Shown here one piece after another: positions 1 through 64,000 of a stretch of DNA of 64,000 nucleotides. Both the position numbers and the translations under genes were made by a program. Numbering within the stretch: position 1 is the stretch's first letter; each line of letters opens with the position of its first letter. This stretch comes from Clostridia bacterium (lineage in GTDB: Bacteria > Bacillota > Clostridia > Oscillospirales > Acutalibacteraceae), in contig CAAFVV010000030.1 in the NCBI GenBank assembly GCA_900766585.1, forward strand, positions 78,980-142,979. The letters are read 5' to 3'. The notes under the pieces are model-generated. The model worked only from the letters and a program-made list of their open reading frames with translations. It had not been told where the DNA came from and did not search any database.

Positions 1-315
1 GATCGCAAACACGAGCAGCGCCGCGAGGAATTTGCCGACCACCACGCCGGTCAGGCCGGTCGGGGCAGTCAAAAGCGCCTGGTCGGTCTTCTGGCGCTTG
101 TCGTCGCTGAGCAGACGCATGCTCAGAATGGGCAGCACGAGCAGCAGCACGATCGTGAACAGGCCGTCAAACACATAGGACAGCGTGGTCTGGCCATAGT
201 AAAGGTTATATAAAAAGAAGAAATAACCGGAAAATGCAAACAGCACGGCAAATACAATATAGCCGACCGGAGAGGTGAAAAAGGAGCGGAACTCCCGTTT
301 GAATACAGCGCCCAC
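1..315 (-). CDS. ABC-2 type transporter permease (partial, runs off window edge)
   Basis: Reverse translation gives hydrophobic N-terminus IVGAVFKREFRSFFTSPVGYIVFAVLF.. typical of ABC-2 permeases. GTG start immediately after the upstream ATPase stop, preceded by AGGAGG. The 3' end lies outside the window. Confidence 0.55.
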   Translation of the reverse strand, partial: MGAVFKREFRSFFTSPVGYIVFAVLFAFSGYFFFLYNLYYGQTTLSYVFDGLFTIVLLLVLPILSMRLLSDDKRQKTDQALLTAPTGLTGVVVGKFLAALLVFAI

Positions 316-317
316 GA

Positions 318-1268
318 TCAGTTGCCTCCTTCCGCACGGTGCGTCAGTGTGATAAAGATGTCCTCAAGCGTCATCTGCATGGAGGTCATACCGAACAGCG
401 CCCAGCCGCGGTCGGCAAGACGCGTGAAGATCTCGCGGCGCACATCCGTGTCGGACTTGGGATAGACGGCGAAATCCACCGTCCCCTTTTCCTTTTCGCC
501 GAGCGAGGTCACCCGCTCAACGCCCGGGATCTTTTGCAGCAGCGCTTTGACTTCCGCCTCGGGTCCCGCCACGCGCAGCGAAAGGCTGCGGTCGTCGGAA
601 TACTGCGCCGACAGGTTGGCTGCCGTATCGTCGGCGACAATTTTTCCGCCGCTGATGATGACGATACGATCGCAGACCGCCTGGATTTCAGGCAGAATAT
701 GCGAGGACAGGATCACCGTGTGGTGCTTGCCGAGGCTCTTGATCAGCGAGCGGATCTCAATGATCTGGTTCGGGTCGAGACCGACAGTCGGCTCGTCGAG
801 GATCAGCACGGGCGGGTTGCCGATCAGCGCCTGCGCAAATCCGACACGCTGACGGTAACCTTTGGACAGGTTCTTGATCAGCCGGCCGTAGACATCCGTG
901 ATCTTCATGATCCGGCAGATCTCCGCAATATGCGGCTCGCGCGGCAGCGTGCACTTCTTCAGATCATACATGAAGTTCAGGTATTCACGCACCGTCATGT
1001 CCAGATACAGCGGCGGATGCTCCGGCAGATAGCCGATGCTCGCTTTCGCCTTCTGCGGCTCCTCTAGAATATCATAGCCGTTGATCTTCACCGTGCCCTC
1101 GCTGGCGGACAGATAGCCCGTCAGTATGTTCATGGTGGTGGATTTACCGGCGCCGTTGGGACCGAGGAAGCCGAGGATCTCGCCTTCCTCCACGCGGAAA
1201 CTGATGCGGTCCACAGCTAGGTGGCTTCCGTACCGTTTCGTCAGGTTTTGCACCTCAATCATGGTCAA
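318..1268 (-). CDS. ABC transporter ATP-binding protein (ABC-2/multidrug type)
   Basis: Walker A GPNGAGKST, ABC signature LSKGYRQRV, Walker B ILDEPTVGLD. TTG start; translationally coupled to the downstream permease. Confidence 0.9.
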   Translation of the reverse strand: MTMIEVQNLTKRYGSHLAVDRISFRVEEGEILGFLGPNGAGKSTTMNILTGYLSASEGTVKINGYDILEEPQKAKASIGYLPEHPPLYLDMTVREYLNFMYDLKKCTLPREPHIAEICRIMKITDVYGRLIKNLSKGYRQRVGFAQALIGNPPVLILDEPTVGLDPNQIIEIRSLIKSLGKHHTVILSSHILPEIQAVCDRIVIISGGKIVADDTAANLSAQYSDDRSLSLRVAGPEAEVKALLQKIPGVERVTSLGEKEKGTVDFAVYPKSDTDVRREIFTRLADRGWALFGMTSMQMTLEDIFITLTHRAEGGN

Positions 1269-1445
1269 TGCTCCTTCTGTCAGGGTGTGGCGGCACAGCC
1301 GCCGGAACGGTCATTGGGTTTATTGTAGCGGAATCTGCACGGCAAGTTGTAAACAGATTATAAAGAGTATGTGTGCATCGTGTGATTTTCCGCACAAGAA
1401 TAGGATAAGTATACCACATTTTACGGGTCAATGCAAGGGGGAACT

Positions 1446-1489
1446 GCTCAAAACCGCCCGTTTTCGCCTTTTGGGGCGAAAACGGGCGG
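1446..1489 (-). terminator. Rho-independent terminator (15-bp perfect stem) downstream of the 1508..2992 gene
   Basis: ccgcccgttttcgcc / ggcgaaaacgggcgg inverted repeat with a short U-run on the minus strand. Confidence 0.55.
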
Positions 1490-1507
1490 TCTGTCCGATG
1501 AGAATAC

Positions 1508-2992
1508 TCACCAGCTCATGCGGATCTGTTTTCCGTCCTTTGTCTCGTGCGTAAAGCCGTTGAGCCTGCCAAACGTCAGGTACAGTGTGTCCTTTTCGCT
1601 CTCCGTCTCCTGCACATAGGTGGTCACAATACCGAGAAAGCCGCTCTTTTTCGCTGTATCGAGATCCATATGTGCGCAGACAAAATCACGCGGCACAAGG
1701 GACAGGAGGGTATCCCACTGCTCTTTTTTCTCCGACGCCTGATAGACGGTCTCCTCGTGCTTTAACGTATCGTTGTTCCATACGGAGCAGGTCAGCGTTT
1801 TCTTTTCGGGGTCGAGAATATAGGTGGTGTCCTCCGTAAAGCTCTGATAATCCATGGAGTCAAAGCGGAAGCTGTGGCGGCCGTTATCGGATTCATACAG
1901 GATATCCGCCAGCTCCGTCCCCTCTTTTTTCAGTCCGTCCGCATTTTCGAAAATATGGATGTTGACCCGCCCGCCGCCGGCGTTCAGCAGTTTTTTCAGC
2001 GGATCGGTCTCCTCGACCCCCTCGGAAGTCGCAAAGCCGGTGAGATCGGGCAGGGAGAAGCTGCTGTCGGTATAAAACACCGCGGTGATCTCCGTATTGC
2101 GCCCGTCCGACCGGTCGAGCGCGCGCAGCCGCGACCCGTCGCCATACAGCGCCAGCGTCACGGTGTCGCCGGACAGGATACGGGTGTCATACTGCGCGTT
2201 TGTGCCGGTCTCGCCGTCCGCCGCCGCTTTCGTCAGCGTCTGCATAAGCGCGGGGTAACCGATTCCGTCCAGCAACGGTTTGTATTTCTCATAGGTATCC
2301 GTGCCCTGCGGATAGACTGTTTTTGCCTTGAGGTTGATCAGCGCAGGGGTCTTGTCGATCTCTGCAAGATAATATCGGCCGGAAAGTCCCGTCCCGGCAT
2401 CGTAGCCGTCAAAGTCGAACGAAAACAGCGTCTTGCCGTCCTCCTGCCAGCGGCAGACCTCCGCCGTACCGCCATGCGATCTCAGCAAATGCGGCAAAAA
2501 GCCGTCCTTTCCCCTGTCGGTGATGATCATCCGCATACTGCCGCCCTGCCGATCCGCCGCAAGGATGGCATCGGTCAGCGCGGATACCGTCTCAGCTGAC
2601 GGCGTTTCGATCGTGCAGGGCGCCGTCACCGCGCGGACATAATCGCTGTAAAAATAATACCGCACGCCGACCAAAGCGCCGAGCACGAGCAGGACGAGGA
2701 TGACCGCCGCCACCCGGAAATTCCGCTTGATCTCCGAAGCGGAATGCACTCTGACACGGCCATCGTCATACCGGTCAATGATGCTTCCGTCCGGTCCGGA
2801 TGTGGAGGTATACCGGTCCTTTGCCGCATCGCGCTGCTGTCCCTCCCTGTCCCCAAACATCTTTTTTTCGTATTCCTTGCGCTGCTTATCGTGTATACTC
2901 TGGCATCGCGTGCAGTATTCTACGTTCGGACTGCCCGTTGTCCCGCCGCACCGCTTGCAGTACCCATATCTACGCCGATCACTCTCTGTCAT
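1508..2992 (-). CDS. hypothetical membrane protein with N-terminal cytoplasmic zinc ribbon (CxxC..CxxC), single TM and large extracytoplasmic domain
   Basis: CKRCGG...CTRCQ motif. Hydrophobic segment AAVILVLLVLGALVGV. No recognisable catalytic motifs in the ~370-aa C-terminal domain. Confidence 0.5.
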   Translation of the reverse strand: MTESDRRRYGYCKRCGGTTGSPNVEYCTRCQSIHDKQRKEYEKKMFGDREGQQRDAAKDRYTSTSGPDGSIIDRYDDGRVRVHSASEIKRNFRVAAVILVLLVLGALVGVRYYFYSDYVRAVTAPCTIETPSAETVSALTDAILAADRQGGSMRMIITDRGKDGFLPHLLRSHGGTAEVCRWQEDGKTLFSFDFDGYDAGTGLSGRYYLAEIDKTPALINLKAKTVYPQGTDTYEKYKPLLDGIGYPALMQTLTKAAADGETGTNAQYDTRILSGDTVTLALYGDGSRLRALDRSDGRNTEITAVFYTDSSFSLPDLTGFATSEGVEETDPLKKLLNAGGGRVNIHIFENADGLKKEGTELADILYESDNGRHSFRFDSMDYQSFTEDTTYILDPEKKTLTCSVWNNDTLKHEETVYQASEKKEQWDTLLSLVPRDFVCAHMDLDTAKKSGFLGIVTTYVQETESEKDTLYLTFGRLNGFTHETKDGKQIRMSW

Positions 2993-3127
2993 AAACCGCC
3001 CTTCCCTTTCTTTAACTAAACGAAAAGTTATAATTTAGTATACCATATTTTTATCCGGCACGGCAATGCACATTTCGTACGATTCCCCCTGCGGTCTTTT
3101 GTGCAATCTATCCCAACAAAATAGCAG

Positions 3128-3156
3128 TTGCGAAAACAGGGGAAATGTTGTATAAT
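3128..3156 (+). promoter_or_regulatory. sigma-A type promoter (TTGCGA-17-TATAAT) upstream of nifS
   Basis: Hexamers seen directly in sequence about 30 nt upstream of the AAGGAG RBS of nifS. Confidence 0.45.
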
Positions 3157-3185
3157 AGACTCCGTATATAAGGAGTTGACTGCAC

Positions 3186-4331
3186 GTGAAGGGGTTTCCC
3201 TACCATTATTTAGACAACAGCGCCACCACCAATGTCTGCCGCGAAGCGGCGGACAAGGCGGCCTATATGATGACCGAATGCTTCGGCAACCCGTCCTCAC
3301 TCCATTCGCTCGGCTTCGCCGCCGAACGGGAGCTGTCCGCCGCCCGCCGCGCCGTCGCCGCCCTGATCGGCGCCGAGCCGGAAACCGTCACGTTTACGTC
3401 CGGCGGCACGGAGGCGAACAATCTGGCGCTGCTCGGCTGTGCCGAAGCGATGAGTCGGCGGGGGCGGCATATCGTCACGACGGCGGTGGAGCATTCCTCT
3501 GTGTCCGAGCCACTTACCGTCCTTGAAAAACAGGGGTTTACCGTTACGCGGCTCACCCCCGGTCAAAACGGACTTGTCAGTCCCGGGCAGGTCGCTGCGG
3601 TCTGCCGCCCCGATACAATACTGGTCAGCATCATGCTGGTCAACAATGAGACCGGGGCGCGCTTTCCGATCGAGGAGATCGTTCCCGTCGTGCGCCGGCT
3701 CTCCCCGTTTGCTAAATTCCATACCGATGCCGTTCAGGCAGCGGGAAAGCTCCCGATCCGTTTGGACAAGCTGGGAGTCGATCTGCTGTCACTGAGCGGT
3801 CACAAGCTCCATGCACCGAAGGGCAGCGGCGTGTTATACCGCCGTTCCGGCTGCCGCCTGATCCCGCGCCTTTACGGCGGCGGACAGGAGTACGGGCTGC
3901 GCTCCGGCACAGAGGCGGTTCCCGCCTTTGCCGCGCTCGGCGCCGCCGTCGGTGCGCTGCCCGACCCCGCTGAATTTGAAGCGGAGACAAAAGCGCTGTC
4001 CGACCGATTGATCGCCGGTCTCGGCCGTATTCCCGGTGTTTCACTGCACCGCCCGGAATCCGCCGTGCCGTATATTGTCAGTCTGTCTGTTCCCGGTCTG
4101 CGCAGCGAAACGCTGCTGCACTTTCTGGCGCAGCGTGATGTCTATGTGTCCAGCGGATCTGCCTGCTCGAAGGGCAGACGCAGTCCCGTGCTGACCGCGA
4201 TGGGAATGTCTGCCGACGAGATCGACTCAGCGCTGCGCGTCAGCCTGTCCCGCTATAACGATGAATCCGATATCGACGCCCTGCTTGAGGGACTTTCCGA
4301 GGCGACTGCCGCATTGGCGCGCCGCAAATAA
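3186..4331 (+). CDS. nifS: cysteine desulfurase (NifS/IscS family, class V aminotransferase)
   Basis: PLP-lysine motif SGHKLHAPKGSGVLY. C-terminal SGSACS active-site Cys loop. GTG start with AAGGAG RBS. Classic partner of thiI. Confidence 0.85.
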   Translation: MKGFPYHYLDNSATTNVCREAADKAAYMMTECFGNPSSLHSLGFAAERELSAARRAVAALIGAEPETVTFTSGGTEANNLALLGCAEAMSRRGRHIVTTAVEHSSVSEPLTVLEKQGFTVTRLTPGQNGLVSPGQVAAVCRPDTILVSIMLVNNETGARFPIEEIVPVVRRLSPFAKFHTDAVQAAGKLPIRLDKLGVDLLSLSGHKLHAPKGSGVLYRRSGCRLIPRLYGGGQEYGLRSGTEAVPAFAALGAAVGALPDPAEFEAETKALSDRLIAGLGRIPGVSLHRPESAVPYIVSLSVPGLRSETLLHFLAQRDVYVSSGSACSKGRRSPVLTAMGMSADEIDSALRVSLSRYNDESDIDALLEGLSEATAALARRK

Positions 4332-4353
4332 CCGACAAAGGAGGCCATCGAAC

Positions 4354-5937
4354 ATGAATGAACCCCGTGTAAATGACAAAAACGCCCGTCCCGCCGACGG
4401 CGATATGCGCGATCAGCTTGAGGTGCTTCGCCTGATGGAGCAGTATCGCAGTCAGGAAGAGCCGCAAAGTAAGCCGACGGTGCCGCTTGCTCCCCCCGAG
4501 GAGAAGCCGACTGCCGCCCCTGAAAAAAAGCCGCAGAAGAAAAAACGCTCGCTGCGGCAGATACTGACCGGCGCGCTGTATGCCGCCATTCCCGTCGCCG
4601 GGGATCCGCCGCGGGAGATCGTCCGCAAGATCGTGTTTCTGGTCGCTTTGCTGACACTGATCGGCTCCTGCGGCTACATTGTCAATGACATGGTCATTCA
4701 GCCGGGCATTTCCGCCAATACCTACGGCAGGCTCGACGATATCTATCACAACGGGGAGCCGCTTACGCCGGAGGAGGAAAACTACACCTATCCCGAGGGC
4801 ATCCGCGACGAATTCAAAAAGCTCTACTATGTCAATTCCGACATCAGCGGCTGGTTTACCTATGTCGCCACGACGTCAAATAAATGGCTGAACATCAGCT
4901 ATCCGGTCGTCCATACCGATAATAACGACACGTATCTTGACCACGATTTCTACGGCAAAAAGAGCAAAAACGGCGCGCTGTTTACCGACTACCGCTGTCT
5001 GACCGGTCCGGATGAATACAGCAAAAATACCATCATCTACGGGCACAATATGGGCAGCGGCCAGATGTTTTCGCGCCTGAATTACCTCATCAAAAACACC
5101 TACAATATGCGCTCCGCCGCCACGTTCCAATATAACACCATCTATGAAGAGCAGACATATAAGGTATTTGCCGTTATGGTCACCAACACGCGCGAACAGG
5201 AGGGGCCGATCTTCAATTATATGCGCACCGATTTCTCGTCGGATGAAGATTTTCTCCAGTTTGTCGCCGAGTGCCGCGCGCGCTCGATGTACAACTTTGC
5301 CGATGTGGATGTCAGAGCCGATGATGAGCTGGTCACGCTGTCGACCTGTGCGCCATACAGCAGGACACATGTGCATAACAGCCGCACCGTCGTGGTGGCG
5401 CGCAAGGTGCGCGAGGGCGAATCCGCCACCGTGAATACCGCCAAGATTACCGAGAATAAAAACTGCCTGTATCCGCTGAGCTACTATCAGGAGCAGAAGC
5501 TCGATCCGCACCCGTATTATACCGGCGAATATGTCATCACGCCGGAGGGCGGTCAGACAGTGACCACCGTGCCGACCGCGCCGACAACGCCGAATACACC
5601 GATCGGAAGCAGCTCTTCTGCGCAGACCGACCGGACGACTCCTGATACACCGTCGTCCTCCTCGGCGCTGACGCCCGGTACGCAGTCGACGACAGCTTCG
5701 TCGGGCGGACAGCCGTCACATACAACGAAGCTGTCGGGAACACAGCCCGCGACATCGGGCAATACCAAACCGAGCCACACGACCGCACCGCCGACGTCCC
5801 CCTCCGGCGATACAACGGCGCCGACCGCCGCGCCGACAACAAAGCCGGAGGAGACGAAACCCTCCGAGACGCAGCCGACAGAGCCGGAGACGCCGGAAAC
5901 GACCGCCGCCCCCGCTCTCGAAGCCTCCGGTGAATAA
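4354..5937 (+). CDS. class B sortase-like membrane protein with ~140-aa C-terminal Thr/Pro/Ser-rich low-complexity tail
   Basis: ATG at 4354 with AAAGGAGG RBS. Basic cytoplasmic N-terminus, then TM IVFLVALLTLIGSCGYIV. Catalytic triad elements IIYGHNMGSGQMF (His), LVTLSTCAPY (TLxTC Cys), RTVVVARKV (Arg). Tail TTVPTAPTTPNTPIGSSSSAQT.... Confidence 0.7.
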   Translation: MNEPRVNDKNARPADGDMRDQLEVLRLMEQYRSQEEPQSKPTVPLAPPEEKPTAAPEKKPQKKKRSLRQILTGALYAAIPVAGDPPREIVRKIVFLVALLTLIGSCGYIVNDMVIQPGISANTYGRLDDIYHNGEPLTPEEENYTYPEGIRDEFKKLYYVNSDISGWFTYVATTSNKWLNISYPVVHTDNNDTYLDHDFYGKKSKNGALFTDYRCLTGPDEYSKNTIIYGHNMGSGQMFSRLNYLIKNTYNMRSAATFQYNTIYEEQTYKVFAVMVTNTREQEGPIFNYMRTDFSSDEDFLQFVAECRARSMYNFADVDVRADDELVTLSTCAPYSRTHVHNSRTVVVARKVREGESATVNTAKITENKNCLYPLSYYQEQKLDPHPYYTGEYVITPEGGQTVTTVPTAPTTPNTPIGSSSSAQTDRTTPDTPSSSSALTPGTQSTTASSGGQPSHTTKLSGTQPATSGNTKPSHTTAPPTSPSGDTTAPTAAPTTKPEETKPSETQPTEPETPETTAAPALEASGE

Positions 5938-5976
5938 CCGCTCCGGCACATAATCATCAAGTAAAGAGGTCGTTCT

Positions 5977-7161
5977 ATGTACATTCCCGAGGAGATCCTT
6001 TTGATCAAAAACGGTGAGCTTGCCCTTAAAGGTCTGAATCGTCATACGTTTGAGGATACGCTGATCCGCAATCTGCGGTTTCGGCTGAAAGACGCCGGGC
6101 ACTTTATGATCCGCAAGGCGCAGTCCACCATTACCATTGAACCGCAGGACGAGCATGCCGATCTTGATCTTGCGTGTGAGCGGGTCAGCAAGGTATTCGG
6201 TATCGCCGCCTTTTCACGCGCTTATCGCGTCGATAAGACGATGGATGCCATTTTGGACGGTGCGGTACGGTATATGAAGGAACCGCTGTCCGCCGCCGCC
6301 ACATTCAAGGTGGAGGCCAAGCGCAGCGATAAGAGCTTTCCGCTGCGCTCCCCCGAGATCTGCGCCGAAACGGGCGCACGCCTGCTGGAGGCGTACCCCC
6401 ATCTGCGCGTGGATGTCCACGATCCGGATGTTCTGGTCATGGTTGAAGTGCGCGACTACGGTGCGTATATCCACACGATGCAGCTTCCCGGGGCGGGCGG
6501 CATGCCGGTCGGCACGGGCGGACAGGCGGCTGTGCTGATCTCCGGCGGGATCGACTCCCCCGTTGCCGCGTATATGATGGCCAAGCGCGGCATCCGTCTC
6601 ACAGCCGTCCACTTTGCCTCCCCGCCGTATACCAGTGAACGTGCCGAGCAAAAAGTCAAGGATTTGCTTGCCCGCGTGGCACAGTACGCCGGCCGCATGA
6701 GCCTTTGCATTGTTCCCTTTACCCATATTCAGGAGGAGATCCGCGAACACTGCCCCGAGGAGCTGTTCACGGTCATCATGCGCCGCTTTATGATGCGTAT
6801 CGCCTCCCGTGTTGCCCAAAGAGAGAATTGCGGTGCGCTGATCACCGGCGAGAGCGTCGGACAGGTGGCCAGTCAGACCATTCCCGCCATCGCCTGCACC
6901 GACGCGGCGGCTTCGCTGCCGGTGTTCCGTCCCCTGATCGGCATGGATAAGGAGGAGATCGTCACGATCTCGCGCAAAATCCGCACCTTTGATCTGTCGA
7001 TCCTCCCGTATGAGGATTGCTGCACGGTATTTACCCCCCGCCATCCCCGTCTGCGCCCCACCGAAGAGGCGCTGATCGAAGCCGAAAAGGCGCTCGACGT
7101 TTCCGCGCTGACGGAGGAGGCGCTTACACAGCTTCGCTTTTGCCTGATCAAACCGGAATAA
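5977..7161 (+). CDS. thiI: tRNA uracil 4-sulfurtransferase ThiI (short form, no rhodanese domain)
   Basis: THUMP-like N-terminus. PP-loop SGGIDSPVAAYMMAKRG. Typical ~390-aa clostridial ThiI next to nifS. Confidence 0.9.
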   Translation: MYIPEEILLIKNGELALKGLNRHTFEDTLIRNLRFRLKDAGHFMIRKAQSTITIEPQDEHADLDLACERVSKVFGIAAFSRAYRVDKTMDAILDGAVRYMKEPLSAAATFKVEAKRSDKSFPLRSPEICAETGARLLEAYPHLRVDVHDPDVLVMVEVRDYGAYIHTMQLPGAGGMPVGTGGQAAVLISGGIDSPVAAYMMAKRGIRLTAVHFASPPYTSERAEQKVKDLLARVAQYAGRMSLCIVPFTHIQEEIREHCPEELFTVIMRRFMMRIASRVAQRENCGALITGESVGQVASQTIPAIACTDAAASLPVFRPLIGMDKEEIVTISRKIRTFDLSILPYEDCCTVFTPRHPRLRPTEEALIEAEKALDVSALTEEALTQLRFCLIKPE

Positions 7162-7197
7162 ATTATCCGTGCCCCGTGTTTTGCCGGAGGTGATTTT

Positions 7198-10100
7198 TTG
7201 CTGCGTATCCTGCATATTTCCGTCGGCGGCGTTTCGCCGGACACAGCTGCGGTATGGGAAAGGGTGTTTTTGCCCTATGGTGAATCCGTCTCCGCGTCTC
7301 TTTCCGCAACGGACGAATCCTCTTTGCGCAAGCTGCTGTGTACCGACGCCAAGGGCTGTGATCTGGTGCTGCTGACCGGCGACGCTGCCTGCTGCCGCAA
7401 AGCGGTGCTGTCGCTGACCGGACCGGACGCCGTCATCCCTCTCGCCCTGACCCGCCGCATTGCCGGCTGGATGTTCCGGCAGCCCGGAAGGCTTTGGGTC
7501 TGGCTTCCCGACGGCGCCGAAAAGCAGATAGCACTGTTATCGGAATGCGTTCTGCCGCTGCTGCCCGAAAAGCATATGATCGTGCATACCGTCGGGATCT
7601 ACGGCCTCGCTCCCGAAGTAATTCAGGAAAGGCTGGCACCTTTTCTGTCCAGGACCTCTCCGGCGTGCTGTCTGTATCGGATAGATGCCGAGTGGCGGCT
7701 TCGTCTGGTTGCCCCCTGCGGTGAGGAAAGCGGGATGGAGTGTACACTCGCCGCAATCCGCAAGCAGCTCGGGGCCTATCTCTACGGGACAGACTGCCCC
7801 GACCTCTTCGGACGCGTGCAGGAATTACTGGGACTCAGAGCGCTCACCGCCGCCGTCACCGGTCTCCCGCCTATGGCCGGCCGTAAAAGTGGCGGTATCA
7901 ATTTTATTTCTGAGGATATCCCCGTCGAGCAGCCGGCAGAGCCTGGCGCTGACGCTGGAACCGACGGGCAAAACGAACCGGATCCGACCCCGTATGCGGC
8001 ACTGCGGGCTAAAGAAACCGGAAATGCCGCACTCGGTCTCTCCCTGCGGCAGGATACTTCCGCCTCGCGGCCGACCGTGCGCCTGTCTCTGACAGACGGA
8101 AGACGCCTTTGGAACAAAACGCTGACCGGCGACGATGCCGATACACTGACAGCCGAAGCGGAAAGTGCGCTCTGGGATTTGGCGCGCCGTTATCTGGAGG
8201 CGTTTCCTCTGGTCATGGCGGGCGGCGAACCGGTCGTACTCCCCGAAAAAGCGACCGATATCCCCGTTTCTCCGCTGGAAAAAGAGCAGCCGATACTTCT
8301 CCGCCCCGTGAAACGCACCTCCGAGCGCGCTTTTCGCGTTATCCTCGTCTGTATGCTGGCGGTCGTTTTGTGTCTGTCCGCCGGATTGTTCACCTATTTC
8401 CGGTTTTTCAACCGTACGCCGATCAACGCATTCCGTGATCTGGAGGCACTGTATCGGACCAATGTTTCAGCCAATGATTCAGACGAATATCCCAAGGATA
8501 TGCTGCCGCAGTTTTATTCGCTGTACAAGGAAAATGCGGATATTGCGGGGTGGATCCGGCTGGACAACAAAACGCAGAGCTATCCCGTGATGAACGGGCT
8601 GGGATCGGTTGACTACGGTTCCAGCGATTTTGCCGGGCAGCCCTCCTCCTATGGCGTCCCCTTTTTCTTTCCCGCAACGCCGCGGGCGGATAAAAACGAC
8701 TGCCTAATTATCTATGGAAACCACATGACGGATAACACCATGTTTTCCTGTCTTTTAAACTATTTGGACAACTCCTATGCGCGTTCTCACGCCCAAATAG
8801 AAATGACCACGGTATACCGCACAGGCACATGGCAGGTATTCGCGGCACTGACAGTGGATGAAAACGAGAGCGACCTGAATTTTACCCGCACGGCATTTAC
8901 CGGCGAGGCAGACCGATTGCAGTTTGTCCGCGAGCTGACAAGCCGGTCAAAGCTGACTATCACCTCAGAAGAGGTGGAAAACGAACATGAGCTTTTGCTG
9001 CTGACCACCACGCTCTCCTCCGATCCCAAGGATACCAGGCGTGTCGTTGTTGCCTTTTACCGTATAGACGGCACCAGCTCTTCCTCCACGGTCAATGTCA
9101 CGAAAAGCGCCGAGTCACAGCCCGATAACACCGTATCGGATATCCCCTCGTCTGATGACGCTTCTTCGAATGTTTCGCCGGATGTCTCCTCCGAGGACAG
9201 CCGCCCGCCCAAGCCGGATGAGGATACGTCTGAGGACGGCGGAACGGACTTTATCGAGCCGTCTGACGATGAGGACAGCCAGCCCCAGACCACAACCTCA
9301 AAGACCGCTGTTACCACGACGTCGACCAAGGCTGTAAAGCCGACCGCCTTTCCCTCCACATCGGCGGCGGAAACAGAGTCCGGCACGGCATCCGCAACAT
9401 CTGCTTCAAATACCGACACTCCGACCAGTGCGACGCTGTCCACTACGTCCGTTTCCGGCAAGACAACGACCTCCACGACCGCTAAGCCGTCGGATACTTA
9501 TGTGCCGATTCGCGAGGGTACAATCGACGAGAGCGAATACTATCCCCTGTTCCGGCTGAAAAACAGCGCCACCGAAAAGATCTTTACGCCGACGACACGG
9601 GAGGAGCTGACCCTCGGTCTGTTTTACATAGTGAAAATGGAGATGGGCTCCGCTTCGCTGATGAAAAAATCCACTGAAGCGCAAAAGGCACAGGCGGTCG
9701 CTTCCTACACCTTTGTTTTGTATTACTGTCAGAACAGCGGCAAGCCGTATGAATTCAAGTTTCCGACGTATGACCCCAACAATGCCAACGACCGCAAGAT
9801 CTATTCCGCGGTAGCGGCTGTGGCGGGAACCAAGATGATCTATCCGGAGAAGGCGCTCAAATCCCAAGCCATCAACGCCATGTACTGCGCCTCCTCTGCC
9901 GGCGTCACCTCGAGCTGCCATATGGTCTTTACGGCGAAGCTCCCCTATCTGGTCAGCGTGAAGAGCCAGTACGATACCGATGCCTATCTGAAATCGGTAA
10001 ACGGCAGCAGCATTACCGCCGAGTTTACCGTCAAGTACAGCAACCTGTTGTCGGCGATCGGTCAGTCTTTGGATCTGGCACAGTCGGAGATCTACGCCGA

Positions 10101-10467
10101 AAAGGGTGCGGTTCCGCTGTTCGCCAAAACATGGGACGGCGGTGAGAACGGCTATGTCTATCAGACAAATCTGTATTACTACAAAAACGGTAAAAAGACC
10201 TATATCACCGGCAAACAGATCCGCAACAGTGTCAACAAGCACACCTCTGCTTCCATGCGCTCCCACGCATTTACCGTTACCGCCTATGACAGCAAGACGG
10301 ATATCATGACCATTCAGACGCGCGGACACGGACACGGGCTGGGGCTTTCGCAATACGGCGCGGTGGGTTATGCCAACGAGGCAGGATGGACATATGACCG
10401 GATTCTTGCCCACTATTATTCGATCACGGAAACCACGCCCTATCAGCTCGTTGCCCCGAAATTTTAA
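7198..10467 (+). CDS. multidomain membrane protein: degenerate CinA-like N-domain + TM + pseudo-sortase B domain (Cys lost) + Ser/Thr/Asp-rich linker + SpoIID/LytB domain
   Basis: TTG start with GGAGG RBS. TM VILVCMLAVVLCLSAGLFTYF. Sortase-like ADIAGWIRLDNKTQSYPVMNG..IIYGNHMTD..ELLLLTTTLSSDPKDTRRVVVAFYRI, i.e. TLSTC replaced by TTLSS. C-terminal SpoIID motifs EAQKAQAVASYTFVLYY and TRGHGHGLGLSQYGAVGYANEAGWTYDRILAHYY. Confidence 0.7.
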   Translation: MLRILHISVGGVSPDTAAVWERVFLPYGESVSASLSATDESSLRKLLCTDAKGCDLVLLTGDAACCRKAVLSLTGPDAVIPLALTRRIAGWMFRQPGRLWVWLPDGAEKQIALLSECVLPLLPEKHMIVHTVGIYGLAPEVIQERLAPFLSRTSPACCLYRIDAEWRLRLVAPCGEESGMECTLAAIRKQLGAYLYGTDCPDLFGRVQELLGLRALTAAVTGLPPMAGRKSGGINFISEDIPVEQPAEPGADAGTDGQNEPDPTPYAALRAKETGNAALGLSLRQDTSASRPTVRLSLTDGRRLWNKTLTGDDADTLTAEAESALWDLARRYLEAFPLVMAGGEPVVLPEKATDIPVSPLEKEQPILLRPVKRTSERAFRVILVCMLAVVLCLSAGLFTYFRFFNRTPINAFRDLEALYRTNVSANDSDEYPKDMLPQFYSLYKENADIAGWIRLDNKTQSYPVMNGLGSVDYGSSDFAGQPSSYGVPFFFPATPRADKNDCLIIYGNHMTDNTMFSCLLNYLDNSYARSHAQIEMTTVYRTGTWQVFAALTVDENESDLNFTRTAFTGEADRLQFVRELTSRSKLTITSEEVENEHELLLLTTTLSSDPKDTRRVVVAFYRIDGTSSSSTVNVTKSAESQPDNTVSDIPSSDDASSNVSPDVSSEDSRPPKPDEDTSEDGGTDFIEPSDDEDSQPQTTTSKTAVTTTSTKAVKPTAFPSTSAAETESGTASATSASNTDTPTSATLSTTSVSGKTTTSTTAKPSDTYVPIREGTIDESEYYPLFRLKNSATEKIFTPTTREELTLGLFYIVKMEMGSASLMKKSTEAQKAQAVASYTFVLYYCQNSGKPYEFKFPTYDPNNANDRKIYSAVAAVAGTKMIYPEKALKSQAINAMYCASSAGVTSSCHMVFTAKLPYLVSVKSQYDTDAYLKSVNGSSITAEFTVKYSNLLSAIGQSLDLAQSEIYAEKGAVPLFAKTWDGGENGYVYQTNLYYYKNGKKTYITGKQIRNSVNKHTSASMRSHAFTVTAYDSKTDIMTIQTRGHGHGLGLSQYGAVGYANEAGWTYDRILAHYYSITETTPYQLVAPKF

Positions 10468-10504
10468 TGCAGTGCATCTGTAAAGCTGTATATCTTTACG
10501 CAGG

Positions 10505-10535
10505 AAAAGCCACCCGATTTTCTCGGGTGGCTTTT
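10505..10535 (+). terminator. Rho-independent terminator after the large sortase-like/SpoIID gene
   Basis: gccacccga-ttttc-tcgggtggc perfect 9-bp stem followed by TTTT. Confidence 0.55.
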
Positions 10536-10569
10536 CGGATGGACGATACCAGAGGATTTTCGCCGCGTC

Positions 10570-11133
10570 ATGACGGAATTCGCGGAATTTTCTCCGCATA
10601 TTGTCGCGTTGGATATCTCCCTGCCGTTTTTCGACGGCTACCACTGGTGCAGCGAGATCCGCAAGGTGTCCAAGGTGCCCATCCTATTTATCTCCTCCGC
10701 CGCTGATACTATGAATATGGTCATGGCAATGAATCTCGGCGCAGACGATTTTATCGCCAAGCCCTTTGATCAGAGCGTGCTGATGGCAAAAATACAGGCC
10801 ATGCTCCGCCGCACCTACGATTTTGCCTCTGCCGTACCGGTGATCGAGCACCGCGGCGCTCTGCTGAACACCGCGGAATACACACTGACCTACGGCGATG
10901 AAAAAATCCCCCTTTCCAAAAACGAATACCGTATTTTGTCGCTCCTGATGCAGAATAAAGGCAGCGTGATGAGCCGTGAACGCTTGATGCAGCAGCTTTG
11001 GGAGAGCGACAGCTTTGTGGACGAAAATACGCTGTCGGTCAATGTCAACCGGCTGCGCAAGCGGCTGGACAGCATCGGGCTGCACGATTTTATTACCACT
11101 AAATTCGGTGTCGGCTATCTTATTGAGGACTGA
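10570..11133 (+). CDS. OmpR/BceR-family response regulator, N-terminally truncated receiver domain (probable remnant or pseudogene)
   Basis: Begins just before the phosphoacceptor Asp (HIVALDISLP). Retains K-box region and intact winged-helix DNA-binding domain. About 50 N-terminal residues (acidic Mg pocket) are absent in every frame upstream; that space is occupied by the preceding gene's terminator. Confidence 0.6.
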   Translation: MTEFAEFSPHIVALDISLPFFDGYHWCSEIRKVSKVPILFISSAADTMNMVMAMNLGADDFIAKPFDQSVLMAKIQAMLRRTYDFASAVPVIEHRGALLNTAEYTLTYGDEKIPLSKNEYRILSLLMQNKGSVMSRERLMQQLWESDSFVDENTLSVNVNRLRKRLDSIGLHDFITTKFGVGYLIED

Positions 11134-11136
11134 TAT

Positions 11137-12123
11137 ATGAAACAATTGGCAACCTATATTAAGCAGAAATGGTGTGTTCTTGCGGTCTTTCTGCTGTTTT
11201 TCCTGATTTTTTGGCTCTCATTTACCCTTTATCACCTGCCTGTTGAGGCTGTGGTCTATCCTATGCTCCTCTGTCTCGTGTTGGGCTGCGGATTTTTAAT
11301 CGGCGGGTATCTCCGCGCGCGGAAACGGCACGCACTGCTCTGCCGTATCCGCACAATGGCGGATGCCGGGGAAGCGGAATTCCCCTCGGCGGATACTGCG
11401 GCAGAAGCGGATTACCGGCAGATCATCCGTCTGCTCTGCGAGGAGCAGCGCGTCTATCGCACCGAGCAGAGCAGGCGCTATGCCGACATGATCGACTACT
11501 TTACCGTTTGGGCACATCAGATCAAAACGCCGATCGCTTCCATGCGGCTGCATCTGCAAAATGAGGATTCCGCCCTGTCGCGCGCCCTGTCTGCCGATCT
11601 GTTCCGCGTGGAGCAATATGCGGAGATGGTGCTGACCTTCCTGCGGCTCGACAGCGCGAGCACCGACTATGTGTTCCGCGAATATGATCTGGATACTATT
11701 GTTCGGCAGGCAGTCAAAAAATTTGCCGGGGAATTTATTCGCCGCAAGCTGACACTTGTCTATGAACCGCTGCATGACACCGTGATCACCGATGAAAAAT
11801 GGCTCTCTTTTGTGATCGAACAGGTTCTGTCCAATGCGCTCAAATATACGAGAAGCGGAAGCATCACGATCACAGAGGAGCAGGGAAAGCGGCTGTGTAT
11901 CCGCGACACGGGGATCGGGATCGCGCCGGAGGATCTGCCGCGCATTTTCGAAAACGGGTTTACAGGCTATAACGGCCGTGCCGACCGGAGAGCGAGCGGC
12001 ATTGGTCTGTATCTGTGCAAGCGCATCTGCACGCAGCTTGGGCATACCATTACCGCCGAATCCGCCGTGGATGTCGGCACGACAATTACCATCGACCTGT
12101 TCAAATACCGCAGCGAGACGTGA
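11137..12123 (+). CDS. sensor histidine kinase, intramembrane-sensing BceS-like (2 TM, HisKA + HATPase_c)
   Basis: Two N-terminal TM helices with almost no extracellular loop. H-box HQIKTPIASMRLHL. N/G boxes SNALKYT, DTGIGI, GIGLYLCKRI. Confidence 0.85.
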   Translation: MKQLATYIKQKWCVLAVFLLFFLIFWLSFTLYHLPVEAVVYPMLLCLVLGCGFLIGGYLRARKRHALLCRIRTMADAGEAEFPSADTAAEADYRQIIRLLCEEQRVYRTEQSRRYADMIDYFTVWAHQIKTPIASMRLHLQNEDSALSRALSADLFRVEQYAEMVLTFLRLDSASTDYVFREYDLDTIVRQAVKKFAGEFIRRKLTLVYEPLHDTVITDEKWLSFVIEQVLSNALKYTRSGSITITEEQGKRLCIRDTGIGIAPEDLPRIFENGFTGYNGRADRRASGIGLYLCKRICTQLGHTITAESAVDVGTTITIDLFKYRSET

Positions 12124-12179
12124 GCTTCTTACAAAACTGTTAGATTTTCCGGGGGATTTGTAAGCCGATCCTATGGCGA

Positions 12180-12203
12180 TACAGATCCCCTTTTGGTATA
12201 CTA
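12180..12203 (+). promoter_or_regulatory. candidate extended -10 promoter (TGgTATACT) upstream of the bceA-like gene
   Basis: TGGTATACT about 30 nt upstream of the AAGGAGG RBS. Weak -35. Region where a BceR-type regulator would normally bind. Confidence 0.35.
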
Positions 12204-12234
12204 AGCGCAAGATCCACAAGGAGGTCACCTGAAA

Positions 12235-12999
12235 ATGAGTATGCTATCGGTAAACGGTGTACAGAAAATTTACACCACCCGTTTCGGCGGGAACCGCGTG
12301 GAGGCGCTGAAAAATGTGACATTTGACGTAGAGGCCGGAGAATACGTCGCCATCATGGGCGAGTCCGGCTCGGGCAAAACAACGCTTCTGAATATTTTAG
12401 CCGCGCTGGATAAGCCCACATCCGGCTCTGTTCTGTTAGACGGCAGCGATCTGTCCAAGATCAAGGAGGCACAGGCTGCCGCCTTCCGGCGGGATAATTT
12501 AGGCTTTGTCTTTCAGGATTTTAACCTTTTGGACACCTTTACGCTGGAGGACAATATCTACCTGCCGCTCGTGCTGGCGGGAAAGCCGTATGCGGAGATG
12601 CACCGGCGATTAGTCCCCATCGCCGATCAGCTCGAGATCAGCTCGCTGCTGAAAAAATACCCCTATGAGGTCTCGGGCGGTCAAAAACAGCGTGCGGCGG
12701 TCGCCCGGGCATTGATCACCGGTCCGAAACTGATCCTGGCAGACGAGCCGACCGGCGCGCTGGATTCCCGCTCTACCGATGAGCTTTTGCGCCTGTTTTC
12801 GGAGATCCACAAAACCGGTCAGACGATTCTGATGGTCACGCACTCCGTCAAAGCTGCAAGCCATGCGTCGCGTGTGCTGTTTATCAAGGACGGCGAGGTA
12901 TTTCACCAGATCTATCGCGGCGACAGCACCGATTCGCAGCTGTATCAGAAGATCACCGACACCCTGACCATGCTGACGACAGGCGGTGATACCGAATGA
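12235..12999 (+). CDS. ABC transporter ATP-binding protein, BceA-like (peptide antibiotic resistance)
   Basis: GESGSGKTTLLNIL Walker A. LSGGQKQRAAVARAL signature. ILADEPTGALD Walker B. Overlaps the downstream permease start (ATGA). Confidence 0.9.
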   Translation: MSMLSVNGVQKIYTTRFGGNRVEALKNVTFDVEAGEYVAIMGESGSGKTTLLNILAALDKPTSGSVLLDGSDLSKIKEAQAAAFRRDNLGFVFQDFNLLDTFTLEDNIYLPLVLAGKPYAEMHRRLVPIADQLEISSLLKKYPYEVSGGQKQRAAVARALITGPKLILADEPTGALDSRSTDELLRLFSEIHKTGQTILMVTHSVKAASHASRVLFIKDGEVFHQIYRGDSTDSQLYQKITDTLTMLTTGGDTE

Positions 13000-15029
13000 A
13001 GCTGAGTTTTTTCCCGAAGCTCGCGCTTGACGGCATCCGCAAAAACCGACGGCTGTTCCTCCCCTATATCCTCAGCGGCGCCGTGTTGGTCACCATGACC
13101 TATATTCTGTTTTTCCTCGCCTCTTCGGAGATGCTCGAGCATATGAAGGGCGGCGGCGTGCTCGGCTACATGCTGCCGATCGGCATTGTGGTCGTCAGCG
13201 TGTTTGCCGTGATCTTTATGTTTTACACCAACTCGTTCATTATCCGTCAGCGGTACCGCGAATTCGGTCTGTATAACGTGCTCGGCATGGATAAGCACAA
13301 TCTCGGACGCCTGATGCTGTGGGAAAACCTGATCGCCGCCTGCCTTGCCATCGGACCGGGGCTGCTCGCCGGCATTCTCCTCTCCAAATTTGCCGAGCTA
13401 GGTATGGTGAACCTGCTGCAGGAAACGGTCAACTATACGCTGTATATTGATTTCGGCTCGGTCGGCAGGACGGCGCTGCTGTTTCTCGGTATTTTTGCCC
13501 TTTTGCTGATCAATTCCGTGGTCAAGGTCAGAAAAAGCGATCCGCTTGAGCTGCTCCGCAGTGAAAATGTGGGCGAAAAGGCGCCGAAGGCGAATTGGAT
13601 CACGACCGGCCTCGGCATTATCCTGCTCGGCGCCGCCTACTATATCGCCCTGTCGATCAAGCACCCCTTAGAGGCACTTTTCTGGTTTATGATTGCGGTG
13701 ATCCTGGTCATCATCGCCACCTATCTGCTGTTTATATCCGGGTCTGTCGCACTTTGCCGTCTGCTGCAGAAAAACAAGGCGTATTACTATAAGCCCAACC
13801 ACTTTGTCTCTGTTTCGTCGATGACCTACCGCATGAAACGCAACGGCGCGGGACTTGCCTCCATCTGCGTGCTGATCACGATTGTTCTGGTCATGCTGTC
13901 CTCGACCATCAGCCTGTATTCCGGTGCCGAGGTAACGCTGAGGGAAAATTATCCGCAGGACATAGCGCTCGGCGTCACGCTTCCAGACATGGAGCATTTT
14001 AATGAAGGATCCTTTTCCGCCATGCGCCGCACCGTTTCCGATCTGGTCGACGACCAGATCGATGTCCACGAGTCGCACGCCATAGAGCTGGCGGGATTGC
14101 TGACCGGCGATCAGTTTTTGGCTGATCAGCAGGCGCATTCCACTCTGGATCTCTCCGTTTTGCAAAACCTGTGCTATCTGCATATCCTGTCACAGGATGA
14201 CTATACCCGTCTGACCGGGGAAACGCTCACGCTCGCCGGCGATGAGTGTCTGATCTCCTGCTACCGCACTTCATTTTCAGCCGACCGCATAGAGATAGAG
14301 GGATGTGCGGCGCTGAAAGTGAAGGGCGAAGCAGTGAAAATCCAGCTGCCGACTTATCTGATGCAGCAGATCGTTCCCTGCGTCACCTTAGTTGTGCGGG
14401 ACGCCGTCGCCCTGACAAAGCCGCTGCAAAACATGCAGAATAACGTCGGTGATTCGGTCTTAGAGCCGAAATGGTATTATAGCTTTGATGTATCCGGCGG
14501 AGCCGAGGCGGAAATGGCGGCGTATACGGCGATCAAGAAAAATATGGATAAGATCGTTATTCCCAACGAGAACGGCGGATATTCCTATCAATTAGGCTGC
14601 CGTGAAAGCGACCGACAGGGATTTTACGCGCTGTACGGTGCGCTGTTCTTCATCGGTATTCTTCTCAGCGTGGTTTTCATTTTTGCCGCCGTGCTGATCA
14701 TCTACTATAAACAAATTTCAGAGGGGTATGAGGATCAGAAGCGTTTTTCTGTCATGCAGAAGGTCGGCATGACCAAGGCGGAGATCCGCCGTTCCGTCAA
14801 TTCTCAGGTGCTGACCGTGTTTTTCCTCCCCCTTCTCCTTTCCGGCGTTCATCTCGCCTTTGCTTTCCCGATCATCTGGAAGTTGCTTCAGCTGTTCATG
14901 TTCCGCAATGTCCACTTTATGATCGGCGTCACCGCCGCTATCTTTGCGGTATTTGCGTTGATCTATGCGCTGGTGTATAAGGTGACGTCAAATGCCTACT
15001 GCGCCATTGTCAGCGGGAAAAAGGAATGA
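12996..15029 (+). CDS. ABC transporter permease, FtsX-family BceB-like (10 TM, large extracellular loop)
   Basis: 677 aa. N-terminal KLALDGIRKNRRLFLPYILS typical of BceB. Two FtsX-like 4-TM bundles flanking a ~200-aa loop. Confidence 0.85.
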   Translation: MKLSFFPKLALDGIRKNRRLFLPYILSGAVLVTMTYILFFLASSEMLEHMKGGGVLGYMLPIGIVVVSVFAVIFMFYTNSFIIRQRYREFGLYNVLGMDKHNLGRLMLWENLIAACLAIGPGLLAGILLSKFAELGMVNLLQETVNYTLYIDFGSVGRTALLFLGIFALLLINSVVKVRKSDPLELLRSENVGEKAPKANWITTGLGIILLGAAYYIALSIKHPLEALFWFMIAVILVIIATYLLFISGSVALCRLLQKNKAYYYKPNHFVSVSSMTYRMKRNGAGLASICVLITIVLVMLSSTISLYSGAEVTLRENYPQDIALGVTLPDMEHFNEGSFSAMRRTVSDLVDDQIDVHESHAIELAGLLTGDQFLADQQAHSTLDLSVLQNLCYLHILSQDDYTRLTGETLTLAGDECLISCYRTSFSADRIEIEGCAALKVKGEAVKIQLPTYLMQQIVPCVTLVVRDAVALTKPLQNMQNNVGDSVLEPKWYYSFDVSGGAEAEMAAYTAIKKNMDKIVIPNENGGYSYQLGCRESDRQGFYALYGALFFIGILLSVVFIFAAVLIIYYKQISEGYEDQKRFSVMQKVGMTKAEIRRSVNSQVLTVFFLPLLLSGVHLAFAFPIIWKLLQLFMFRNVHFMIGVTAAIFAVFALIYALVYKVTSNAYCAIVSGKKE

Positions 15030-15037
15030 CCTAAACC

Positions 15038-15071
15038 AAAAAACGGAGGGCAGCCGCCCTCCGTTTTTTTT
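15038..15071. terminator. bidirectional Rho-independent terminator between the convergent bceB-like and dnaJ genes
   Basis: A-run, cggagggc-agcc-gccctccg hairpin, then 8-nt T-run. Confidence 0.8.
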
Positions 15072-15078
15072 GCTGTGT

Positions 15079-16221
15079 TTATTCTCCGCCGAATGCGCGC
15101 TTGATCTTATCGCGGAATGACCGGCGCTTCTGATAGTTCCGGTCCTCTGTCGCCCCTTCAAACGCAGACAGCAGCTGCTTTTGCTCGGCAGACAGATTTT
15201 TCGGCACCTCAACCACCACGCGCACCAGCTCATCACCGCAGCCGCGGCTGTTGAGATACGGAAAGCCTTTGCCCTTGAGCGTCAGAATATCTCCGGGCTG
15301 TGTGCCCTCCTTGATTGTAAACTTCACATTGCCGTCCAGTGTCGGAATGGACACCTCGTCACCGAGCGCCACCTGGGCGAAGGTCAGCGGCAGATCAAAC
15401 CAGATGTTGAAGCCATCCCGCTCAAACAGCGGATGCGGACGCACCGACACCTGCACCTGCAGATCGCCGGCAGGACCGCCGTTGCTGCCTGCATTGCCGC
15501 GTCCGCGGATGGACAGCACCTGCCCGTCGTCGATACCAGCCGGAATATTGATGCCGACCTGCACGCTCCTGCGGACGTGCCCCGTGCCGCCGCAGCCCTT
15601 ACAGGGCGTCTCGATGATCTTCCCGCGTCCGCGGCAGCGGGAACAGACCACCTGGGTCTGTATCACACCAAATGGCGTTCTCTGCTGGCGGCGTTCCTGT
15701 CCCGTGCCGTTACAGACCGGGCAGATCTTGGGTGCCGTTCCCTTGGCGGCGCCGCTGCCGCCGCAATCGGGACAGCTGTCGACCAGCGTGACCGACACCT
15801 GTTTTTTGCACCCCTTGGCGGACTCTTCAAAGGAGATGACCACCGAGGCGGTCGCATCGCTTCCGCGACGGGGAGCATTCGGGTCGGAACGGCGTCCGCC
15901 GCCGCCGAAAAACGAGGAGAAAATGTCGCCGATATCGCCGAGGTCGATATCGTCAAAACCCCCGCCGCCATAGCCGCCCGCACCGAAGTTCGGGTCAACG
16001 CCGGCGTGACCATACTGGTCATAGCGTGCCTTCTTTTCGGGATTGGAAAGCACCTCATAGGCCTCGTTGACCTCTTTGAAGTGTATCTCCGCGTCTTTGT
16101 CACCCGGATTCAGATCCGGGTGATACTTTTTCGCCATCTGGCGGTATGCCTTTTTGATCTCATCCTCAGACGCTCCCTTTGAAACGCCCAGAACCTCATA
16201 AAAATCTCGTTTATCTGCCAT
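15079..16221 (-). CDS. dnaJ: molecular chaperone DnaJ
   Basis: J-domain with HPD (KKYHPDLNP). Gly-rich linker. Four CxxCxGxG zinc-finger repeats. Confidence 0.95.
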
Positions 16222-16297
16222 ACTGTGAGCCTCTCCACGCCAAACCCGGCTTGACGGGAACAGACCGTCTGCCTGTTCCCGTCAAACATCGGATGCT

Positions 16298-18115
16298 TTA
16301 TTTTACGTCGCCGTCATAGTAGCCGTCAGGTCCCGCCTGACCGGCATCTCCCTGCGGAGGAACAGCGCCGTCCTGCTGCGGTGCATTGGCTTGATAGATC
16401 TTCGCCGAGATCTCATAGAAAGCCTTCATCAGCTCTTCCTGCTGCGCCTTCATCGTGTCATAATCCTCGCCCTTGAGGGTCTCTTTCAAAGCGTCGATCT
16501 TGCTCTGGAGCGCCGCCTTGTCGCCGGCATCCAGCTTGTCTCCCAGCTCCTCGATGGACTTCTCGCACTGATAGACCGCCTGATCCGCCGCGTTGCGCGT
16601 GTCCACATTTTCGCGTTTTTTCTTATCCTCAGCGGCATACTGCTCGGCATCATGGACAGCCTTCTCCACATCCTCCTTGCTCATATTGCTGCTGGAGGTG
16701 ATGGTGATATGCTGCTCGTGACCGGTGCCGAGGTCTTTTGCACTGACGTTGACGATGCCGTTGGCGTCGATGTCAAACGTTACCTCAATCTGCGGCACAC
16801 CGCGGCGCGCCGGGGCAATGCCGTCCAGACGGAACAGTCCGAGTTCCTTGTTGTCGCGGGCAAACTCACGCTCGCCCTGCAGAACATGCACATCCACGGA
16901 CGGCTGATTGTCCGCGGCGGTGGAGAACACCTGGCTCTTTTTGGTCGGGATAGTCGTGTTGCGCTCGATGACCTTGGTCATGATACCGCCCATGGTCTCC
17001 ACGCCGAGCGACAGCGGCGTAACATCCAGCAGCAGCAGGCCCTTGACCTCGCCGCCGAGCACACCGCCCTGCAGTGCCGCGCCCATGGCGACACACTCGT
17101 CGGGGTTGATGCCCTTAAACGGCTCTTTGCCGAGGATCTTCTGCACAGCCTCCTGCACGGCGGGAATACGGGACGAACCGCCGACCATCAGCACCTTGTC
17201 GATCTGGGAAATGGACAGACCGCTGTCGGACAGCGCCTGACGCACCGGCCCCATGGTCGCCTCAACCAGATCGGCAGTCAGCTCGTTGAATTTGGCACGG
17301 GTCAGCGTCATATCGAGGTGCTTAGGGCCGGTCGCATCCGCCGTGATAAACGGCAGATTGATATTGCTGGTCGTCATACCGGACAGCTCGATCTTTGCCT
17401 TTTCCGCCGCCTCGCGCAGACGCTGCAGCGCCATTTTGTCGGCAGAAAGATCAACGCCGGTTTCCGCCTTGAAGCCCGCAATCATCCAGTCGACGATCTT
17501 CTGATCGAAGTCGTCGCCGCCGAGCCGGTTGTTGCCCGCCGTCGCCAGCACCTCCTGCACGCCGTCGCCCATCTCGATAATGGACACATCAAACGTACCG
17601 CCGCCAAGGTCATACACCATGATTTTCTGGTCGGCTTCCTTGTCGATGCCGTAAGCCAGAGCAGCCGCCGTCGGCTCATTGATGATACGCTTGACATCCA
17701 GACCGGCAATCTTGCCCGCGTCCTTGGTCGCCTGCCGCTGCGCATCGGTAAAATACGCCGGAACCGTAATGACCGCTTCCGTGACCGGCTCGCCCAGATA
17801 GGCTTCGGCATCCTGCTTCAGCTTTGCCAGGATCATGGCGGAAATCTCCTGCGGCGTATAGGATTTACCGTCAATCGTCACCTTATGCGCCGTACCCATC
17901 TGACGCTTGATAGACGAAATGGTGCGGTCGGGGTTAGAGACCGCCTGCTGTTTTGCCACGCGTCCGACGATACGCTCGCCGTCCTTTTTAAACGCCACAA
18001 CGGACGGCGTTGTACGCGCACCCTCCGCATTGGGGATAACAACGGCTTCGCCGCCCTCAATAACCGACACGCAGGAATTTGTGGTACCCAAGTCAATACC
18101 GATGATCTTTGCCAT
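16298..18115 (-). CDS. dnaK: molecular chaperone DnaK (Hsp70)
   Basis: [35 protein letters not shown]-like motifs. 605 aa. Confidence 0.97.
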
Positions 18116-18171
18116 ATCTATTACCTCCTATTGATTGTCAACCTTTATTTTCCAAAAAAGTGTTAGTCACT

Positions 18172-18732
18172 TTAATTGGCTACTTTGACCATGGCAGGAC
18201 GGAGAATTCGGTCGCCCATGCGGTATCCCTTCTGAAACACCGCCGTCACGGTCTCGGGATCGACACCGTCAGCGTCCTCCCGCATCACGGCGTTGTGCAC
18301 CTCGGGATCAAATGGCGCGCCATCCGCCTCAATTTCCTCAAGCCCCAGCTTTTGCAGTGCCTCACGGAGCTGCCGGATCGTCATATCAACGCCAGTCTTG
18401 TATTCCTCACCCGCCGGCGCATCCACGGCGCGCTCAAGATTATCGAGCGCGGGCAGCAGAGCCTTGACTGTTTCCGCACGGGTAAACGCGCCGATATCCT
18501 CTTTTTCCTTTTCGGTGCGGCGCTTATAGTTGGCATATTCCGCCAGGACACGTTTATAGGCATCCTGCTCTGCCTCAAGCTCTTTTTTCAGCTTTTCCAG
18601 CTTAGCGGCGTCCGCCGTGCGGCTGCGGGAAGTTTTTTTCTCCTTTGCCGCAGGGGCTGCCGGTTCGGATTCAGTCGCCGCCGGCTCGGCAGTTACTTCT
18701 TCCGCTGTTGCTTCTTTCTTTTTGTCCTCCAT
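18172..18732 (-). CDS. grpE: nucleotide exchange factor GrpE
   Basis: Acidic N-terminus, coiled coil, C-terminal GrpE fold. Position between hrcA and dnaK. Confidence 0.9.
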   Translation of the reverse strand: MEDKKKEATAEEVTAEPAATESEPAAPAAKEKKTSRSRTADAAKLEKLKKELEAEQDAYKRVLAEYANYKRRTEKEKEDIGAFTRAETVKALLPALDNLERAVDAPAGEEYKTGVDMTIRQLREALQKLGLEEIEADGAPFDPEVHNAVMREDADGVDPETVTAVFQKGYRMGDRILRPAMVKVAN

Positions 18733-18753
18733 CAGGGGTTCCTCCTGTTTTGT

Positions 18754-19776
18754 TTATTCCGTCAACTCTTCCAGAATCCTGCCCAGTGCCCCGGCAAAAT
18801 ATTCCACGCGCGGAATCAGTCGCGCATAGTCCATTCGCAGCGGTCCGATCAGCCCGATAGAGCCGACGCTTCCGCCGCCGCGGTAGCGGGTCACAATAAT
18901 GCCGGAACCGGTCAATTCAGGCCGCGGACTCTCTTCGCCCAATACCACGCGCAATCCGCCGGAATGGGCAGAAAGCATGCGGGAAAGCGAATCACGCTGC
19001 GCCAAAAACTGCAGTATGCCGTAAGCGTTTTCCTGCGTCAGATCGTCCCGCCGCAGCAGATTGAACTGACCGGCGAGGAGCAACTCAAAATGTGCTGCCT
19101 CCGCGGCAAGCTCCACAAAGGCGGAGACGAGCGGCAGACAGGCAAAGCCATATTCTCCCATGACCGCCATCACGCCCTGCGCGTCGGCGGCGCCGATCTG
19201 CGCAAGCGGCACGCCGCAAAACCGGCGCTGAAGCTCGTCAGAGAGACGAGCCATCCACTCCGCAGGCACCTCGCGGTCGGAACGGGCGACACAGCTGCGG
19301 ACAATGCCCGAGCCGGTCATCAGAATGATCGTGGTCACCTGCGGCGAAAGAGCCAGCAGCTCAATCCGCTGCACCGTGGCATTCTGCTCCCACGGTGTTG
19401 TCGATACGGCAGCACAGCGCGTCTCCTCCGCCAGAGCCTTAGACGCGGTGTCCACCAGTTTTTCCGGATCACGGGAGCACCCTTCCAGCATGCCGTCGAT
19501 CTCCCGGCGGCTCTTTTCATCCAGCCGGCGGCGCGGCATCAGGTGGTCAATATACACTCGAAATGCCGCCGCGGTCGGAACACGCCCCGCCGATGTATGC
19601 GGCTGAAACAGATACCCACGCGCAGAAAGCTCTGCCATATCGTTGCGGATGGTCGCCGAGGACACAGTATTGTCCAGTTGATCGACCACCGCTTTGGAGC
19701 CGATCGGCTCACCGGTGCGGATATATGTCTCGATCACCGCGCGCAGAACCTGCTGCCTGCGTTCCCCCAGCTCCAT
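18754..19776 (-). CDS. hrcA: heat-inducible transcriptional repressor HrcA
   Basis: N-terminal wHTH ELGERRQQVLRAVIETYIRTGEPIGSK. Start placed at the internal ATG with GAGGTG RBS, because the longer ORF would overlap CIRCE. Confidence 0.9.
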   Translation of the reverse strand: MELGERRQQVLRAVIETYIRTGEPIGSKAVVDQLDNTVSSATIRNDMAELSARGYLFQPHTSAGRVPTAAAFRVYIDHLMPRRRLDEKSRREIDGMLEGCSRDPEKLVDTASKALAEETRCAAVSTTPWEQNATVQRIELLALSPQVTTIILMTGSGIVRSCVARSDREVPAEWMARLSDELQRRFCGVPLAQIGAADAQGVMAVMGEYGFACLPLVSAFVELAAEAAHFELLLAGQFNLLRRDDLTQENAYGILQFLAQRDSLSRMLSAHSGGLRVVLGEESPRPELTGSGIIVTRYRGGGSVGSIGLIGPLRMDYARLIPRVEYFAGALGRILEELTE

Positions 19777-19807
19777 AGTTGTCACCTCTTTGTATTTCAC
19801 ATCTGGA

Positions 19808-19834
19808 TTAGCACTCAAATCGCCCGAGTGCTAA
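19808..19834 (-). promoter_or_regulatory. CIRCE operator (HrcA binding site), perfect consensus TTAGCACTC-N9-GAGTGCTAA
   Basis: Exact 9-bp inverted repeat with 9-nt spacer about 30 nt upstream of the hrcA start. Confidence 0.9.
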
Positions 19835-19842
19835 CGATGTAT

Positions 19843-19871
19843 ACTCTACCATTCCCTGCAGGTTTTGTCAA
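19843..19871 (-). promoter_or_regulatory. sigma-A promoter of the hrcA-grpE-dnaK-dnaJ operon (TTGACA-17-TAGAGT)
   Basis: Minus-strand hexamers immediately upstream of CIRCE. Confidence 0.5.
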
Positions 19872-20038
19872 GGGGTAAGTGTAAACACTTTGTGAATTCG
19901 ACGCCAATCCGCCGGGCTGTCTGCCCTTTTACCGTCACAGAAAGTGACAATCACACACGGCACACCGAGAAAAAAGCGGTACAGCGCCCATGCGCTGTAC
20001 CGCTTTGACAACAGGTACACTTGTCGGTATAGGGGATC

Positions 20039-20314
20039 TTACTTCGCAACAGCGTCCTTAAACGCGCGGCCGGCTTTGAAAGCGGGCTGAACGGAAGCAG
20101 GGATCTCAATGGAAGCACCGGTGGAAGGATTGCGGCCCTGACGAGCCTCACGACGGCGGGTCTCAAAGGTACCGAAACCGACGAGCGACACCTTATCTCC
20201 GTCAGCCAGAGCGGCGACAACCGTATCCAGAACGGCAGAAAGCGCTTTTTCGGCATCCTTCTTGGAAAGGCCGGACTTTTCGGCAACAGCAGTAACGAGT
20301 TCAACTTTGTTCAT
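20039..20314 (-). CDS. hup: DNA-binding protein HU
   Basis: 91 aa. [35 protein letters not shown] is diagnostic HU/IHF arm. Confidence 0.9.
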
Positions 20315-20511
20315 GATCAGATAACCTCCATCATTTTATAACCGACAGGCATATTGCCCGGGTTTGAAACGGTCATTTGTACGCGATCACGCATACAACG
20401 ACTTTATTTTACCCTATACTGCCGAATATTGCAAGAGTTTTTTTCAAAAAAGAGAAAAGAACGGGGAAAAAGCGGAGAAAATCAGCAATTTCCCTGCTGC
20501 TGCCGCATCGG

Positions 20512-20832
20512 TCAGGCGCAGCGGTATGCCGACTCACGCCCGCAGGGTACAGCAGAGCATATTGCCGCCCGTTTTCCGGCACGACGGCGCGCAGTGCGGC
20601 GATCCAGGCGCATCTTACGGATGCAGCATGCCGCCAACGACAGACGGGACAGCCACAGCAATGCGGCAGCAAGCGGAAACACTGTCTGAACCAGTCCGAA
20701 CGTAAACACTTCGATCGCGCAGACCGCCAGCGGCAGCAAAGCCATGCGGCGTGTGGAAGCCAGACAGCCCTTATTCCACATCCAGAGAAAAAGACCGCCC
20801 ATACCGAGAATCGTCATTACACTGCCAACCAT
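20512..20832 (-). CDS. hypothetical small membrane protein (2 predicted TM, Arg-rich tail). Coding status uncertain.
   Basis: Only hydrophobicity and ORF length support it. Overlapping plus-strand ORFs in a GC-rich region look like noise. Confidence 0.2.
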   Translation of the reverse strand: MVGSVMTILGMGGLFLWMWNKGCLASTRRMALLPLAVCAIEVFTFGLVQTVFPLAAALLWLSRLSLAACCIRKMRLDRRTARRRAGKRAAICSAVPCGRESAYRCA

Positions 20833-20952
20833 TCTTCGCACCTCCGCATTTACGAACACTTGTTCCGAACAAACGTTTTACGCTCTTAGTATACCATACA
20901 ATTTGAAAAATGCAAGAGGTTTTTCGAAAAAAATCGAACAAATTTTCTCTTT

Positions 20953-21801
20953 TCAGCCTTTTACCGCCCCGCCGGTCACGCCTTCGACATAAAACTTCTG
21001 CAATTGCAGGAAAAGCAGCGTAATTGGGATGGATACCAGCACCGCACCGGCGCAGAACACTGTAAAGTACCGATAAATGTTTTCGCGCGTGAGCATCTGA
21101 TACAGACCGAGCGCCACCGTGTAGTGCCGGTAATTGTCCTTCATGATCACACTGACGAAAATAAAGTCAATCCACGGGGAGATAAATCCTGTCAGCGCCG
21201 TGTACACCACGATCGGCTTGGACAGCGGGAGCAGTATCTTCCAGAAGATCTGGTTTTTGCTTGCGCCGTCTATAGTGGCGGCCTCGTCAAGTGAGCGGCT
21301 GACGGTATCAAAATACCCTTTTGCCACGAGGTATTGCAGGGAATTGGAGGCGGAATACACCAGAACAAGTCCCAAAAGCGACTGGTTCAGCCCCAGCGCG
21401 TTAAGCAGATGGTACACGGCAATCATGGTCATAAAGCCCGGGAACATGCCGATCACCATGCCCGCTTTCATCAGCCCGCGCCGCGCGGGAAAGCGCAGGC
21501 GGCTGAACGTATAGCTGATGCACAGCACGGAAAATGTGGACAGCAGACAGGTCAGCACCGCAACAAACAGCGTATTGCCGAACCAGCGCGGGTAGTCAAA
21601 CAGACTGCGGTCGGTAAACAGCCGCCGGTAATTGTCAAGCGTCCAGCTCTGTGGAAGCAGATACGGCGTATAGGCGCCCGGCTCCGCGCGAAACGAGGTC
21701 ATCGCGAGCCACAGAAGCGGAAGAAGCCAGATGATCCCCAGTGCCGCCAGCAGGATATACACGCCCGTATCGGCAAGCCGGCGGCGAGTGCGGTACTTCA
21801 C
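20953..21801 (-). CDS. carbohydrate ABC transporter permease (MalG-like)
   Basis: 6 TM. EAA motif region LDEAATIDGASKNQIFWKILLPLSKP. Confidence 0.85.
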   Translation of the reverse strand: MKYRTRRRLADTGVYILLAALGIIWLLPLLWLAMTSFRAEPGAYTPYLLPQSWTLDNYRRLFTDRSLFDYPRWFGNTLFVAVLTCLLSTFSVLCISYTFSRLRFPARRGLMKAGMVIGMFPGFMTMIAVYHLLNALGLNQSLLGLVLVYSASNSLQYLVAKGYFDTVSRSLDEAATIDGASKNQIFWKILLPLSKPIVVYTALTGFISPWIDFIFVSVIMKDNYRHYTVALGLYQMLTRENIYRYFTVFCAGAVLVSIPITLLFLQLQKFYVEGVTGGAVKG

Positions 21802-23273
21802 TGGAACTCCTCCTCTCTCTGTGCGGACGACGAACGGGCATAAACCGTCAGCGACATGACCGCCGACAGCAGAAATACCAGTATGCCGATAGCAGAAGCC
21901 AGATTGTAGTTCTGCTCGTTGACCGTCTGCTTATACAGCCATGTCACCAGAAGATCCGTTTTTCCCGCCTGATAATAATCGAGCGACAGCGGACCGCCGC
22001 CGGTCAGCAGGTAGATCAGGTTAAAATTATTGATATTGCCGACAAACTGCGTGATCAGATAGGGCGCCGTGACAAACAGCATGTACGGCATCGTAATGCG
22101 GAAAAACACGGCGGCGGGACCTGCGCCGTCAATGCGGGCGCTTTCGTAGAGATCCTCCGGAATATTCATCAGTATACCGGTACAGATCAGCAGCGTATAC
22201 GGAATCCCCACCCACATATTCACAACGATTACGGTCACGCGCGCCCATGCGGCATCCGTCAGAAACGGCAGCGCCTCCCCGATCAGCCCGAGGTTTTTCA
22301 GCAGCACATTGACCGCGCCCTGCTCGCTGAGCAGCTGCGACATGAGCAGCAGGCTGACAAACTGCGGAACGGCAATCGTCATGACAAACACCGTGCGCCA
22401 CATCCCCTTAAAGCGGATGCTTTTACGGTTGATCAGCATGGCGAGAAGGATTCCGAAAAGGTAGTTTGTGAATGTGGCGAAAAACGCCCAGACCAGCGTC
22501 CAGCCGAGCAGGCGGACAAATGTTGTGGAGATCAGCGCATTTCCGCCGAACAGGTCGATAAACGTGTCCAGTCCCGTCCAGGTGAACAGGTTGCCCGGCG
22601 GCTGATGATCCTTATCAAAATTGGTAAACGCCATCAGCACCATGAAGATCAGCGGAAGAATCGTGAACACAGTCAGCAGCGCTGTCGGCACGGCCAGCGT
22701 CAGCCGCTGAAAGTGGCTGTCCGTCAGCTCGTTCAGCTGCCGGCGGACAGTCGGTATCGCCTCTCCCCGCTCCCGCTTCTGCTGATTGGCAAATGCAGTG
22801 CGCACATTGGCGGCGTACAGCCACAGCATGAACAGCGTGAGCAGGACTGTCACGGTGCCGAACAGCAGAATACGCAGGGAATTATCCGGCTGGGTGTACA
22901 CCCATATCTGCTGCTCCTCATCCCACACCTCACCGCGCAGCGTTTCTCCGAGCGTCAGATACTGCCGCAGGAGCGTTCCGCCGGTCGTCACCATATAGGC
23001 AATATACCCGATCTCCGCTGCCACATGCAAAAGCCCCGTCAGCCACTGTCCGCGAAACAGGCACCCCGCGCCCATCAGAATAAACGACAGCCGCGTCAGC
23101 GCGTCGCCGTGCCGGAGCGCGTCAAAAAGCAGCCGGAACCATCGACCGATACCGCGCACTGCGTCGGCAATTCCTCTGCAAAATGCGCGAATCCCGCCCC
23201 ACAGGCTGCCGGGAATTCCGGCAAGACCGGCGCCGATCCGTTTGAAAACGGGAACGCGGGAAATTTCACTCAC
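21798..23273 (-). CDS. carbohydrate ABC transporter permease (MalF-like, extended N-terminus)
   Basis: EAA motif ESARIDGAGPAAVFFRITMPYM. 8 TM with long periplasmic loop. 4-nt overlap with the downstream permease. Confidence 0.85.
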   Translation of the reverse strand: MSEISRVPVFKRIGAGLAGIPGSLWGGIRAFCRGIADAVRGIGRWFRLLFDALRHGDALTRLSFILMGAGCLFRGQWLTGLLHVAAEIGYIAYMVTTGGTLLRQYLTLGETLRGEVWDEEQQIWVYTQPDNSLRILLFGTVTVLLTLFMLWLYAANVRTAFANQQKRERGEAIPTVRRQLNELTDSHFQRLTLAVPTALLTVFTILPLIFMVLMAFTNFDKDHQPPGNLFTWTGLDTFIDLFGGNALISTTFVRLLGWTLVWAFFATFTNYLFGILLAMLINRKSIRFKGMWRTVFVMTIAVPQFVSLLLMSQLLSEQGAVNVLLKNLGLIGEALPFLTDAAWARVTVIVVNMWVGIPYTLLICTGILMNIPEDLYESARIDGAGPAAVFFRITMPYMLFVTAPYLITQFVGNINNFNLIYLLTGGGPLSLDYYQAGKTDLLVTWLYKQTVNEQNYNLASAIGILVFLLSAVMSLTVYARSSSAQREEEFQ

Positions 23274-23292
23274 GGAAAGCGCCTCCTTCTAC

Positions 23293-24489
23293 TCAGCGGG
23301 TGATCTGCTCTACCATGGCATCGAGCTGCACCTGCAGGCTCTTGGAATAATCCTTTGTCTCCATCGCCAGGCCGAACGCCTCAACCGGACTCCAGAACGT
23401 GGACAGCACGTCCTTCTGCGAGCTGGCAAATTCGCCCTGTGCCGTCAGCGCAGCAAGCGCGGCGTTGGCTTTTACCTTCTCATTTTCCGCCGCCTTGCGG
23501 TTTGAGGGACCCATTGCGCGCTTTTCAAAGCGCAGAAGCTGGTTTTGCTCATTGGTCAGCCACTCCGCCAGCTCCATGGCATCCGCCGGATGCGCCGTCA
23601 GCGCGTTGACTCCCAGCAGCTTAAAGCCGCCGAAGCTGCCCATCTGCACCTGCTCATCTCCCAGTGTAAAGGTTGGCAGCTTTGCAGCTGCATAGCCGTC
23701 GCCGAGCTTCTCCTTCAGCGCATCGGCGTTCCATGTGCCGGAAACCGCGGCGCAGGCAGTGCTCCCCATCGAGCCGGTCACGATGTCGTTGCCGCCGGTC
23801 ATAAAGGCGGGGTGTGCCGTAAACTGCTGCACGGCTTTGGCTGCCTGCACGCCGCGGGCGTTGTTGAAATCACAGGTCTGCTTGCCGTTTGCATCCAGAC
23901 CGACCTTGCAGCCCGCACCAAGGAAAAACGACGAACAGTACCAGCCGTCGGATACGTCCATGATCACCTTGCGGCCCGCCTTCTGTGCCGCCGCCATCAG
24001 GCCGTCCAGCGTCTCCACGTCCTTAGCGCTCAGCACGCGGCTGTCATAATAGAGGAAATAGCCGTTGTCGGACGTCATCGGATAGGCATACAGCTTGTCG
24101 TCCACCGTCGCCGCCTCCACCGAAGCGGCGGTGTTTTCATTCTGCACGGTTTCCCGGTTGCGGGTGATTTCATACAGCGCCTTGGCATTGACAAAGGTGC
24201 GGATCTGATCGTTCGGGAAGGAAAAGATATCTGCCGCAGCATTCGGGTCCTCAAGCACCCGCTTCTGCGCATTATCCTCGCCGACCACGCCGAGCGTGAT
24301 CTCGTATTTTTTATCCGCGTGCGCTTTTTCAAAGCTGTCGATCATCTCGCCCAAAAGCACCTGATCCTCCTGCGCACCCCAGACACGCAGCGAGATCACA
24401 TCCTTTTTCGCGTCATCGGAGCAGGCGGTCAGTCCCGCCATCACCAGTGTCATTGCCGATGCCAGGGCAGCGGTTAACCATCGTTTCAT
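23293..24489 (-). CDS. extracellular solute-binding lipoprotein (maltodextrin-binding, MalE-like)
   Basis: Lipobox LVMAGLTACSDD. SBP family 1 length and composition. Adjacent to malFG-like permeases and glgP. Confidence 0.8.
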   Translation of the reverse strand: MKRWLTAALASAMTLVMAGLTACSDDAKKDVISLRVWGAQEDQVLLGEMIDSFEKAHADKKYEITLGVVGEDNAQKRVLEDPNAAADIFSFPNDQIRTFVNAKALYEITRNRETVQNENTAASVEAATVDDKLYAYPMTSDNGYFLYYDSRVLSAKDVETLDGLMAAAQKAGRKVIMDVSDGWYCSSFFLGAGCKVGLDANGKQTCDFNNARGVQAAKAVQQFTAHPAFMTGGNDIVTGSMGSTACAAVSGTWNADALKEKLGDGYAAAKLPTFTLGDEQVQMGSFGGFKLLGVNALTAHPADAMELAEWLTNEQNQLLRFEKRAMGPSNRKAAENEKVKANAALAALTAQGEFASSQKDVLSTFWSPVEAFGLAMETKDYSKSLQVQLDAMVEQITR

Positions 24490-24525
24490 TGTCTTTATCT
24501 CCTTTTTGTTATAAAATGCGGTTGT

Positions 24526-26856
24526 TCACTCCAGCGGCAGATGCCAGATATTTTCTGCGTATTCCCGCACGGTGCGGTCACTCGAAAAGCGCCCCGCATG
24601 AGCGAGATTGAGGATACATTTGCGGGCAAACGCGCTGCGGTCGCCGTATTCGCGGTTGGCGCGCAGCCGTGTCTGCACAAGGTCGGCAAAATCCCCCAGC
24701 ACATAGTAGGCATCCGGTCTGTGCCAGGAAGCACCCTTGAGCAGTGCGTCGTACAGCTCGGCGAATATGCCGGTGCCGCCATCCGAAAACGTACCGTCGA
24801 TCAGGCTGTCCACCACCCGGCGGATCCGCGGCTCCGCCTTGTACAGCGCAGCGGGGTCGTAATCCGCCTGCCGATGCAGCTCCTCCACCGTCGCCCCGAA
24901 GCGGTAGTTGTTCTCCTCGCCTGCCTCCTCGAATATCTCCACATTTGCGCCGTCCAGCGTGCCGATCGTCAGCGCGCCGTTGAGCATCATTTTCATATTG
25001 CCCGTTCCGGACGCCTCTGTTCCCGCTGTGGAGATCTGCACAGAGAAATCGGCGGCGGGAAACAGCTTTTCGGCATAGGACACATCATAATTGGTGACAA
25101 ACCGCACCTGAATTTTCTGACTGACAGCCGCATCGCGCCGAATAAGCTCGGAAAGCTCGTGGATATACTTGATGACGCCCTTTGCCCGCGCATAGCCGGG
25201 GGCGGCTTTTCCGCCAAACAGGAACACAGTCGGTGTAAAGTCCTTCAGCTTGCCATCACGCAGCGCGTAGTACAGATCCAGAATCGAAAAAGCGTTGAGC
25301 AGCTGCCGCTTGTATTCGTGCAGGCGTTTGGCCTGTACGTCGCAGATCCAGTCCGTCGGGATCGTTATCCCCTCACGCCGTTCCATATAAGCCGACAGCC
25401 GCTCCTTGCAGCGCTGCTTTGCCGCCAGAAACTCCCGCTGAAAGCCGGCGTCATCCGCAAGAGGGATCAGCTTTTCCAGCTCGGAAAGGTCAGTGATCCA
25501 CCCTTCGCCGATCCGCGAGGTGATCAGCGCGGACAGATCGGGGTTGGCAAGCCGCAGCCAGCGTCTCTGCGTGATGCCGTTGGTCATATTGTAAAACCGT
25601 TCCGGCCACAGCGCATACCACTGTGGGAAAAGCCGCTTTTTCAGCAGCTCGGTGTGCAGCCGCGCCACGCCGTTGACCGCATGGCTACAAAACAGCGCCA
25701 GGCGTGCCATATGCACTTTTCCGCTGTCCAGCACGGCAAAAGCCGCCTGTTCCTTTTTCGGCACGCCGTGCGCCGTCAGCTCACGTTCAAGCTCCGCCTG
25801 AATGGCGCTCATCGTCTTTTTCAGACAGGGCAAAAGCCGGAAAAACAGCGTTTCGTCCCATACCTCCATCGCTTCGGGCAAAACCGTGTGATTGGTATAG
25901 GCAAACACGCGGCGCGCCGTGTCGAGCGCATCCTCAAAGCGCATATGCCCCTCTTCCGTCAAAAGGCGGATCAGCTCGGGAATCGCCGCTGCGGGGTGGG
26001 TGTCGTTGAGTTGAATCGCCAGCCAGTCGGACAGGTCGCCATCCGGCTTATGCCGTCTGAAACGGCGCAGAAGATCCTGAAGTGACGCGGAGCAGAAAAA
26101 ATACTGCTGTTTGAGCCGCAGCTCGCGTCCCCGGTCGGTGCTGTCATTCGGATACAGCACCGCGCTGATGCACGCCGCCTCGTTTTGCGCCCTAAACGCC
26201 TCGTCATACTGCTGCTTATCATATTGGGCGAGATCAAACGGCACGGTCGCTTCCGCCTGCCAGAGTCGTAGCCGGTTGACGGTCTTTCCGCCGTAGCCGA
26301 TCACCGGCATATCGTAGGGCACCGCATACACCGTCTGCCCACCGAACCGCACGGTTACGCGATCCTCTTCCCGCCGCCGCGACCACGGGTCGCCCGCGGT
26401 CATCCAGTCGTCCGGCGTCTCACGCTGAAAGCCGTCCGTAAAATGCTGGCGAAACAGCCCGTAGCGATAGCGGATACCGTAGCCGTGCAGCGGAATTCCG
26501 AGCGTGGCGGCGGAATCCAGAAAGCATGCCGCAAGCCGCCCGAGACCGCCGTTGCCCAGTCCGTAGTCGCTCAATTCCTCCGCTTCGTTCAGTGAGCGCC
26601 CCTCCCGGGCGAGCCACTCCTCTGCCTCCTCCAAAAGCCCCATGTTGAGCAAATTGGCGTGCAGCAGACGACCGATTAGAAATTCGGCGGACAGGTAGAC
26701 GGCGCAGCGTTCCTCCGGCTCCTCGGATTCGGGCGGGAGACGGGACAAAAGCGCCGTGCTCAGCGCATTGCTCCAATCGACCGTGCCGGTTTCCGGCGGC
26801 GTTTTATGCGTTTGCTCCCAAAGCAGACGCGGCACCTGCTCCCAGAGTTCTTTCAT
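24526..26856 (-). CDS. glgP: glycogen/maltodextrin phosphorylase (GT35)
   Basis: GNGGLGRLAACFLDS. TNHTVLPEA. PLP site EASGTGNMKMMLNGALTIGTLDGANVE. Confidence 0.92.
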   Translation of the reverse strand: MKELWEQVPRLLWEQTHKTPPETGTVDWSNALSTALLSRLPPESEEPEERCAVYLSAEFLIGRLLHANLLNMGLLEEAEEWLAREGRSLNEAEELSDYGLGNGGLGRLAACFLDSAATLGIPLHGYGIRYRYGLFRQHFTDGFQRETPDDWMTAGDPWSRRREEDRVTVRFGGQTVYAVPYDMPVIGYGGKTVNRLRLWQAEATVPFDLAQYDKQQYDEAFRAQNEAACISAVLYPNDSTDRGRELRLKQQYFFCSASLQDLLRRFRRHKPDGDLSDWLAIQLNDTHPAAAIPELIRLLTEEGHMRFEDALDTARRVFAYTNHTVLPEAMEVWDETLFFRLLPCLKKTMSAIQAELERELTAHGVPKKEQAAFAVLDSGKVHMARLALFCSHAVNGVARLHTELLKKRLFPQWYALWPERFYNMTNGITQRRWLRLANPDLSALITSRIGEGWITDLSELEKLIPLADDAGFQREFLAAKQRCKERLSAYMERREGITIPTDWICDVQAKRLHEYKRQLLNAFSILDLYYALRDGKLKDFTPTVFLFGGKAAPGYARAKGVIKYIHELSELIRRDAAVSQKIQVRFVTNYDVSYAEKLFPAADFSVQISTAGTEASGTGNMKMMLNGALTIGTLDGANVEIFEEAGEENNYRFGATVEELHRQADYDPAALYKAEPRIRRVVDSLIDGTFSDGGTGIFAELYDALLKGASWHRPDAYYVLGDFADLVQTRLRANREYGDRSAFARKCILNLAHAGRFSSDRTVREYAENIWHLPLE

Positions 26857-26963
26857 ATCGTTTCCTCCTGCGTTTCAAACTGGCTTTATCTTTTCCGCGG
26901 GATTGCTTTTTATGCAAAAATACGGTATACTGTCTGCAAACGCCGCGATAAGGAGGTACGGTA

Positions 26964-27584
26964 TTGACGAAAGCTGTCGTTTTTTTCGGAAAAGCCCCGC
27001 TGTCCCCGGCGGATAAACAGGCACTTTTGCACCGTTTGCCGCCTGCCGTCTGCGGGCACATTACCGCCAAACCGGCACAGAATCGCTGCGGCTCTCTTTT
27101 GGCCTATACGGCGCTCTCGCTCCTTTTGCCGGAGCCGCAGCAGCTTGCGTCCGTCCGGTTTCCTGACGGCGGAAAGCCGCACTTTGCCGACTTGCGCGGG
27201 GAGTTTAACCTTTCCCACACCAACGGCGCCGTAGCGGCGGCGATTGCCGACAGCGCCGTCGGTATAGATGTGCAGGCGCTCTCCCCGCCGCGTTTTAGCG
27301 TCGTTCGGCGCTTTTTTGACGCCGATGAACAGGCGGCCCTGCAAAATGCCGCGCCGGCAGAGTGTCCGCGCCTGTTCACGCGGCTGTGGACAAAAAAGGA
27401 AGCCGCCGTCAAGCAAACGGGGCGCGGTCTCAGCGGGCTGAATGACCCTATAGACCCGCGCGCCGTGTTTTCCTTTGCCGAAGGGGACGGTTTTGTCGCC
27501 TGTGTCTGTGCCGCCGAAGCGGTCGAAATCGCGGCTTTCCCCGTCGGGCAGCTTATCGCCCGCGCTCTGGCAAAAAAGCATTGA
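26964..27584 (+). CDS. 4'-phosphopantetheinyl transferase (Sfp/EntD-type)
   Basis: GKPHF..FNLSHTNGAVAAAIA..VGIDVQ and WTKKEAAVKQTGRGL motifs. TTG start with AAGGAGG RBS. Confidence 0.6.
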   Translation: MTKAVVFFGKAPLSPADKQALLHRLPPAVCGHITAKPAQNRCGSLLAYTALSLLLPEPQQLASVRFPDGGKPHFADLRGEFNLSHTNGAVAAAIADSAVGIDVQALSPPRFSVVRRFFDADEQAALQNAAPAECPRLFTRLWTKKEAAVKQTGRGLSGLNDPIDPRAVFSFAEGDGFVACVCAAEAVEIAAFPVGQLIARALAKKH

Positions 27585-27609
27585 ATAATCGGTAAAGACA
27601 GAGTATAAT
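27581..27609 (+). promoter_or_regulatory. sigma-A promoter TTGAAT-17-TATAAT upstream of alr
   Basis: Near-consensus hexamers with exact 17-nt spacer. The -35 overlaps the PPTase stop codon. Confidence 0.55.
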
Positions 27610-27647
27610 AGAAAGCAACAGTTTACGATCAAGGAGCCTGTGGCTTT

Positions 27648-28841
27648 ATGCAATCTTTTTTGAAACGCACTTGGGCGGAGATCGACCTCGATGCCCTCAA
27701 GCACAATTTTCATGTGATCGCCGACCATGTCACCCCCGGCTGCCGCATTATGGCGGTCGTCAAGGCGGACGGCTACGGTCACGGTGCCGTCGCGGCTGCC
27801 AAGCTGCTGCGCAGCGAGGGCGCCTCGTGGTTTGCCGTTTCCAATCTCGAGGAAGCGGCGCAGCTGCGTCTGGCGGGGATTACGGAGCCGATCCTGATCC
27901 TCTCCTACACACCGCCCGCCGAAGCCGCACGGCTTGCCGCGCTCTCGGTCACGCAGGCGGTTATCGGACGCGAATACGGCGAGCTTTTAAACGCCGAAGC
28001 CGAAAAAGCAGGCGTAAAGCTGTCTGTACATATTAAGGTGGATACCGGTATGGCACGCGTCGGCTTTTTCTGCCGCAAGGGCAGCGAGGCACACGCCGCC
28101 GAGGACATTGCCGCCGTCTGTGCGCTGCCGCATCTCTCTGCCGAGGGAATCTTCACCCACTTTGCCTCTGCGGATGAGCCGGATGGCGCAGCCTACACCG
28201 AAGAGCAGTATGCTCTGTTTTGCACGGTTATCCATCTGCTCAAACAGCGCGGGATCACATTCGCCCTGCGGCACTGCTGCAACAGCGCCGCGCTGATGCG
28301 GTTTCCGCACATGCACCTTGACATGGTGCGCCCCGGCATTATCCTCTACGGACTCTCCCCTGACGTGAGCATGAACGGTCTGTGGCCGCTGCGTCCGGTC
28401 ATGGCGGTCAAATCGGTGCTGTCCATGATCAAGACCGTTCCTGCCGGTACAGCGGTCAGCTACGGCCGCACATTCACGTCGCAGAACAGCTGCACGGTAG
28501 CCACGGTGCCGATCGGCTACGCCGACGGACTGCCCCGCTGCTTTTCGGGGCATTGGCAAATGGAGATCGGCGGCGCACCCGCCCCGATCATCGGGCGGAT
28601 CTGCATGGATCAGTGCATGCTGGATATCAGCCGTCTGCCGAAGGCGCAGGTCGGCGATGAGGTCACGGTGCTCGGCGGCACCGGCGCCTGCTCTGCCGAT
28701 CGCTTTGCCGCCGCCTCCCAGACCATTTCCTATGAGATTGTCTGCGACATCGGCAAGCGCGTGCCTCGCCTGTTTCTGCAAAACGGACGTATCGTCGATC
28801 AGCTCAATTACCTGATCCCCGACAAGGAGACAGCACGATGA
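27648..28841 (+). CDS. alr: alanine racemase
   Basis: PLP-Lys motif AVVKADGYGHG. 397 aa. C-terminal beta domain. Confidence 0.92.
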   Translation: MQSFLKRTWAEIDLDALKHNFHVIADHVTPGCRIMAVVKADGYGHGAVAAAKLLRSEGASWFAVSNLEEAAQLRLAGITEPILILSYTPPAEAARLAALSVTQAVIGREYGELLNAEAEKAGVKLSVHIKVDTGMARVGFFCRKGSEAHAAEDIAAVCALPHLSAEGIFTHFASADEPDGAAYTEEQYALFCTVIHLLKQRGITFALRHCCNSAALMRFPHMHLDMVRPGIILYGLSPDVSMNGLWPLRPVMAVKSVLSMIKTVPAGTAVSYGRTFTSQNSCTVATVPIGYADGLPRCFSGHWQMEIGGAPAPIIGRICMDQCMLDISRLPKAQVGDEVTVLGGTGACSADRFAAASQTISYEIVCDIGKRVPRLFLQNGRIVDQLNYLIPDKETAR

Positions 28842-29311
28842 ATTTGTATATCAAGCAGCGCGTGTTCGCTCTGGCGGATACCTTTTCCGTCTGCGACGAG
28901 GCTCAGCGCGTCCTCTATACGGTCCGCGGAGAGTTTCTGTCTTTCGGAAAGAAGCTGCATATCTATGACAGCGCCGGGCAGGAATGCGGCTTTGTCAGCC
29001 AAAAGGTCTTTTCCTTTTTGCCGCGCTATCAGATCTTTCTGGGCGGCATGCTTGCGGCGGAGATGCGCAAGGAGTTTACCCTTTTCCGCCAGGAATACAC
29101 GGTGGACGGACCGGGGTTTGTGGTAGACGGCGATTTTCTTGCCCACGATTACACCGTAAGCCGCGGCAGTGAGACCGTCGCGCGCGTATCCAAGGTGTGG
29201 CTCACCTGGGGCGACACCTATGAGCTTGCCGTTTCTGATACGGTCAACCCGGTTTTGGCGCTCGCCATTATGCTGGTGATCGACGCCTGCAATGAACCGG
29301 GAAATACATAA
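28838..29311 (+). CDS. LURP-one-related (tubby C-terminal-like, DUF567/YxjI) family protein
   Basis: MNLYIKQRVFALADTFSVCDE..FGKKLHIYDSAGQE..FSFLPRYQIF matches the YxjI/LOR pattern. Start overlaps the alr stop (ATGA). Confidence 0.5.
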   Translation: MNLYIKQRVFALADTFSVCDEAQRVLYTVRGEFLSFGKKLHIYDSAGQECGFVSQKVFSFLPRYQIFLGGMLAAEMRKEFTLFRQEYTVDGPGFVVDGDFLAHDYTVSRGSETVARVSKVWLTWGDTYELAVSDTVNPVLALAIMLVIDACNEPGNT

Positions 29312-29415
29312 ACGCCGCCCACAGAATCGGCGGGCGGTGCAGAAAAACAGGCAGTAAACCGGGCGGTTCACTGCCTGTTTTTGCCGTCTATTCTGTTTTT
29401 GCTGCGTCGATCGGC

Positions 29416-29853
29416 TCAGCTTTCCTCTCTCTCCCCGGTCAGGCGGCGATGCGCCATATAATTTTCCAAAATCACCGTCGCCGCAACCGCGTCAATAACC
29501 GCCTTGCGTTTTTTGCCGCGCACGCCGGTCTCGTTCAGATAGCCGATCGCCGACACCGTTGTCAGCCGCTCGTCCCAAAGCTCTACGGGAACCGCCGTAA
29601 CCTCCCGCAAGCGGTCGGCAAACTCCTCCGCCCGCCGGGCGCTCTCTCCGCAGCTTCCGTCCATATTCCGCGGATGCCCGACGATGATCCGTTCAGCCTT
29701 TGCGCGCCCGGCCTCCTCCGCCACCCGTTTGGCCATTCGCTCCGGCTGATAATACTGCTCGATCGTGCAGACGGGAGAAGCCAACTGTTCTAAGGGGTCG
29801 GAAATCGCCACACCGGTGCGCGAAAGCCCCAGATCTATCGCCATGATCCGCAT
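29416..29853 (-). CDS. ruvX: Holliday junction resolvase-like protein YqgF/RuvX
   Basis: MRIMAIDLGLSRTGVAISD N-terminal RNase H-like motif. 145 aa. Confidence 0.85.
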   Translation of the reverse strand: MRIMAIDLGLSRTGVAISDPLEQLASPVCTIEQYYQPERMAKRVAEEAGRAKAERIIVGHPRNMDGSCGESARRAEEFADRLREVTAVPVELWDERLTTVSAIGYLNETGVRGKKRKAVIDAVAATVILENYMAHRRLTGEREES

Positions 29854-29995
29854 AATTTTCTCCTTTTTCTTATATCCTAATATGAGATACTTTCAGTATA
29901 CCAAAAATCACGCGCATCGTCATTTGGTAAAACGCATAAAAATCAGTGCTCATTCTTGTGCACGTTATCTATTGACGGTCACATGACTTGGAGGA

Positions 29996-30586
29996 ATGAG
30001 AATGAAGGTTATCCCCGGCACAAACCTGTCCCTGCCCGATGACAAGCGCTGGGAGGCATTTTCCGTATTGGAGCCGGTATTTGCGCTGTCCGGCGGCGGT
30101 CTGCTGCTCTCCCAGGTCACGGAGATGACCGGACTTTCCCCCTCCACGATCCAGAACTGGGTCAAGCGCGGCTGGGTGGAAAATCCCGTCAACAAGCGAT
30201 ATGACGAACACCGTGTGGCGCGGATCCTGATCATTCACCTGCTGCGCCCGACCATGCAGCTCGAAAAGATCGTCTGTCTGATGACCTATATCAACGGGCG
30301 TGTAGACGACCGCTCCGACGACATCATCCCCGACCCCGAGCTGTTTGATATGCTTTGCGGCGCAATACTTGCCCTGTCCGATGACGACAGCTTTTCCGCC
30401 GCGGGCATCCGCCAGCTCGTGGAACAGACGGTATCCGGCTATGTCGAGCCGTTTCCCGGCGCACGTCCCCGGTTGATGAAAGCCATTACACTGATGTTGA
30501 TGAACGTTGCCGCCGCTGAGCTGATGCAAAGAGCAGGACAGATGTACGATGAGCTTATCAGCACGAAAGGAGAGGAGAATTCATGA
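29996..30586 (+). CDS. hypothetical HTH protein (possibly DUF1836 family)
   Basis: LSQVTEMTGLSPSTIQNWVKRGWV MerR-like HTH near the N-terminus. Stop overlaps the downstream NfeD-like start (ATGA). Confidence 0.4.
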   Translation: MRMKVIPGTNLSLPDDKRWEAFSVLEPVFALSGGGLLLSQVTEMTGLSPSTIQNWVKRGWVENPVNKRYDEHRVARILIIHLLRPTMQLEKIVCLMTYINGRVDDRSDDIIPDPELFDMLCGAILALSDDDSFSAAGIRQLVEQTVSGYVEPFPGARPRLMKAITLMLMNVAAAELMQRAGQMYDELISTKGEENS

Positions 30587-31272
30587 GCGAATGGTGGAAT
30601 GCTCTGCCGGTATTGCAGCAGTTTTTCTATGTGCTTGCCATTCCCGCCACGGTTTTGCTGGTCATCCAGACCGTTATGCTGCTGATCGGAATGGGACACA
30701 GCGACAGCGATATGGATCACGACGGCGATACCGATCTCGACCATGACCTTGACCACGATCTCGATCATGATATAGATCATGGTCTTGACGGCGGTCACGA
30801 TGTCGGCGCCTGTGATGCGGATCACGATTTTGACCACGGCGATACCGACGACACCGCTGTGCATGACACGGGTCTGCGCCCGTTTTCCGTGCGCGGCATC
30901 GTGGCGTTCTTCGCCATCTGCGGCTGGACTGGCGTCGGCATGCTGGATCTCGGCCTGCCGCCGCTGATCGCCTGCCCGATCGCCTTTGTCGCCGGCGTGG
31001 CTGCCATGCTGCTGGTTGCCGGTGTGATGGCGCTGCTGACCCGGCTGCAGCAAAGCGGCAATCTCAATATGCAGAATGCCGTCGGCCTGTCCGGCGAGGT
31101 GTACATTCCCATTCCCGAGAGCGGAAAAGGAAAGATCACCCTGATCCAGCAGGAACGCTTCACGGAGGCCGACGCCGTCTGCCCGTCCGGCGCACTGCCA
31201 ACCGGGCAGGCTGTGACCGTGATCGGCATTGCCGAAAACAATACCCTTGTCGTTCAACCGAAATCAATATAA
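30583..31272 (+). CDS. NfeD-like membrane protein (OB-fold C-terminus) with internal Asp/His-rich repeat
   Basis: TM-loop-TM-TM topology. C-terminal beta-rich OB-like domain GEVYIPIPESGKGKITLI. Located immediately upstream of a flotillin gene, as in yuaF-floT. The loop carries DMDHDGDTDLDHDLDHDLDHDIDHGLDGGHD. Confidence 0.7.
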   Translation: MSEWWNALPVLQQFFYVLAIPATVLLVIQTVMLLIGMGHSDSDMDHDGDTDLDHDLDHDLDHDIDHGLDGGHDVGACDADHDFDHGDTDDTAVHDTGLRPFSVRGIVAFFAICGWTGVGMLDLGLPPLIACPIAFVAGVAAMLLVAGVMALLTRLQQSGNLNMQNAVGLSGEVYIPIPESGKGKITLIQQERFTEADAVCPSGALPTGQAVTVIGIAENNTLVVQPKSI

Positions 31273-31285
31273 AGGAGTGTTTTGT

Positions 31286-32716
31286 ATGTCTATCCATCCC
31301 CTGATTGCGGCCGGTATTCCGGAGAGCGTGCTGATCGGCGTCATTGTTGTCGTCGTCCTGCTGTTCAGTCTGCTGCTGGTCGCCCTCTCCCGCTATCGCC
31401 GCTGCCCGTCCGACAAGATCATGGTCATCTACGGTAAGGTCGGTCAGAACAAGGACGGCTCCGCCCGTTCCGCCCGCTGCATCCACGGCGGCGCGGCAAT
31501 GGTCTGGCCCGTCATTCAGGCGTATGAGTACCTCGATCTAACGCCTCTGTCCATCAGCGTCGATCTGAAGAGCGCCCTTTCCCGCCAGAACATCCGTATC
31601 GACGTGCCTGCCCGTTTCACGGTCGGTATTTCCACCGAACCGGGCACCATGCAGAACGCCGCCGAGCGTCTGCTCGGACTGAAGCTCTCGGAGATCCAGG
31701 AGCTGTCTAAGGATATCATCTTCGGTCAGATGCGTCTGATCATCGCTACGATGGACATCGAGGAGATCAACACCGACCGTGATAAATTCCTTGCTGCTGT
31801 CTCCGCCTGCGTCGAAAGTGAGCTGCGCAAGATCGGTCTGCGGCTGATCAACGTGAACGTCACGGATATTTCCGATGAATCCGGCTATATCGAGGCGCTC
31901 GGTAAAGAGGCTGCCGCAAAAGCCATCAACGAGGCGCGTATCTCCGTGGCAGAGCAAAATCGTGAGGGTTCCATCGGTGAAGCCAACGCTGTGCGCGATC
32001 AGCGTATCTCCGTGGCGGCTGCGAACGCCTCCGCCGTGGACGGTGAAAACACCTCCAAGGCCAATGTCGCCAAATCCGACGCTACCCGCCGTGAGCAGGA
32101 AGCCGAGGCTCTGCGCCGCGCCGTAACGGCCGAGAAGCTCGCTGAAGCCAAAGCGCGCGAGGATTCCTATGTGGCCGAGCAGGCTGCCGAAAAGGCGCGT
32201 GCCGCCCGCGAGCTTGCCACCCAGCAAGCCGATATCATCGTCAAGGCGCAGATTGAAAAAGAGAAGCGCGTGCTGGAAGCCGAAGCCGAAGCCGAAAAGG
32301 CACGCCGGCTGGCACAGGGTGAAGCGGACGCTATCTTCGCCAAAATGGCTGCGCAGGCACGCGGTATGCAGGAGCTGCTCAGCAAGCAGGCTGCCGGTTT
32401 TGAGAGCGTGGTCAAGGCGGCAGGCGGCAGCCCCGATGCGGCGGTGCAGCTGATGCTGACCGACAAGATCGAGGAGCTGACCCGCATCCAGGTCGATGCC
32501 ATCAAGAACCTCAACATCGACAAGGTGACGGTCTGGGACAGCATGTCCGGCAAGGACGGCCGTTCCACAACGGCGGATTTTCTCTCCGGCATGATGAAGG
32601 CCGTGCCTCCGCTCAATGAGACGCTGAAAATGGCCGGCATCCAGATGCCCGCTTACCTCGGCAAAGAGATCGGGCAGGAGCCGACTGCCGCCGCAGCCGA
32701 GAAGGCCGCGGAATAA
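31286..32716 (+). CDS. floT: flotillin-like protein (SPFH/band-7 domain, FloT/YuaG-like)
   Basis: N-terminal TM. SPFH domain. Long Ala/Glu-rich coiled-coil flotillin repeats (AEALRRAVTAEKLAEAKARE...). Start at the ATG with AAAGGAG RBS. Confidence 0.8.
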   Translation: MSIHPLIAAGIPESVLIGVIVVVVLLFSLLLVALSRYRRCPSDKIMVIYGKVGQNKDGSARSARCIHGGAAMVWPVIQAYEYLDLTPLSISVDLKSALSRQNIRIDVPARFTVGISTEPGTMQNAAERLLGLKLSEIQELSKDIIFGQMRLIIATMDIEEINTDRDKFLAAVSACVESELRKIGLRLINVNVTDISDESGYIEALGKEAAAKAINEARISVAEQNREGSIGEANAVRDQRISVAAANASAVDGENTSKANVAKSDATRREQEAEALRRAVTAEKLAEAKAREDSYVAEQAAEKARAARELATQQADIIVKAQIEKEKRVLEAEAEAEKARRLAQGEADAIFAKMAAQARGMQELLSKQAAGFESVVKAAGGSPDAAVQLMLTDKIEELTRIQVDAIKNLNIDKVTVWDSMSGKDGRSTTADFLSGMMKAVPPLNETLKMAGIQMPAYLGKEIGQEPTAAAAEKAAE

Positions 32717-32845
32717 TCTCCGCCTGCTCTCCCCTATTCTCTCCCCCGATAATTATCCGGATACCGGAACGGCGCCGCACGGCTGCCGGACCGGTATCCG
32801 GTTTTTTCTGCCGTTTTTCAAGAGACGGCAGTGCCTTTATTGAAG

Positions 32846-32885
32846 AAAAAATCGCCCCGCCAAAAACAGCGAGGCGATCTTGTTT
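32846..32885. terminator. putative bidirectional terminator between the convergent floT-like and PBP1A genes
   Basis: A-run, atcgcc...ggcgat hairpin (6-bp stem, large loop), then T-rich. Weak. Confidence 0.3.
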
Positions 32886-32899
32886 GGCTGCCGATACCG

Positions 32900-35197
32900 T
32901 TAATTCTGATGCGCGGCAGATGACGTTGAGCCAGTCGTGCCGGAGCCGGAGGTGAACGTTGAAAACGGCGTTATCGTCGTGCTCAGGGGACTGCCGGCTG
33001 TCGACTGTGCACTGCCGGACGTTGCCGAGGATGCCGTTCCCGACCCGTGAAGTGTGCAGGGATCCGGCATGAAATTCTCTTTATACACTCCGACATATGT
33101 GCTGGTGCAGCCCTTTGTCGCGATCATGCCGGTCTTGCGGCAATACTTGGTCTCCACAATTCCCTCAGGGCGGTCAAACGCTGCCTTGGTCTTGTTTTTG
33201 TGCAGTGCCACCATCGCCTTATTCATCAGCGGACGGGCGTATTTCTGACTGGATTTTAGGTTCTTGTTGTAGTCGTAACCAAACCAGCTGGCACCGACAT
33301 AATATTTCGTACCGGCACAGAAATACACATCGCGGTCACCGTTGGCGGTACCGGACGTTGTACCGGTCTTGGCGAAGATCTCCCATCCGGTCCAGTAACG
33401 GCGAATATCGCGGCCTGAACCGGCAGAACCGGTCACAACCTCCTGCAGCAGGCGGTTAACGATATACGCGGAATCCGCCGAAATGGCCTGAAGAGATTTC
33501 GGCTTCTTTTCGAGCAGCATCTCATCGCCGCGGGTCACAGAATAATACGACCACGGCTCATTGTACACGCCGCCGTTGCCGAAAATCTGGTAGCCCGCGC
33601 ACATCTCCTTGACGGTCACGCCCTCGGTCAGTGCGCCGAGCGCCAACGGCGCCATATCCATATCCGTCAGCACGCGCCCGTCCTCGGTGCGGTAGGTTTT
33701 ATACATGTGTGAAAAGCCGAGCGTGCCGGTCATAAAGTCAAAGCTGTTTTTCGGCGTCAGCGTCTGCAAAAGGCGCGCAGGCACGGTATTGAGCGAGTCC
33801 TGAATCGCATAGTTGAGCAGAACATCGCCGTTATCGCGCAGACTGGCACGATAGTTAGTCGGCCAGCGTCTGCCGTTGGGCAGGGTGATATAGCAGTCGC
33901 GCACAAGCGAGGAATAGTGTACCAGATTGTATTGCAGCGACAGCGCATATACCGATAACGGCTTGATCGCCGAGCCGGGCTGACGGGTCGTCTGAGTCGA
34001 GCGGTTCTGGATGCGGCTTGCGGTCTTGAGACCGCGACCGCCGATGGTCACAGCGATGCGTCCGTCATAATTCATGATGACAAGACCCGTCTGCGGATCC
34101 TCCGCATCCCCGCTGATCTTTTTCGGATAGTTGCTCTCATCCGCATAGATTTTCTCCACAGCCTCCTGCTCGGAGCGGATCTCGGCGGAATAGATGTTCA
34201 GACCGCCGTAAAATACCAGACTCTGCGCATAATTGTAGGAATAGCCGTAGGTCTCCATGAGGTCGTTGATGACATCCTCGATCACCATATCGGTGTAGTA
34301 ATCGTAGACTGTACCGACGCTGGTGCGGCGCCGAAGCACATATTCCTCGCCGAGCGCCTGCTTGTATTCGTCCTCCGTGATAAACCCGCAGTCATACATT
34401 TTGGTCAGCACGAGCCGCTGACGGCGGCGCGCTGCCTCTGGGCGCTCATAGGGGTCATACAGCGACGGGTTATTGGTCACGCCCGCCATCAGCGCACATT
34501 CCGCCAGTGTGCAGTCACGCAGATCCTTATTGAAATACACATTGGCCGCGTAGCCAACACCGACAATATTCTCCGACATCGGCATGACGTTCAAATAGGC
34601 CTCAATGATATCGTCTTTCGTATAGGAAGTGCCTTTTTCCAGCTCAAGGGACTGCAGAATTTCCGTGATCTTTGTCTCAATGCGGCGTTTTTCGGGCGAG
34701 TTATTCTCATTGAGGATCTTGATCAGCTGCTGCGTAATTGTCGAGCCGCCGAACCGGCGGTTCGAGAGCTTCAGATAATTCAGCATTTCATTGACAAACG
34801 CGGAAACAGTGCGTTTCCAGTCCACGCCGTTATGCTCCAGAAAGCGCTCGTCCTCAATGGCGATAATCGCGTATTTCATGTAGACCGGCATATCCTCAAG
34901 CGAAGTCCAGATCTGATTTGCGCCCTGCAGCTTCAAATCCTCGACCCATTCGCCGGTCTTTTCATCCTTAATATAGATGTAGCTGCTTCCCTCCGCGCTG
35001 GCCTGATTAAGGTTCGGGAGATTCTTTGTGCCGTCAAAGTTCACGGACACGTAAATAGCCATCACGGAAACAACCAAACTGACGGCGATCACGCCCACCA
35101 GCATAAGTGTCAATACGATCTTGGCGATCGCGCCGAGCGTTTTTCGCACGACAGCAACCGACGGGCGGTGAAACCACTTCTTGCGGTCAGTTCCCAT
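32900..35197 (-). CDS. class A penicillin-binding protein (PBP1A: glycosyltransferase GT51 + transpeptidase) with Ser/Thr/Gly-rich C-terminal tail
   Basis: N-terminal TM. GT51 motifs ITQQLIK, EDERF. TPase SAIKPL (SxxK), KTGT. C-terminal SGSAQSTAGSPLSTTITPFSTFTSGSGTTGSTSS. Confidence 0.9.
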   Translation of the reverse strand: MGTDRKKWFHRPSVAVVRKTLGAIAKIVLTLMLVGVIAVSLVVSVMAIYVSVNFDGTKNLPNLNQASAEGSSYIYIKDEKTGEWVEDLKLQGANQIWTSLEDMPVYMKYAIIAIEDERFLEHNGVDWKRTVSAFVNEMLNYLKLSNRRFGGSTITQQLIKILNENNSPEKRRIETKITEILQSLELEKGTSYTKDDIIEAYLNVMPMSENIVGVGYAANVYFNKDLRDCTLAECALMAGVTNNPSLYDPYERPEAARRRQRLVLTKMYDCGFITEDEYKQALGEEYVLRRRTSVGTVYDYYTDMVIEDVINDLMETYGYSYNYAQSLVFYGGLNIYSAEIRSEQEAVEKIYADESNYPKKISGDAEDPQTGLVIMNYDGRIAVTIGGRGLKTASRIQNRSTQTTRQPGSAIKPLSVYALSLQYNLVHYSSLVRDCYITLPNGRRWPTNYRASLRDNGDVLLNYAIQDSLNTVPARLLQTLTPKNSFDFMTGTLGFSHMYKTYRTEDGRVLTDMDMAPLALGALTEGVTVKEMCAGYQIFGNGGVYNEPWSYYSVTRGDEMLLEKKPKSLQAISADSAYIVNRLLQEVVTGSAGSGRDIRRYWTGWEIFAKTGTTSGTANGDRDVYFCAGTKYYVGASWFGYDYNKNLKSSQKYARPLMNKAMVALHKNKTKAAFDRPEGIVETKYCRKTGMIATKGCTSTYVGVYKENFMPDPCTLHGSGTASSATSGSAQSTAGSPLSTTITPFSTFTSGSGTTGSTSSAAHQN

Positions 35198-35425
35198 ACG
35201 TCACTGATCCTCCTTATCCGTAAAGCCCGATTTTACGGGCTATATTTCTGCTTATACGATATGTATTTTACCTCATTTGGAGCAAAAAGTCAAATCAAAC
35301 CGCATAACTTTTTAGCTTGCAGGGAAAAACACGCTGTTACAGCTCAGTCAAACGGCGGTTTTTGTCGTTTTTCATCTGAAAACGCCCCATAATACCTGTT
35401 TTGAAAACTGTAAAGCGATTCACCT

Positions 35426-37186
35426 TTACACAGCGTCGAAAAACAATGCGTCAAACTGCGCCGTCGACTGCCGCCGCTCCTCTTCTTCGTCAAACGGCGC
35501 CCACGCCTTTTCGGGAGCTGCCATCAGCTCGCGCATACCGGCACAGATTCCGTCAGGCGTCTGATCGACCGTGATCTGCCCGCCGGGAACAGAGACGGAG
35601 GACGCGGCGGGATAATCAGACAAAACGATCGGCAGCCCCAAAATACGCGCCTCGATAACCGCCAGTCCCATCGCCTCATAGTGTGACACGAACACAAACG
35701 CATCGAAATGCTTCAAATAGGCAAACGGATTTTTCAGATCACCGGTAAACGTCACCTTATCGGCGACCGCAAGCTCTGCGGCCAATACGCGGAGCTTGTC
35801 CTCCCACTCCCCGCTGCCGATCAGCGTAAGGCGCACACGGTCGTTTTCCCTTGCCAAACGGGCAAAGGCACGGATCAGGGCATCCTGATTTTTTTCCGGT
35901 GAGAGCCGCCCCATCGTCACAAAGGAAAAACAGGCGGGATCCGGCATGGCGGCGCGAAGAGAGATACTGTTTGCGTCTCCGTCGCCGTAATACATCTTAC
36001 CGTCCCGCACAAAGGTGCAATCGGCAGCCGCCTTTTGCCGGATGGCATCGGCATCGATCAAATTATTGCAGAAAACAAAGCGGCCCTCCTGCCCGGGTAA
36101 AGCAAAATTACGGCGATTCTGCGCATAGACTGCCGCGGAAGCCGATACCACCCGGTCAAACCGCGGATACAGCTGCGTCACCACGGAGAGACCGGCGCAG
36201 AAATACCGGTAGCGGCGCTGTTTCCCCTTATCGCGGTTGGTCATATCCCGCCGGATATCGTTGTGCTGCCAGATCAGGCGGCGGGCGCACGGGATCTGCA
36301 GAAAAAGCAGCGGATAATAGGCGCCGTAGCCGGAATAATCGACCAGGGCGTCAAACTGTGCCAGACCGACCCGCCGCTTCGCCTCTCTTGCCAAAAACGC
36401 CCGCAGCGGCAGATAGGCGCGGCTGTCGGGATCGCCGCCGCGGCGCGACAGCTGCCACCAGCAAAGCCATTCCCTCAGCGTTGCCGCACGGGAACCGGAC
36501 GAGGGCAGGATACGCACCCATTCCGGCAGTGAGGACAGCATGTTCCTTGCGGCGGCGGATACACTCTCCGGCAGCAAAAGCGTGACGTCATACCGTGCGG
36601 GGTCAAGAGAGCGCAAGCGGTATATAAGCGAGGTGGTCACACCGTTCACAGCAAGCGAACCGCCATAGATCAGCAGCCGCCGGGGCGCCATGACGCTCCG
36701 CTCCGGCGCCGAATCCGGGGCTGCTCCGCACAGCGCCTGTACGCGCATATCTTCGGCAGACCCGTCGGGTAATACGACGATCCTGCCGGAAAAGATCGGA
36801 CCGACACGTTTTTGCAGCGCGGGCAGGTGCGTTTTTGCAACGACAAGCACCGCCGCCGACAAAAGCTGCGGCAGCGAAAACGCCGTGCCGCCGTCTGTCA
36901 GCATCAGCCGCAGCGATTGTCCCTCCCGTACGGAATACCAGGCGGGAAGCGGCACGGCAGAGCAGATCATTGCCGCCCGGGCCAGCTCGCGCGGCGTAAA
37001 TGCCGCCGTGTGGACATCCGCCCCCGTCTGCCGCCACGCATCGGCATAGACAGGCGGCAAATGCCGGTCGAGCAATACGCGGTTTGATTTCAGCGGTGTG
37101 CGCAGACAAAGCCGCGCATACCGGCAGGATGAAGAAAAGGGAGACAGGCGTCTCCCCATTCGTTCGATCCGACGGAATAAAGACAT
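35426..37186 (-). CDS. two-domain glycosyltransferase (C-terminal GT1/GT4 family domain)
   Basis: C-terminal E-x7-E-like motif region FVSHYEAMGLAVIEARILGLPIV. N-terminal ~300 aa of unknown function. Confidence 0.55.
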   Translation of the reverse strand: MSLFRRIERMGRRLSPFSSSCRYARLCLRTPLKSNRVLLDRHLPPVYADAWRQTGADVHTAAFTPRELARAAMICSAVPLPAWYSVREGQSLRLMLTDGGTAFSLPQLLSAAVLVVAKTHLPALQKRVGPIFSGRIVVLPDGSAEDMRVQALCGAAPDSAPERSVMAPRRLLIYGGSLAVNGVTTSLIYRLRSLDPARYDVTLLLPESVSAAARNMLSSLPEWVRILPSSGSRAATLREWLCWWQLSRRGGDPDSRAYLPLRAFLAREAKRRVGLAQFDALVDYSGYGAYYPLLFLQIPCARRLIWQHNDIRRDMTNRDKGKQRRYRYFCAGLSVVTQLYPRFDRVVSASAAVYAQNRRNFALPGQEGRFVFCNNLIDADAIRQKAAADCTFVRDGKMYYGDGDANSISLRAAMPDPACFSFVTMGRLSPEKNQDALIRAFARLARENDRVRLTLIGSGEWEDKLRVLAAELAVADKVTFTGDLKNPFAYLKHFDAFVFVSHYEAMGLAVIEARILGLPIVLSDYPAASSVSVPGGQITVDQTPDGICAGMRELMAAPEKAWAPFDEEEERRQSTAQFDALFFDAV

Positions 37187-37227
37187 CCCGCTCCCTCCGT
37201 TTTTCTCCGGCGGCAGTTAAGTGCCGC

Positions 37228-37689
37228 TCAGCGATTTTGTTCCTTCAGCGCCCGGTCGGCTTCGCGCTTCATATCCTTGCGCGCCGCATCATCCCGCTTG
37301 TCATAGAGCTTTTTGCCGCGGCACAAACCCACCTGCAATTTAATACGGCTTCCCTTGAAATAAAGCGACAGCGGGATCAGCGTGTACCCCTGCTGCTTCA
37401 TTTGTCCGAACAGGCGCAGGATATCGCGTTTGTGCACCAGCAGACGGCGCACACGCATGGGGTCACGGTTGAAGATATTTCCCTGCTCATACGGGCTGAT
37501 ATGCATCCCCTTGACAAACATTTCGCCGTCGTCAACAGAACACCAGGCATCCTTCAGGTTAACTGAACCGGCGCGCACTGACTTAACCTCTGTACCGACC
37601 AGCTCAATGCCGGCTTCAAAGGATTCCTCCACAAAATAATCGTGATATGCTTTTTTATTGGTAACGATCGTCTTGAGCGATTCAGCCAA
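37228..37689 (-). CDS. smpB: SsrA-binding protein SmpB
   Basis: [37 protein letters not shown] diagnostic. Confidence 0.92.
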
Positions 37690-37707
37690 CGCCGACCCCT
37701 CCTTTGC

Positions 37708-38307
37708 TCACAGCTCACTGCGCCCCTCAAGCGAACGGCGCAGCGTCACATCATCGGTATATTCCAGATCTCCGCCCACGGGGATTCCGTAAGCCAGACG
37801 TGTGATTTTCACCTCAAAGGGACGCAGCAGCTTCGCCAGATACATGGCGGTCGCCTCTCCCTCCACAGTGGGGTTGGTCGCCATGATGATCTCGCGCACC
37901 TCAGTCTCCGCCACGCGCACAAGCAGCTGTTTAACCCGCAGCTGCTCCGGGCCGATCCCTTTCATCGGCGAGAGCGTCCCGTGCAGCACATGATAGGTAC
38001 CGCGGTACTCGCCCGTGCGCTCAAACGCCGCCACGTCGCTCGGATCCTCTACCACACAGATCACGCCGCGATCCCGGTCCGCGCTGCGGCAGACCGGACA
38101 AAGCTCGCCGTCCGTCAGATTGTGGCAGACGGCACACTCGTGAATCTTCTCCCGCGCTTCAAAAATGGCATCGGGCAGCGCCTTTGCCTCCTCATCCGGG
38201 AGGGAGAGCAGATAATACGCCAGCCGCTGTGCGGACTTATGCCCGATGCCGGGCAGCCGTTCAAGCTGTTCGGTCAGATGCGCCAGCGGCGCAACGGTAT
38301 ACCCCAT
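37708..38307 (-). CDS. recR: recombination protein RecR
   Basis: HhH. C4 zinc finger CAVCHNLTDGELCPVC. Toprim domain. Confidence 0.92.
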   Translation of the reverse strand: MGYTVAPLAHLTEQLERLPGIGHKSAQRLAYYLLSLPDEEAKALPDAIFEAREKIHECAVCHNLTDGELCPVCRSADRDRGVICVVEDPSDVAAFERTGEYRGTYHVLHGTLSPMKGIGPEQLRVKQLLVRVAETEVREIIMATNPTVEGEATAMYLAKLLRPFEVKITRLAYGIPVGGDLEYTDDVTLRRSLEGRSEL

Positions 38308-38310
38308 AGG

Positions 38311-38658
38311 TCAGAACAGGCCGGGCATGGACATGCCGCCCGTCAGCTTGTTCATCTCGGTCTGTGAGGTCTCCGCCGCCTGGCGGATCGCCTCGTTCAC
38401 GGCGGCGCGCACCAGATCGGCGAGCATTTCGACATCATCGGGATCCACAACGTCCTGGCGGATCTCGAGTTTAGTCAGCTCATGGGTGCCGTTCACGGTT
38501 GCCGTAACCGCGCCGCCGCCGGCGTTGGCGGTATATTCGCGGGCATTTAGATCCTCCTGCAGCGCCGCCATGTCCTCCTGCATCTTCTGCGCCTGACGGA
38601 TCATGGACTGCATATTGCCGGGACCTTTTCCCATCCCCTGCGGTAATCTGGCTTTCAT
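38311..38658 (-). CDS. ybaB: nucleoid-associated protein YbaB/EbfC
   Basis: 115 aa. GNMQSMIRQAQKMQEDM. Conserved dnaX-ybaB-recR order. Confidence 0.9.
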   Translation of the reverse strand: MKARLPQGMGKGPGNMQSMIRQAQKMQEDMAALQEDLNAREYTANAGGGAVTATVNGTHELTKLEIRQDVVDPDDVEMLADLVRAAVNEAIRQAAETSQTEMNKLTGGMSMPGLF

Positions 38659-38681
38659 TATAGCTTCCTGCCTTTCGGTAT

Positions 38682-40319
38682 TTATTTCACTTCGAGAGAG
38701 ATTCCCTTTTGTCTGCTGTCACGGATAAAGGCGGCGAGCGGATCATCCCCCGTCGGTACCGCCGCGCCGCTGCGCGGCAAACCGACACGGTAGCTTTGTC
38801 CGGTCACGGAACGGATTGCGGTCTGGAGCGCGCGTTTGTTGTCTGCCGTCTGCACCAGCTCACGGAACAGCGCCGCATTCGGCGTGTCGATCAGCAGCTT
38901 GTTTTCCGCCGAACGACACAGGGCACGGGAGCCTGCCAGCACACCGAACAGCGGTGGACAAGTGTCGCGCAGCTTTTCGAGTACATCCGCCCACGCGGCA
39001 AACGGCTCCTCCACGCTCCCCTCCTGCACGGGAAGGGGCGGCACCTCCTGCGGAATCGGTTCCTCATTTCCCGCCGGCTCCTCCGCCCGCTCCGGCGGCA
39101 CAGCCGGTGCAGCGGCAGGCGAAGAAGCCGGTGCAGATGCCGCTGCCATTGCCGTCGGTGCGGCGGGAAGCCCGGCGCGGAAAGCGTCCTCAAGCGCCGC
39201 GACCCGGCGCAGCAGACTCTCCGCCCCCGTGTCCAGAGCGGGCGTACACAGACGGATCAGCGCCATCTCCATCTCCACCCGGCGCGAAACGCCGCTGCGG
39301 ATGCGGTCCAGCGTCGACTGCAGCGCAGTCAGCGTGTGCAGTATCGCCGTCAAATCCCACTGCGCCGCTTCCTGTGTAAGCCGTTTGATCTCCGCCGGAG
39401 CGGCAACGATCAGCTCCTCGGGCTTCGGAACGCATTTCACGATCATCAGGCTGCGGAAAAAGTCGATCAGCTCGGTACAGAGCCGCTCCATATCCTTAGA
39501 CGCGTTGTGAAGCCGGTCGATCCATTCGAGTGCGTCCGCACTGCTTTGCCCGCGGATCGCCTGCGCGAGCGCATAAAGCGGGTCACGCCCTGCCATGCCG
39601 GTCGCCTCGGATACCACATCGGCGTCGACCGCGCGGGAGCGGGACAGGCACTGATCGAGAAGCGACAGCGCATCGCGCAGCGCGCCGTCGGCAAGCCGCG
39701 CCAGCAAAAGCGCCGCCTCGTCCGTCAGGGTAAACTGCTCCTCTTTGGCGATGACCTGCATGCGGGCGGCGATATCCTCAGGCGGGATCCGCCCGAAATC
39801 GAAGCGCTGACAGCGGGACAGGATCGTCGCGGGCAGCTTGTGTACCTCGGTCGTCGCCAGAATAAAGATCACATAGGCAGGCGGTTCCTCAAGCGTTTTC
39901 AGCAGAGCGTTGAACGCGCTCGGCGACAGCTCGTGCACCTCGTCAATGATATACACGCGGTACTTGGCGGAAACGGGGGTAAAGCCCACTTCCTCGCGCA
40001 GCTCACGGATGCTGTCCACGCCGTTGTTGGCGGCGGCGTCGATCTCGGTCACGTCCACGGCGGCGCCGCTGTCCACGGCGCGGCACATCTCGCAGGTGTT
40101 GCACGGCTCGCCGTCAATCGGCGACAGGCAGTTGACGGCTTTTGCCAGGATTTTCGCACAGGTCGTTTTACCGGTGCCGCGCGACCCGGTAAACAGATAG
40201 GCGTGCGCCAAATGCCCGGTTTTCAACTCATTTTTCAGCGCCGCCGTCACCGTCGGCTGACCGTAGACCTCCTCAAATGTGCGGGGACGCCATTTACGGT
40301 ATAACACCTGATATGCCAT
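38682..40319 (-). CDS. dnaX: DNA polymerase III subunit gamma/tau
   Basis: MAYQVLYRKWRP..GSRGTGKTTCAKILAKAVNC. Start at the internal ATG with GGAGGG RBS. Pro/Ala-rich linker. Confidence 0.9.
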   Translation of the reverse strand: MAYQVLYRKWRPRTFEEVYGQPTVTAALKNELKTGHLAHAYLFTGSRGTGKTTCAKILAKAVNCLSPIDGEPCNTCEMCRAVDSGAAVDVTEIDAAANNGVDSIRELREEVGFTPVSAKYRVYIIDEVHELSPSAFNALLKTLEEPPAYVIFILATTEVHKLPATILSRCQRFDFGRIPPEDIAARMQVIAKEEQFTLTDEAALLLARLADGALRDALSLLDQCLSRSRAVDADVVSEATGMAGRDPLYALAQAIRGQSSADALEWIDRLHNASKDMERLCTELIDFFRSLMIVKCVPKPEELIVAAPAEIKRLTQEAAQWDLTAILHTLTALQSTLDRIRSGVSRRVEMEMALIRLCTPALDTGAESLLRRVAALEDAFRAGLPAAPTAMAAASAPASSPAAAPAVPPERAEEPAGNEEPIPQEVPPLPVQEGSVEEPFAAWADVLEKLRDTCPPLFGVLAGSRALCRSAENKLLIDTPNAALFRELVQTADNKRALQTAIRSVTGQSYRVGLPRSGAAVPTGDDPLAAFIRDSRQKGISLEVK

Positions 40320-40340
40320 TTCGTCCCTCCTGCTTCTGTC

Positions 40341-40511
40341 AAAAAAGCACCCTGTTCCTTCGGGCATACGGGCGGACAGGCACACCTGCGGCACACGGGA
40401 AACATCTGCTTAATGCTGCTCGGTTCCCCGCCTGACATGGTTCACAGCGTCCCGTCGCACAGGACCCACCCGCCCGTATGCCCCAAAGCACAGGGTGTTT
40501 CATACGGTACT
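40341..40511 (-). ncRNA. ffs: signal recognition particle RNA (small SRP RNA, ffs/scRNA)
   Basis: Minus-strand extended hairpin ggggcauacgggcgg...ccgcccguaugcccc. Apical helix-8 motif GUCAGGcggGGAAccGAGCAGC matches the SRP domain IV consensus. U-run terminator. Own TTGACT-17-TATACT promoter at 40518..40546. Canonical position upstream of dnaX. Confidence 0.7.
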
Positions 40512-40629
40512 CTGTCTAGTATACACGATTTTTCCTTTAAAGTCAACTGTTCGGCGCGGTTTTTCCGATTTTCTCTCATATACACCCCCGTTTTTCCGTA
40601 TGATGGCAGTAAAAAAGGGGGAAGATCAC

Positions 40630-41508
40630 ATGATCAGGCTGATATTTTTTTCCCGCAGGACTGCTCTACGGGCGGCAATTCTTGCTGCCGCCCTGCTTCT
40701 CCTGCTCATTTCCGTTCCGATCGTGACAGCAGTCGTCGGACCCGCCAAGCCGGATACCTCCGTTACGCTCCCGGTCATCATGTATCACGGTCTGCACCCG
40801 CAAAAATCACGCCAGAACCGCTATGTGATCGCTCCCGAACGCTTTGCCGCGGATCTTGACTGGCTCAGAGAAAACGGCTACACGACCGTCACGGTCGCGG
40901 ACGTGATCGACTATGTGCACAAGCGCCGCGCACTGCCCGCAAAGCCGATCATGCTCACCTTCGACGACGGGTATCTAAACAACCACGTCTACGGCACACC
41001 GCTGCTGAAGGAAGCCGGGTGCCGCGCCGTATTTTCGCCGATCTGCGCGGAGACCGTGCGCTACTCGTCGCTGCCCGACCGCGACCCTGCCTATGCACAG
41101 GTGCAGTGGGACGACCTGCGTGACATGGTGGCGTCGGGGTGCTGGGAGATCCAGAATCACACCTACGCCATGCACGCGCTGCATCCGCGGCGCGGGTCGG
41201 CACGCCGCGCAGACGAGACGGCATCGGCGTATAAAACGGCGCTGACCGAGGATGTAGAGCGCGCGCAGGCTCTGTTTTTGCAGGAGCTGGGATTTTCCCC
41301 CACCGCCTTTTTCTACCCGTTCGGCGCCATCGGTGAGGGAGAGCCGGAGCTTTTGCGCGAAATGGGCTTTCAGGCACTGTTCACCTGTACCGAGCAGAAA
41401 AATCAGCTGACGGAGGACCCGGAGTGCCTGTATGCGCTCGGACGGTATCTGCGCCCGCCCGATCAGTCATCCGCGCAATTCTTCACCAAAACGGTGGGAC
41501 TGGCATAA
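40630..41508 (+). CDS. polysaccharide deacetylase (NodB-homology domain, PdaA-like)
   Basis: Signal/TM. VIMYHGL and LTFDDGY catalytic motif regions. Start at the ATG with AAGGGGGAAG RBS. Confidence 0.75.
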   Translation: MIRLIFFSRRTALRAAILAAALLLLLISVPIVTAVVGPAKPDTSVTLPVIMYHGLHPQKSRQNRYVIAPERFAADLDWLRENGYTTVTVADVIDYVHKRRALPAKPIMLTFDDGYLNNHVYGTPLLKEAGCRAVFSPICAETVRYSSLPDRDPAYAQVQWDDLRDMVASGCWEIQNHTYAMHALHPRRGSARRADETASAYKTALTEDVERAQALFLQELGFSPTAFFYPFGAIGEGEPELLREMGFQALFTCTEQKNQLTEDPECLYALGRYLRPPDQSSAQFFTKTVGLA

Positions 41509-41534
41509 GCTGTCTGTAAAAGGAGCTGATAGCT

Positions 41535-42272
41535 ATGCCCACACTGTACCTCAGCCCCTCTACACAGGAGGGGAATCCCGTCGTCATCGGCGGGACAGAG
41601 GAAGAATATATGAACCGCATCGCCGATGCCATGGAGCCGTATCTGGTGTCCAACGGCATTGTATTCCGCCGCAACAACCGCAACGAAAGTCTCGGGCAGG
41701 CGATCCGGGATTCCAATGCCGGCAATTACGACTTACATTTTGCCCTGCATTCCAATGCCGCACCGCCGACAAACTCCGGCAATGTCAAGGGCGCTGATTT
41801 TTACTATTACGCCCCCAGCACAAAAGGGCGCGAGGCGGCGACGATACTCGCGGAAAATTACAAGCGGATCTATCCCTATCCCGAACTTTCACGCCCCATC
41901 GCCACCACCTCGCTCGTTGAGGTGCGCACCACACGCGCCCCCGCCGTTTTGGCGGAACTTGCCTATCACGACAATGTCGAGGAGGCGACCTGGCTGCGGG
42001 ATAACCCCGAGGCGATCGCCCGCAATCTGGTCATCGGACTGACGGAATATTTTCAGATCCCGTTTGTCGAGGCACAGACACCGGTGCCGGGAATCGTGCG
42101 GCTGCGCTCCGGCACACTGAATCTGCGCGCACTGCCCAATACGCAGGCCGAGATCATCGCGTCGATCCCGAACGGCGCCGAGATCACGGTGCTGGGGCAG
42201 TGGGGCAACTGGTATGTCGCGCGCTACGGCGACAATGTCGGCTACGCCCACTCTGCTTATATTGCCATATAA
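41535..42272 (+). CDS. N-acetylmuramoyl-L-alanine amidase (Amidase_3, CwlD-like) with C-terminal bacterial SH3 domain
   Basis: LHFALHSNAAP ... VLAELAYHDNVEEATWL (Zn ligands H/E/H pattern). C-terminal GIVRLRSGTLNLRALP..WYVARYGDNVGYAHSAYI SH3b. Confidence 0.6.
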   Translation: MPTLYLSPSTQEGNPVVIGGTEEEYMNRIADAMEPYLVSNGIVFRRNNRNESLGQAIRDSNAGNYDLHFALHSNAAPPTNSGNVKGADFYYYAPSTKGREAATILAENYKRIYPYPELSRPIATTSLVEVRTTRAPAVLAELAYHDNVEEATWLRDNPEAIARNLVIGLTEYFQIPFVEAQTPVPGIVRLRSGTLNLRALPNTQAEIIASIPNGAEITVLGQWGNWYVARYGDNVGYAHSAYIAI

Positions 42273-42331
42273 AAGCCGGCGCCCGCAGTTCCTGATACGG
42301 ACTGCGGGCGCCGGTATAATACCCGAAAGAT

Positions 42332-43240
42332 TCATTCCGCTGTCCCGGAGGCGGAACGCAGAGACGCCATATAGGCGCGCGGAGAATGACCGGTATACTC
42401 CTTGAACAGGCGTGAAAAATACAGGGGATCACGGTAACCGCACCGAAGCGCAATACTCTGCACCTCCGTTTCCCCCTGTTCCATCAGCGTACAGGCATTG
42501 CGGATCCGCACCGTGTTCAGATAGCGGGAAAACCCGATCTTATAGGTGTGTTTAAACACGGTGGATACATATTTCGGATGATAGCCGCAGGCTTGCCCGA
42601 CCGATTCCAGTGATATTTCGGGCTTGAAAAAGAACTGATCAATATGCTGCTTGATCAGCAGAGCGGCGCCGTCGCCGGACGGGCGGACAGGCCCTGACAG
42701 CAGACGGCGCTCGCCCAACGCGGAAAAGCTGTATAAAAGCGTGCTTTCCACCCGCAGAGCCGCCGCCACGCCGTCTGCCTCAAGATTGCGGCACCACAGA
42801 TCGAACAGCCCGAAAAAGCCGGAAAAAACGCAGTCCGTTCCCGTGATATGCATCGTTTCCATCACGGCGTTGGCGCGGCTGCCCAAAAAGCTGATATACA
42901 TATACTGAAAGCCGTCGTCGGAGCAGATCGCCGCCGGAACGGACGGCAGCGTAAAAAATAGATCCCCCTCGACAAGCGGGGCCTCCCGTCCGGTAAGGCA
43001 GAGCCGCCCCGTACCGTGCAGCACCAGATGCATCCGGTAAACAGAGGGGATCTTCAGCTCACGGCTTGTCTGCGGCAGCGTCTCCAGCACGCAGTTGAAC
43101 AGTTCGAGATCCCCTACGTTTTGGTTATGCGTAAAAAAACGGCACACATTTTTGCTCAAAAAAATCCGCCTCCCTGTCTCCTGCTCCCAGTTTTCTATTG
43201 TACTAGGGCGACAGAAATCTGTCAACATCCACCTTACCAT
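42332..43240 (-). CDS. AraC-family transcriptional regulator (cupin sensor + dual HTH)
   Basis: C-terminal HTH_AraC: CGYHPKYVSTVFKHTYKIGFSRYLNTVRI ... GYRDPLYFSRLFKEYTGHSP. Confidence 0.8.
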   Translation of the reverse strand: MVRWMLTDFCRPSTIENWEQETGRRIFLSKNVCRFFTHNQNVGDLELFNCVLETLPQTSRELKIPSVYRMHLVLHGTGRLCLTGREAPLVEGDLFFTLPSVPAAICSDDGFQYMYISFLGSRANAVMETMHITGTDCVFSGFFGLFDLWCRNLEADGVAAALRVESTLLYSFSALGERRLLSGPVRPSGDGAALLIKQHIDQFFFKPEISLESVGQACGYHPKYVSTVFKHTYKIGFSRYLNTVRIRNACTLMEQGETEVQSIALRCGYRDPLYFSRLFKEYTGHSPRAYMASLRSASGTAE

Positions 43241-43340
43241 TATCCCTATTTTTGTGGATTTGCTCCATTTTCCCTATTTTGGAATTGTGGTATACTACGT
43301 TTGCAAAGCTCCCGTTTCGGGCAAGGAAAGGATGGGCAAT

Positions 43341-44579
43341 ATGAAAAAAATACGAATCGGTGTGGTCGGTGTCGGCCGCGGCAACAGCATGATGGACTAC
43401 TGTGCACAGTCGGACAACGCCGAGCTGGTGGCGATCTGCGACAACTGGGCAGAGGGGCTTGCGGCACAGAAGGAAAAGCACAAGGACGAGGCTATCACCT
43501 TTTATTCCGATTACGATGAATTCCTGCAGCACGATATGGATGGCGTTGTTCTCGCCAATTTTGCCAATGAGCACGCACCGTTTGCCATCCGCGCCATGCG
43601 GGCAGGCAAGCATGTGTTTTCCGAGGTCTTGCCGGTGCAGACGATGAAAGAGGCGGTTGAGCTTGTCGAGGCAGTCGAGGAGACCGGTATGATCTACGCC
43701 TACGGCGAAAACTACTGCTATATGCCCGCCCCCTACGAGATGCGGCGCCTCTATCGCGAGGGAAAGCTCGGCGAGCTGGAATACGCCGAGGGCGAGTATA
43801 TCCACAACTGCGAGCCTAACTGGGCATGCCTGACCCGCGGCGAGGAGACGCACTGGCGCAACACCATGTACTCAACGTTTTACTGCACACACTCCTTCGG
43901 TCCTATCCGGCACATTACCGGTCTGCGCCCCGTTTCCGTCATCGGCTTTGAGGGAACACAGACAGCGCGGAATCTGCGCGTCGGGTCAAAATCCGGGCAG
44001 TTCGGCATCGAGATGGTGACGCTGGAAAACGGCGCTATCGTCAAGAGCATTCACGGCGGACTGTACCGCAATTCCATCTGGTATACGCTTTACGGTGCAA
44101 AGGGGCGTGCGGAATCCGCGCGCGAGGATACCGGCCTCGGTGATGTGTCCCGCATCTACGTCTATGCGGATGAATTTGACGGACAGTACGCGGATATCCG
44201 CGCGGAAAGCTACGAGCCGGAGCAGACAAAGCTCGAAGCCGCACACGCCTTCGGCCACGGCGGATCGGATTATTTCACGATGAATCACTTTGTCCGCAGG
44301 CTGCTCGGGGATGAAACGGCGGATATTATCGACGTCTATGAGGCGCTTGATATGTTTCTGCCCGGTCTCTTTGCCTATCGCTCCATTCTGGCAGGCGGGA
44401 AACCGATGGCTATCCCCGATCTGCGGAATAAAGCCGTACGCGACGCCTATCGCAGCGACACCGCCTGCACGGATCCTGATGCAGCGGGAGAGCAATTGCT
44501 GCCCACCTCCGTGCGCGGTACGCCGAAAATCGAAGCAGATGTCTACGCCCGCATGAAGCGGATCTGGGAGGAGCGATAA
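43341..44579 (+). CDS. Gfo/Idh/MocA-family NAD(P)-dependent oxidoreductase
   Basis: N-terminal Rossmann KIRIGVVGVGRG. 412 aa. Divergent from the AraC regulator. Confidence 0.75.
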   Translation: MKKIRIGVVGVGRGNSMMDYCAQSDNAELVAICDNWAEGLAAQKEKHKDEAITFYSDYDEFLQHDMDGVVLANFANEHAPFAIRAMRAGKHVFSEVLPVQTMKEAVELVEAVEETGMIYAYGENYCYMPAPYEMRRLYREGKLGELEYAEGEYIHNCEPNWACLTRGEETHWRNTMYSTFYCTHSFGPIRHITGLRPVSVIGFEGTQTARNLRVGSKSGQFGIEMVTLENGAIVKSIHGGLYRNSIWYTLYGAKGRAESAREDTGLGDVSRIYVYADEFDGQYADIRAESYEPEQTKLEAAHAFGHGGSDYFTMNHFVRRLLGDETADIIDVYEALDMFLPGLFAYRSILAGGKPMAIPDLRNKAVRDAYRSDTACTDPDAAGEQLLPTSVRGTPKIEADVYARMKRIWEER

Positions 44580-44600
44580 ACAAACACAGCGTGACCGCGC

Positions 44601-44629
44601 TTGACTTTTCGGCGAACAGATGCTATACT
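44601..44629 (+). promoter_or_regulatory. sigma-A promoter TTGACT-17-TATACT driving rnpB
   Basis: Hexamers 7 nt upstream of the RNase P RNA P1 helix. Confidence 0.5.
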
Positions 44630-44633
44630 AACC

Positions 44634-44972
44634 CTGCGAGTGAGCCGGACAGCCGCGTGCGCCCTTGCGGCGTATGAGGAAAGTCCGAGCATCACAGGGC
44701 GGGATAACGGCTAACGGCCGCCGGGGGCGACCCTAGGGAAAGTGCAACAGAGATATACCGCCGCTTTATGCGGTAAGGGTGGAAAGGCGAGGTAAGAGCT
44801 CACCGGCGCGCAGGAGACTGCGCGGCCCTGCAAACCCTATCCGATGCAACGCCGACTGGAGCGATACATTGGCCCGATGTGCTCCGAAAGGCGGCTTGAG
44901 CCGTCTGGCAACAGACGGTCGAGACAGATGGTTGTCCAAGACAGAACTCGGCTTACAGACTCACTCGCTTTA
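44634..44972 (+). ncRNA. rnpB: RNase P RNA (bacterial, M1 RNA)
   Basis: P1 pairing gcgagugag / cucacucgc. Universally conserved GGAAAGUCCGAGC (P4). GGGUGGAAAGGCGAGGUAAGAGCUCACC. 3' ACAGAACUCGGCUUACAG. Confidence 0.88.
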
Positions 44973-44981
44973 TTTAACGGC

Positions 44982-45022
44982 AAAACCGCCCCACAGCTTA
45001 ACTGACTGCGGGGCGGTTTTTT
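44982..45022. terminator. bidirectional Rho-independent terminator between rnpB and the convergent GH78 gene
   Basis: aaaaccgcccc-(loop)-ggggcgguuuuuu. Confidence 0.6.
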
Positions 45023-45033
45023 GGTATCCTTTT

Positions 45034-47049
45034 TTACGCAAACAGTGCCTCGCGGTCAATATCCGCCAAAAAGACGACAGCATCGCTCAGCGTCAGATGG
45101 AACAGCGAGGTATTGCACTTGGTGTCCTTTCCCCACCCCTCAAACGTGGTGGTTCCGCCCTCGCGCAGAATGCGCAGCCACGCCCCCTCGTCACAAAGGC
45201 AGTCGTGTACCATATCCTCACGCCCGTGCCGCACCAATCCGCACAAAAGCGGGAACGAGCCGAACATGGATACCGCCGTGATCCCCCGCTCGGCGATCCA
45301 GGCAATGATGCGGTCAGCGCATGCCTCGTCAGGACAGAGCCGGAAAGCAAACGCCAGCACGTTGCCGATATAGCTTGTATGCACTGTTTTGCGGCTGTCT
45401 CTGAACAGATGGCGCTTTTTATCGTAAAACGCCGCCGTAAAGGCATCGACCAGCGGTTTTTCGTCACGGTAGGGCGCAAGCTCCAGCGCCTGCGCCATGC
45501 GGTTGGCGCAGCGCACGCCCTCGATATAGTAGGCGTTGATCGCGACATGTGCCTCATGGCAGACCTGCCCCTCGCGAATATCCACATCATAGCCGTCGCG
45601 GAAATTTTCGGGCCACTCGACTACACACCACTTATCCAGCTCGCAGAGCAGCCTGTCCCTTTCATATTGCACGCGATAATGGTTCAAAAGGCGGCAGACG
45701 CCGGGGTAATTCTGCGCGAGATAGGCACGGTCACCGGTCAGCCGGTAATGCCACAGGATCAGCGAGATCAGCATCAGCGGGTATTCGGCGATCTCCTGCA
45801 TCATGGAGCAGTCAAGGCAGGTCACCATGCCGGGATCAATAAATGTGGAGGCAAAGGCATCGTCGATCAGCTTGCGCACGATAGAATCATCGCCGGTCAG
45901 CAGCATATTGGCAAGCGCCGTATAGCACCCGTCCCCGACATAGAAGCCCTTTTCCCGCTCCATGCAGTCCTGAATGACCTCCTGCACGCCGTAATGCTGC
46001 GAGCGCACGCAAAGCTCCCAGATGCGGCGCAGCGGCTCCTCCCCGACATAGGCAGGCAGCATATGCGCGGAAAGAGAAAACGGGTAGTGGCGTGCGGACA
46101 GCTCGACGCTTTGGATCACGCAGCCCTCCGGCAGCAAAAGCTCAGCATAGCGGAAGGATTTATAGTCAAACCAGTCAAGCGTATCCGCATTTCCCGAGAG
46201 GAGCCACGGCTCCTCATATACGCAGTTGGCACGCAGGCGATAGCGCACCGTGCCGTCAGCGTTCAGCTCCTGCCCGCACCGCACGGTCACGCAGCTGCCC
46301 GCCTGTCCGATCGCGCTTACCTGCAGATAGCCGACATAGGTGCTGCCGAAATCCAAAAACAGGGTATCTCCGCGCCGCTCGGTTTTAACCGGTTTTACGG
46401 TATCAAACACCAGCGCCGCCGTCGGCTGCGGCACAACGCGGTAGTCCGTATGTGCGCGGCGGCAGGCAGGCGTCCAGCCGCTGTCGTCAAAGGACGGCGC
46501 GAAAAAATCGACCTCGGGCGCGGCAGAATCGTAGGACTCCATAAACTGCGTCGCATATCCGACGGTGCCGCACTCGGCATAGGCGGTATGGCGGTGCGTC
46601 AAAAACCGCTCGTCGCTCCCCCACACCGTTTCACCGTCCAGCACAAGGTCACAAAGCAGACCGTGGCGGTTGTCACCGCTGACCCAGACGCGGTTGATCA
46701 GCCCCTGATAAAGCGTATGTACCGCCAGTACATTTTCGCCGGTATGCAGCTGACCGGTAATATCCACAACAAGATAGCCGAGCCGATCGGGATACGCCGG
46801 TGCGGGTCCCTGAGAGACAAAGCCACCGTTGACATAGGCCTTGTAGTAGTCGTCCGCCGTAATGTACAGCAGCGCCGACTGCGGCAGGCGGTTGAGCGTA
46901 AAATGCCGCCGAAACAGAATATGGCGGTCACGATGCTCGTCGCAGGGCAGATCCACTCGCTGAAGCTGGCGGTGAAACACCTGCCGCGGCGCAAGCTCTG
47001 CAAATTCCTCGTTTGTGATCCACACGCCGGAAAAAACATGGTCTTTCAT
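45034..47049 (-). CDS. glycoside hydrolase family 78-like (alpha-L-rhamnosidase-like)
   Basis: N-domain pattern LLYITADDYYKAYVNGGFVSQGP..YLVVDITGQLHTGENVLAV resembles Bac_rhamnosid_N, followed by a six-hairpin glycosidase-like region. Start at the internal ATG with GAAGGAG RBS. Confidence 0.5.
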   Translation of the reverse strand: MKDHVFSGVWITNEEFAELAPRQVFHRQLQRVDLPCDEHRDRHILFRRHFTLNRLPQSALLYITADDYYKAYVNGGFVSQGPAPAYPDRLGYLVVDITGQLHTGENVLAVHTLYQGLINRVWVSGDNRHGLLCDLVLDGETVWGSDERFLTHRHTAYAECGTVGYATQFMESYDSAAPEVDFFAPSFDDSGWTPACRRAHTDYRVVPQPTAALVFDTVKPVKTERRGDTLFLDFGSTYVGYLQVSAIGQAGSCVTVRCGQELNADGTVRYRLRANCVYEEPWLLSGNADTLDWFDYKSFRYAELLLPEGCVIQSVELSARHYPFSLSAHMLPAYVGEEPLRRIWELCVRSQHYGVQEVIQDCMEREKGFYVGDGCYTALANMLLTGDDSIVRKLIDDAFASTFIDPGMVTCLDCSMMQEIAEYPLMLISLILWHYRLTGDRAYLAQNYPGVCRLLNHYRVQYERDRLLCELDKWCVVEWPENFRDGYDVDIREGQVCHEAHVAINAYYIEGVRCANRMAQALELAPYRDEKPLVDAFTAAFYDKKRHLFRDSRKTVHTSYIGNVLAFAFRLCPDEACADRIIAWIAERGITAVSMFGSFPLLCGLVRHGREDMVHDCLCDEGAWLRILREGGTTTFEGWGKDTKCNTSLFHLTLSDAVVFLADIDREALFA

Positions 47050-47054
47050 ACAGC

Positions 47055-47570
47055 TTATACTCCTTCTGTATACCGTCTGATCTCTTGATATGCCTCGGTC
47101 AGACGGGAAAATGAACAGCGGGCATTGGCGGGACTGGTGCTCGGCAGCAAAATGGCTGGCTGCTGCGTTTTCGGTGCGCATAGCTTTGTGTAAAGTTGAT
47201 AAGCTTTACAACCTGTGGTAAATATCGCCCGCACTGCCGTTTGGCTCAGCAGCACGTCGATCGGATTCGGCACGGGGTCGAGAATGGTGCTGTCCGCAGC
47301 CCCCGCGATGCGGCAGCTTTTCAGCACATCCCATAGCGCTATGTCATGCCGATTCAGAAAAGCGCGGCGCGCTTCCTCTGTCTCCGGTGTGCCCTCTCCG
47401 TACACTGCCGCCATCACACGCCAGAAGCGGTTTTGGGGATGGGCATAGTAAAAGCCCGCCTGTCTTGACCGCGGAGACGGCATTGTGCCGAGAATCAGCA
47501 CACGGCTTTGGGGGGTATAGACCGGCGGGAGCAGGTGGATAACGGTTTCGGCTGCTGACAATGCGCTCAC
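47055..47570 (-). CDS. uracil-DNA glycosylase superfamily protein (DNA-deoxyinosine/hypoxanthine glycosylase-like)
   Basis: RVLILGTMPSPRSRQAGFYYAHPQNRFW motif. 171 aa. GTG start. Confidence 0.6.
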   Translation of the reverse strand: MSALSAAETVIHLLPPVYTPQSRVLILGTMPSPRSRQAGFYYAHPQNRFWRVMAAVYGEGTPETEEARRAFLNRHDIALWDVLKSCRIAGAADSTILDPVPNPIDVLLSQTAVRAIFTTGCKAYQLYTKLCAPKTQQPAILLPSTSPANARCSFSRLTEAYQEIRRYTEGV

Positions 47571-47680
47571 CTCTTTTTTCAGTATAGCATACTTTATTCT
47601 TCTTCACAACCGTTTTTTCGTTTTTGGCATAGACGGTCGGACAAATGCGTATAGTGTTATCGATCAAAAAGGAAAGGTGT

Positions 47681-48580
47681 GACGCCAAAGTGAAGACACT
47701 CCCACCGGATGCCAATGATTTCGCCCGCATGATCGAGCGGTACAATCGGGAGATGCAGCAATATGTCGCCATCAACCCGCGGCCGGAGCCTGCCCCGCCT
47801 GACGGATCGCCGGGCGAACAAGCGGTTTTTGCCGAAGCGCCGGCAGAGGAGCTGCGGCAGGCGGCAGCGGGGGCAGCAGCCGCCGCCCCCGCTGCCGATC
47901 AGCCGCCGGCGGAAGATCAGGCAGAAGACCCGATTGCTCCTGCCGCAGAGACAGCTGCAGAACCGGAGGAGGCACCGGCCCCTGCCAGCGCGGACACAGC
48001 CGCGGACATACATATAGATACGGATATAGGGACGGATACGGCTTCTTTGGCTGCCGCCACTCCCTCTTCGCCGGAGGAGTCCATGCTTCCTCGCAGCCGG
48101 GAGATTCCCTATCCGTCTACCGAGGACATTGCGCCGCTGATTCAAACGCGGGACGACAGCGACAAGCCGGAAAAGCCTGCCGAGCCGTACCCGCGCAATG
48201 CCGTCGGATTCCTGATCGTACAGACTTTTTCGGCGCGCGGTGTACTGCCGGTCGAGGGAGCAACCGTTACGGTCAGCGGAACGGAAAATGACAAAACCGT
48301 ACTCTATCACACCGTTTTCAGCGACATCAGCGGCCTGTCTCCGCTGATGTCGCTGCCTGCCGTCAGCGCCCAGCTCTCGATGAAGCCGGGCGCGTATCAG
48401 CCGTATACCGTCTATACCGTGCGGGTGCAGAAGGCCGGTTATTATCCGGTAGAAAACACCAGAGTCACGATCTACGAGGGCGTCGTTGCCCGGCAGCCGG
48501 TCAATCTGGTGCCGCTTCCCGAAAACCAGCGCGAGGGAAAACCGCAGATCTTTCCCGAAAGCGGGCCGGCTGATCTATGA
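47681..48580 (+). CDS. hypothetical protein: Ala/Pro/Glu-rich low-complexity N-half, beta-rich C-terminal domain
   Basis: ORF with GTG/ATG start options after AAAGGAAAGG. No motif recognised. Immediately upstream of the SpoIID-like/PG-binding gene. Confidence 0.4.
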   Translation, partial: DAKVKTLPPDANDFARMIERYNREMQQYVAINPRPEPAPPDGSPGEQAVFAEAPAEELRQAAAGAAAAAPAADQPPAEDQAEDPIAPAAETAAEPEEAPAPASADTAADIHIDTDIGTDTASLAAATPSSPEESMLPRSREIPYPSTEDIAPLIQTRDDSDKPEKPAEPYPRNAVGFLIVQTFSARGVLPVEGATVTVSGTENDKTVLYHTVFSDISGLSPLMSLPAVSAQLSMKPGAYQPYTVYTVRVQKAGYYPVENTRVTIYEGVVARQPVNLVPLPENQREGKPQIFPESGPADL

Positions 48581-48602
48581 GCAAAAAAGGAGATGACTGT
48601 AT

Positions 48603-50009
48603 ATGCCCCTGAGCGGTTTACCGTATATTCCGGAGACCATCACGGTCCATCTGGGACCGCCGAACAGCAGCGCCCGCAATGTAACCGTCCCGTTTATCGA
48701 CTATATCAAAAACGTTGCTTCGAGTGAGATCTATCCCACCTGGCCGGAAAATGCGCTGCGCGCCAATATATACGCCCAGATTACGTTTGCCTTAAACCGC
48801 ATTTACACCGAGTGGTACCGCAGCCGCGGTTACGATTTTGATATCACCAATTCCACTGCCTATGATCAGGCGTATGTGCCAAACCGCGATATCTACGACA
48901 ATATTTCCGCCCTTGCGGATGAGCTGTTCAACACCTATGTACGCAAGCAAGGCACGGTTGAGCCGTATTTTACCCAGTACTGCAACGGCACCACTGTCAC
49001 CTGTAATGGGCTGTCGCAATGGGGCACGGTTGCGCTGGCAGAGAGCGGCGCTACGCCCTATGAGATCCTCACCAACTATTACGGCGACGATATTGATCTG
49101 GTGCGGGACGCTCCGGTGCGCCCGCTGGATCAGTCCTATCCCGGCACCCCGTTTCGCATCGGCTCAAGCGGGCGCGATGTACTGCTGCTTCAGATCCGGC
49201 TGAACCGCATTTCCGCCGACTATCCCGCCATTCCGAAAATTTTTCCTCTCGACGGCGTATTCGACGCAGAGACCGACGCCGCTGTACGGGAATTTCAGCG
49301 CATTTTCAATTTGAGCGAGGACGGCGTTGTCGGTCCGGCGACATGGTATCAGATCAACGCCATTTATACGGCGGTCAAACGGCTTGCCGAGCTTAACTCC
49401 GAGGGACTGACCTTTGACGAGCTGGGGCAGCAGTTTCCCGGCCCGCTTCGCTACGGCGATACCGGCACCCCGGTGCGCATCGTGCAATACTATCTTGCGG
49501 TGATCGGGCAATTTTACGACACCGTCAACTCCCCTGCCATCAACGGTACCTTTGATGAGGCCACCCAGGACGCCGTGCGCGCATTTCAGGCAGCCAGCGG
49601 GCTGACCGTTGACGGCATCGTCGGCGACCAGACGTGGAACGCCATCCTCGACGCCTATTACGGCATACTTGACAGCATTGACAACCTCACGCTTCCGGTC
49701 AAGCTGTTTCCCGGCACACTTTTGGTGCAGGGCTCCCGCGGCGAGTATGTCTCTGTTCTGCAGGAATACCTCTCCTATATCGCCGACACCTTTTCCGAAA
49801 TCCCCAAAGTGCCGGTCACCGGTGTGTTCGGCACCCTGACCGACCGCGCCGTCCGCGCGTTTCAGGAGCTGTTCGGTCTGACACCGGACGGTAGGGTCGG
49901 TCTGCTGACGTGGAACAGCATTGCGGGCGTGTATGACGATCTGCAAAACGGCTACCGCAAGCAGGAGGGGCAATATCCGGGTTATGCGCTCGGCGCCTCG
50001 GAAGCGTAA
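48603..50009 (+). CDS. SpoIID/LytB-family domain protein with three peptidoglycan-binding (PG_binding_1) repeats (SleC-like architecture)
   Basis: N-domain YIKNVASSEIYPTWPENALRANIYAQITFALNRI and NGLSQWGTVALAESGATPYEILTNYYG match SpoIID signature regions. Three repeats of the LQ..L...Y....DG.FG..T..AV..FQ type. Confidence 0.6.
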   Translation: MPLSGLPYIPETITVHLGPPNSSARNVTVPFIDYIKNVASSEIYPTWPENALRANIYAQITFALNRIYTEWYRSRGYDFDITNSTAYDQAYVPNRDIYDNISALADELFNTYVRKQGTVEPYFTQYCNGTTVTCNGLSQWGTVALAESGATPYEILTNYYGDDIDLVRDAPVRPLDQSYPGTPFRIGSSGRDVLLLQIRLNRISADYPAIPKIFPLDGVFDAETDAAVREFQRIFNLSEDGVVGPATWYQINAIYTAVKRLAELNSEGLTFDELGQQFPGPLRYGDTGTPVRIVQYYLAVIGQFYDTVNSPAINGTFDEATQDAVRAFQAASGLTVDGIVGDQTWNAILDAYYGILDSIDNLTLPVKLFPGTLLVQGSRGEYVSVLQEYLSYIADTFSEIPKVPVTGVFGTLTDRAVRAFQELFGLTPDGRVGLLTWNSIAGVYDDLQNGYRKQEGQYPGYALGASEA

Positions 50010-50023
50010 AGGAGGAACGGATA

Positions 50024-50557
50024 ATGTATCCGAATAACGATATTCAGCATGACCAAAAACTGTATATCCGCGAGCTGCAGTCCGCCATTCGCCGGCTGTC
50101 CCGCAGCCATGCCGCCATCCCGGCACTGAATCCCGACGGCATTTACGGCAGCGAAACCGCCCATGCGGTCTCGCTTTATCAAAAGCGGTTCGGGCTGCCG
50201 GTCACAAAGGAGGCGGATGCTGTGACATGGGAAAGCCTGTTTACGGAGCTGCGGCGGCTGGAGGCATCAGATCCGAGCACCGACCCGTTTCCGCCGGCTT
50301 TTCTGCCGCTTGCCTATGCCGACAAGGGAGCGGGCGTTGCCCAGCTCAACGAATGGCTGCACCATTTGTCCCACGCCTTTGACAATGTTCCCGCCGTACT
50401 GCCGGGCGACGAATTCGGCGCGGACACAACCCGCGCCGTCTCGCGCATGCAGCAGATTCTGCGGCTGCCGATCAACGGCATCGTCAATTTCCCGACGTGG
50501 CACGGCATTTCCGCCACGGCGGAGCAGCTGATCCGCTTCACCGGTAACGACCGGTAA
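50024..50557 (+). CDS. peptidoglycan-binding domain (PG_binding_1 x2) protein
   Basis: Two repeats: LQSAIRRLS...PDGIYGSETAHAVSLYQKRFGL and LNEWLHHLS...GDEFGADTTRAVSRMQQILRL. Confidence 0.5.
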   Translation: MYPNNDIQHDQKLYIRELQSAIRRLSRSHAAIPALNPDGIYGSETAHAVSLYQKRFGLPVTKEADAVTWESLFTELRRLEASDPSTDPFPPAFLPLAYADKGAGVAQLNEWLHHLSHAFDNVPAVLPGDEFGADTTRAVSRMQQILRLPINGIVNFPTWHGISATAEQLIRFTGNDR

Positions 50558-50636
50558 AAAAGCGCCCAAACAACCTCCGTCACGCAAAAGCAGGGCGGGC
50601 TGAACGAAATTTCCGTCAGCCCGCCCTGTTTGATTA

Positions 50637-50888
50637 TCAGGATTCATCCGGCAGAATCGTGTATAGTAGCGCCGCGTCATCCTTGAGCGCCGTTTCCCGC
50701 ACATCGGCAACACGCACACGCACCTCACGCGCGCCGAGCGTGATGGCGATCACATCGCCGACCTTCACCTCATAAGAAGCGCGCGCCGGGCTGCCGTTTA
50801 CACTCACGCGCCCGGCGTCGCAGGCCTCATTGGCGACCGTGCGCCGCTTGATCAGACGGGACACCTTTAAATATTTATCCAAACGCAT
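50637..50888 (-). CDS. RNA-binding S4 domain protein (YabO/Hsp15-like)
   Basis: MRLDKYLKVSRLIKRRTVANEACDAGRVSVNG is the S4 fold signature. 83 aa. Confidence 0.7.
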   Translation of the reverse strand: MRLDKYLKVSRLIKRRTVANEACDAGRVSVNGSPARASYEVKVGDVIAITLGAREVRVRVADVRETALKDDAALLYTILPDES

Positions 50889-50923
50889 TTGTCATCGTTC
50901 CTTTTTTACTCTCTTTTGCGACC

Positions 50924-51019
50924 TCAGTCGCCGGAGGGATCGGATTCTTTCTTTATGCCGAACAACTGCCGTAAAATACCTCTCAAAAACCGGGGACTGC
51001 GTACAACGACCACTTTCAT
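50924..51019 (-). CDS. small ORF (31 aa, MKVVVVRSPRFLRGILRQLFGIKKESDPSGD) with strong RBS. Unverified.
   Basis: AAGGAGGAG RBS 9 nt upstream of the ATG. No homolog recognised. Confidence 0.25.
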   Translation of the reverse strand: MKVVVVRSPRFLRGILRQLFGIKKESDPSGD

Positions 51020-51043
51020 AGCTGTCAGCTCCTCCTTACCGTG

Positions 51044-51196
51044 ATTTAGAGCAAGTGATGCCAAGCAGCACGAAAGCCGCCGCGACAACGATCAGTACAA
51101 ATCGGGTCGGGCAGAGCAGAGCCAGCAGCATACCGGCGCCGAACGCCGTCAACCCCGCACCGCTTTTTCCGCATTTTCCGAACATGATCCCACCGC
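51044..51196 (-). CDS. small hydrophobic ORF (~50 aa, MFGKCGKSGAGLTAFGAGMLLALLCPTRFVLIVVAAAFVLLGI). Unverified.
   Basis: Single TM-like segment. Sits between the S4-domain gene and rsgA. No RBS check done. Confidence 0.2.
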
Positions 51197-51265
51197 CTTA
51201 CCGGATTCGGTCACGGTTTCCGTGCCTGTTATCAGCCTATGCGGCAAGGCGGCGGTCGGTGCGGA

Positions 51266-52168
51266 TTATTTTTTATAGCGGTCGCAGGCAGCGATCTCCC
51301 GATAAAGCGACACATAGCTTTGATACCGCGACGGAGCGATATCGCCCCGCGCTGCAGCCTGCCGCACGGCACAGTCCTTTTCGGCGACGTGCGCGCAGCC
51401 GGCAAACCGGCATTTTCCGAGATAAGGAGAAAATTCCGGAAACAGATTTTCGATCTCGTCGGCTTCCATCCGGCCGACGCGGTCGAGGTCGATAAACGAG
51501 AAGCCGGGGGTATCTGCCAGATATCCGCCGCCCTCCATCGGGTAGAGCCGCACGGCGCGGGTCGTATGACGGCCGCGCCCCAGCTTCCGGCTGATCTCCC
51601 CCGTTTCCAGTGCCAGTTCCGGCATCAGACGGTTGAGCAGACTGGATTTCCCCACGCCGGAATTACCTGTAAAGGCACACACCTTGCCACGCAGGAAACG
51701 GCGCAGCCCGCACAGATCGGAAGAGAGCGCGGAAACGGAAAACACCGGCAGACCCGTGCTTTGATAGATCTCCGTCAGCTCCCGCGTATCGGCGAGATCT
51801 GTCTTATTCACCACCACGGCGGGAGCAATGCCGTGATAGAGCGCCAGAGCGATCATGCGGTCGATCACCGGCAGATTCGGCGACGGATCGACCGGCGAAA
51901 TCACCACAACCAGACAGTCGAGATTCGCTACCGGGGGCCGAACCAGCACGTTTTTGCGCGGTTCGACCGTTTCGATCGTTCCAATCCCCTCACTCTGCAC
52001 AGACAGTCCGACATGATCGCCGGGCGTCGGCGTGATCCCTTCGCGGCGAAATATCCCGCGCGGACGGCAGATGTACAGACCATCGGCGGTTTCTACGGTG
52101 TAGCTACCGCCGATGCCCTGCAAAACAAGCCCGTAAACGTCCACGCGCGCAGAGGCGGACTCACTCAT
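51266..52168 (-). CDS. rsgA: ribosome small subunit-dependent GTPase A (RsgA/YloQ/CpgA)
   Basis: Circularly permuted GTPase: VVNKTDL (G4) precedes GNSGVGKSSLLNRL (G1). C-terminal zinc-finger Cys cluster CRFAGCAHVAEKDC. Confidence 0.87.
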   Translation of the reverse strand: MSESASARVDVYGLVLQGIGGSYTVETADGLYICRPRGIFRREGITPTPGDHVGLSVQSEGIGTIETVEPRKNVLVRPPVANLDCLVVVISPVDPSPNLPVIDRMIALALYHGIAPAVVVNKTDLADTRELTEIYQSTGLPVFSVSALSSDLCGLRRFLRGKVCAFTGNSGVGKSSLLNRLMPELALETGEISRKLGRGRHTTRAVRLYPMEGGGYLADTPGFSFIDLDRVGRMEADEIENLFPEFSPYLGKCRFAGCAHVAEKDCAVRQAAARGDIAPSRYQSYVSLYREIAACDRYKK

Positions 52169-54278
52169 GGAAGTGACCCGAGTTTTCCGGCTCCGATGCC
52201 GACGTATCCGGCTGCGAAGTCGGATCTGTGGACGGCTCTGTGGACTCGCTAGGTTTTCCCCACTTCGGCGGATACTGATTATCCAGCACAGCGCGTCCGT
52301 TTATGCCGTCCATCGTGTATTCGAGATACGGCTGATAGGAGGCGTTCGTCCCCGAACGACGGATATGGATAACGACGGAATAACTTGCCTTCCTCTCGGT
52401 AAAGCTCAGCTTGATGCTGCGCAGCTGATTGGGAAGAAGTCCCTGCAGATCGGTGGAATACATCGCCTGTTTGGCTTCGCGTCCATCGATATACACCTTG
52501 AGATCCACGGCAACCGACACATCCGGCAGCGGAACGGTCACATTCTGAATGTCGCTGAAGCCTGACGCTACGGTCAGGACGACCTCCTCGCCGGGCGTCA
52601 GCAGCGTGTTTTTTGCCGGCTTCTGCTCGATCACCGTGCCGGTCACATACCCGGCCTTGTTCACGACGATGATATTTTCCTCTTTGACAACAAAGTTGTC
52701 CGCCGCCAGCATCCGGATAGCATCCGCCTGCGAAATATTGGTCACATCCGGCACCTTCACCGGCTCCACCGGCTGAGGGCCGTTGCTGACATACATATAG
52801 ATCGTCGTACCCTTTTTGCAGGATTCGGGGAAGGCGGGGTCAATGCGGATCACACATTCCTCTTTCACCGTATCGCTGGACTGACGCACTTCTTTGATCG
52901 TGAACCCGGCGTTGTTCAGCCGGTTGTAAACCGTTGTGCGGTCCTCACCCTCGGACACAGCCGGCACCTGGATCATATTCGGGCCCTTGCTGACCGTGAG
53001 CTTGATCCGGCATTTCACCTTGACCAGGTGTTCCGGTGCGACATCCTGATCAATGATCGTCCCCGCTTCGGAATCGTCAAACTGCGTGATGGAATCCAAA
53101 AATTCATATCGGCGCAGATAGTCGGGATTGCTGATGACCTCATCGTAGTTCATGCCGACAAAATTATCCGCTCTGAACTCCTCGGCGCTCTCGCCGGGCT
53201 TGATCACCTTCATCAGAAAGACCGCGCCGACAAACAGCAGGCACACGAGCAGCACAGCGCCCGCCACCGCGGCAAGAACCGGCAAGAAGGTGTTTTTCTT
53301 CTCGTCCTCGTCGTCATCCTCGCTCTCCTCTTCGTCTTCTTCCTTTTCCCCGCGCACTTTGGAGATCGCATCCACAAAGCGCGTCGGCGTCTCGTCGACG
53401 AAGTATTTATATTCGAAATGGATGCTCGGATTCCGCTTGAATTCGTCAATGTCGTTGAGCATTTCCGCCGCGGACTGATACCGCTCGGACGGCTCCTTCT
53501 GCATCGCTTTCAGCGTGATCTCCTCAAGCCCCTCGGGAATATCGGGGTTGATATCCCGCGGACGCGTCGGCTGCGACTGAAGCTGCATAATCGCTACGGA
53601 GACGGCATTGTCCGCATCAAAGGGCACGCGTCCGGTTAGCATCTCATACAGCATCACACCGACGGAATAAATATCCGCCTTTTCATCGGTCAGCTCGCCG
53701 CGCGCCTGCTCCGGGCTGATATAGTGCACGGAGCCGATGGCTTTATCCTCCGAAGTGGCGCGCAGATCCTGACGGGAAAACCGCGCGATACCGAAATCCG
53801 TCACCTTGATGGTGCCGTCGGACAGCAGCATGATATTCTGCGGCTTGATATCGCGGTGGACAATGCCCTTGTCATGGGCATGCTGCAGCGCGCGCAGAAT
53901 TTGCACGGTAAAGTGCACCGCCTCTTTCCAACGGATATCCTTCTGCTGATCCATATACTCCTTCAGTGTGATCCCATCAATATATTCCATCACAATATAC
54001 TGCAGATTCTCGCCGAGGCTGACATCATACACCTTTACGATGTTCGGGTGCGAAAGAATGGCGATTGCCTTTGATTCGTTGCGGAAACGGCGGACAAATT
54101 CCTCATTGTTGAGAAATTCCTCCTTGAGGATCTTCACCGCAACAATGCGGTCGTCGATCGTGTCATAGGCCTTATATACATAAGCCATGCCGCCGACGCC
54201 GATAATTTCGCGGATCTCATATCTTCCGTCCAGGCGTTTTCCGATATACTTATCCACACTCATCACTCCTGTCTGCAT
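52161..54278 (-). CDS. prkC: Ser/Thr protein kinase PrkC (Hanks kinase + TM + PASTA repeats)
   Basis: GGMAYVYKAYD..VAVK. HRDIKPQNIML. DFGIA. Three C-terminal PASTA-like repeats. Confidence 0.9.
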   Translation of the reverse strand: MQTGVMSVDKYIGKRLDGRYEIREIIGVGGMAYVYKAYDTIDDRIVAVKILKEEFLNNEEFVRRFRNESKAIAILSHPNIVKVYDVSLGENLQYIVMEYIDGITLKEYMDQQKDIRWKEAVHFTVQILRALQHAHDKGIVHRDIKPQNIMLLSDGTIKVTDFGIARFSRQDLRATSEDKAIGSVHYISPEQARGELTDEKADIYSVGVMLYEMLTGRVPFDADNAVSVAIMQLQSQPTRPRDINPDIPEGLEEITLKAMQKEPSERYQSAAEMLNDIDEFKRNPSIHFEYKYFVDETPTRFVDAISKVRGEKEEDEEESEDDDEDEKKNTFLPVLAAVAGAVLLVCLLFVGAVFLMKVIKPGESAEEFRADNFVGMNYDEVISNPDYLRRYEFLDSITQFDDSEAGTIIDQDVAPEHLVKVKCRIKLTVSKGPNMIQVPAVSEGEDRTTVYNRLNNAGFTIKEVRQSSDTVKEECVIRIDPAFPESCKKGTTIYMYVSNGPQPVEPVKVPDVTNISQADAIRMLAADNFVVKEENIIVVNKAGYVTGTVIEQKPAKNTLLTPGEEVVLTVASGFSDIQNVTVPLPDVSVAVDLKVYIDGREAKQAMYSTDLQGLLPNQLRSIKLSFTERKASYSVVIHIRRSGTNASYQPYLEYTMDGINGRAVLDNQYPPKWGKPSESTEPSTDPTSQPDTSASEPENSGHFHE

Positions 54279-55009
54279 TACTCAAGCACGGCAACCACCG
54301 TGACATTGTCCGCGCCGCCGTGGGAAATAGCTGCTTGCACAAGTGTCTCCGGAAGCTGCACAAAAGGGGTCGTTTCAATCAAATGCTGTATTTCATCGGT
54401 CTCGACCATATTGGTCAGACCGTCGGAACAAAGGAGCAAAAGCTCACCCGGCTCTGAAAACGGCACGGTGTCGAGATCCATCTGAACGGATTCGTCTACG
54501 CCGAGCGCACGGGTGATAATATGTTTGCGGGGATCGGATCGCGCCTGCTCCGGCGTCATTTTCCCCTGATCCACCATATCCTGCACATAGGAGTGATCCG
54601 AAGTCAGTTGACAAAGCGTGCCGTCGCGGTAGAGATACGCCCGGCTGTCGCCGACATGGACCACATGCGCTTCGCCGCCGTGGATCACGGCGGCGACCAG
54701 AGTGGTGCCCATACCGCGAAGGGAGACATCCGCCGCCCCGCGGTCAAATATTTCGATATTGGCTGCCGCCACGGCGCTTTCCAGCACATTTTCCAGAGAA
54801 GCCGCCGTCATATCCTGCCGAAAGGAAGAGAGAATGCGTTCCGCGATCAGCGAAACGGCAATACGGCTTGCCACCGCGCCGCCGTTGGCGCCGCCCATGC
54901 CGTCACAGACCAGAGCAAAGCCCTCGTTCTCCGCAATCAGTTTATAGGCAAAATCATCCTGATTTTCTTCGCGTACCGAGCCTATATCGCTCGCTCCGAG
55001 AATATTCAT
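54278..55009 (-). CDS. prpC: PP2C-family Ser/Thr phosphatase (PrpC/Stp)
   Basis: SDIGSVREENQD...LVCDGMGG metal-binding motifs. 243 aa. Overlaps prkC. Confidence 0.9.
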   Translation of the reverse strand: MNILGASDIGSVREENQDDFAYKLIAENEGFALVCDGMGGANGGAVASRIAVSLIAERILSSFRQDMTAASLENVLESAVAAANIEIFDRGAADVSLRGMGTTLVAAVIHGGEAHVVHVGDSRAYLYRDGTLCQLTSDHSYVQDMVDQGKMTPEQARSDPRKHIITRALGVDESVQMDLDTVPFSEPGELLLLCSDGLTNMVETDEIQHLIETTPFVQLPETLVQAAISHGGADNVTVVAVLE

Positions 55010-56061
55010 CCCGTTTTGCCTCCCTTCCCCTCTTCTTGATCCGCCTGCCGCCGCAGCTGTCCGCAGGATGCCTGTATATCCGCTCCGAGCGTGCGCCGCA
55101 CGGTCGCGGTGATGCCGCGCCCCTCCAGTATACGCTGAAAGGCCGCCAGACGCTCTCTTGTGCTGCGGTGGTGGGATTTTCCCTTTACCTCATTGGCAGG
55201 AATCAGGTTGACGTGACAGAGCATACCGCTCAGCTTTTCTGCCAGCTCATACGCACAGGCGTCACTGTCATTTACGCCGCGGATCATCGCATATTCAAAC
55301 GAGATCCGGCGTCCCGTATGCGCCGCATAGTCGCGGCAGGCCGCCAGAAGCTCGTCCACCGGGAAACGCCGGTTGACGGGCATCAGCCGGTCACGCAGCG
55401 CATCATTCGGCGCGTGGAGAGAAACCGACAGCGTCAGTGCATAATTTTTCTCCTGCAAAAGCCGGATTCTGTCCACAAGCCCGCAGGTGGACAGCGACAC
55501 ATGACGCATCCCGATATGCACGCCGTCCTCGGTGCCGAGCATATCGAGAAAGCGCGTTACCTGCTCAAAATTATCGAGCGGCTCGCCCATCCCCATCAGC
55601 ACGATAGAGGACACGCGAATCCCGCGGTCGGCCTGTGCCGTCTCAATCTGGGCAAGCATCTCGGAGGCGGTCAGATTGCGGACAAAGCCTCCCATGCCGG
55701 TGGCGCAGAACACGCAGCCCATCTTGCAGCCGACCTGTGTGGACAGGCACATCGACCAGCCATGGTGATACTGCATCAAAACGGCTTCGACCGTTTCGCC
55801 GTCCGACAGGGAAAACAGGTATTTGACCGTGCCGTCGATCGCGGAAACCAGCCGGCGGCTGATCGAGACCCCCGGCGCCGTATACCGCTCCGCCAGCTGC
55901 GCTCTGAGCTTTTCGGGCAGATCCGTCATCTTTGACAGATCGGTCACGCCGCTGTCCAGCCAGCGGGAAAGCTGGCGCGCCCGAAACGGCGGCCAGCCGA
56001 GCTCCGTGACCACAGCTTCCCGCTGTGCCGGCGCCATAGAGCGGATATCCTCTTTCTCCAA
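55006..56061 (-). CDS. rlmN: 23S rRNA (adenine2503-C2)-methyltransferase RlmN (radical SAM)
   Basis: CKMGCVFCATG radical-SAM cluster motif. 351 aa. Confidence 0.9.
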   Translation of the reverse strand: MEKEDIRSMAPAQREAVVTELGWPPFRARQLSRWLDSGVTDLSKMTDLPEKLRAQLAERYTAPGVSISRRLVSAIDGTVKYLFSLSDGETVEAVLMQYHHGWSMCLSTQVGCKMGCVFCATGMGGFVRNLTASEMLAQIETAQADRGIRVSSIVLMGMGEPLDNFEQVTRFLDMLGTEDGVHIGMRHVSLSTCGLVDRIRLLQEKNYALTLSVSLHAPNDALRDRLMPVNRRFPVDELLAACRDYAAHTGRRISFEYAMIRGVNDSDACAYELAEKLSGMLCHVNLIPANEVKGKSHHRSTRERLAAFQRILEGRGITATVRRTLGADIQASCGQLRRQADQEEGKGGKTG

Positions 56062-56070
56062 GAACTCACC

Positions 56071-57417
56071 TCAAACCTGCCGGACAAATCCGGCGATAAA
56101 AAAGCCGTCCGACCCGTGCAGATACGGAAACAGTGTCAGCCGCCACGACAGCGGCGTCCCCGCTGCCGCAAAGCAGGCGGAAAGCGGCAGTGTGCGCGGC
56201 GCAAATGCGGGGTGCTCTCTCAAAAAGCGCTCGACCACCTGCTCGTTCTCCGCCGGATTCAGCGTGCAGGTCGAATACTGCAGATAGCCGCCCTTTGCCG
56301 TCATTTTCGACGACTCCTCGAGGATGCGGTACTGAAGCGCCGGAAGCTCGGCAAACTGTTCCGGCGATTTATAGCGGATCTCGGGCTTGCGCCGGATCAC
56401 GCCGAGACCGGAGCAGGGCACATCGCAGAGCACACGGTCAAACCGTCCCTCCCGCTCGGGCGGACACGGGGCCGACGCATCGCGCTGCTCGACCTGCACG
56501 GTTTTGGCACCGAAAAGCCGCACACGGCGGCGCAGCTCCCCACACTTTGCCGCATAGCAGTCCCCGGCGAGGATCTCTCCCTCTCCGCGCAGATATTGCG
56601 ACAGAGTGAGCGATTTACCGCCCGGTGCGGCACAGACATCGGCGATACGCATCCTTGGTGCCGCTTCCAAAGCGGCGCAGCAAAGCTGCGACGCCTTATC
56701 CTGATAATAATAGCAGTTTTCTTCCGCTTTTTCAAGAGGATTTCGCTCTGAGACCCCCAAAAGTTGTAAACAATTTTCCAAATCTGCGCATTTTTCCGCG
56801 GAAATCCCCTGCAAAGCCAGCTTTTCGATCAGCGCATCGGCGGTTGTCAGCGCCGTATTCACCCGCACATACGCGGGCGGTGCGCCGTTGAGGCTTTGCA
56901 CCAGCGCATACGCAGCCGCCTTTCCGTAGGCGTTTTCCCAAAACCGGATCCACTCCGCAGGGCAGGACTCTTTTATCGCCAGCTCCTCCGCCGTTTCGGT
57001 ATCCAGCGCGGCAAGCAGCTCCTCCTGCCGCCGCAGCACACCGCGCAACACGCCGTTGACAAAGCCGGCGGCTGACGGCTGACCGAAGCGGCGGGTCATC
57101 GACACTGCCTCATTGACGGCAGCGGATGCCGGGATCCTGTCCATATACAGAAGCTGGCAGACCGCGGTCTGCGCAATCGCCGTCACCGCCGGATGCCAGC
57201 GGCTTTGCGGGCGCGAGGCGCAGCGGGAAAGCAGATAGTCGATCGTCAGCCGGTGCTCGACCGTGCCGTAGATAATCGCGGTTGCGAGCGCACGCTCCCG
57301 CGGCGGCAGATCGCACGAGGTAAGCAGGGAGTTCACCACGATATTCGAATAAGCACCGCCCTCGTTTAACCGGCGGACGGTTGCAACGGCAGCCTCCCGC
57401 CCATTGCGCGGCGTCAA
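56071..57417 (-). CDS. rsmB: 16S rRNA (cytosine967-C5)-methyltransferase RsmB (Sun)
   Basis: NusB-like N-domain. SAM MTase DVPCSGLGVIRRKPEIRY with catalytic Cys pair. Confidence 0.85.
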   Translation of the reverse strand: MTPRNGREAAVATVRRLNEGGAYSNIVVNSLLTSCDLPPRERALATAIIYGTVEHRLTIDYLLSRCASRPQSRWHPAVTAIAQTAVCQLLYMDRIPASAAVNEAVSMTRRFGQPSAAGFVNGVLRGVLRRQEELLAALDTETAEELAIKESCPAEWIRFWENAYGKAAAYALVQSLNGAPPAYVRVNTALTTADALIEKLALQGISAEKCADLENCLQLLGVSERNPLEKAEENCYYYQDKASQLCCAALEAAPRMRIADVCAAPGGKSLTLSQYLRGEGEILAGDCYAAKCGELRRRVRLFGAKTVQVEQRDASAPCPPEREGRFDRVLCDVPCSGLGVIRRKPEIRYKSPEQFAELPALQYRILEESSKMTAKGGYLQYSTCTLNPAENEQVVERFLREHPAFAPRTLPLSACFAAAGTPLSWRLTLFPYLHGSDGFFIAGFVRQV

Positions 57418-58109
57418 CGCCGTCCCTTTCGGTTGTTTCCCGCCACGATCAGCAGCAGGCGCAGGAAGCTCATCAGCGACAAAAACAGCGCCGCCACATA
57501 GGTCATCGCCGCAGCGGACAGCACCCGGCGCACGCCATCCAGTTCTTCCTGCGTGAAACGTCCGCAGGCGCTAAGCTCCGCCAGTGTACGGCGGCTGGCG
57601 TTAAATTCCACCGGGAGCGTGATCAGCTGAAACAGCACGGCGAAGCCAAAGCACCCGATGCCGACATAGGCAAGCGGGTAAAAGCTGAAGATCAGTCCGA
57701 GTACGACCAGATAAGTGGAGATTGTAGACGCAAAATTGGTGACCGGGACGATCGCCATGCGGATGCGCGCCGGCGCGTAGTTGTCGACGTATTGCAGCGC
57801 GTGACCCGTTTCATGCGCCGCCACGCCGACGGCGGACACCGTCGCCGTATCCAGAACCGTCTCCGACAGGTGGATCGTCTGATCCGACGGATTATAATAA
57901 TCGGTCATGGAACCGGACACGGGCAGGATGGGCAAATTCAGTCCCCGCGCGGACTGGATCAGACGCGAGGCCTCCGCGCCGGTCATCGAGCTGCGCACGC
58001 CGCTGTACCGGCGAAACACCCGTTTCACATGCACCTGTGCAATCAACGTGAGAATGATCGCCGGAACGACAAGCAACAGATACCAGTAGTCCATCATAAA
58101 AAGGGGCAT
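57414..58109 (-). CDS. putative zinc metallopeptidase (YugP-like, Zn_peptidase_2)
   Basis: HExxH motif VAAHETGHALQ. Hydrophobic N-terminus. Start at the internal ATG with GGAGGT RBS. Confidence 0.7.
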   Translation of the reverse strand: MPLFMMDYWYLLLVVPAIILTLIAQVHVKRVFRRYSGVRSSMTGAEASRLIQSARGLNLPILPVSGSMTDYYNPSDQTIHLSETVLDTATVSAVGVAAHETGHALQYVDNYAPARIRMAIVPVTNFASTISTYLVVLGLIFSFYPLAYVGIGCFGFAVLFQLITLPVEFNASRRTLAELSACGRFTQEELDGVRRVLSAAAMTYVAALFLSLMSFLRLLLIVAGNNRKGRR

Positions 58110-58128
58110 AGCGTTACCTCCGTTTAAC

Positions 58129-59052
58129 TTATTCCAGACGGCTGCCGATCTCGGCGGGATGCCCGCGCAGGAAATCGGCGGCAGCCATGCGGCGCGCTCC
58201 CTCCGCCTGTACCTCCTGCAGCAGCAGCGTGTGCCCGTCGCCGCAGGCGACCGCAAACGGTGACAGCGACACCACCGTACCCGCTGCCGCGCCGGTCTCT
58301 CCGCCGACGGCGCTAACATGAACCTTCAGCGTTTTCCCGCTGAAGCGGCAGGTCGCGCCCGGCCACGGAGACAGACCGCGCACCTGATCGTGCAGGACCT
58401 TCGCCGGGCGTGTCCAGTCAAGCGGACTGCAGCTGCGGTCCAACATCGGGGCGAGGGTCGCCTCGGCGGAATTTTGCGGTGTGCGCACCGCCGTATGCGC
58501 TTCAAGCGCCGCAAGCGTCTGCAAAAGCAGCGCGGCACCGTCCGCCGCCAACTCGTCAAACAGCTCGCCGGACGTCTCGTCCTCCCGCACCGCGCGGGAG
58601 GACTGCATCAGGATATCTCCCGTATCCAATCCTTCATCCATCTGCATCGTCGTCACGCCCGCTTCGCGATCGCCGGACAGGATCGTCCACTGGATCGGCG
58701 CCGCGCCGCGGTGACGCGGCAGGAGCGAGGCGTGCACATTGACACAGCCGAGCGGAGGAAGCTCCAGGATATCTTTGGGCAAAATGCGTCCGTAGGCGAC
58801 AACAACGATCACATCGGGATTTTCCCGTGCGATCCGCTCCCTCGCCTCCCCGTCGCGCAGCGTGCGCGGCTGGTAGACCGGAATGTTGTGTGTAATGGCA
58901 CATGCCTTTACATCAGAAATTGACATCTGCTGCCCGCGTCCCTTGGGCTTATCCTCCCGCGTGACCACGAGACTGACCGTATGACCGGCGCCAATAAGGC
59001 CTTCCAGAGAAGAAACGGCAAAGTCGGGCGTACCCATAAATACGATCCGCAT
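58129..59052 (-). CDS. fmt: methionyl-tRNA formyltransferase
   Basis: MRIVFMGTPDFAV. SLLPRHRGAAPIQW formyltransferase motif. Confidence 0.92.
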   Translation of the reverse strand: MRIVFMGTPDFAVSSLEGLIGAGHTVSLVVTREDKPKGRGQQMSISDVKACAITHNIPVYQPRTLRDGEARERIARENPDVIVVVAYGRILPKDILELPPLGCVNVHASLLPRHRGAAPIQWTILSGDREAGVTTMQMDEGLDTGDILMQSSRAVREDETSGELFDELAADGAALLLQTLAALEAHTAVRTPQNSAEATLAPMLDRSCSPLDWTRPAKVLHDQVRGLSPWPGATCRFSGKTLKVHVSAVGGETGAAAGTVVSLSPFAVACGDGHTLLLQEVQAEGARRMAAADFLRGHPAEIGSRLE

Positions 59053-59064
59053 AGTTTTTCCCCT

Positions 59065-59532
59065 TTACAGCTCTTCCGGATCGACCTTGCGGATCCCGTG
59101 ACTTGTGAACAAGATACCGTTGAGATGGTCGTTCTCATGACAGATGCAGCGCGCCTTGAGATCCGTTCCGGTCACGTAGAAGTATTTCCCGTTGCGGTCC
59201 TGTGCTTTCAGCTTGACCTTTTTCGGGCGCTCGGTAATCCACCACTCGCCGGGCAGGGACAGGCAGCCCTCCATCTCCTCCTGGGTGCCCTTACTGTCCA
59301 CGATCTCCGGATTGATCGCCTCGATCAGCTCGCCGTCGAGATCCATGATAAACACCCGGCGCAGCACGCCGACCTGCGGTGCCGCCAATCCGACGCCGTC
59401 AGCCAGATGCAGTGTTTCCGCCATGTCGTCGAGAAGCTGCCACAGCCGCTCGTTAAATTCCGTTACGGGACGGCAGGTCTTTTCCAGAATCGGATCGCCT
59501 GCTTTGACAATATTCCGAATCGCCATATCCAT
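59065..59532 (-). CDS. def: peptide deformylase
   Basis: GVGLAAPQVG, EGCLS, HENDHLNG motifs. Confidence 0.93.
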   Translation of the reverse strand: MDMAIRNIVKAGDPILEKTCRPVTEFNERLWQLLDDMAETLHLADGVGLAAPQVGVLRRVFIMDLDGELIEAINPEIVDSKGTQEEMEGCLSLPGEWWITERPKKVKLKAQDRNGKYFYVTGTDLKARCICHENDHLNGILFTSHGIRKVDPEEL

Positions 59533-59538
59533 TCTCCT

Positions 59539-62004
59539 TTACAATGACCCTGCCGGGTCAATATCGGCAAATATACGGACGTCGCGCTTCTGCGCCTCAC
59601 GCCCGAGATCCGTCAAAAGCTCCGCCAGCAGCCGCCGCAGCTGCGTGCAGTTGACGGTTTTGACCAAGAGCTTATAGCGGTATTTTCCCGCTACACGGCT
59701 GACGACAGCCGGCATGGGATCGAGCGCGATCATCGGCAGACCGGCATAGGGTCCGGTCACAAGCCCGTGCAGTTTTTTCAGGCAGGCATACGCCGTATCA
59801 CGCACCGCCGCCTCCTCCCGACCGACAAAGCCGAATTGGCACAGATCGGCAAAAGGCGGGTATTTCATCAGACGCCGCGCCTGGATCTCGGTATCGAAAA
59901 AGCCGTCATAATCCTGCCTTGCGGCAAACTGAATGATATAATGCTCCGGTGAATAGGTCTGGATGACGGCTTTTCCGTCGCCGTCCCGCCGTCCGGCACG
60001 GCCGATGACCTGAGTCAGCAGGGAAAACGTTGTTTCAAAGCAGCGGAAATCCGCGCCGAAAAGTGACTGATCGGCAGAAAGCACGCCGACTAAAGCCACG
60101 CGCGGAAAATCCAGTCCCTTTGCCACCATCTGCGTGCCGAGCAGGATATCGTACTCCCCGCGCCGGAACGCTTCAAAGCTGTTTTCATAGGCGAGTCGCG
60201 ACAGTGTGGTGTCGGCGTCCATGCGCAGCACCGATGCGCCCGGAAACCGCGCTGTCAGCTCCTCCTCCACCCGCTGTGTACCGAGACCGGAAAAACGGAG
60301 CTTATCCGAACCGCACTCCGGGCAGCGGGATGCCACAGGCTCGGTATGTCCGCAGTAGTGGCACATTAGCTGCCGGTTGGCGCGGTGATAGGTCAGTGAG
60401 ATACTGCACGACGGGCAGGTCATCACATGACCGCAGCTGCGGCAGGAGATAAAGGTATTATACCCGCGCCGGTTCAAAAGTAACACAGCCTGTTTTCCGG
60501 CGGAGAGACAATCCGCAAGCGCGGTCTCCAGCTTTTGCCCGATGATCGCATCCGGCGACAGCTCCTCGCGCATATCGGCAATGTCCACCTCGGGCAGTCT
60601 GGCGCTGCCGTAACGGGATCGCAGCGTATACAGCGTATACCGCCCGCTTTTGGCAAGGTAGTAGCTCTCCACCGACGGCGTCGCAGAGGTCATCAGCAGC
60701 ATGGCATTGTGCCGTGCGCAGCGAAAGCGGGCAATATCGCGGGTGTGATAGCGCGGACTGGACTCGGATTTGTAGGTATGCTCCTGCTCCTCGTCCACAA
60801 CGATCAGTCCGAGCGAGGAAAACGGTGCAAAGACCGCCGATCGGGTGCCGATCACCACAGACGCCTCTCCCCGCTTGATCCGCTTCCATTCATCGACGCG
60901 CTCACCGATGGCAAGCGCGCTGTGCTGCACCGCCACACGGCGGCCGTAGCGTGAAAGAAACAGCTGCAGCATCTGCGGCGTCAGCGAGATCTCAGGCACC
61001 AGCACCAGCACCTGCCGCCCATCCGCCAGCACACGGTCGATCAGGTTCATGTACACGCTCGTTTTTCCGCTGCCGGTCACACCGTAAAGCAGAGCCGCCG
61101 AAGCCTTGCCGGAGCGGTACTGGCTGCAAAGCCCCGCAAACGCTTGCTGCTGCTCGACGCTGAGCTTGACGGGAGTCAGCGGCGGCAGCGGCGCATCCGC
61201 GTTTGCCGAGCGCAGCCGCTCGTGCTCATACAGCTCCGCCAGCCCCTTTTTGGCCAATGTCTGCACCACGGCAGGGGTCACGGAGGCAAAATAGCACAGC
61301 TCCTTCACCGAAGCGGAGCCGCAGTCGCACAGGAGCTTCAGCACCGCGCGCTGCTTATCCGTGCAGCGCGCTTCAGCCATCACATCCGGCAGTTCAGCCG
61401 GATCAAACGCCGGGCGCACCATTTTCACGGTGGCATCACCCACCATGCGCGCCGCCACGTCCGTGCGCACAAGCCATCCGCGCGACACAAGCGCTTCCGG
61501 CAGCGGAGAATCCGGCGACAGCCCGTTATCCCGCAGCAGCCGTTCCTGCTCGACATCGCCGCCTGCGCGGGAGACATAGTCAAGCAGACAGCGTTCGGCG
61601 GCGGGCAGATGAGTCAGCAGCTCTCCGGACGGCGCCTGATGCCCGAGCCGATAGGTCGGGCGCAGCTTCATGTACAGTCCGGTGGGCAGCATCGTGCGCA
61701 CCGCTTCAAAAAGCGTGCAAAACGTGCGCTCGCGCAGCCAGTTTGCCAGCTCCAGCATTTCCGCATCGAGCAGCGGCTCCGCGTCCAGCACTGCCGCAAT
61801 CGGCTTCAGCTTCGGCAGCTGTGCCGCGTCGGTCAGACGCAGGACAATCCCCTGCGTTTTGCGGTTTCCGCCGCCAAACGGCACCAGAACGCGGCAGCCC
61901 GGCGAAACGGACGAAAGCGATTCCGGCACGATATAGCTGTAGGGCTTGTCAAAATGAAAAGAGGCCTGTTCCACGGCGACCTCTGCAATTTTCGGCAGCA
62001 ACAC
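59539..62004 (-). CDS. priA: primosomal protein N' (PriA helicase)
   Basis: Walker A GVTGSGKT. DEEQ box. Cys4/Cys4 zinc-binding insertion CRSCGHVMTCPSC..CHYCGH..CPECGS. Confidence 0.92.
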   Translation of the reverse strand: MLLPKIAEVAVEQASFHFDKPYSYIVPESLSSVSPGCRVLVPFGGGNRKTQGIVLRLTDAAQLPKLKPIAAVLDAEPLLDAEMLELANWLRERTFCTLFEAVRTMLPTGLYMKLRPTYRLGHQAPSGELLTHLPAAERCLLDYVSRAGGDVEQERLLRDNGLSPDSPLPEALVSRGWLVRTDVAARMVGDATVKMVRPAFDPAELPDVMAEARCTDKQRAVLKLLCDCGSASVKELCYFASVTPAVVQTLAKKGLAELYEHERLRSANADAPLPPLTPVKLSVEQQQAFAGLCSQYRSGKASAALLYGVTGSGKTSVYMNLIDRVLADGRQVLVLVPEISLTPQMLQLFLSRYGRRVAVQHSALAIGERVDEWKRIKRGEASVVIGTRSAVFAPFSSLGLIVVDEEQEHTYKSESSPRYHTRDIARFRCARHNAMLLMTSATPSVESYYLAKSGRYTLYTLRSRYGSARLPEVDIADMREELSPDAIIGQKLETALADCLSAGKQAVLLLNRRGYNTFISCRSCGHVMTCPSCSISLTYHRANRQLMCHYCGHTEPVASRCPECGSDKLRFSGLGTQRVEEELTARFPGASVLRMDADTTLSRLAYENSFEAFRRGEYDILLGTQMVAKGLDFPRVALVGVLSADQSLFGADFRCFETTFSLLTQVIGRAGRRDGDGKAVIQTYSPEHYIIQFAARQDYDGFFDTEIQARRLMKYPPFADLCQFGFVGREEAAVRDTAYACLKKLHGLVTGPYAGLPMIALDPMPAVVSRVAGKYRYKLLVKTVNCTQLRRLLAELLTDLGREAQKRDVRIFADIDPAGSL

Positions 62005-62037
62005 CGCTTCACCGCCTCCTCTCTGACCGCAGAGCGT

Positions 62038-62241
62038 TTATTCGGCGTCCTTTTCCTCACTCAGCACATAATCGCCCCGCTTGAAGTCCGCAATCGCGAG
62101 GCTGACCGGCTTTTCGATCAGGATCTCTCCGTTATTTTCGGCGTCCACAGCGATCTCACGTGCGCGCTTGGCGACGCCAATCACCACGGCATAGCGGCTG
62201 TGGTCTCCTTTGAGCTGTTCAATATCTGTCGGTCTGAGCAT
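62038..62241 (-). CDS. rpoZ: DNA-directed RNA polymerase subunit omega
   Basis: 67 aa. DSRYAVVIGVAKRAREI-type motif. Confidence 0.85.
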   Translation of the reverse strand: MLRPTDIEQLKGDHSRYAVVIGVAKRAREIAVDAENNGEILIEKPVSLAIADFKRGDYVLSEEKDAE

Positions 62242-62845
62242 GATTGATTTCCTCCCATAAATTGGTTTCCAAACGTGAAAAGCGGAGAGATTCCGCTGTC
62301 AGAATGGCTTCTATTCTGTCCACGGCAAGCTCGATCTCGTCATTCATGACGAGGTACTGATACCGCGATGCACAGGCAAGCTCCCGCTTTGCCGCCGCAA
62401 GACGGCCCTGAATAGCGGATTCCTCCTCGGTGCCGCGCCCGCGCAGGCGGTGCTCCAGCTCCTCCATGGACGGAATCCCGATAAAGACAGAGACGACGTC
62501 CGGCCGCTTTTGCATCACCTTTTCGGCGCCCTTGACCTCGATCTCCAGCACGACGTTTTTGCCCTCTCTGAGCCAGCGGTCGATCGCCGGGGCGGGCGTA
62601 CCATAGTAGTTGCCGTTGTACTCGGCATACTCGAGCAGCTCATCCCTTGCGATCATTTCCTCAAATTCCGCACGGGTGCGGAAAAAATAGGATACACCGT
62701 CCTGCTCACCGGGACGTGGCGCGCGCGTCGTCGCCGAAACGGAAACGACTGTATCCGCCCGCCTCTGCAGAAGGCGTCCCAGGATCGTTCCCTTTCCGCT
62801 GCCGGACGGACCGGACAGCACGATCAGCATGCCGGTCTTATTCAT
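62219..62845 (-). CDS. gmk: guanylate kinase
   Basis: [16 protein letters not shown]-loop. [18 protein letters not shown]. Start chosen at MNKTGML by alignment to typical Gmk N-termini. Confidence 0.88.
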
Positions 62846-63104
62846 CTTCCTCGTCATCCTCTCCGTCATCCCGGTCAATGACCCGATTCGCCACGGTTTC
62901 CGGCTGCACGGCGGACAAAACGACATGGTCGCTGTCCATGATCAGCACGGCGCGGGTACGGCGTCCGTAGGTGGCGTCGATCAGACTGCCGCGGTCGCGG
63001 GCATCCTGAATGATACGCTTGATCGGCGCGGACTCGGGGCTGACGATTGCAATCATACGCGATGCAGAGATCATATTGCCGAATCCGATGTTGATGAGCT
63101 TCAT
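62838..63104 (-). CDS. remA: extracellular matrix/biofilm regulator RemA (DUF370, YlzA)
   Basis: [71 protein letters not shown], near identical in pattern to B. subtilis RemA. Acidic tail. Confidence 0.87.
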
Positions 63105-63117
63105 GACCGTTTCCTCC

Positions 63118-63996
63118 TCACTCGATGTTCTGGATCTGTTCGCGGATCTTTTCGATCTCCGCTTTTATATCCACCACGCGCCGCGTGATCTCCAGATCAC
63201 ACGCCTTTGACCCGATCGTATTGGTCTCGCGGTTGATCTCCTGGATCAGGAAATCCAGCTTGCGCCCGACCGGCTCGCTGCTGTCCATCATCCTGCCAAG
63301 CTGCTCCAAATGGCTGCGCAGACGCACCGTCTCCTCTGCCACGGCAATCTTATCGGCATAGACCGCTGCCTCGGTCAGCAGCCGCTGTTCATCCACGGCG
63401 GCGCCGTCCAAAAGCTCACGCATGCGCGCCTCCACCTTGGCCATATGCTCTTTCACCGTCTGCGGAGAGCGCTCCTCGACAAAGGCGACCCCCTCAAGGA
63501 TATCCTTTGCGCGGGACAGCACATCGTCGCGCATTTTGGCCCCCTCGCGCTCCCGCATCGCCACCAGACGGTTAAGCGCTTCATCCGTCACGCCGCGCAC
63601 GATCTCCCACACCGCGTCCTCGTCCACCGGCTCCTGCTCAACAGTCAGCACATCGGGCAGCTTCGACAGTGATTCCGCCGTCAGCCCGAGCGGCAGATTG
63701 AGCTGTGCCGACAGCTCGCGCAGCGCCTGCGCATATTGCTGAGCCATCGCGGAGTTGACCACGACCCTGCCGGTAGCGAGCTGCGGCGTGTCGATCCACA
63801 GCGCCAGATCCACTTTACCGCGGGAGAGGCGCGTCTGCAGATGCGCCTTGAGCTTTTCATCCAGATACCCGTAAGCCCGCGGCAAACGGGACGTATATTC
63901 ATAATAACGGTGGTTGACCGTGCGGATCTCCACGGTGACGTGCAAGCCGCCCGCCGTATTTTCCGCCCGTCCGAACCCTGTCATGCTGCGCACCAT
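63118..63996 (-). CDS. yloC: YicC/YloC-family stress-induced protein (endoribonuclease YicC-like)
   Basis: [20 protein letters not shown]-terminal signature. C-terminal DUF1732 coiled region. Conserved position upstream of remA-gmk. Confidence 0.85.
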
Positions 63997-64000
63997 ACTT

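Follow-up and report, generated by a model that had tools for sequence, protein, structure and literature searches.

A probable operon for a SleC-type spore cortex-lytic enzyme split into separate polypeptides in uncultured gut Oscillospirales

Known cortex-lytic enzymes and the three-gene locus

The SleC enzymes of C. difficile (CD0551, PDB 9h68) and Clostridium perfringens carry a pre-domain, an inhibitory propeptide of ~35 aa and the enzyme in one chain, which is processed by YabG and then by Csp. In C. difficile, SleC is a product of the mother cell (PMC3789822), and YabG removes the prepeptide region from preproSleC by cutting after R119 (PMC6464247). The inhibitory propeptide is removed next by Csp (PMC3567191, PMC11300598), an activation that has been worked out in pathogens. 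For C. perfringens, the prepeptide has been reported as necessary for the production of active enzyme (Okamura 2000, as cited in PMC3567191). The Csp–SleC pairing is established in Clostridiaceae, Lachnospiraceae and Peptostreptococcaceae (PMC7200643, PMC3567191), and the csp genes of C. difficile form their own operon, with a promoter different from that of sleC (PMC3789822). Csp activation of SleC is the germination paradigm in Clostridia without Bacillus-type lysins.

Three further systems are close to the locus described here. SleC2a and SleC2b, uncharacterised SleC paralogues of Clostridium botulinum Group II (PMC5083711), combine a SleC domain of the SpoIID/LytB type with 4–5 PG-binding repeats. 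SleB of Bacillus and some clostridia is likewise a cortex-lytic transglycosylase with a PG_binding_1 domain; it is co-transcribed with YpeB, a partner needed for stability or localisation, in what is a known Bacillus pattern of enzyme-plus-partner operon (summarised in PMC5083711), and it is stored mature, with no cleavable zymogen. Finally, SpoIID, the lytic transglycosylase of engulfment, shares the superfamily fold and the context of the catalytic Glu with the enzyme considered below, but has an N-terminal membrane anchor, no PG-binding repeats, and SpoIIP/SpoIIM as partners during engulfment.

The cassette g1-g2-g3, found in a 64-kb window (the whole stretch of DNA that was analysed), is a SleC-type system in split form, the enzyme family itself being already known. 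This assignment follows from the match of g2 to SleC and the presence of the SleC prepeptide domain in g1. In the likely interpretation, the three genes form an operon that supplies a SleC-type spore cortex-lytic enzyme, its zymogen split into separate polypeptides, with g1 acting in trans. No description of such a three-gene split arrangement was found in the literature searched.

Architecture of the locus

The features of the locus, all on the forward (+) strand, are the following.

47627..47655, +: putative mother-cell-type promoter, GCATAGA (−35-like, "ATA" type), 14-nt spacer, CGTATAGT (−10-like, "CATA" type)
47670..47677, +: ribosome-binding site of g1, AGGAAAGG, read from the sequence
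47690..48580, +: g1, 296 aa from GTG 47690, stand-alone SleC prepeptide-domain homologue that also has a disordered linker and an additional helix at the N-terminus
47711..47773, +: N-terminal amphipathic helix of g1, aa 8–28 (AF2 helix 8–28; alignment)
47774..48184, +: disordered linker of g1, aa 29–165, Ala/Pro/Glu-rich, pLDDT about 42–63
48200..48508, +: β-sandwich domain of g1, aa 171–273, homologue of the SleC prepeptide (C. difficile SleC residues 1–116)
48509..48577, +: C-terminal tail of g1, PLPE...QIF...GPADL, with a short strand QIF at 286–288 (AF2)
48603..50009, +: g2, 468 aa, SleC-type lytic transglycosylase with three PG_binding_1 repeats
48603..49127, +: catalytic domain of g2 with the SpoIID/SleC fold, aa 1–175, aligned to 9h68 217–~385 (Pfam SpoIID, 26.7 bits)
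49149..49922, +: three PG_binding_1 repeats of g2, ~aa 183–252, 281–348 and 371–440 (Pfam, three stretches, E=2.3e-48)
50024..50557, +: g3, 177 aa, two PG_binding_1 domains, aa ~15–72 and ~96–165 (Pfam E=2e-21)

The three genes are co-directional, and the ORF calls give intergenic gaps of exactly 22 and 14 nt, as in the original prediction; the Shine–Dalgarno sequences AAGGAGA and AGGAGG lie ahead of g2 and g3. The locus had been predicted to begin at 47681, where there is no start codon. The likely start of g1 is instead GTG 47690, as judged from AGGAAAGG 5′ of it and from agreement with the N-termini of the homologues, while public gene calls (306–312 aa) use ATG 47645, an alternative start (ORF 47645/47690..48580) that falls within the putative promoter. 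The latter lies ~15 nt 5′ of the ribosome-binding site, the GAAAGGTGTGA context of which is common to many homologous loci. The ATA/CATA promoter type has been described for mother-cell sigma factors (PMC3789822). The bipartite pattern, as defined in part post hoc, occurs in 22 of the 64 g1 upstream regions vs 3.7% of 860 control upstreams, and an unbiased Gibbs search upstream of g1 yields ttGC[AG]TAT[AG] with an information content of 6.8 bits, compared with at most 4.9 in shuffles. Strict sigmaK and sigmaE consensus patterns show no enrichment upstream of the g1 homologues. The motif is thus only suggestive of a mother-cell-type promoter.

Residues 7–265 of g2 align with residues 217–477 of the C. 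difficile SleC zymogen 9h68 (E=4.9e-72, 246 bits), with ~50% identity over 260 aa that span the catalytic and PG-binding domains, and the motifs NVASSEIY.TWPE and QWG...IL..YYG are identical in the two proteins. The predicted catalytic residue Glu42 (codon 48726–48728), which is located within NVASSEIYPTWPE and which we take to be the equivalent of the SpoIID catalytic Glu, is kept together with the residues of the signature motifs, such as the C-terminal signature GLSQWG...IL..YYG of the catalytic domain, in at least 97% of 78 homologues. The PG-binding repeats are matched in the PDB at 185–252, 282–348 and 371–437, the first of them corresponding to the single PG-binding domain of SleC. These results bear out the earlier description of a 468-aa protein with a SpoIID-type domain, both SpoIID signature blocks, three PG-binding repeats and no TM anchor (the highest 19-residue hydropathy window of g2 is 0.78), and its remark that the architecture is reminiscent of clostridial cortex-lytic enzymes proved to be the right lead.

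The g2 chain starts ~8 residues before the conserved IPE.I.VHLG block, that is, within a few residues of the expected pro-SleC cut. The canonical propeptide block IP.HTLYG.YPPKI.E..KP...G..VL (alignment A3) is absent from g2 and is not aligned to the g1 tail by hhalign, and the prepeptide domain is likewise absent from the g2 chain, being encoded separately by the upstream g1. The g2 protein is accordingly a mature SleC-type enzyme without pre- or propeptide. It differs from SleC also in having three PG-binding repeats rather than one, with the third gene bringing two more. The job of g2 is probably the same as that of SleC, i.e., cortex lysis at germination. Genes of the g2 type are currently mostly called "peptidoglycan-binding protein".

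The g1 protein carries the SleC prepeptide β-sandwich at its C-terminus. This domain, the counterpart of exactly the part that YabG takes off C. difficile preproSleC (PMC6464247), matches 9h68 residues 57–173 (native 1–116) with E=8.5e-6 in a single-sequence phmmer search and with E=1.9e-17 by profile, and hhalign against 30 canonical SleC N-termini gives 99.6% (E=1.7e-23). In the AF2 model, the fold of the last ~125 aa is predicted with confidence (pLDDT >90), and the best four Foldseek matches of the model are chains A–D of 9h68 (E=3e-10, rmsd 2.5 Å), the next match being four orders of magnitude behind. The original prediction had described g1 as an uncharacterised, low-complexity Ala/Pro/Glu-rich protein; the composition is correct for the linker (Ala 27%, Pro 17%, Glu 12%), but the C-terminal part is folded and carries the SleC prepeptide domain.

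In SleC the pre-domain is part of the enzyme chain; here it has a gene to itself and comes with an added helix at the N-terminus, a disordered linker and a conserved tail at the C-terminus. The amphipathic helix, which canonical SleC lacks, bears the family motif [FL]xxhhE+YxxE[LM] (DFARMIERYNREMQQY), found with a strict regular expression in 43 of the 79 g1 homologues; of 4805 ORFs, none from another family has it. The linker varies widely in length between species. Within it lies SREIPYP, a short motif related to [YF]PxP[DN] of other clades; the short motifs SREIPYP and DSRYPEP, with an Arg beside an aromatic-Pro pair, are conserved just N-terminal to the folded domain. The tail ends with Leu in nearly all homologues, with one further residue after it in a few, and L140 and P119 are invariant in alignment A1 of g1. 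The tail could not be aligned by hhalign to the canonical SleC propeptide, and an inhibitory segment within g1 is a conjecture.

The third protein, g3, has the two PG-binding repeats that had been predicted and no catalytic domain, and is 35–39% identical to the PG-binding domain of C. difficile SleC. No TM segments or signal peptides are found in g1, g2 or g3 (highest Kyte–Doolittle 19-residue window, 1.19). The absence of a secretion signal had been named as a ground for refutation, which is invalid, as C. difficile SleC, so far as its N-terminus could be seen, starts directly with the β-sandwich, with no signal-like extension, and is a mother-cell product (PMC3789822). The cassette and SleC are alike both in the homologous prepeptide β-sandwich and in the lack of an export signal.

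The same modules occur fused in SleC2a/b and in a relative, P0013, which are single polypeptides of about 680–790 aa, while in the window they are distributed over ORFs of 296, 468 and 177 aa. P0013 joins the pre-domain, the catalytic domain and ~four PG-binding repeats in a single chain, which matches 9h68 at residues 67–477. In its AF2 model, the part of the chain equivalent to the g1/g2 gene boundary lies in a linker of pLDDT <50. The model departs from the domain arrangement seen in the crystal (rmsd 21.7 Å over 410 columns, pTM 0.37), and it is therefore silent on a conserved interface between pre-domain and enzyme.

The order g1-g2-g3 is preserved in 77–78 of 80 GTDB species-level loci (g1 in 77, g3 in 78), every missing g1 or g3 being at a contig end. 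The carriers belong to the Acutalibacteraceae, Ruminococcaceae and Oscillospiraceae, and all are uncultured MAGs. The median g1-g2 gap is ~13 nt. Among the 80 loci where g3 is called, most have a 4-nt overlap at the g2-g3 junction, g3 being translationally coupled to g2 in most loci. The dN/dS values are 0.01–0.07 for g2, 0.05–0.23 for g1, and 0.03–0.13 for g3 in 9 of 10 pairs. All three genes are thus tightly linked, keep their order and are under purifying selection. The stand-alone g1-domain family comprises 2285 representatives at the 50% identity level (more than 1000 at E≤1e-10), of which the best 150 are all stand-alone, with the domain at the C-terminal end in nearly all. Four of four spot-checked variants lie directly 5′ of a g2-like gene, and in the clusters checked the g1-type genes have no source name. 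In related loci, the sporulation genes cotJA/B/C, spoIIID and SipL stand beside the cassette.

Control of the enzyme and alternative explanations

The split arrangement implies a control other than that of the textbook cleavage-activated zymogen: g2 has no removable propeptide and therefore cannot be activated in the textbook way, by a Csp cut at the propeptide–enzyme junction. In the mechanism that we envisage, the three proteins would be made in the mother cell during sporulation and then laid down at the cortex/coat boundary. The g1 domain would bind g2 non-covalently, as the in-trans counterpart of the in-cis prepeptide of SleC, acting as folding chaperone and/or inhibitor, while the helix and linker may serve in targeting or signal reception. 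At germination, g1 would be released or degraded and g2 thereby freed; tethered to the cortex through its PG-binding repeats and also through g3, which may anchor or tune it, g2 would then cleave the cortex glycan strands. In its full form, the proposal is that in a large uncultured gut Oscillospirales clade the covalent, protease-cleaved SleC zymogen has been replaced by a non-covalent three-component lysin, with g1 as a trans inhibitor/chaperone that takes in the germination signal through its N-terminal helix and linear motifs, with activation by a Csp-independent release, and with g3 setting the site on the cortex. We put this forward only tentatively.

An alternative that we also consider possible is a logic like that of SleB/YpeB, where g1 is a folding, stabilising or localising partner only, and g2 lies mature in the dormant spore, silenced by the physical condition of the spore or its cortex, with no bound inhibitor and with no protease taking part in activation. 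The missing propeptide of g2 and the absence of detectable homology between the g1 tail and the inhibitory propeptide are consistent with this, as are the SleB–YpeB precedent (PMC5083711), the reported requirement of the C. perfringens prepeptide for active enzyme (Okamura 2000, as cited in PMC3567191) and the lack of a subtilase gene within ±6 kb of any cassette. Such a scheme, however, leaves unexplained the conserved N-terminal helix of g1 and its strictly conserved C-terminal tail with the conserved terminal Leu. The proteins themselves are not those of Bacillus: the SleB catalytic fold is unrelated to g2, with the SleB model TIGR02869 (97.8 vs 236.5 bits) matching only the PG-binding part, at positions 7–68 of 201, and YpeB, with its PepSY domains and membrane anchor, is unrelated to g1.

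It could also be that the system is still Csp-dependent, with a Csp- or YabG-type protease encoded elsewhere degrading or clipping g1 at germination or during spore maturation, i.e., the canonical cascade acting on a two-chain substrate. In its favour are the established Csp–SleC pairing of Clostridiaceae, Lachnospiraceae and Peptostreptococcaceae (PMC7200643, PMC3567191) and the Arg in the motifs SREIPYP and DSRYPEP before the folded domain, as YabG cuts after Arg (PMC6464247). Subtilase-motif ORFs are absent within ±6 kb of about 85 cassettes and from the 64-kb window; this missing linkage proves nothing, given that the csp operon of C. difficile is also separate from sleC (PMC3789822). Against Csp-dependence there are, besides the 0 subtilase ORFs, the absence of the canonical propeptide/enzyme cut site and the fact that Csp in Oscillospirales is not described in PMC7200643 or PMC3567191, and that none of the papers listed ties SleC to Acutalibacteraceae, Ruminococcaceae or Oscillospiraceae. 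We regard this explanation as rather doubtful.

The original prediction saw here a second SpoIID-family locus and a diversification of SpoIID-type enzymes, which is too coarse. A diversified SpoIID-type enzyme that remodels peptidoglycan during engulfment or in vegetative or mother cells, with no germination role, would account for the Pfam SpoIID match of g2 (PF08486, aa 28–93, 26.7 bits vs a cut-off of 23) and for a second SpoIID-like protein within the window. The Pfam match appears in the precomputed domain lists of only a minority of 120 listed g2 homologues, and g2 falls below the cut-offs of the SpoIID equivalog TIGR02870 (36 vs 234.75 bits) and of SpoIID_LytB, TIGR02669 (41.1 vs 83.3 bits). 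SpoIID structures in the PDB match g2 only at E about 0.3, as compared to the ~50% identity with SleC, and g2 has no TM anchor and a partner gene that encodes the SleC prepeptide domain. We consider this reading improbable. As for the second protein, the predicted "chimera" at 7198..10467, the GHGHGLGLSQYG motif is indeed present, but the Pfam SpoIID score of 19.2 is below the cut-off of 23.

A broken gene, whether through frameshift or decay of sleC in a lineage that is giving up sporulation, or through misassembly, is hardly credible. Interrupted sleC genes are found in other lineages, but here the three-ORF layout, ribosome-binding sites and spacing are kept in 77–78 of 80 species, and the dN/dS of each of the three genes stays well under 1; the g1 family counts more than 1000 representatives (50% identity level, E≤1e-10), and g1 has gained conserved features of its own. 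Decay as the cause of the split is contradicted by the conserved layout and spacing and by the dN/dS of 0.01–0.23. A prophage or endolysin module is equally remote, for although the PG-binding repeats match many PHROG endolysin families and two PHROGs of no assigned function match g1 and g2, these two correspond to the two parts of an interrupted sleC. The cassette has no phage genes next to it, and its housekeeping flanks (UDG, rhamnosidase, S4-domain protein, rsgA, prkC) differ between species while the cassette is constant.

Implications for germination in commensal spore-formers

At the least, the g1-type genes can now be given a name, and the g2-type genes the correct one. A very large group of gut commensals not yet in culture has the enzyme family of the germination paradigm, in a form closed to the textbook cut. 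Should the pre-domain act in trans, the cassette would be a natural experiment that separates the roles of the SleC prepeptide as chaperone, inhibitor and targeting element. If the Csp-independent release of g1 is true, clostridial germination would have, at its key committed step, a new activation logic, found in hundreds of commensal species. The results suggest that germination is controlled differently in commensal spore-formers, which bears on their transmission, on the culturing of "unculturable" taxa and on live biotherapeutics.

The enzyme and its gene layout

The three co-directional genes of the cassette and the ribosome-binding site of g1 are located in the window as follows.

Genes of the cassette
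47645/47690-48580, + strand: g1, open reading frame (ORF; ATG 47645 or GTG 47690)
47670-77, + strand: ribosome-binding site of g1, AGGAAAGG, preceding GTG 47690
48603-50009, + strand: g2, ORF, 468 aa
50024-50557, + strand: g3, ORF, 177 aa

The g1-g2 and g2-g3 gaps are 22 and 14 nt, respectively, each with a Shine-Dalgarno sequence, and a hydrophobic segment fit for a signal peptide or a membrane anchor is absent in g1, g2, and g3. The ORFs, the gaps, the Pfam domains discussed below, and the missing hydrophobic segments therefore confirm the three-gene observation of the original prediction, including the lack of a transmembrane anchor. Its start coordinate, 47681, is no start codon; g1 probably starts instead at GTG 47690 after the ribosome-binding site, in agreement with the N-termini of the homologues (MK.LPPDANDF...), while the extension from the upstream ATG 47645 is restricted to very close relatives.

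In Pfam, g2 has three PG_binding_1 repeats and a SpoIID domain that is barely over the cut-off (26.7 vs 23 bits). A search of all PDB sequences aligns g2 residues 7-265 with residues 217-477 of the Clostridioides difficile SleC zymogen (crystal structure, PDB 9h68) with E=4.9e-72 and ca. 50% identity. The alignment takes in the catalytic domain together with the first PG-binding domain; SpoIID structures reach an E of only about 0.3. g2 is also far under the cut-offs of the NCBIfam SpoIID equivalog and SpoIID/LytB models. The motif NVASSEIYPTWPE, with the predicted catalytic Glu42, is the same in SleC, and its conserved residues, E42 included, are retained by 97% or more of 78 homologues. Taken together, the SleC match, the weak SpoIID scores, and the shared motif identify g2, as judged from its sequence, as a SleC-family cortex lytic transglycosylase and not as a SpoIID orthologue. 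The SpoIID-like domain and the three repeats that had been predicted are thus present, but the assignment to the SpoIID family is too coarse.

SleC and its processing by YabG and Csp are already known, with a propeptide of ca. 35 aa in the C. perfringens work. In C. difficile, preproSleC is cleaved by YabG after R119 (PMC6464247), and the inhibitory propeptide is then taken off by Csp (PMC3567191, PMC11300598). The 9h68 chain bears a 57-residue tag, so that residue 1 of g2 corresponds to about residue 154 in the native numbering. Given this position, the YabG cut, and the propeptide length, g2 begins at most a few residues from the expected mature SleC N-terminus and has neither prepeptide nor propeptide. 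All g2 homologues have a common start, M..(E/T/L)P(Y/F)IP..I.VHLG. Multi-repeat SleC paralogues are already known from C. botulinum (SleC2a/b, PMC5083711).

Among about 25 further ORFs of the window, Pfam reveals no sporulation gene besides the SpoIID-like chimera (1089 aa, 7198-10467, + strand), which as a whole has no Pfam match. Its C-terminal ca. 355 aa carry a sub-threshold SpoIID match (19.2 vs 23 bits) and the motif GHGHGLGLSQYG, a weak sortase-like match (23 vs 26.6 bits) falls in the middle, and a weak CinA_KH match at the N-terminus, the pieces being separated by a Ser/Thr/Pro-rich low-complexity stretch. The neighboring gene at 4261-5937 also has a sortase domain.

The SleC prepeptide domain of g1 and the fission point

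g1, which was originally described as a low-complexity protein, has no significant match in Pfam. Its final ca. 125 residues align with residues 61-173 of 9h68 (E=8.5e-6), a 45-sequence profile of this C-terminal region matches residues 57-173 (native SleC 1-116) with E=1.9e-17, and hhalign of the g1 domain against 30 canonical SleC N-termini gives a probability of 99.6% (E=1.7e-23). The AF2 model of g1 is composed of the following parts.

AF2 model of g1
aa 8-28: helix
aa 29-165: disordered stretch
aa 171-273: beta-sandwich, pLDDT >90
aa 286-288: short tail strand

With this model, the best Foldseek matches are the four 9h68 chains (E=3e-10, rmsd 2.5 Å), the runner-up being weaker by four orders of magnitude. 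The low-complexity description must thus be revised, as the profile, hhalign, AF2, and Foldseek results agree on a folded C-terminal domain that is the SleC prepeptide, i.e., the portion cut away by YabG in C. difficile.

Compared to canonical SleC, g1 adds an N-terminal helix, a linker, and a conserved tail. In a scan of 4805 ORFs, the helix motif [FL]xxhhE+YxxE[LM] is confined to g1 homologues. The linker varies greatly in length. Nearly all homologues have a Leu at the end of the conserved tail, in a few with one further residue behind it. We have also considered the tail as a part of the SleC propeptide, on account of a by-eye match (IFPE vs IIPD/IFDI). However, the hhalign alignment ends before the tail, and this homology is a conjecture.

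A fused relative, P0013 (681 aa), unites pre-domain and catalytic domain with about four PG-binding repeats in one chain that matches 9h68 67-477; its gene adjoins spoIIID. In its AF2 model, residues 119-142, equivalent to the g1/g2 gene boundary, have pLDDT <50, and the fission point therefore lies within a flexible linker, which is the one bearing the Csp site in canonical SleC. This model, meant as a test of a conserved interface between pre-domain and enzyme, recovers all domains, with a pTM of 0.37 and a global rmsd of 21.7 Å relative to 9h68. It does not reproduce the domain arrangement of the crystal and so does not bear on such an interface.

g3 has two PG_binding_1 repeats in Pfam. 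Compared with the repeats of P0013 and P0015, it is no closer to the terminal ones than to the others (25-31% identity), and it is closest to the single PG-binding domain of C. difficile SleC (35-39%). By these identities, an origin of g3 by fission from the end of an ancestor with five repeats is neither supported nor excluded.

Conservation of the split and related loci

Related loci were sought in one genome per GTDB species, and 511 were found. Of the best 80 of these, 77 have g1 and 78 have g3, every missing g1 or g3 falls at a contig end, and the order is always g1-g2-g3 on a single strand. Most loci have g1 and g2 9-24 nt apart, and in most g2 and g3 overlap by 4 nt; the flanking genes vary from species to species. 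Over ten species pairs, dN/dS ranges from 0.01 to 0.07 for g2 and from 0.05 to 0.23 for g1. The values of g3 lie at 0.03-0.13 in nine of the pairs, the tenth being almost without synonymous divergence. The split into separate genes is thus conserved and selected. The cassette is carried by uncultured MAGs from the gut with the labels Acutalibacteraceae, Ruminococcaceae, Oscillospiraceae or 'Clostridia'; the one closest to the window is a Hadza-gut MAG (97% aa identity).

A 7-sequence profile of the g1 domain matched 2285 cluster representatives, 1093 of them with E<=1e-10. Stand-alone proteins make up all of the best 150, with the domain C-terminal in nearly all. Four g1 variants were spot-checked, one without the N-terminal extension and one with two tandem domains, and all four have a g2-like gene directly downstream. 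Of two architectural variants of g1, P0155 (L091:150-2451) has two tandem prepeptide-type beta-sandwich domains, and P0219 (L089:3080-5870) has the domain at its N-terminus, with a long acidic low-complexity tail behind it; a g2-like gene directly follows either one. In L089, the opposite strand carries a SipL-like gene 1.4 kb upstream of the cassette. The goat-gut MAG RGIG2955 (JAFSAC01) has two g1-g2-g3 cassettes on separate contigs (L015, L078), which shows that one genome can hold the cassette in duplicate. In a 75%-identical relative (L004:10304-11104), the cassette is followed by a gene, missing from the window, for a 266-aa Cys-rich protein (many CxxC/CC) that has no Pfam match and may be of the spore-coat type.

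Outside the window, many Lachnospiraceae sleC genes were seen, among canonical SleC sequences, to be broken at two recurrent positions. In a Lachnospiraceae MAG (L099:10001-13911; GCA_944376125.1, CALWBQ010000039.1; also L100), the break at ...QCPDWMT|QWGS... holds a ca. 2.6-kb insert. It encodes a large serine recombinase of 511 aa (Resolvase, Recombinase, and Zn_ribbon_recom domains), whose gene directly abuts the 3' sleC half, and contains a further ORF of 60 aa. Sporulation intervening elements of the sigK-skin/SpoIVCA type are built in this way. The further cluster representatives P0357, P0338, P0346, P0360, P0382, and P0397 are broken at the same position, and PHROGs 28785 and 23452 (unknown function) are two halves of interrupted sleC. 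The second break, ...FTLNRVYTEW|YRNQGY... (L092/L093:6001-12687; ENA ERZ14231430 NODE_4, 262 kb), holds a 5.85-kb insert that codes for a DUF5722 protein, a LysR regulator, and a MatE transporter and also contains an ORF of 353 aa with no Pfam match. Its 5' fragment (P0341, 228 aa) occurs on >650 contigs, and this sleC could be a pseudogene or contain an intervening element without a recognisable recombinase.

Expression and proposed mode of action

Two sequence elements lie upstream of g1.

Upstream elements
47627-47655, upstream of g1: GCATAGA-N14-CGTATAGT, putative bipartite ATA/CATA-type motif
47569-47596, + strand, g1/UDG intergenic: perfect match (N17) to the strict sigmaK pattern AC-N16-17-CATAnnnTA

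A post-hoc pattern of the ATA/CATA-type motif occurs in 22 of 64 g1 upstream regions, compared with 3.7% of controls. Unbiased Gibbs sampling yields ttGC[AG]TAT[AG]; a first run gave only the T-run of the upstream gene's terminator. The strict sigmaK site was rejected as a conserved promoter, being found at 2/73 loci with no excess over the reverse strand. Outside the window it is kept in the nearest relative (L008) alone and is thus likely to be a chance match or a lineage-specific feature. A strict sigmaE regex shows no enrichment upstream of g1 loci, and Rfam gives only chance matches and one tRNA for 46500-51500 and four related loci.

In 14 loci (L034, L037, L043, L048, L051, L059, L061, L063, L066, L067, L076, L077, L080, L087), a conserved non-coding block precedes the g1 start by ca. 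100-250 nt. It contains, on the opposite strand, a near-consensus sigma-70 promoter, TTGACATTT-N17-TATATTGT, running into conserved ..GATGCATCTAAGCAAGAC..GCCAAACAGCGCCGCAGTC..CCCTTTGCGGAGGGCG.., and Rfam gives no match at its gathering score for four of the loci. The block may belong to the divergent gene, as a leader or small RNA not described so far.

The three proteins would be synthesised in the mother cell. In the alignments, SleC also has no N-terminal signal-like extension, and it is sigmaK-dependent in C. difficile (PMC3789822). The ATA/CATA-type motif and the cassette neighbors, which in other species include sporulation genes, hint in the same direction. Since SleC has prepeptide and enzyme on a single chain, non-covalent binding of the g1 domain to g2 is the simplest model. 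g1 would then act as chaperone and/or inhibitor of g2, and its release or destruction would be needed at germination. Alternatively, the pair could follow a SleB/YpeB-like scheme without inhibition, or a Csp- or YabG-type protease could act on g1; a search near the cassettes found no subtilase/Csp-like gene in the flanks of any of them. In the model of non-covalent binding, g3 and the extra PG-binding repeats would keep the enzyme on the cortex.

Where the sources name them, g2-type proteins are a 'peptidoglycan-binding protein' or, in one case, a 'spore cortex-lytic protein', and the g1-type proteins checked are nameless. Among the papers listed by a full-text search, none connects Ruminococcaceae, Oscillospiraceae or Acutalibacteraceae with SleC or with cortex-lytic enzymes. 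The cassette has neither a prepeptide in cis nor a cleavable propeptide and is thus not a canonical SleC member; we file it in the SleC family at the domain level, as a system that would work like SleC.
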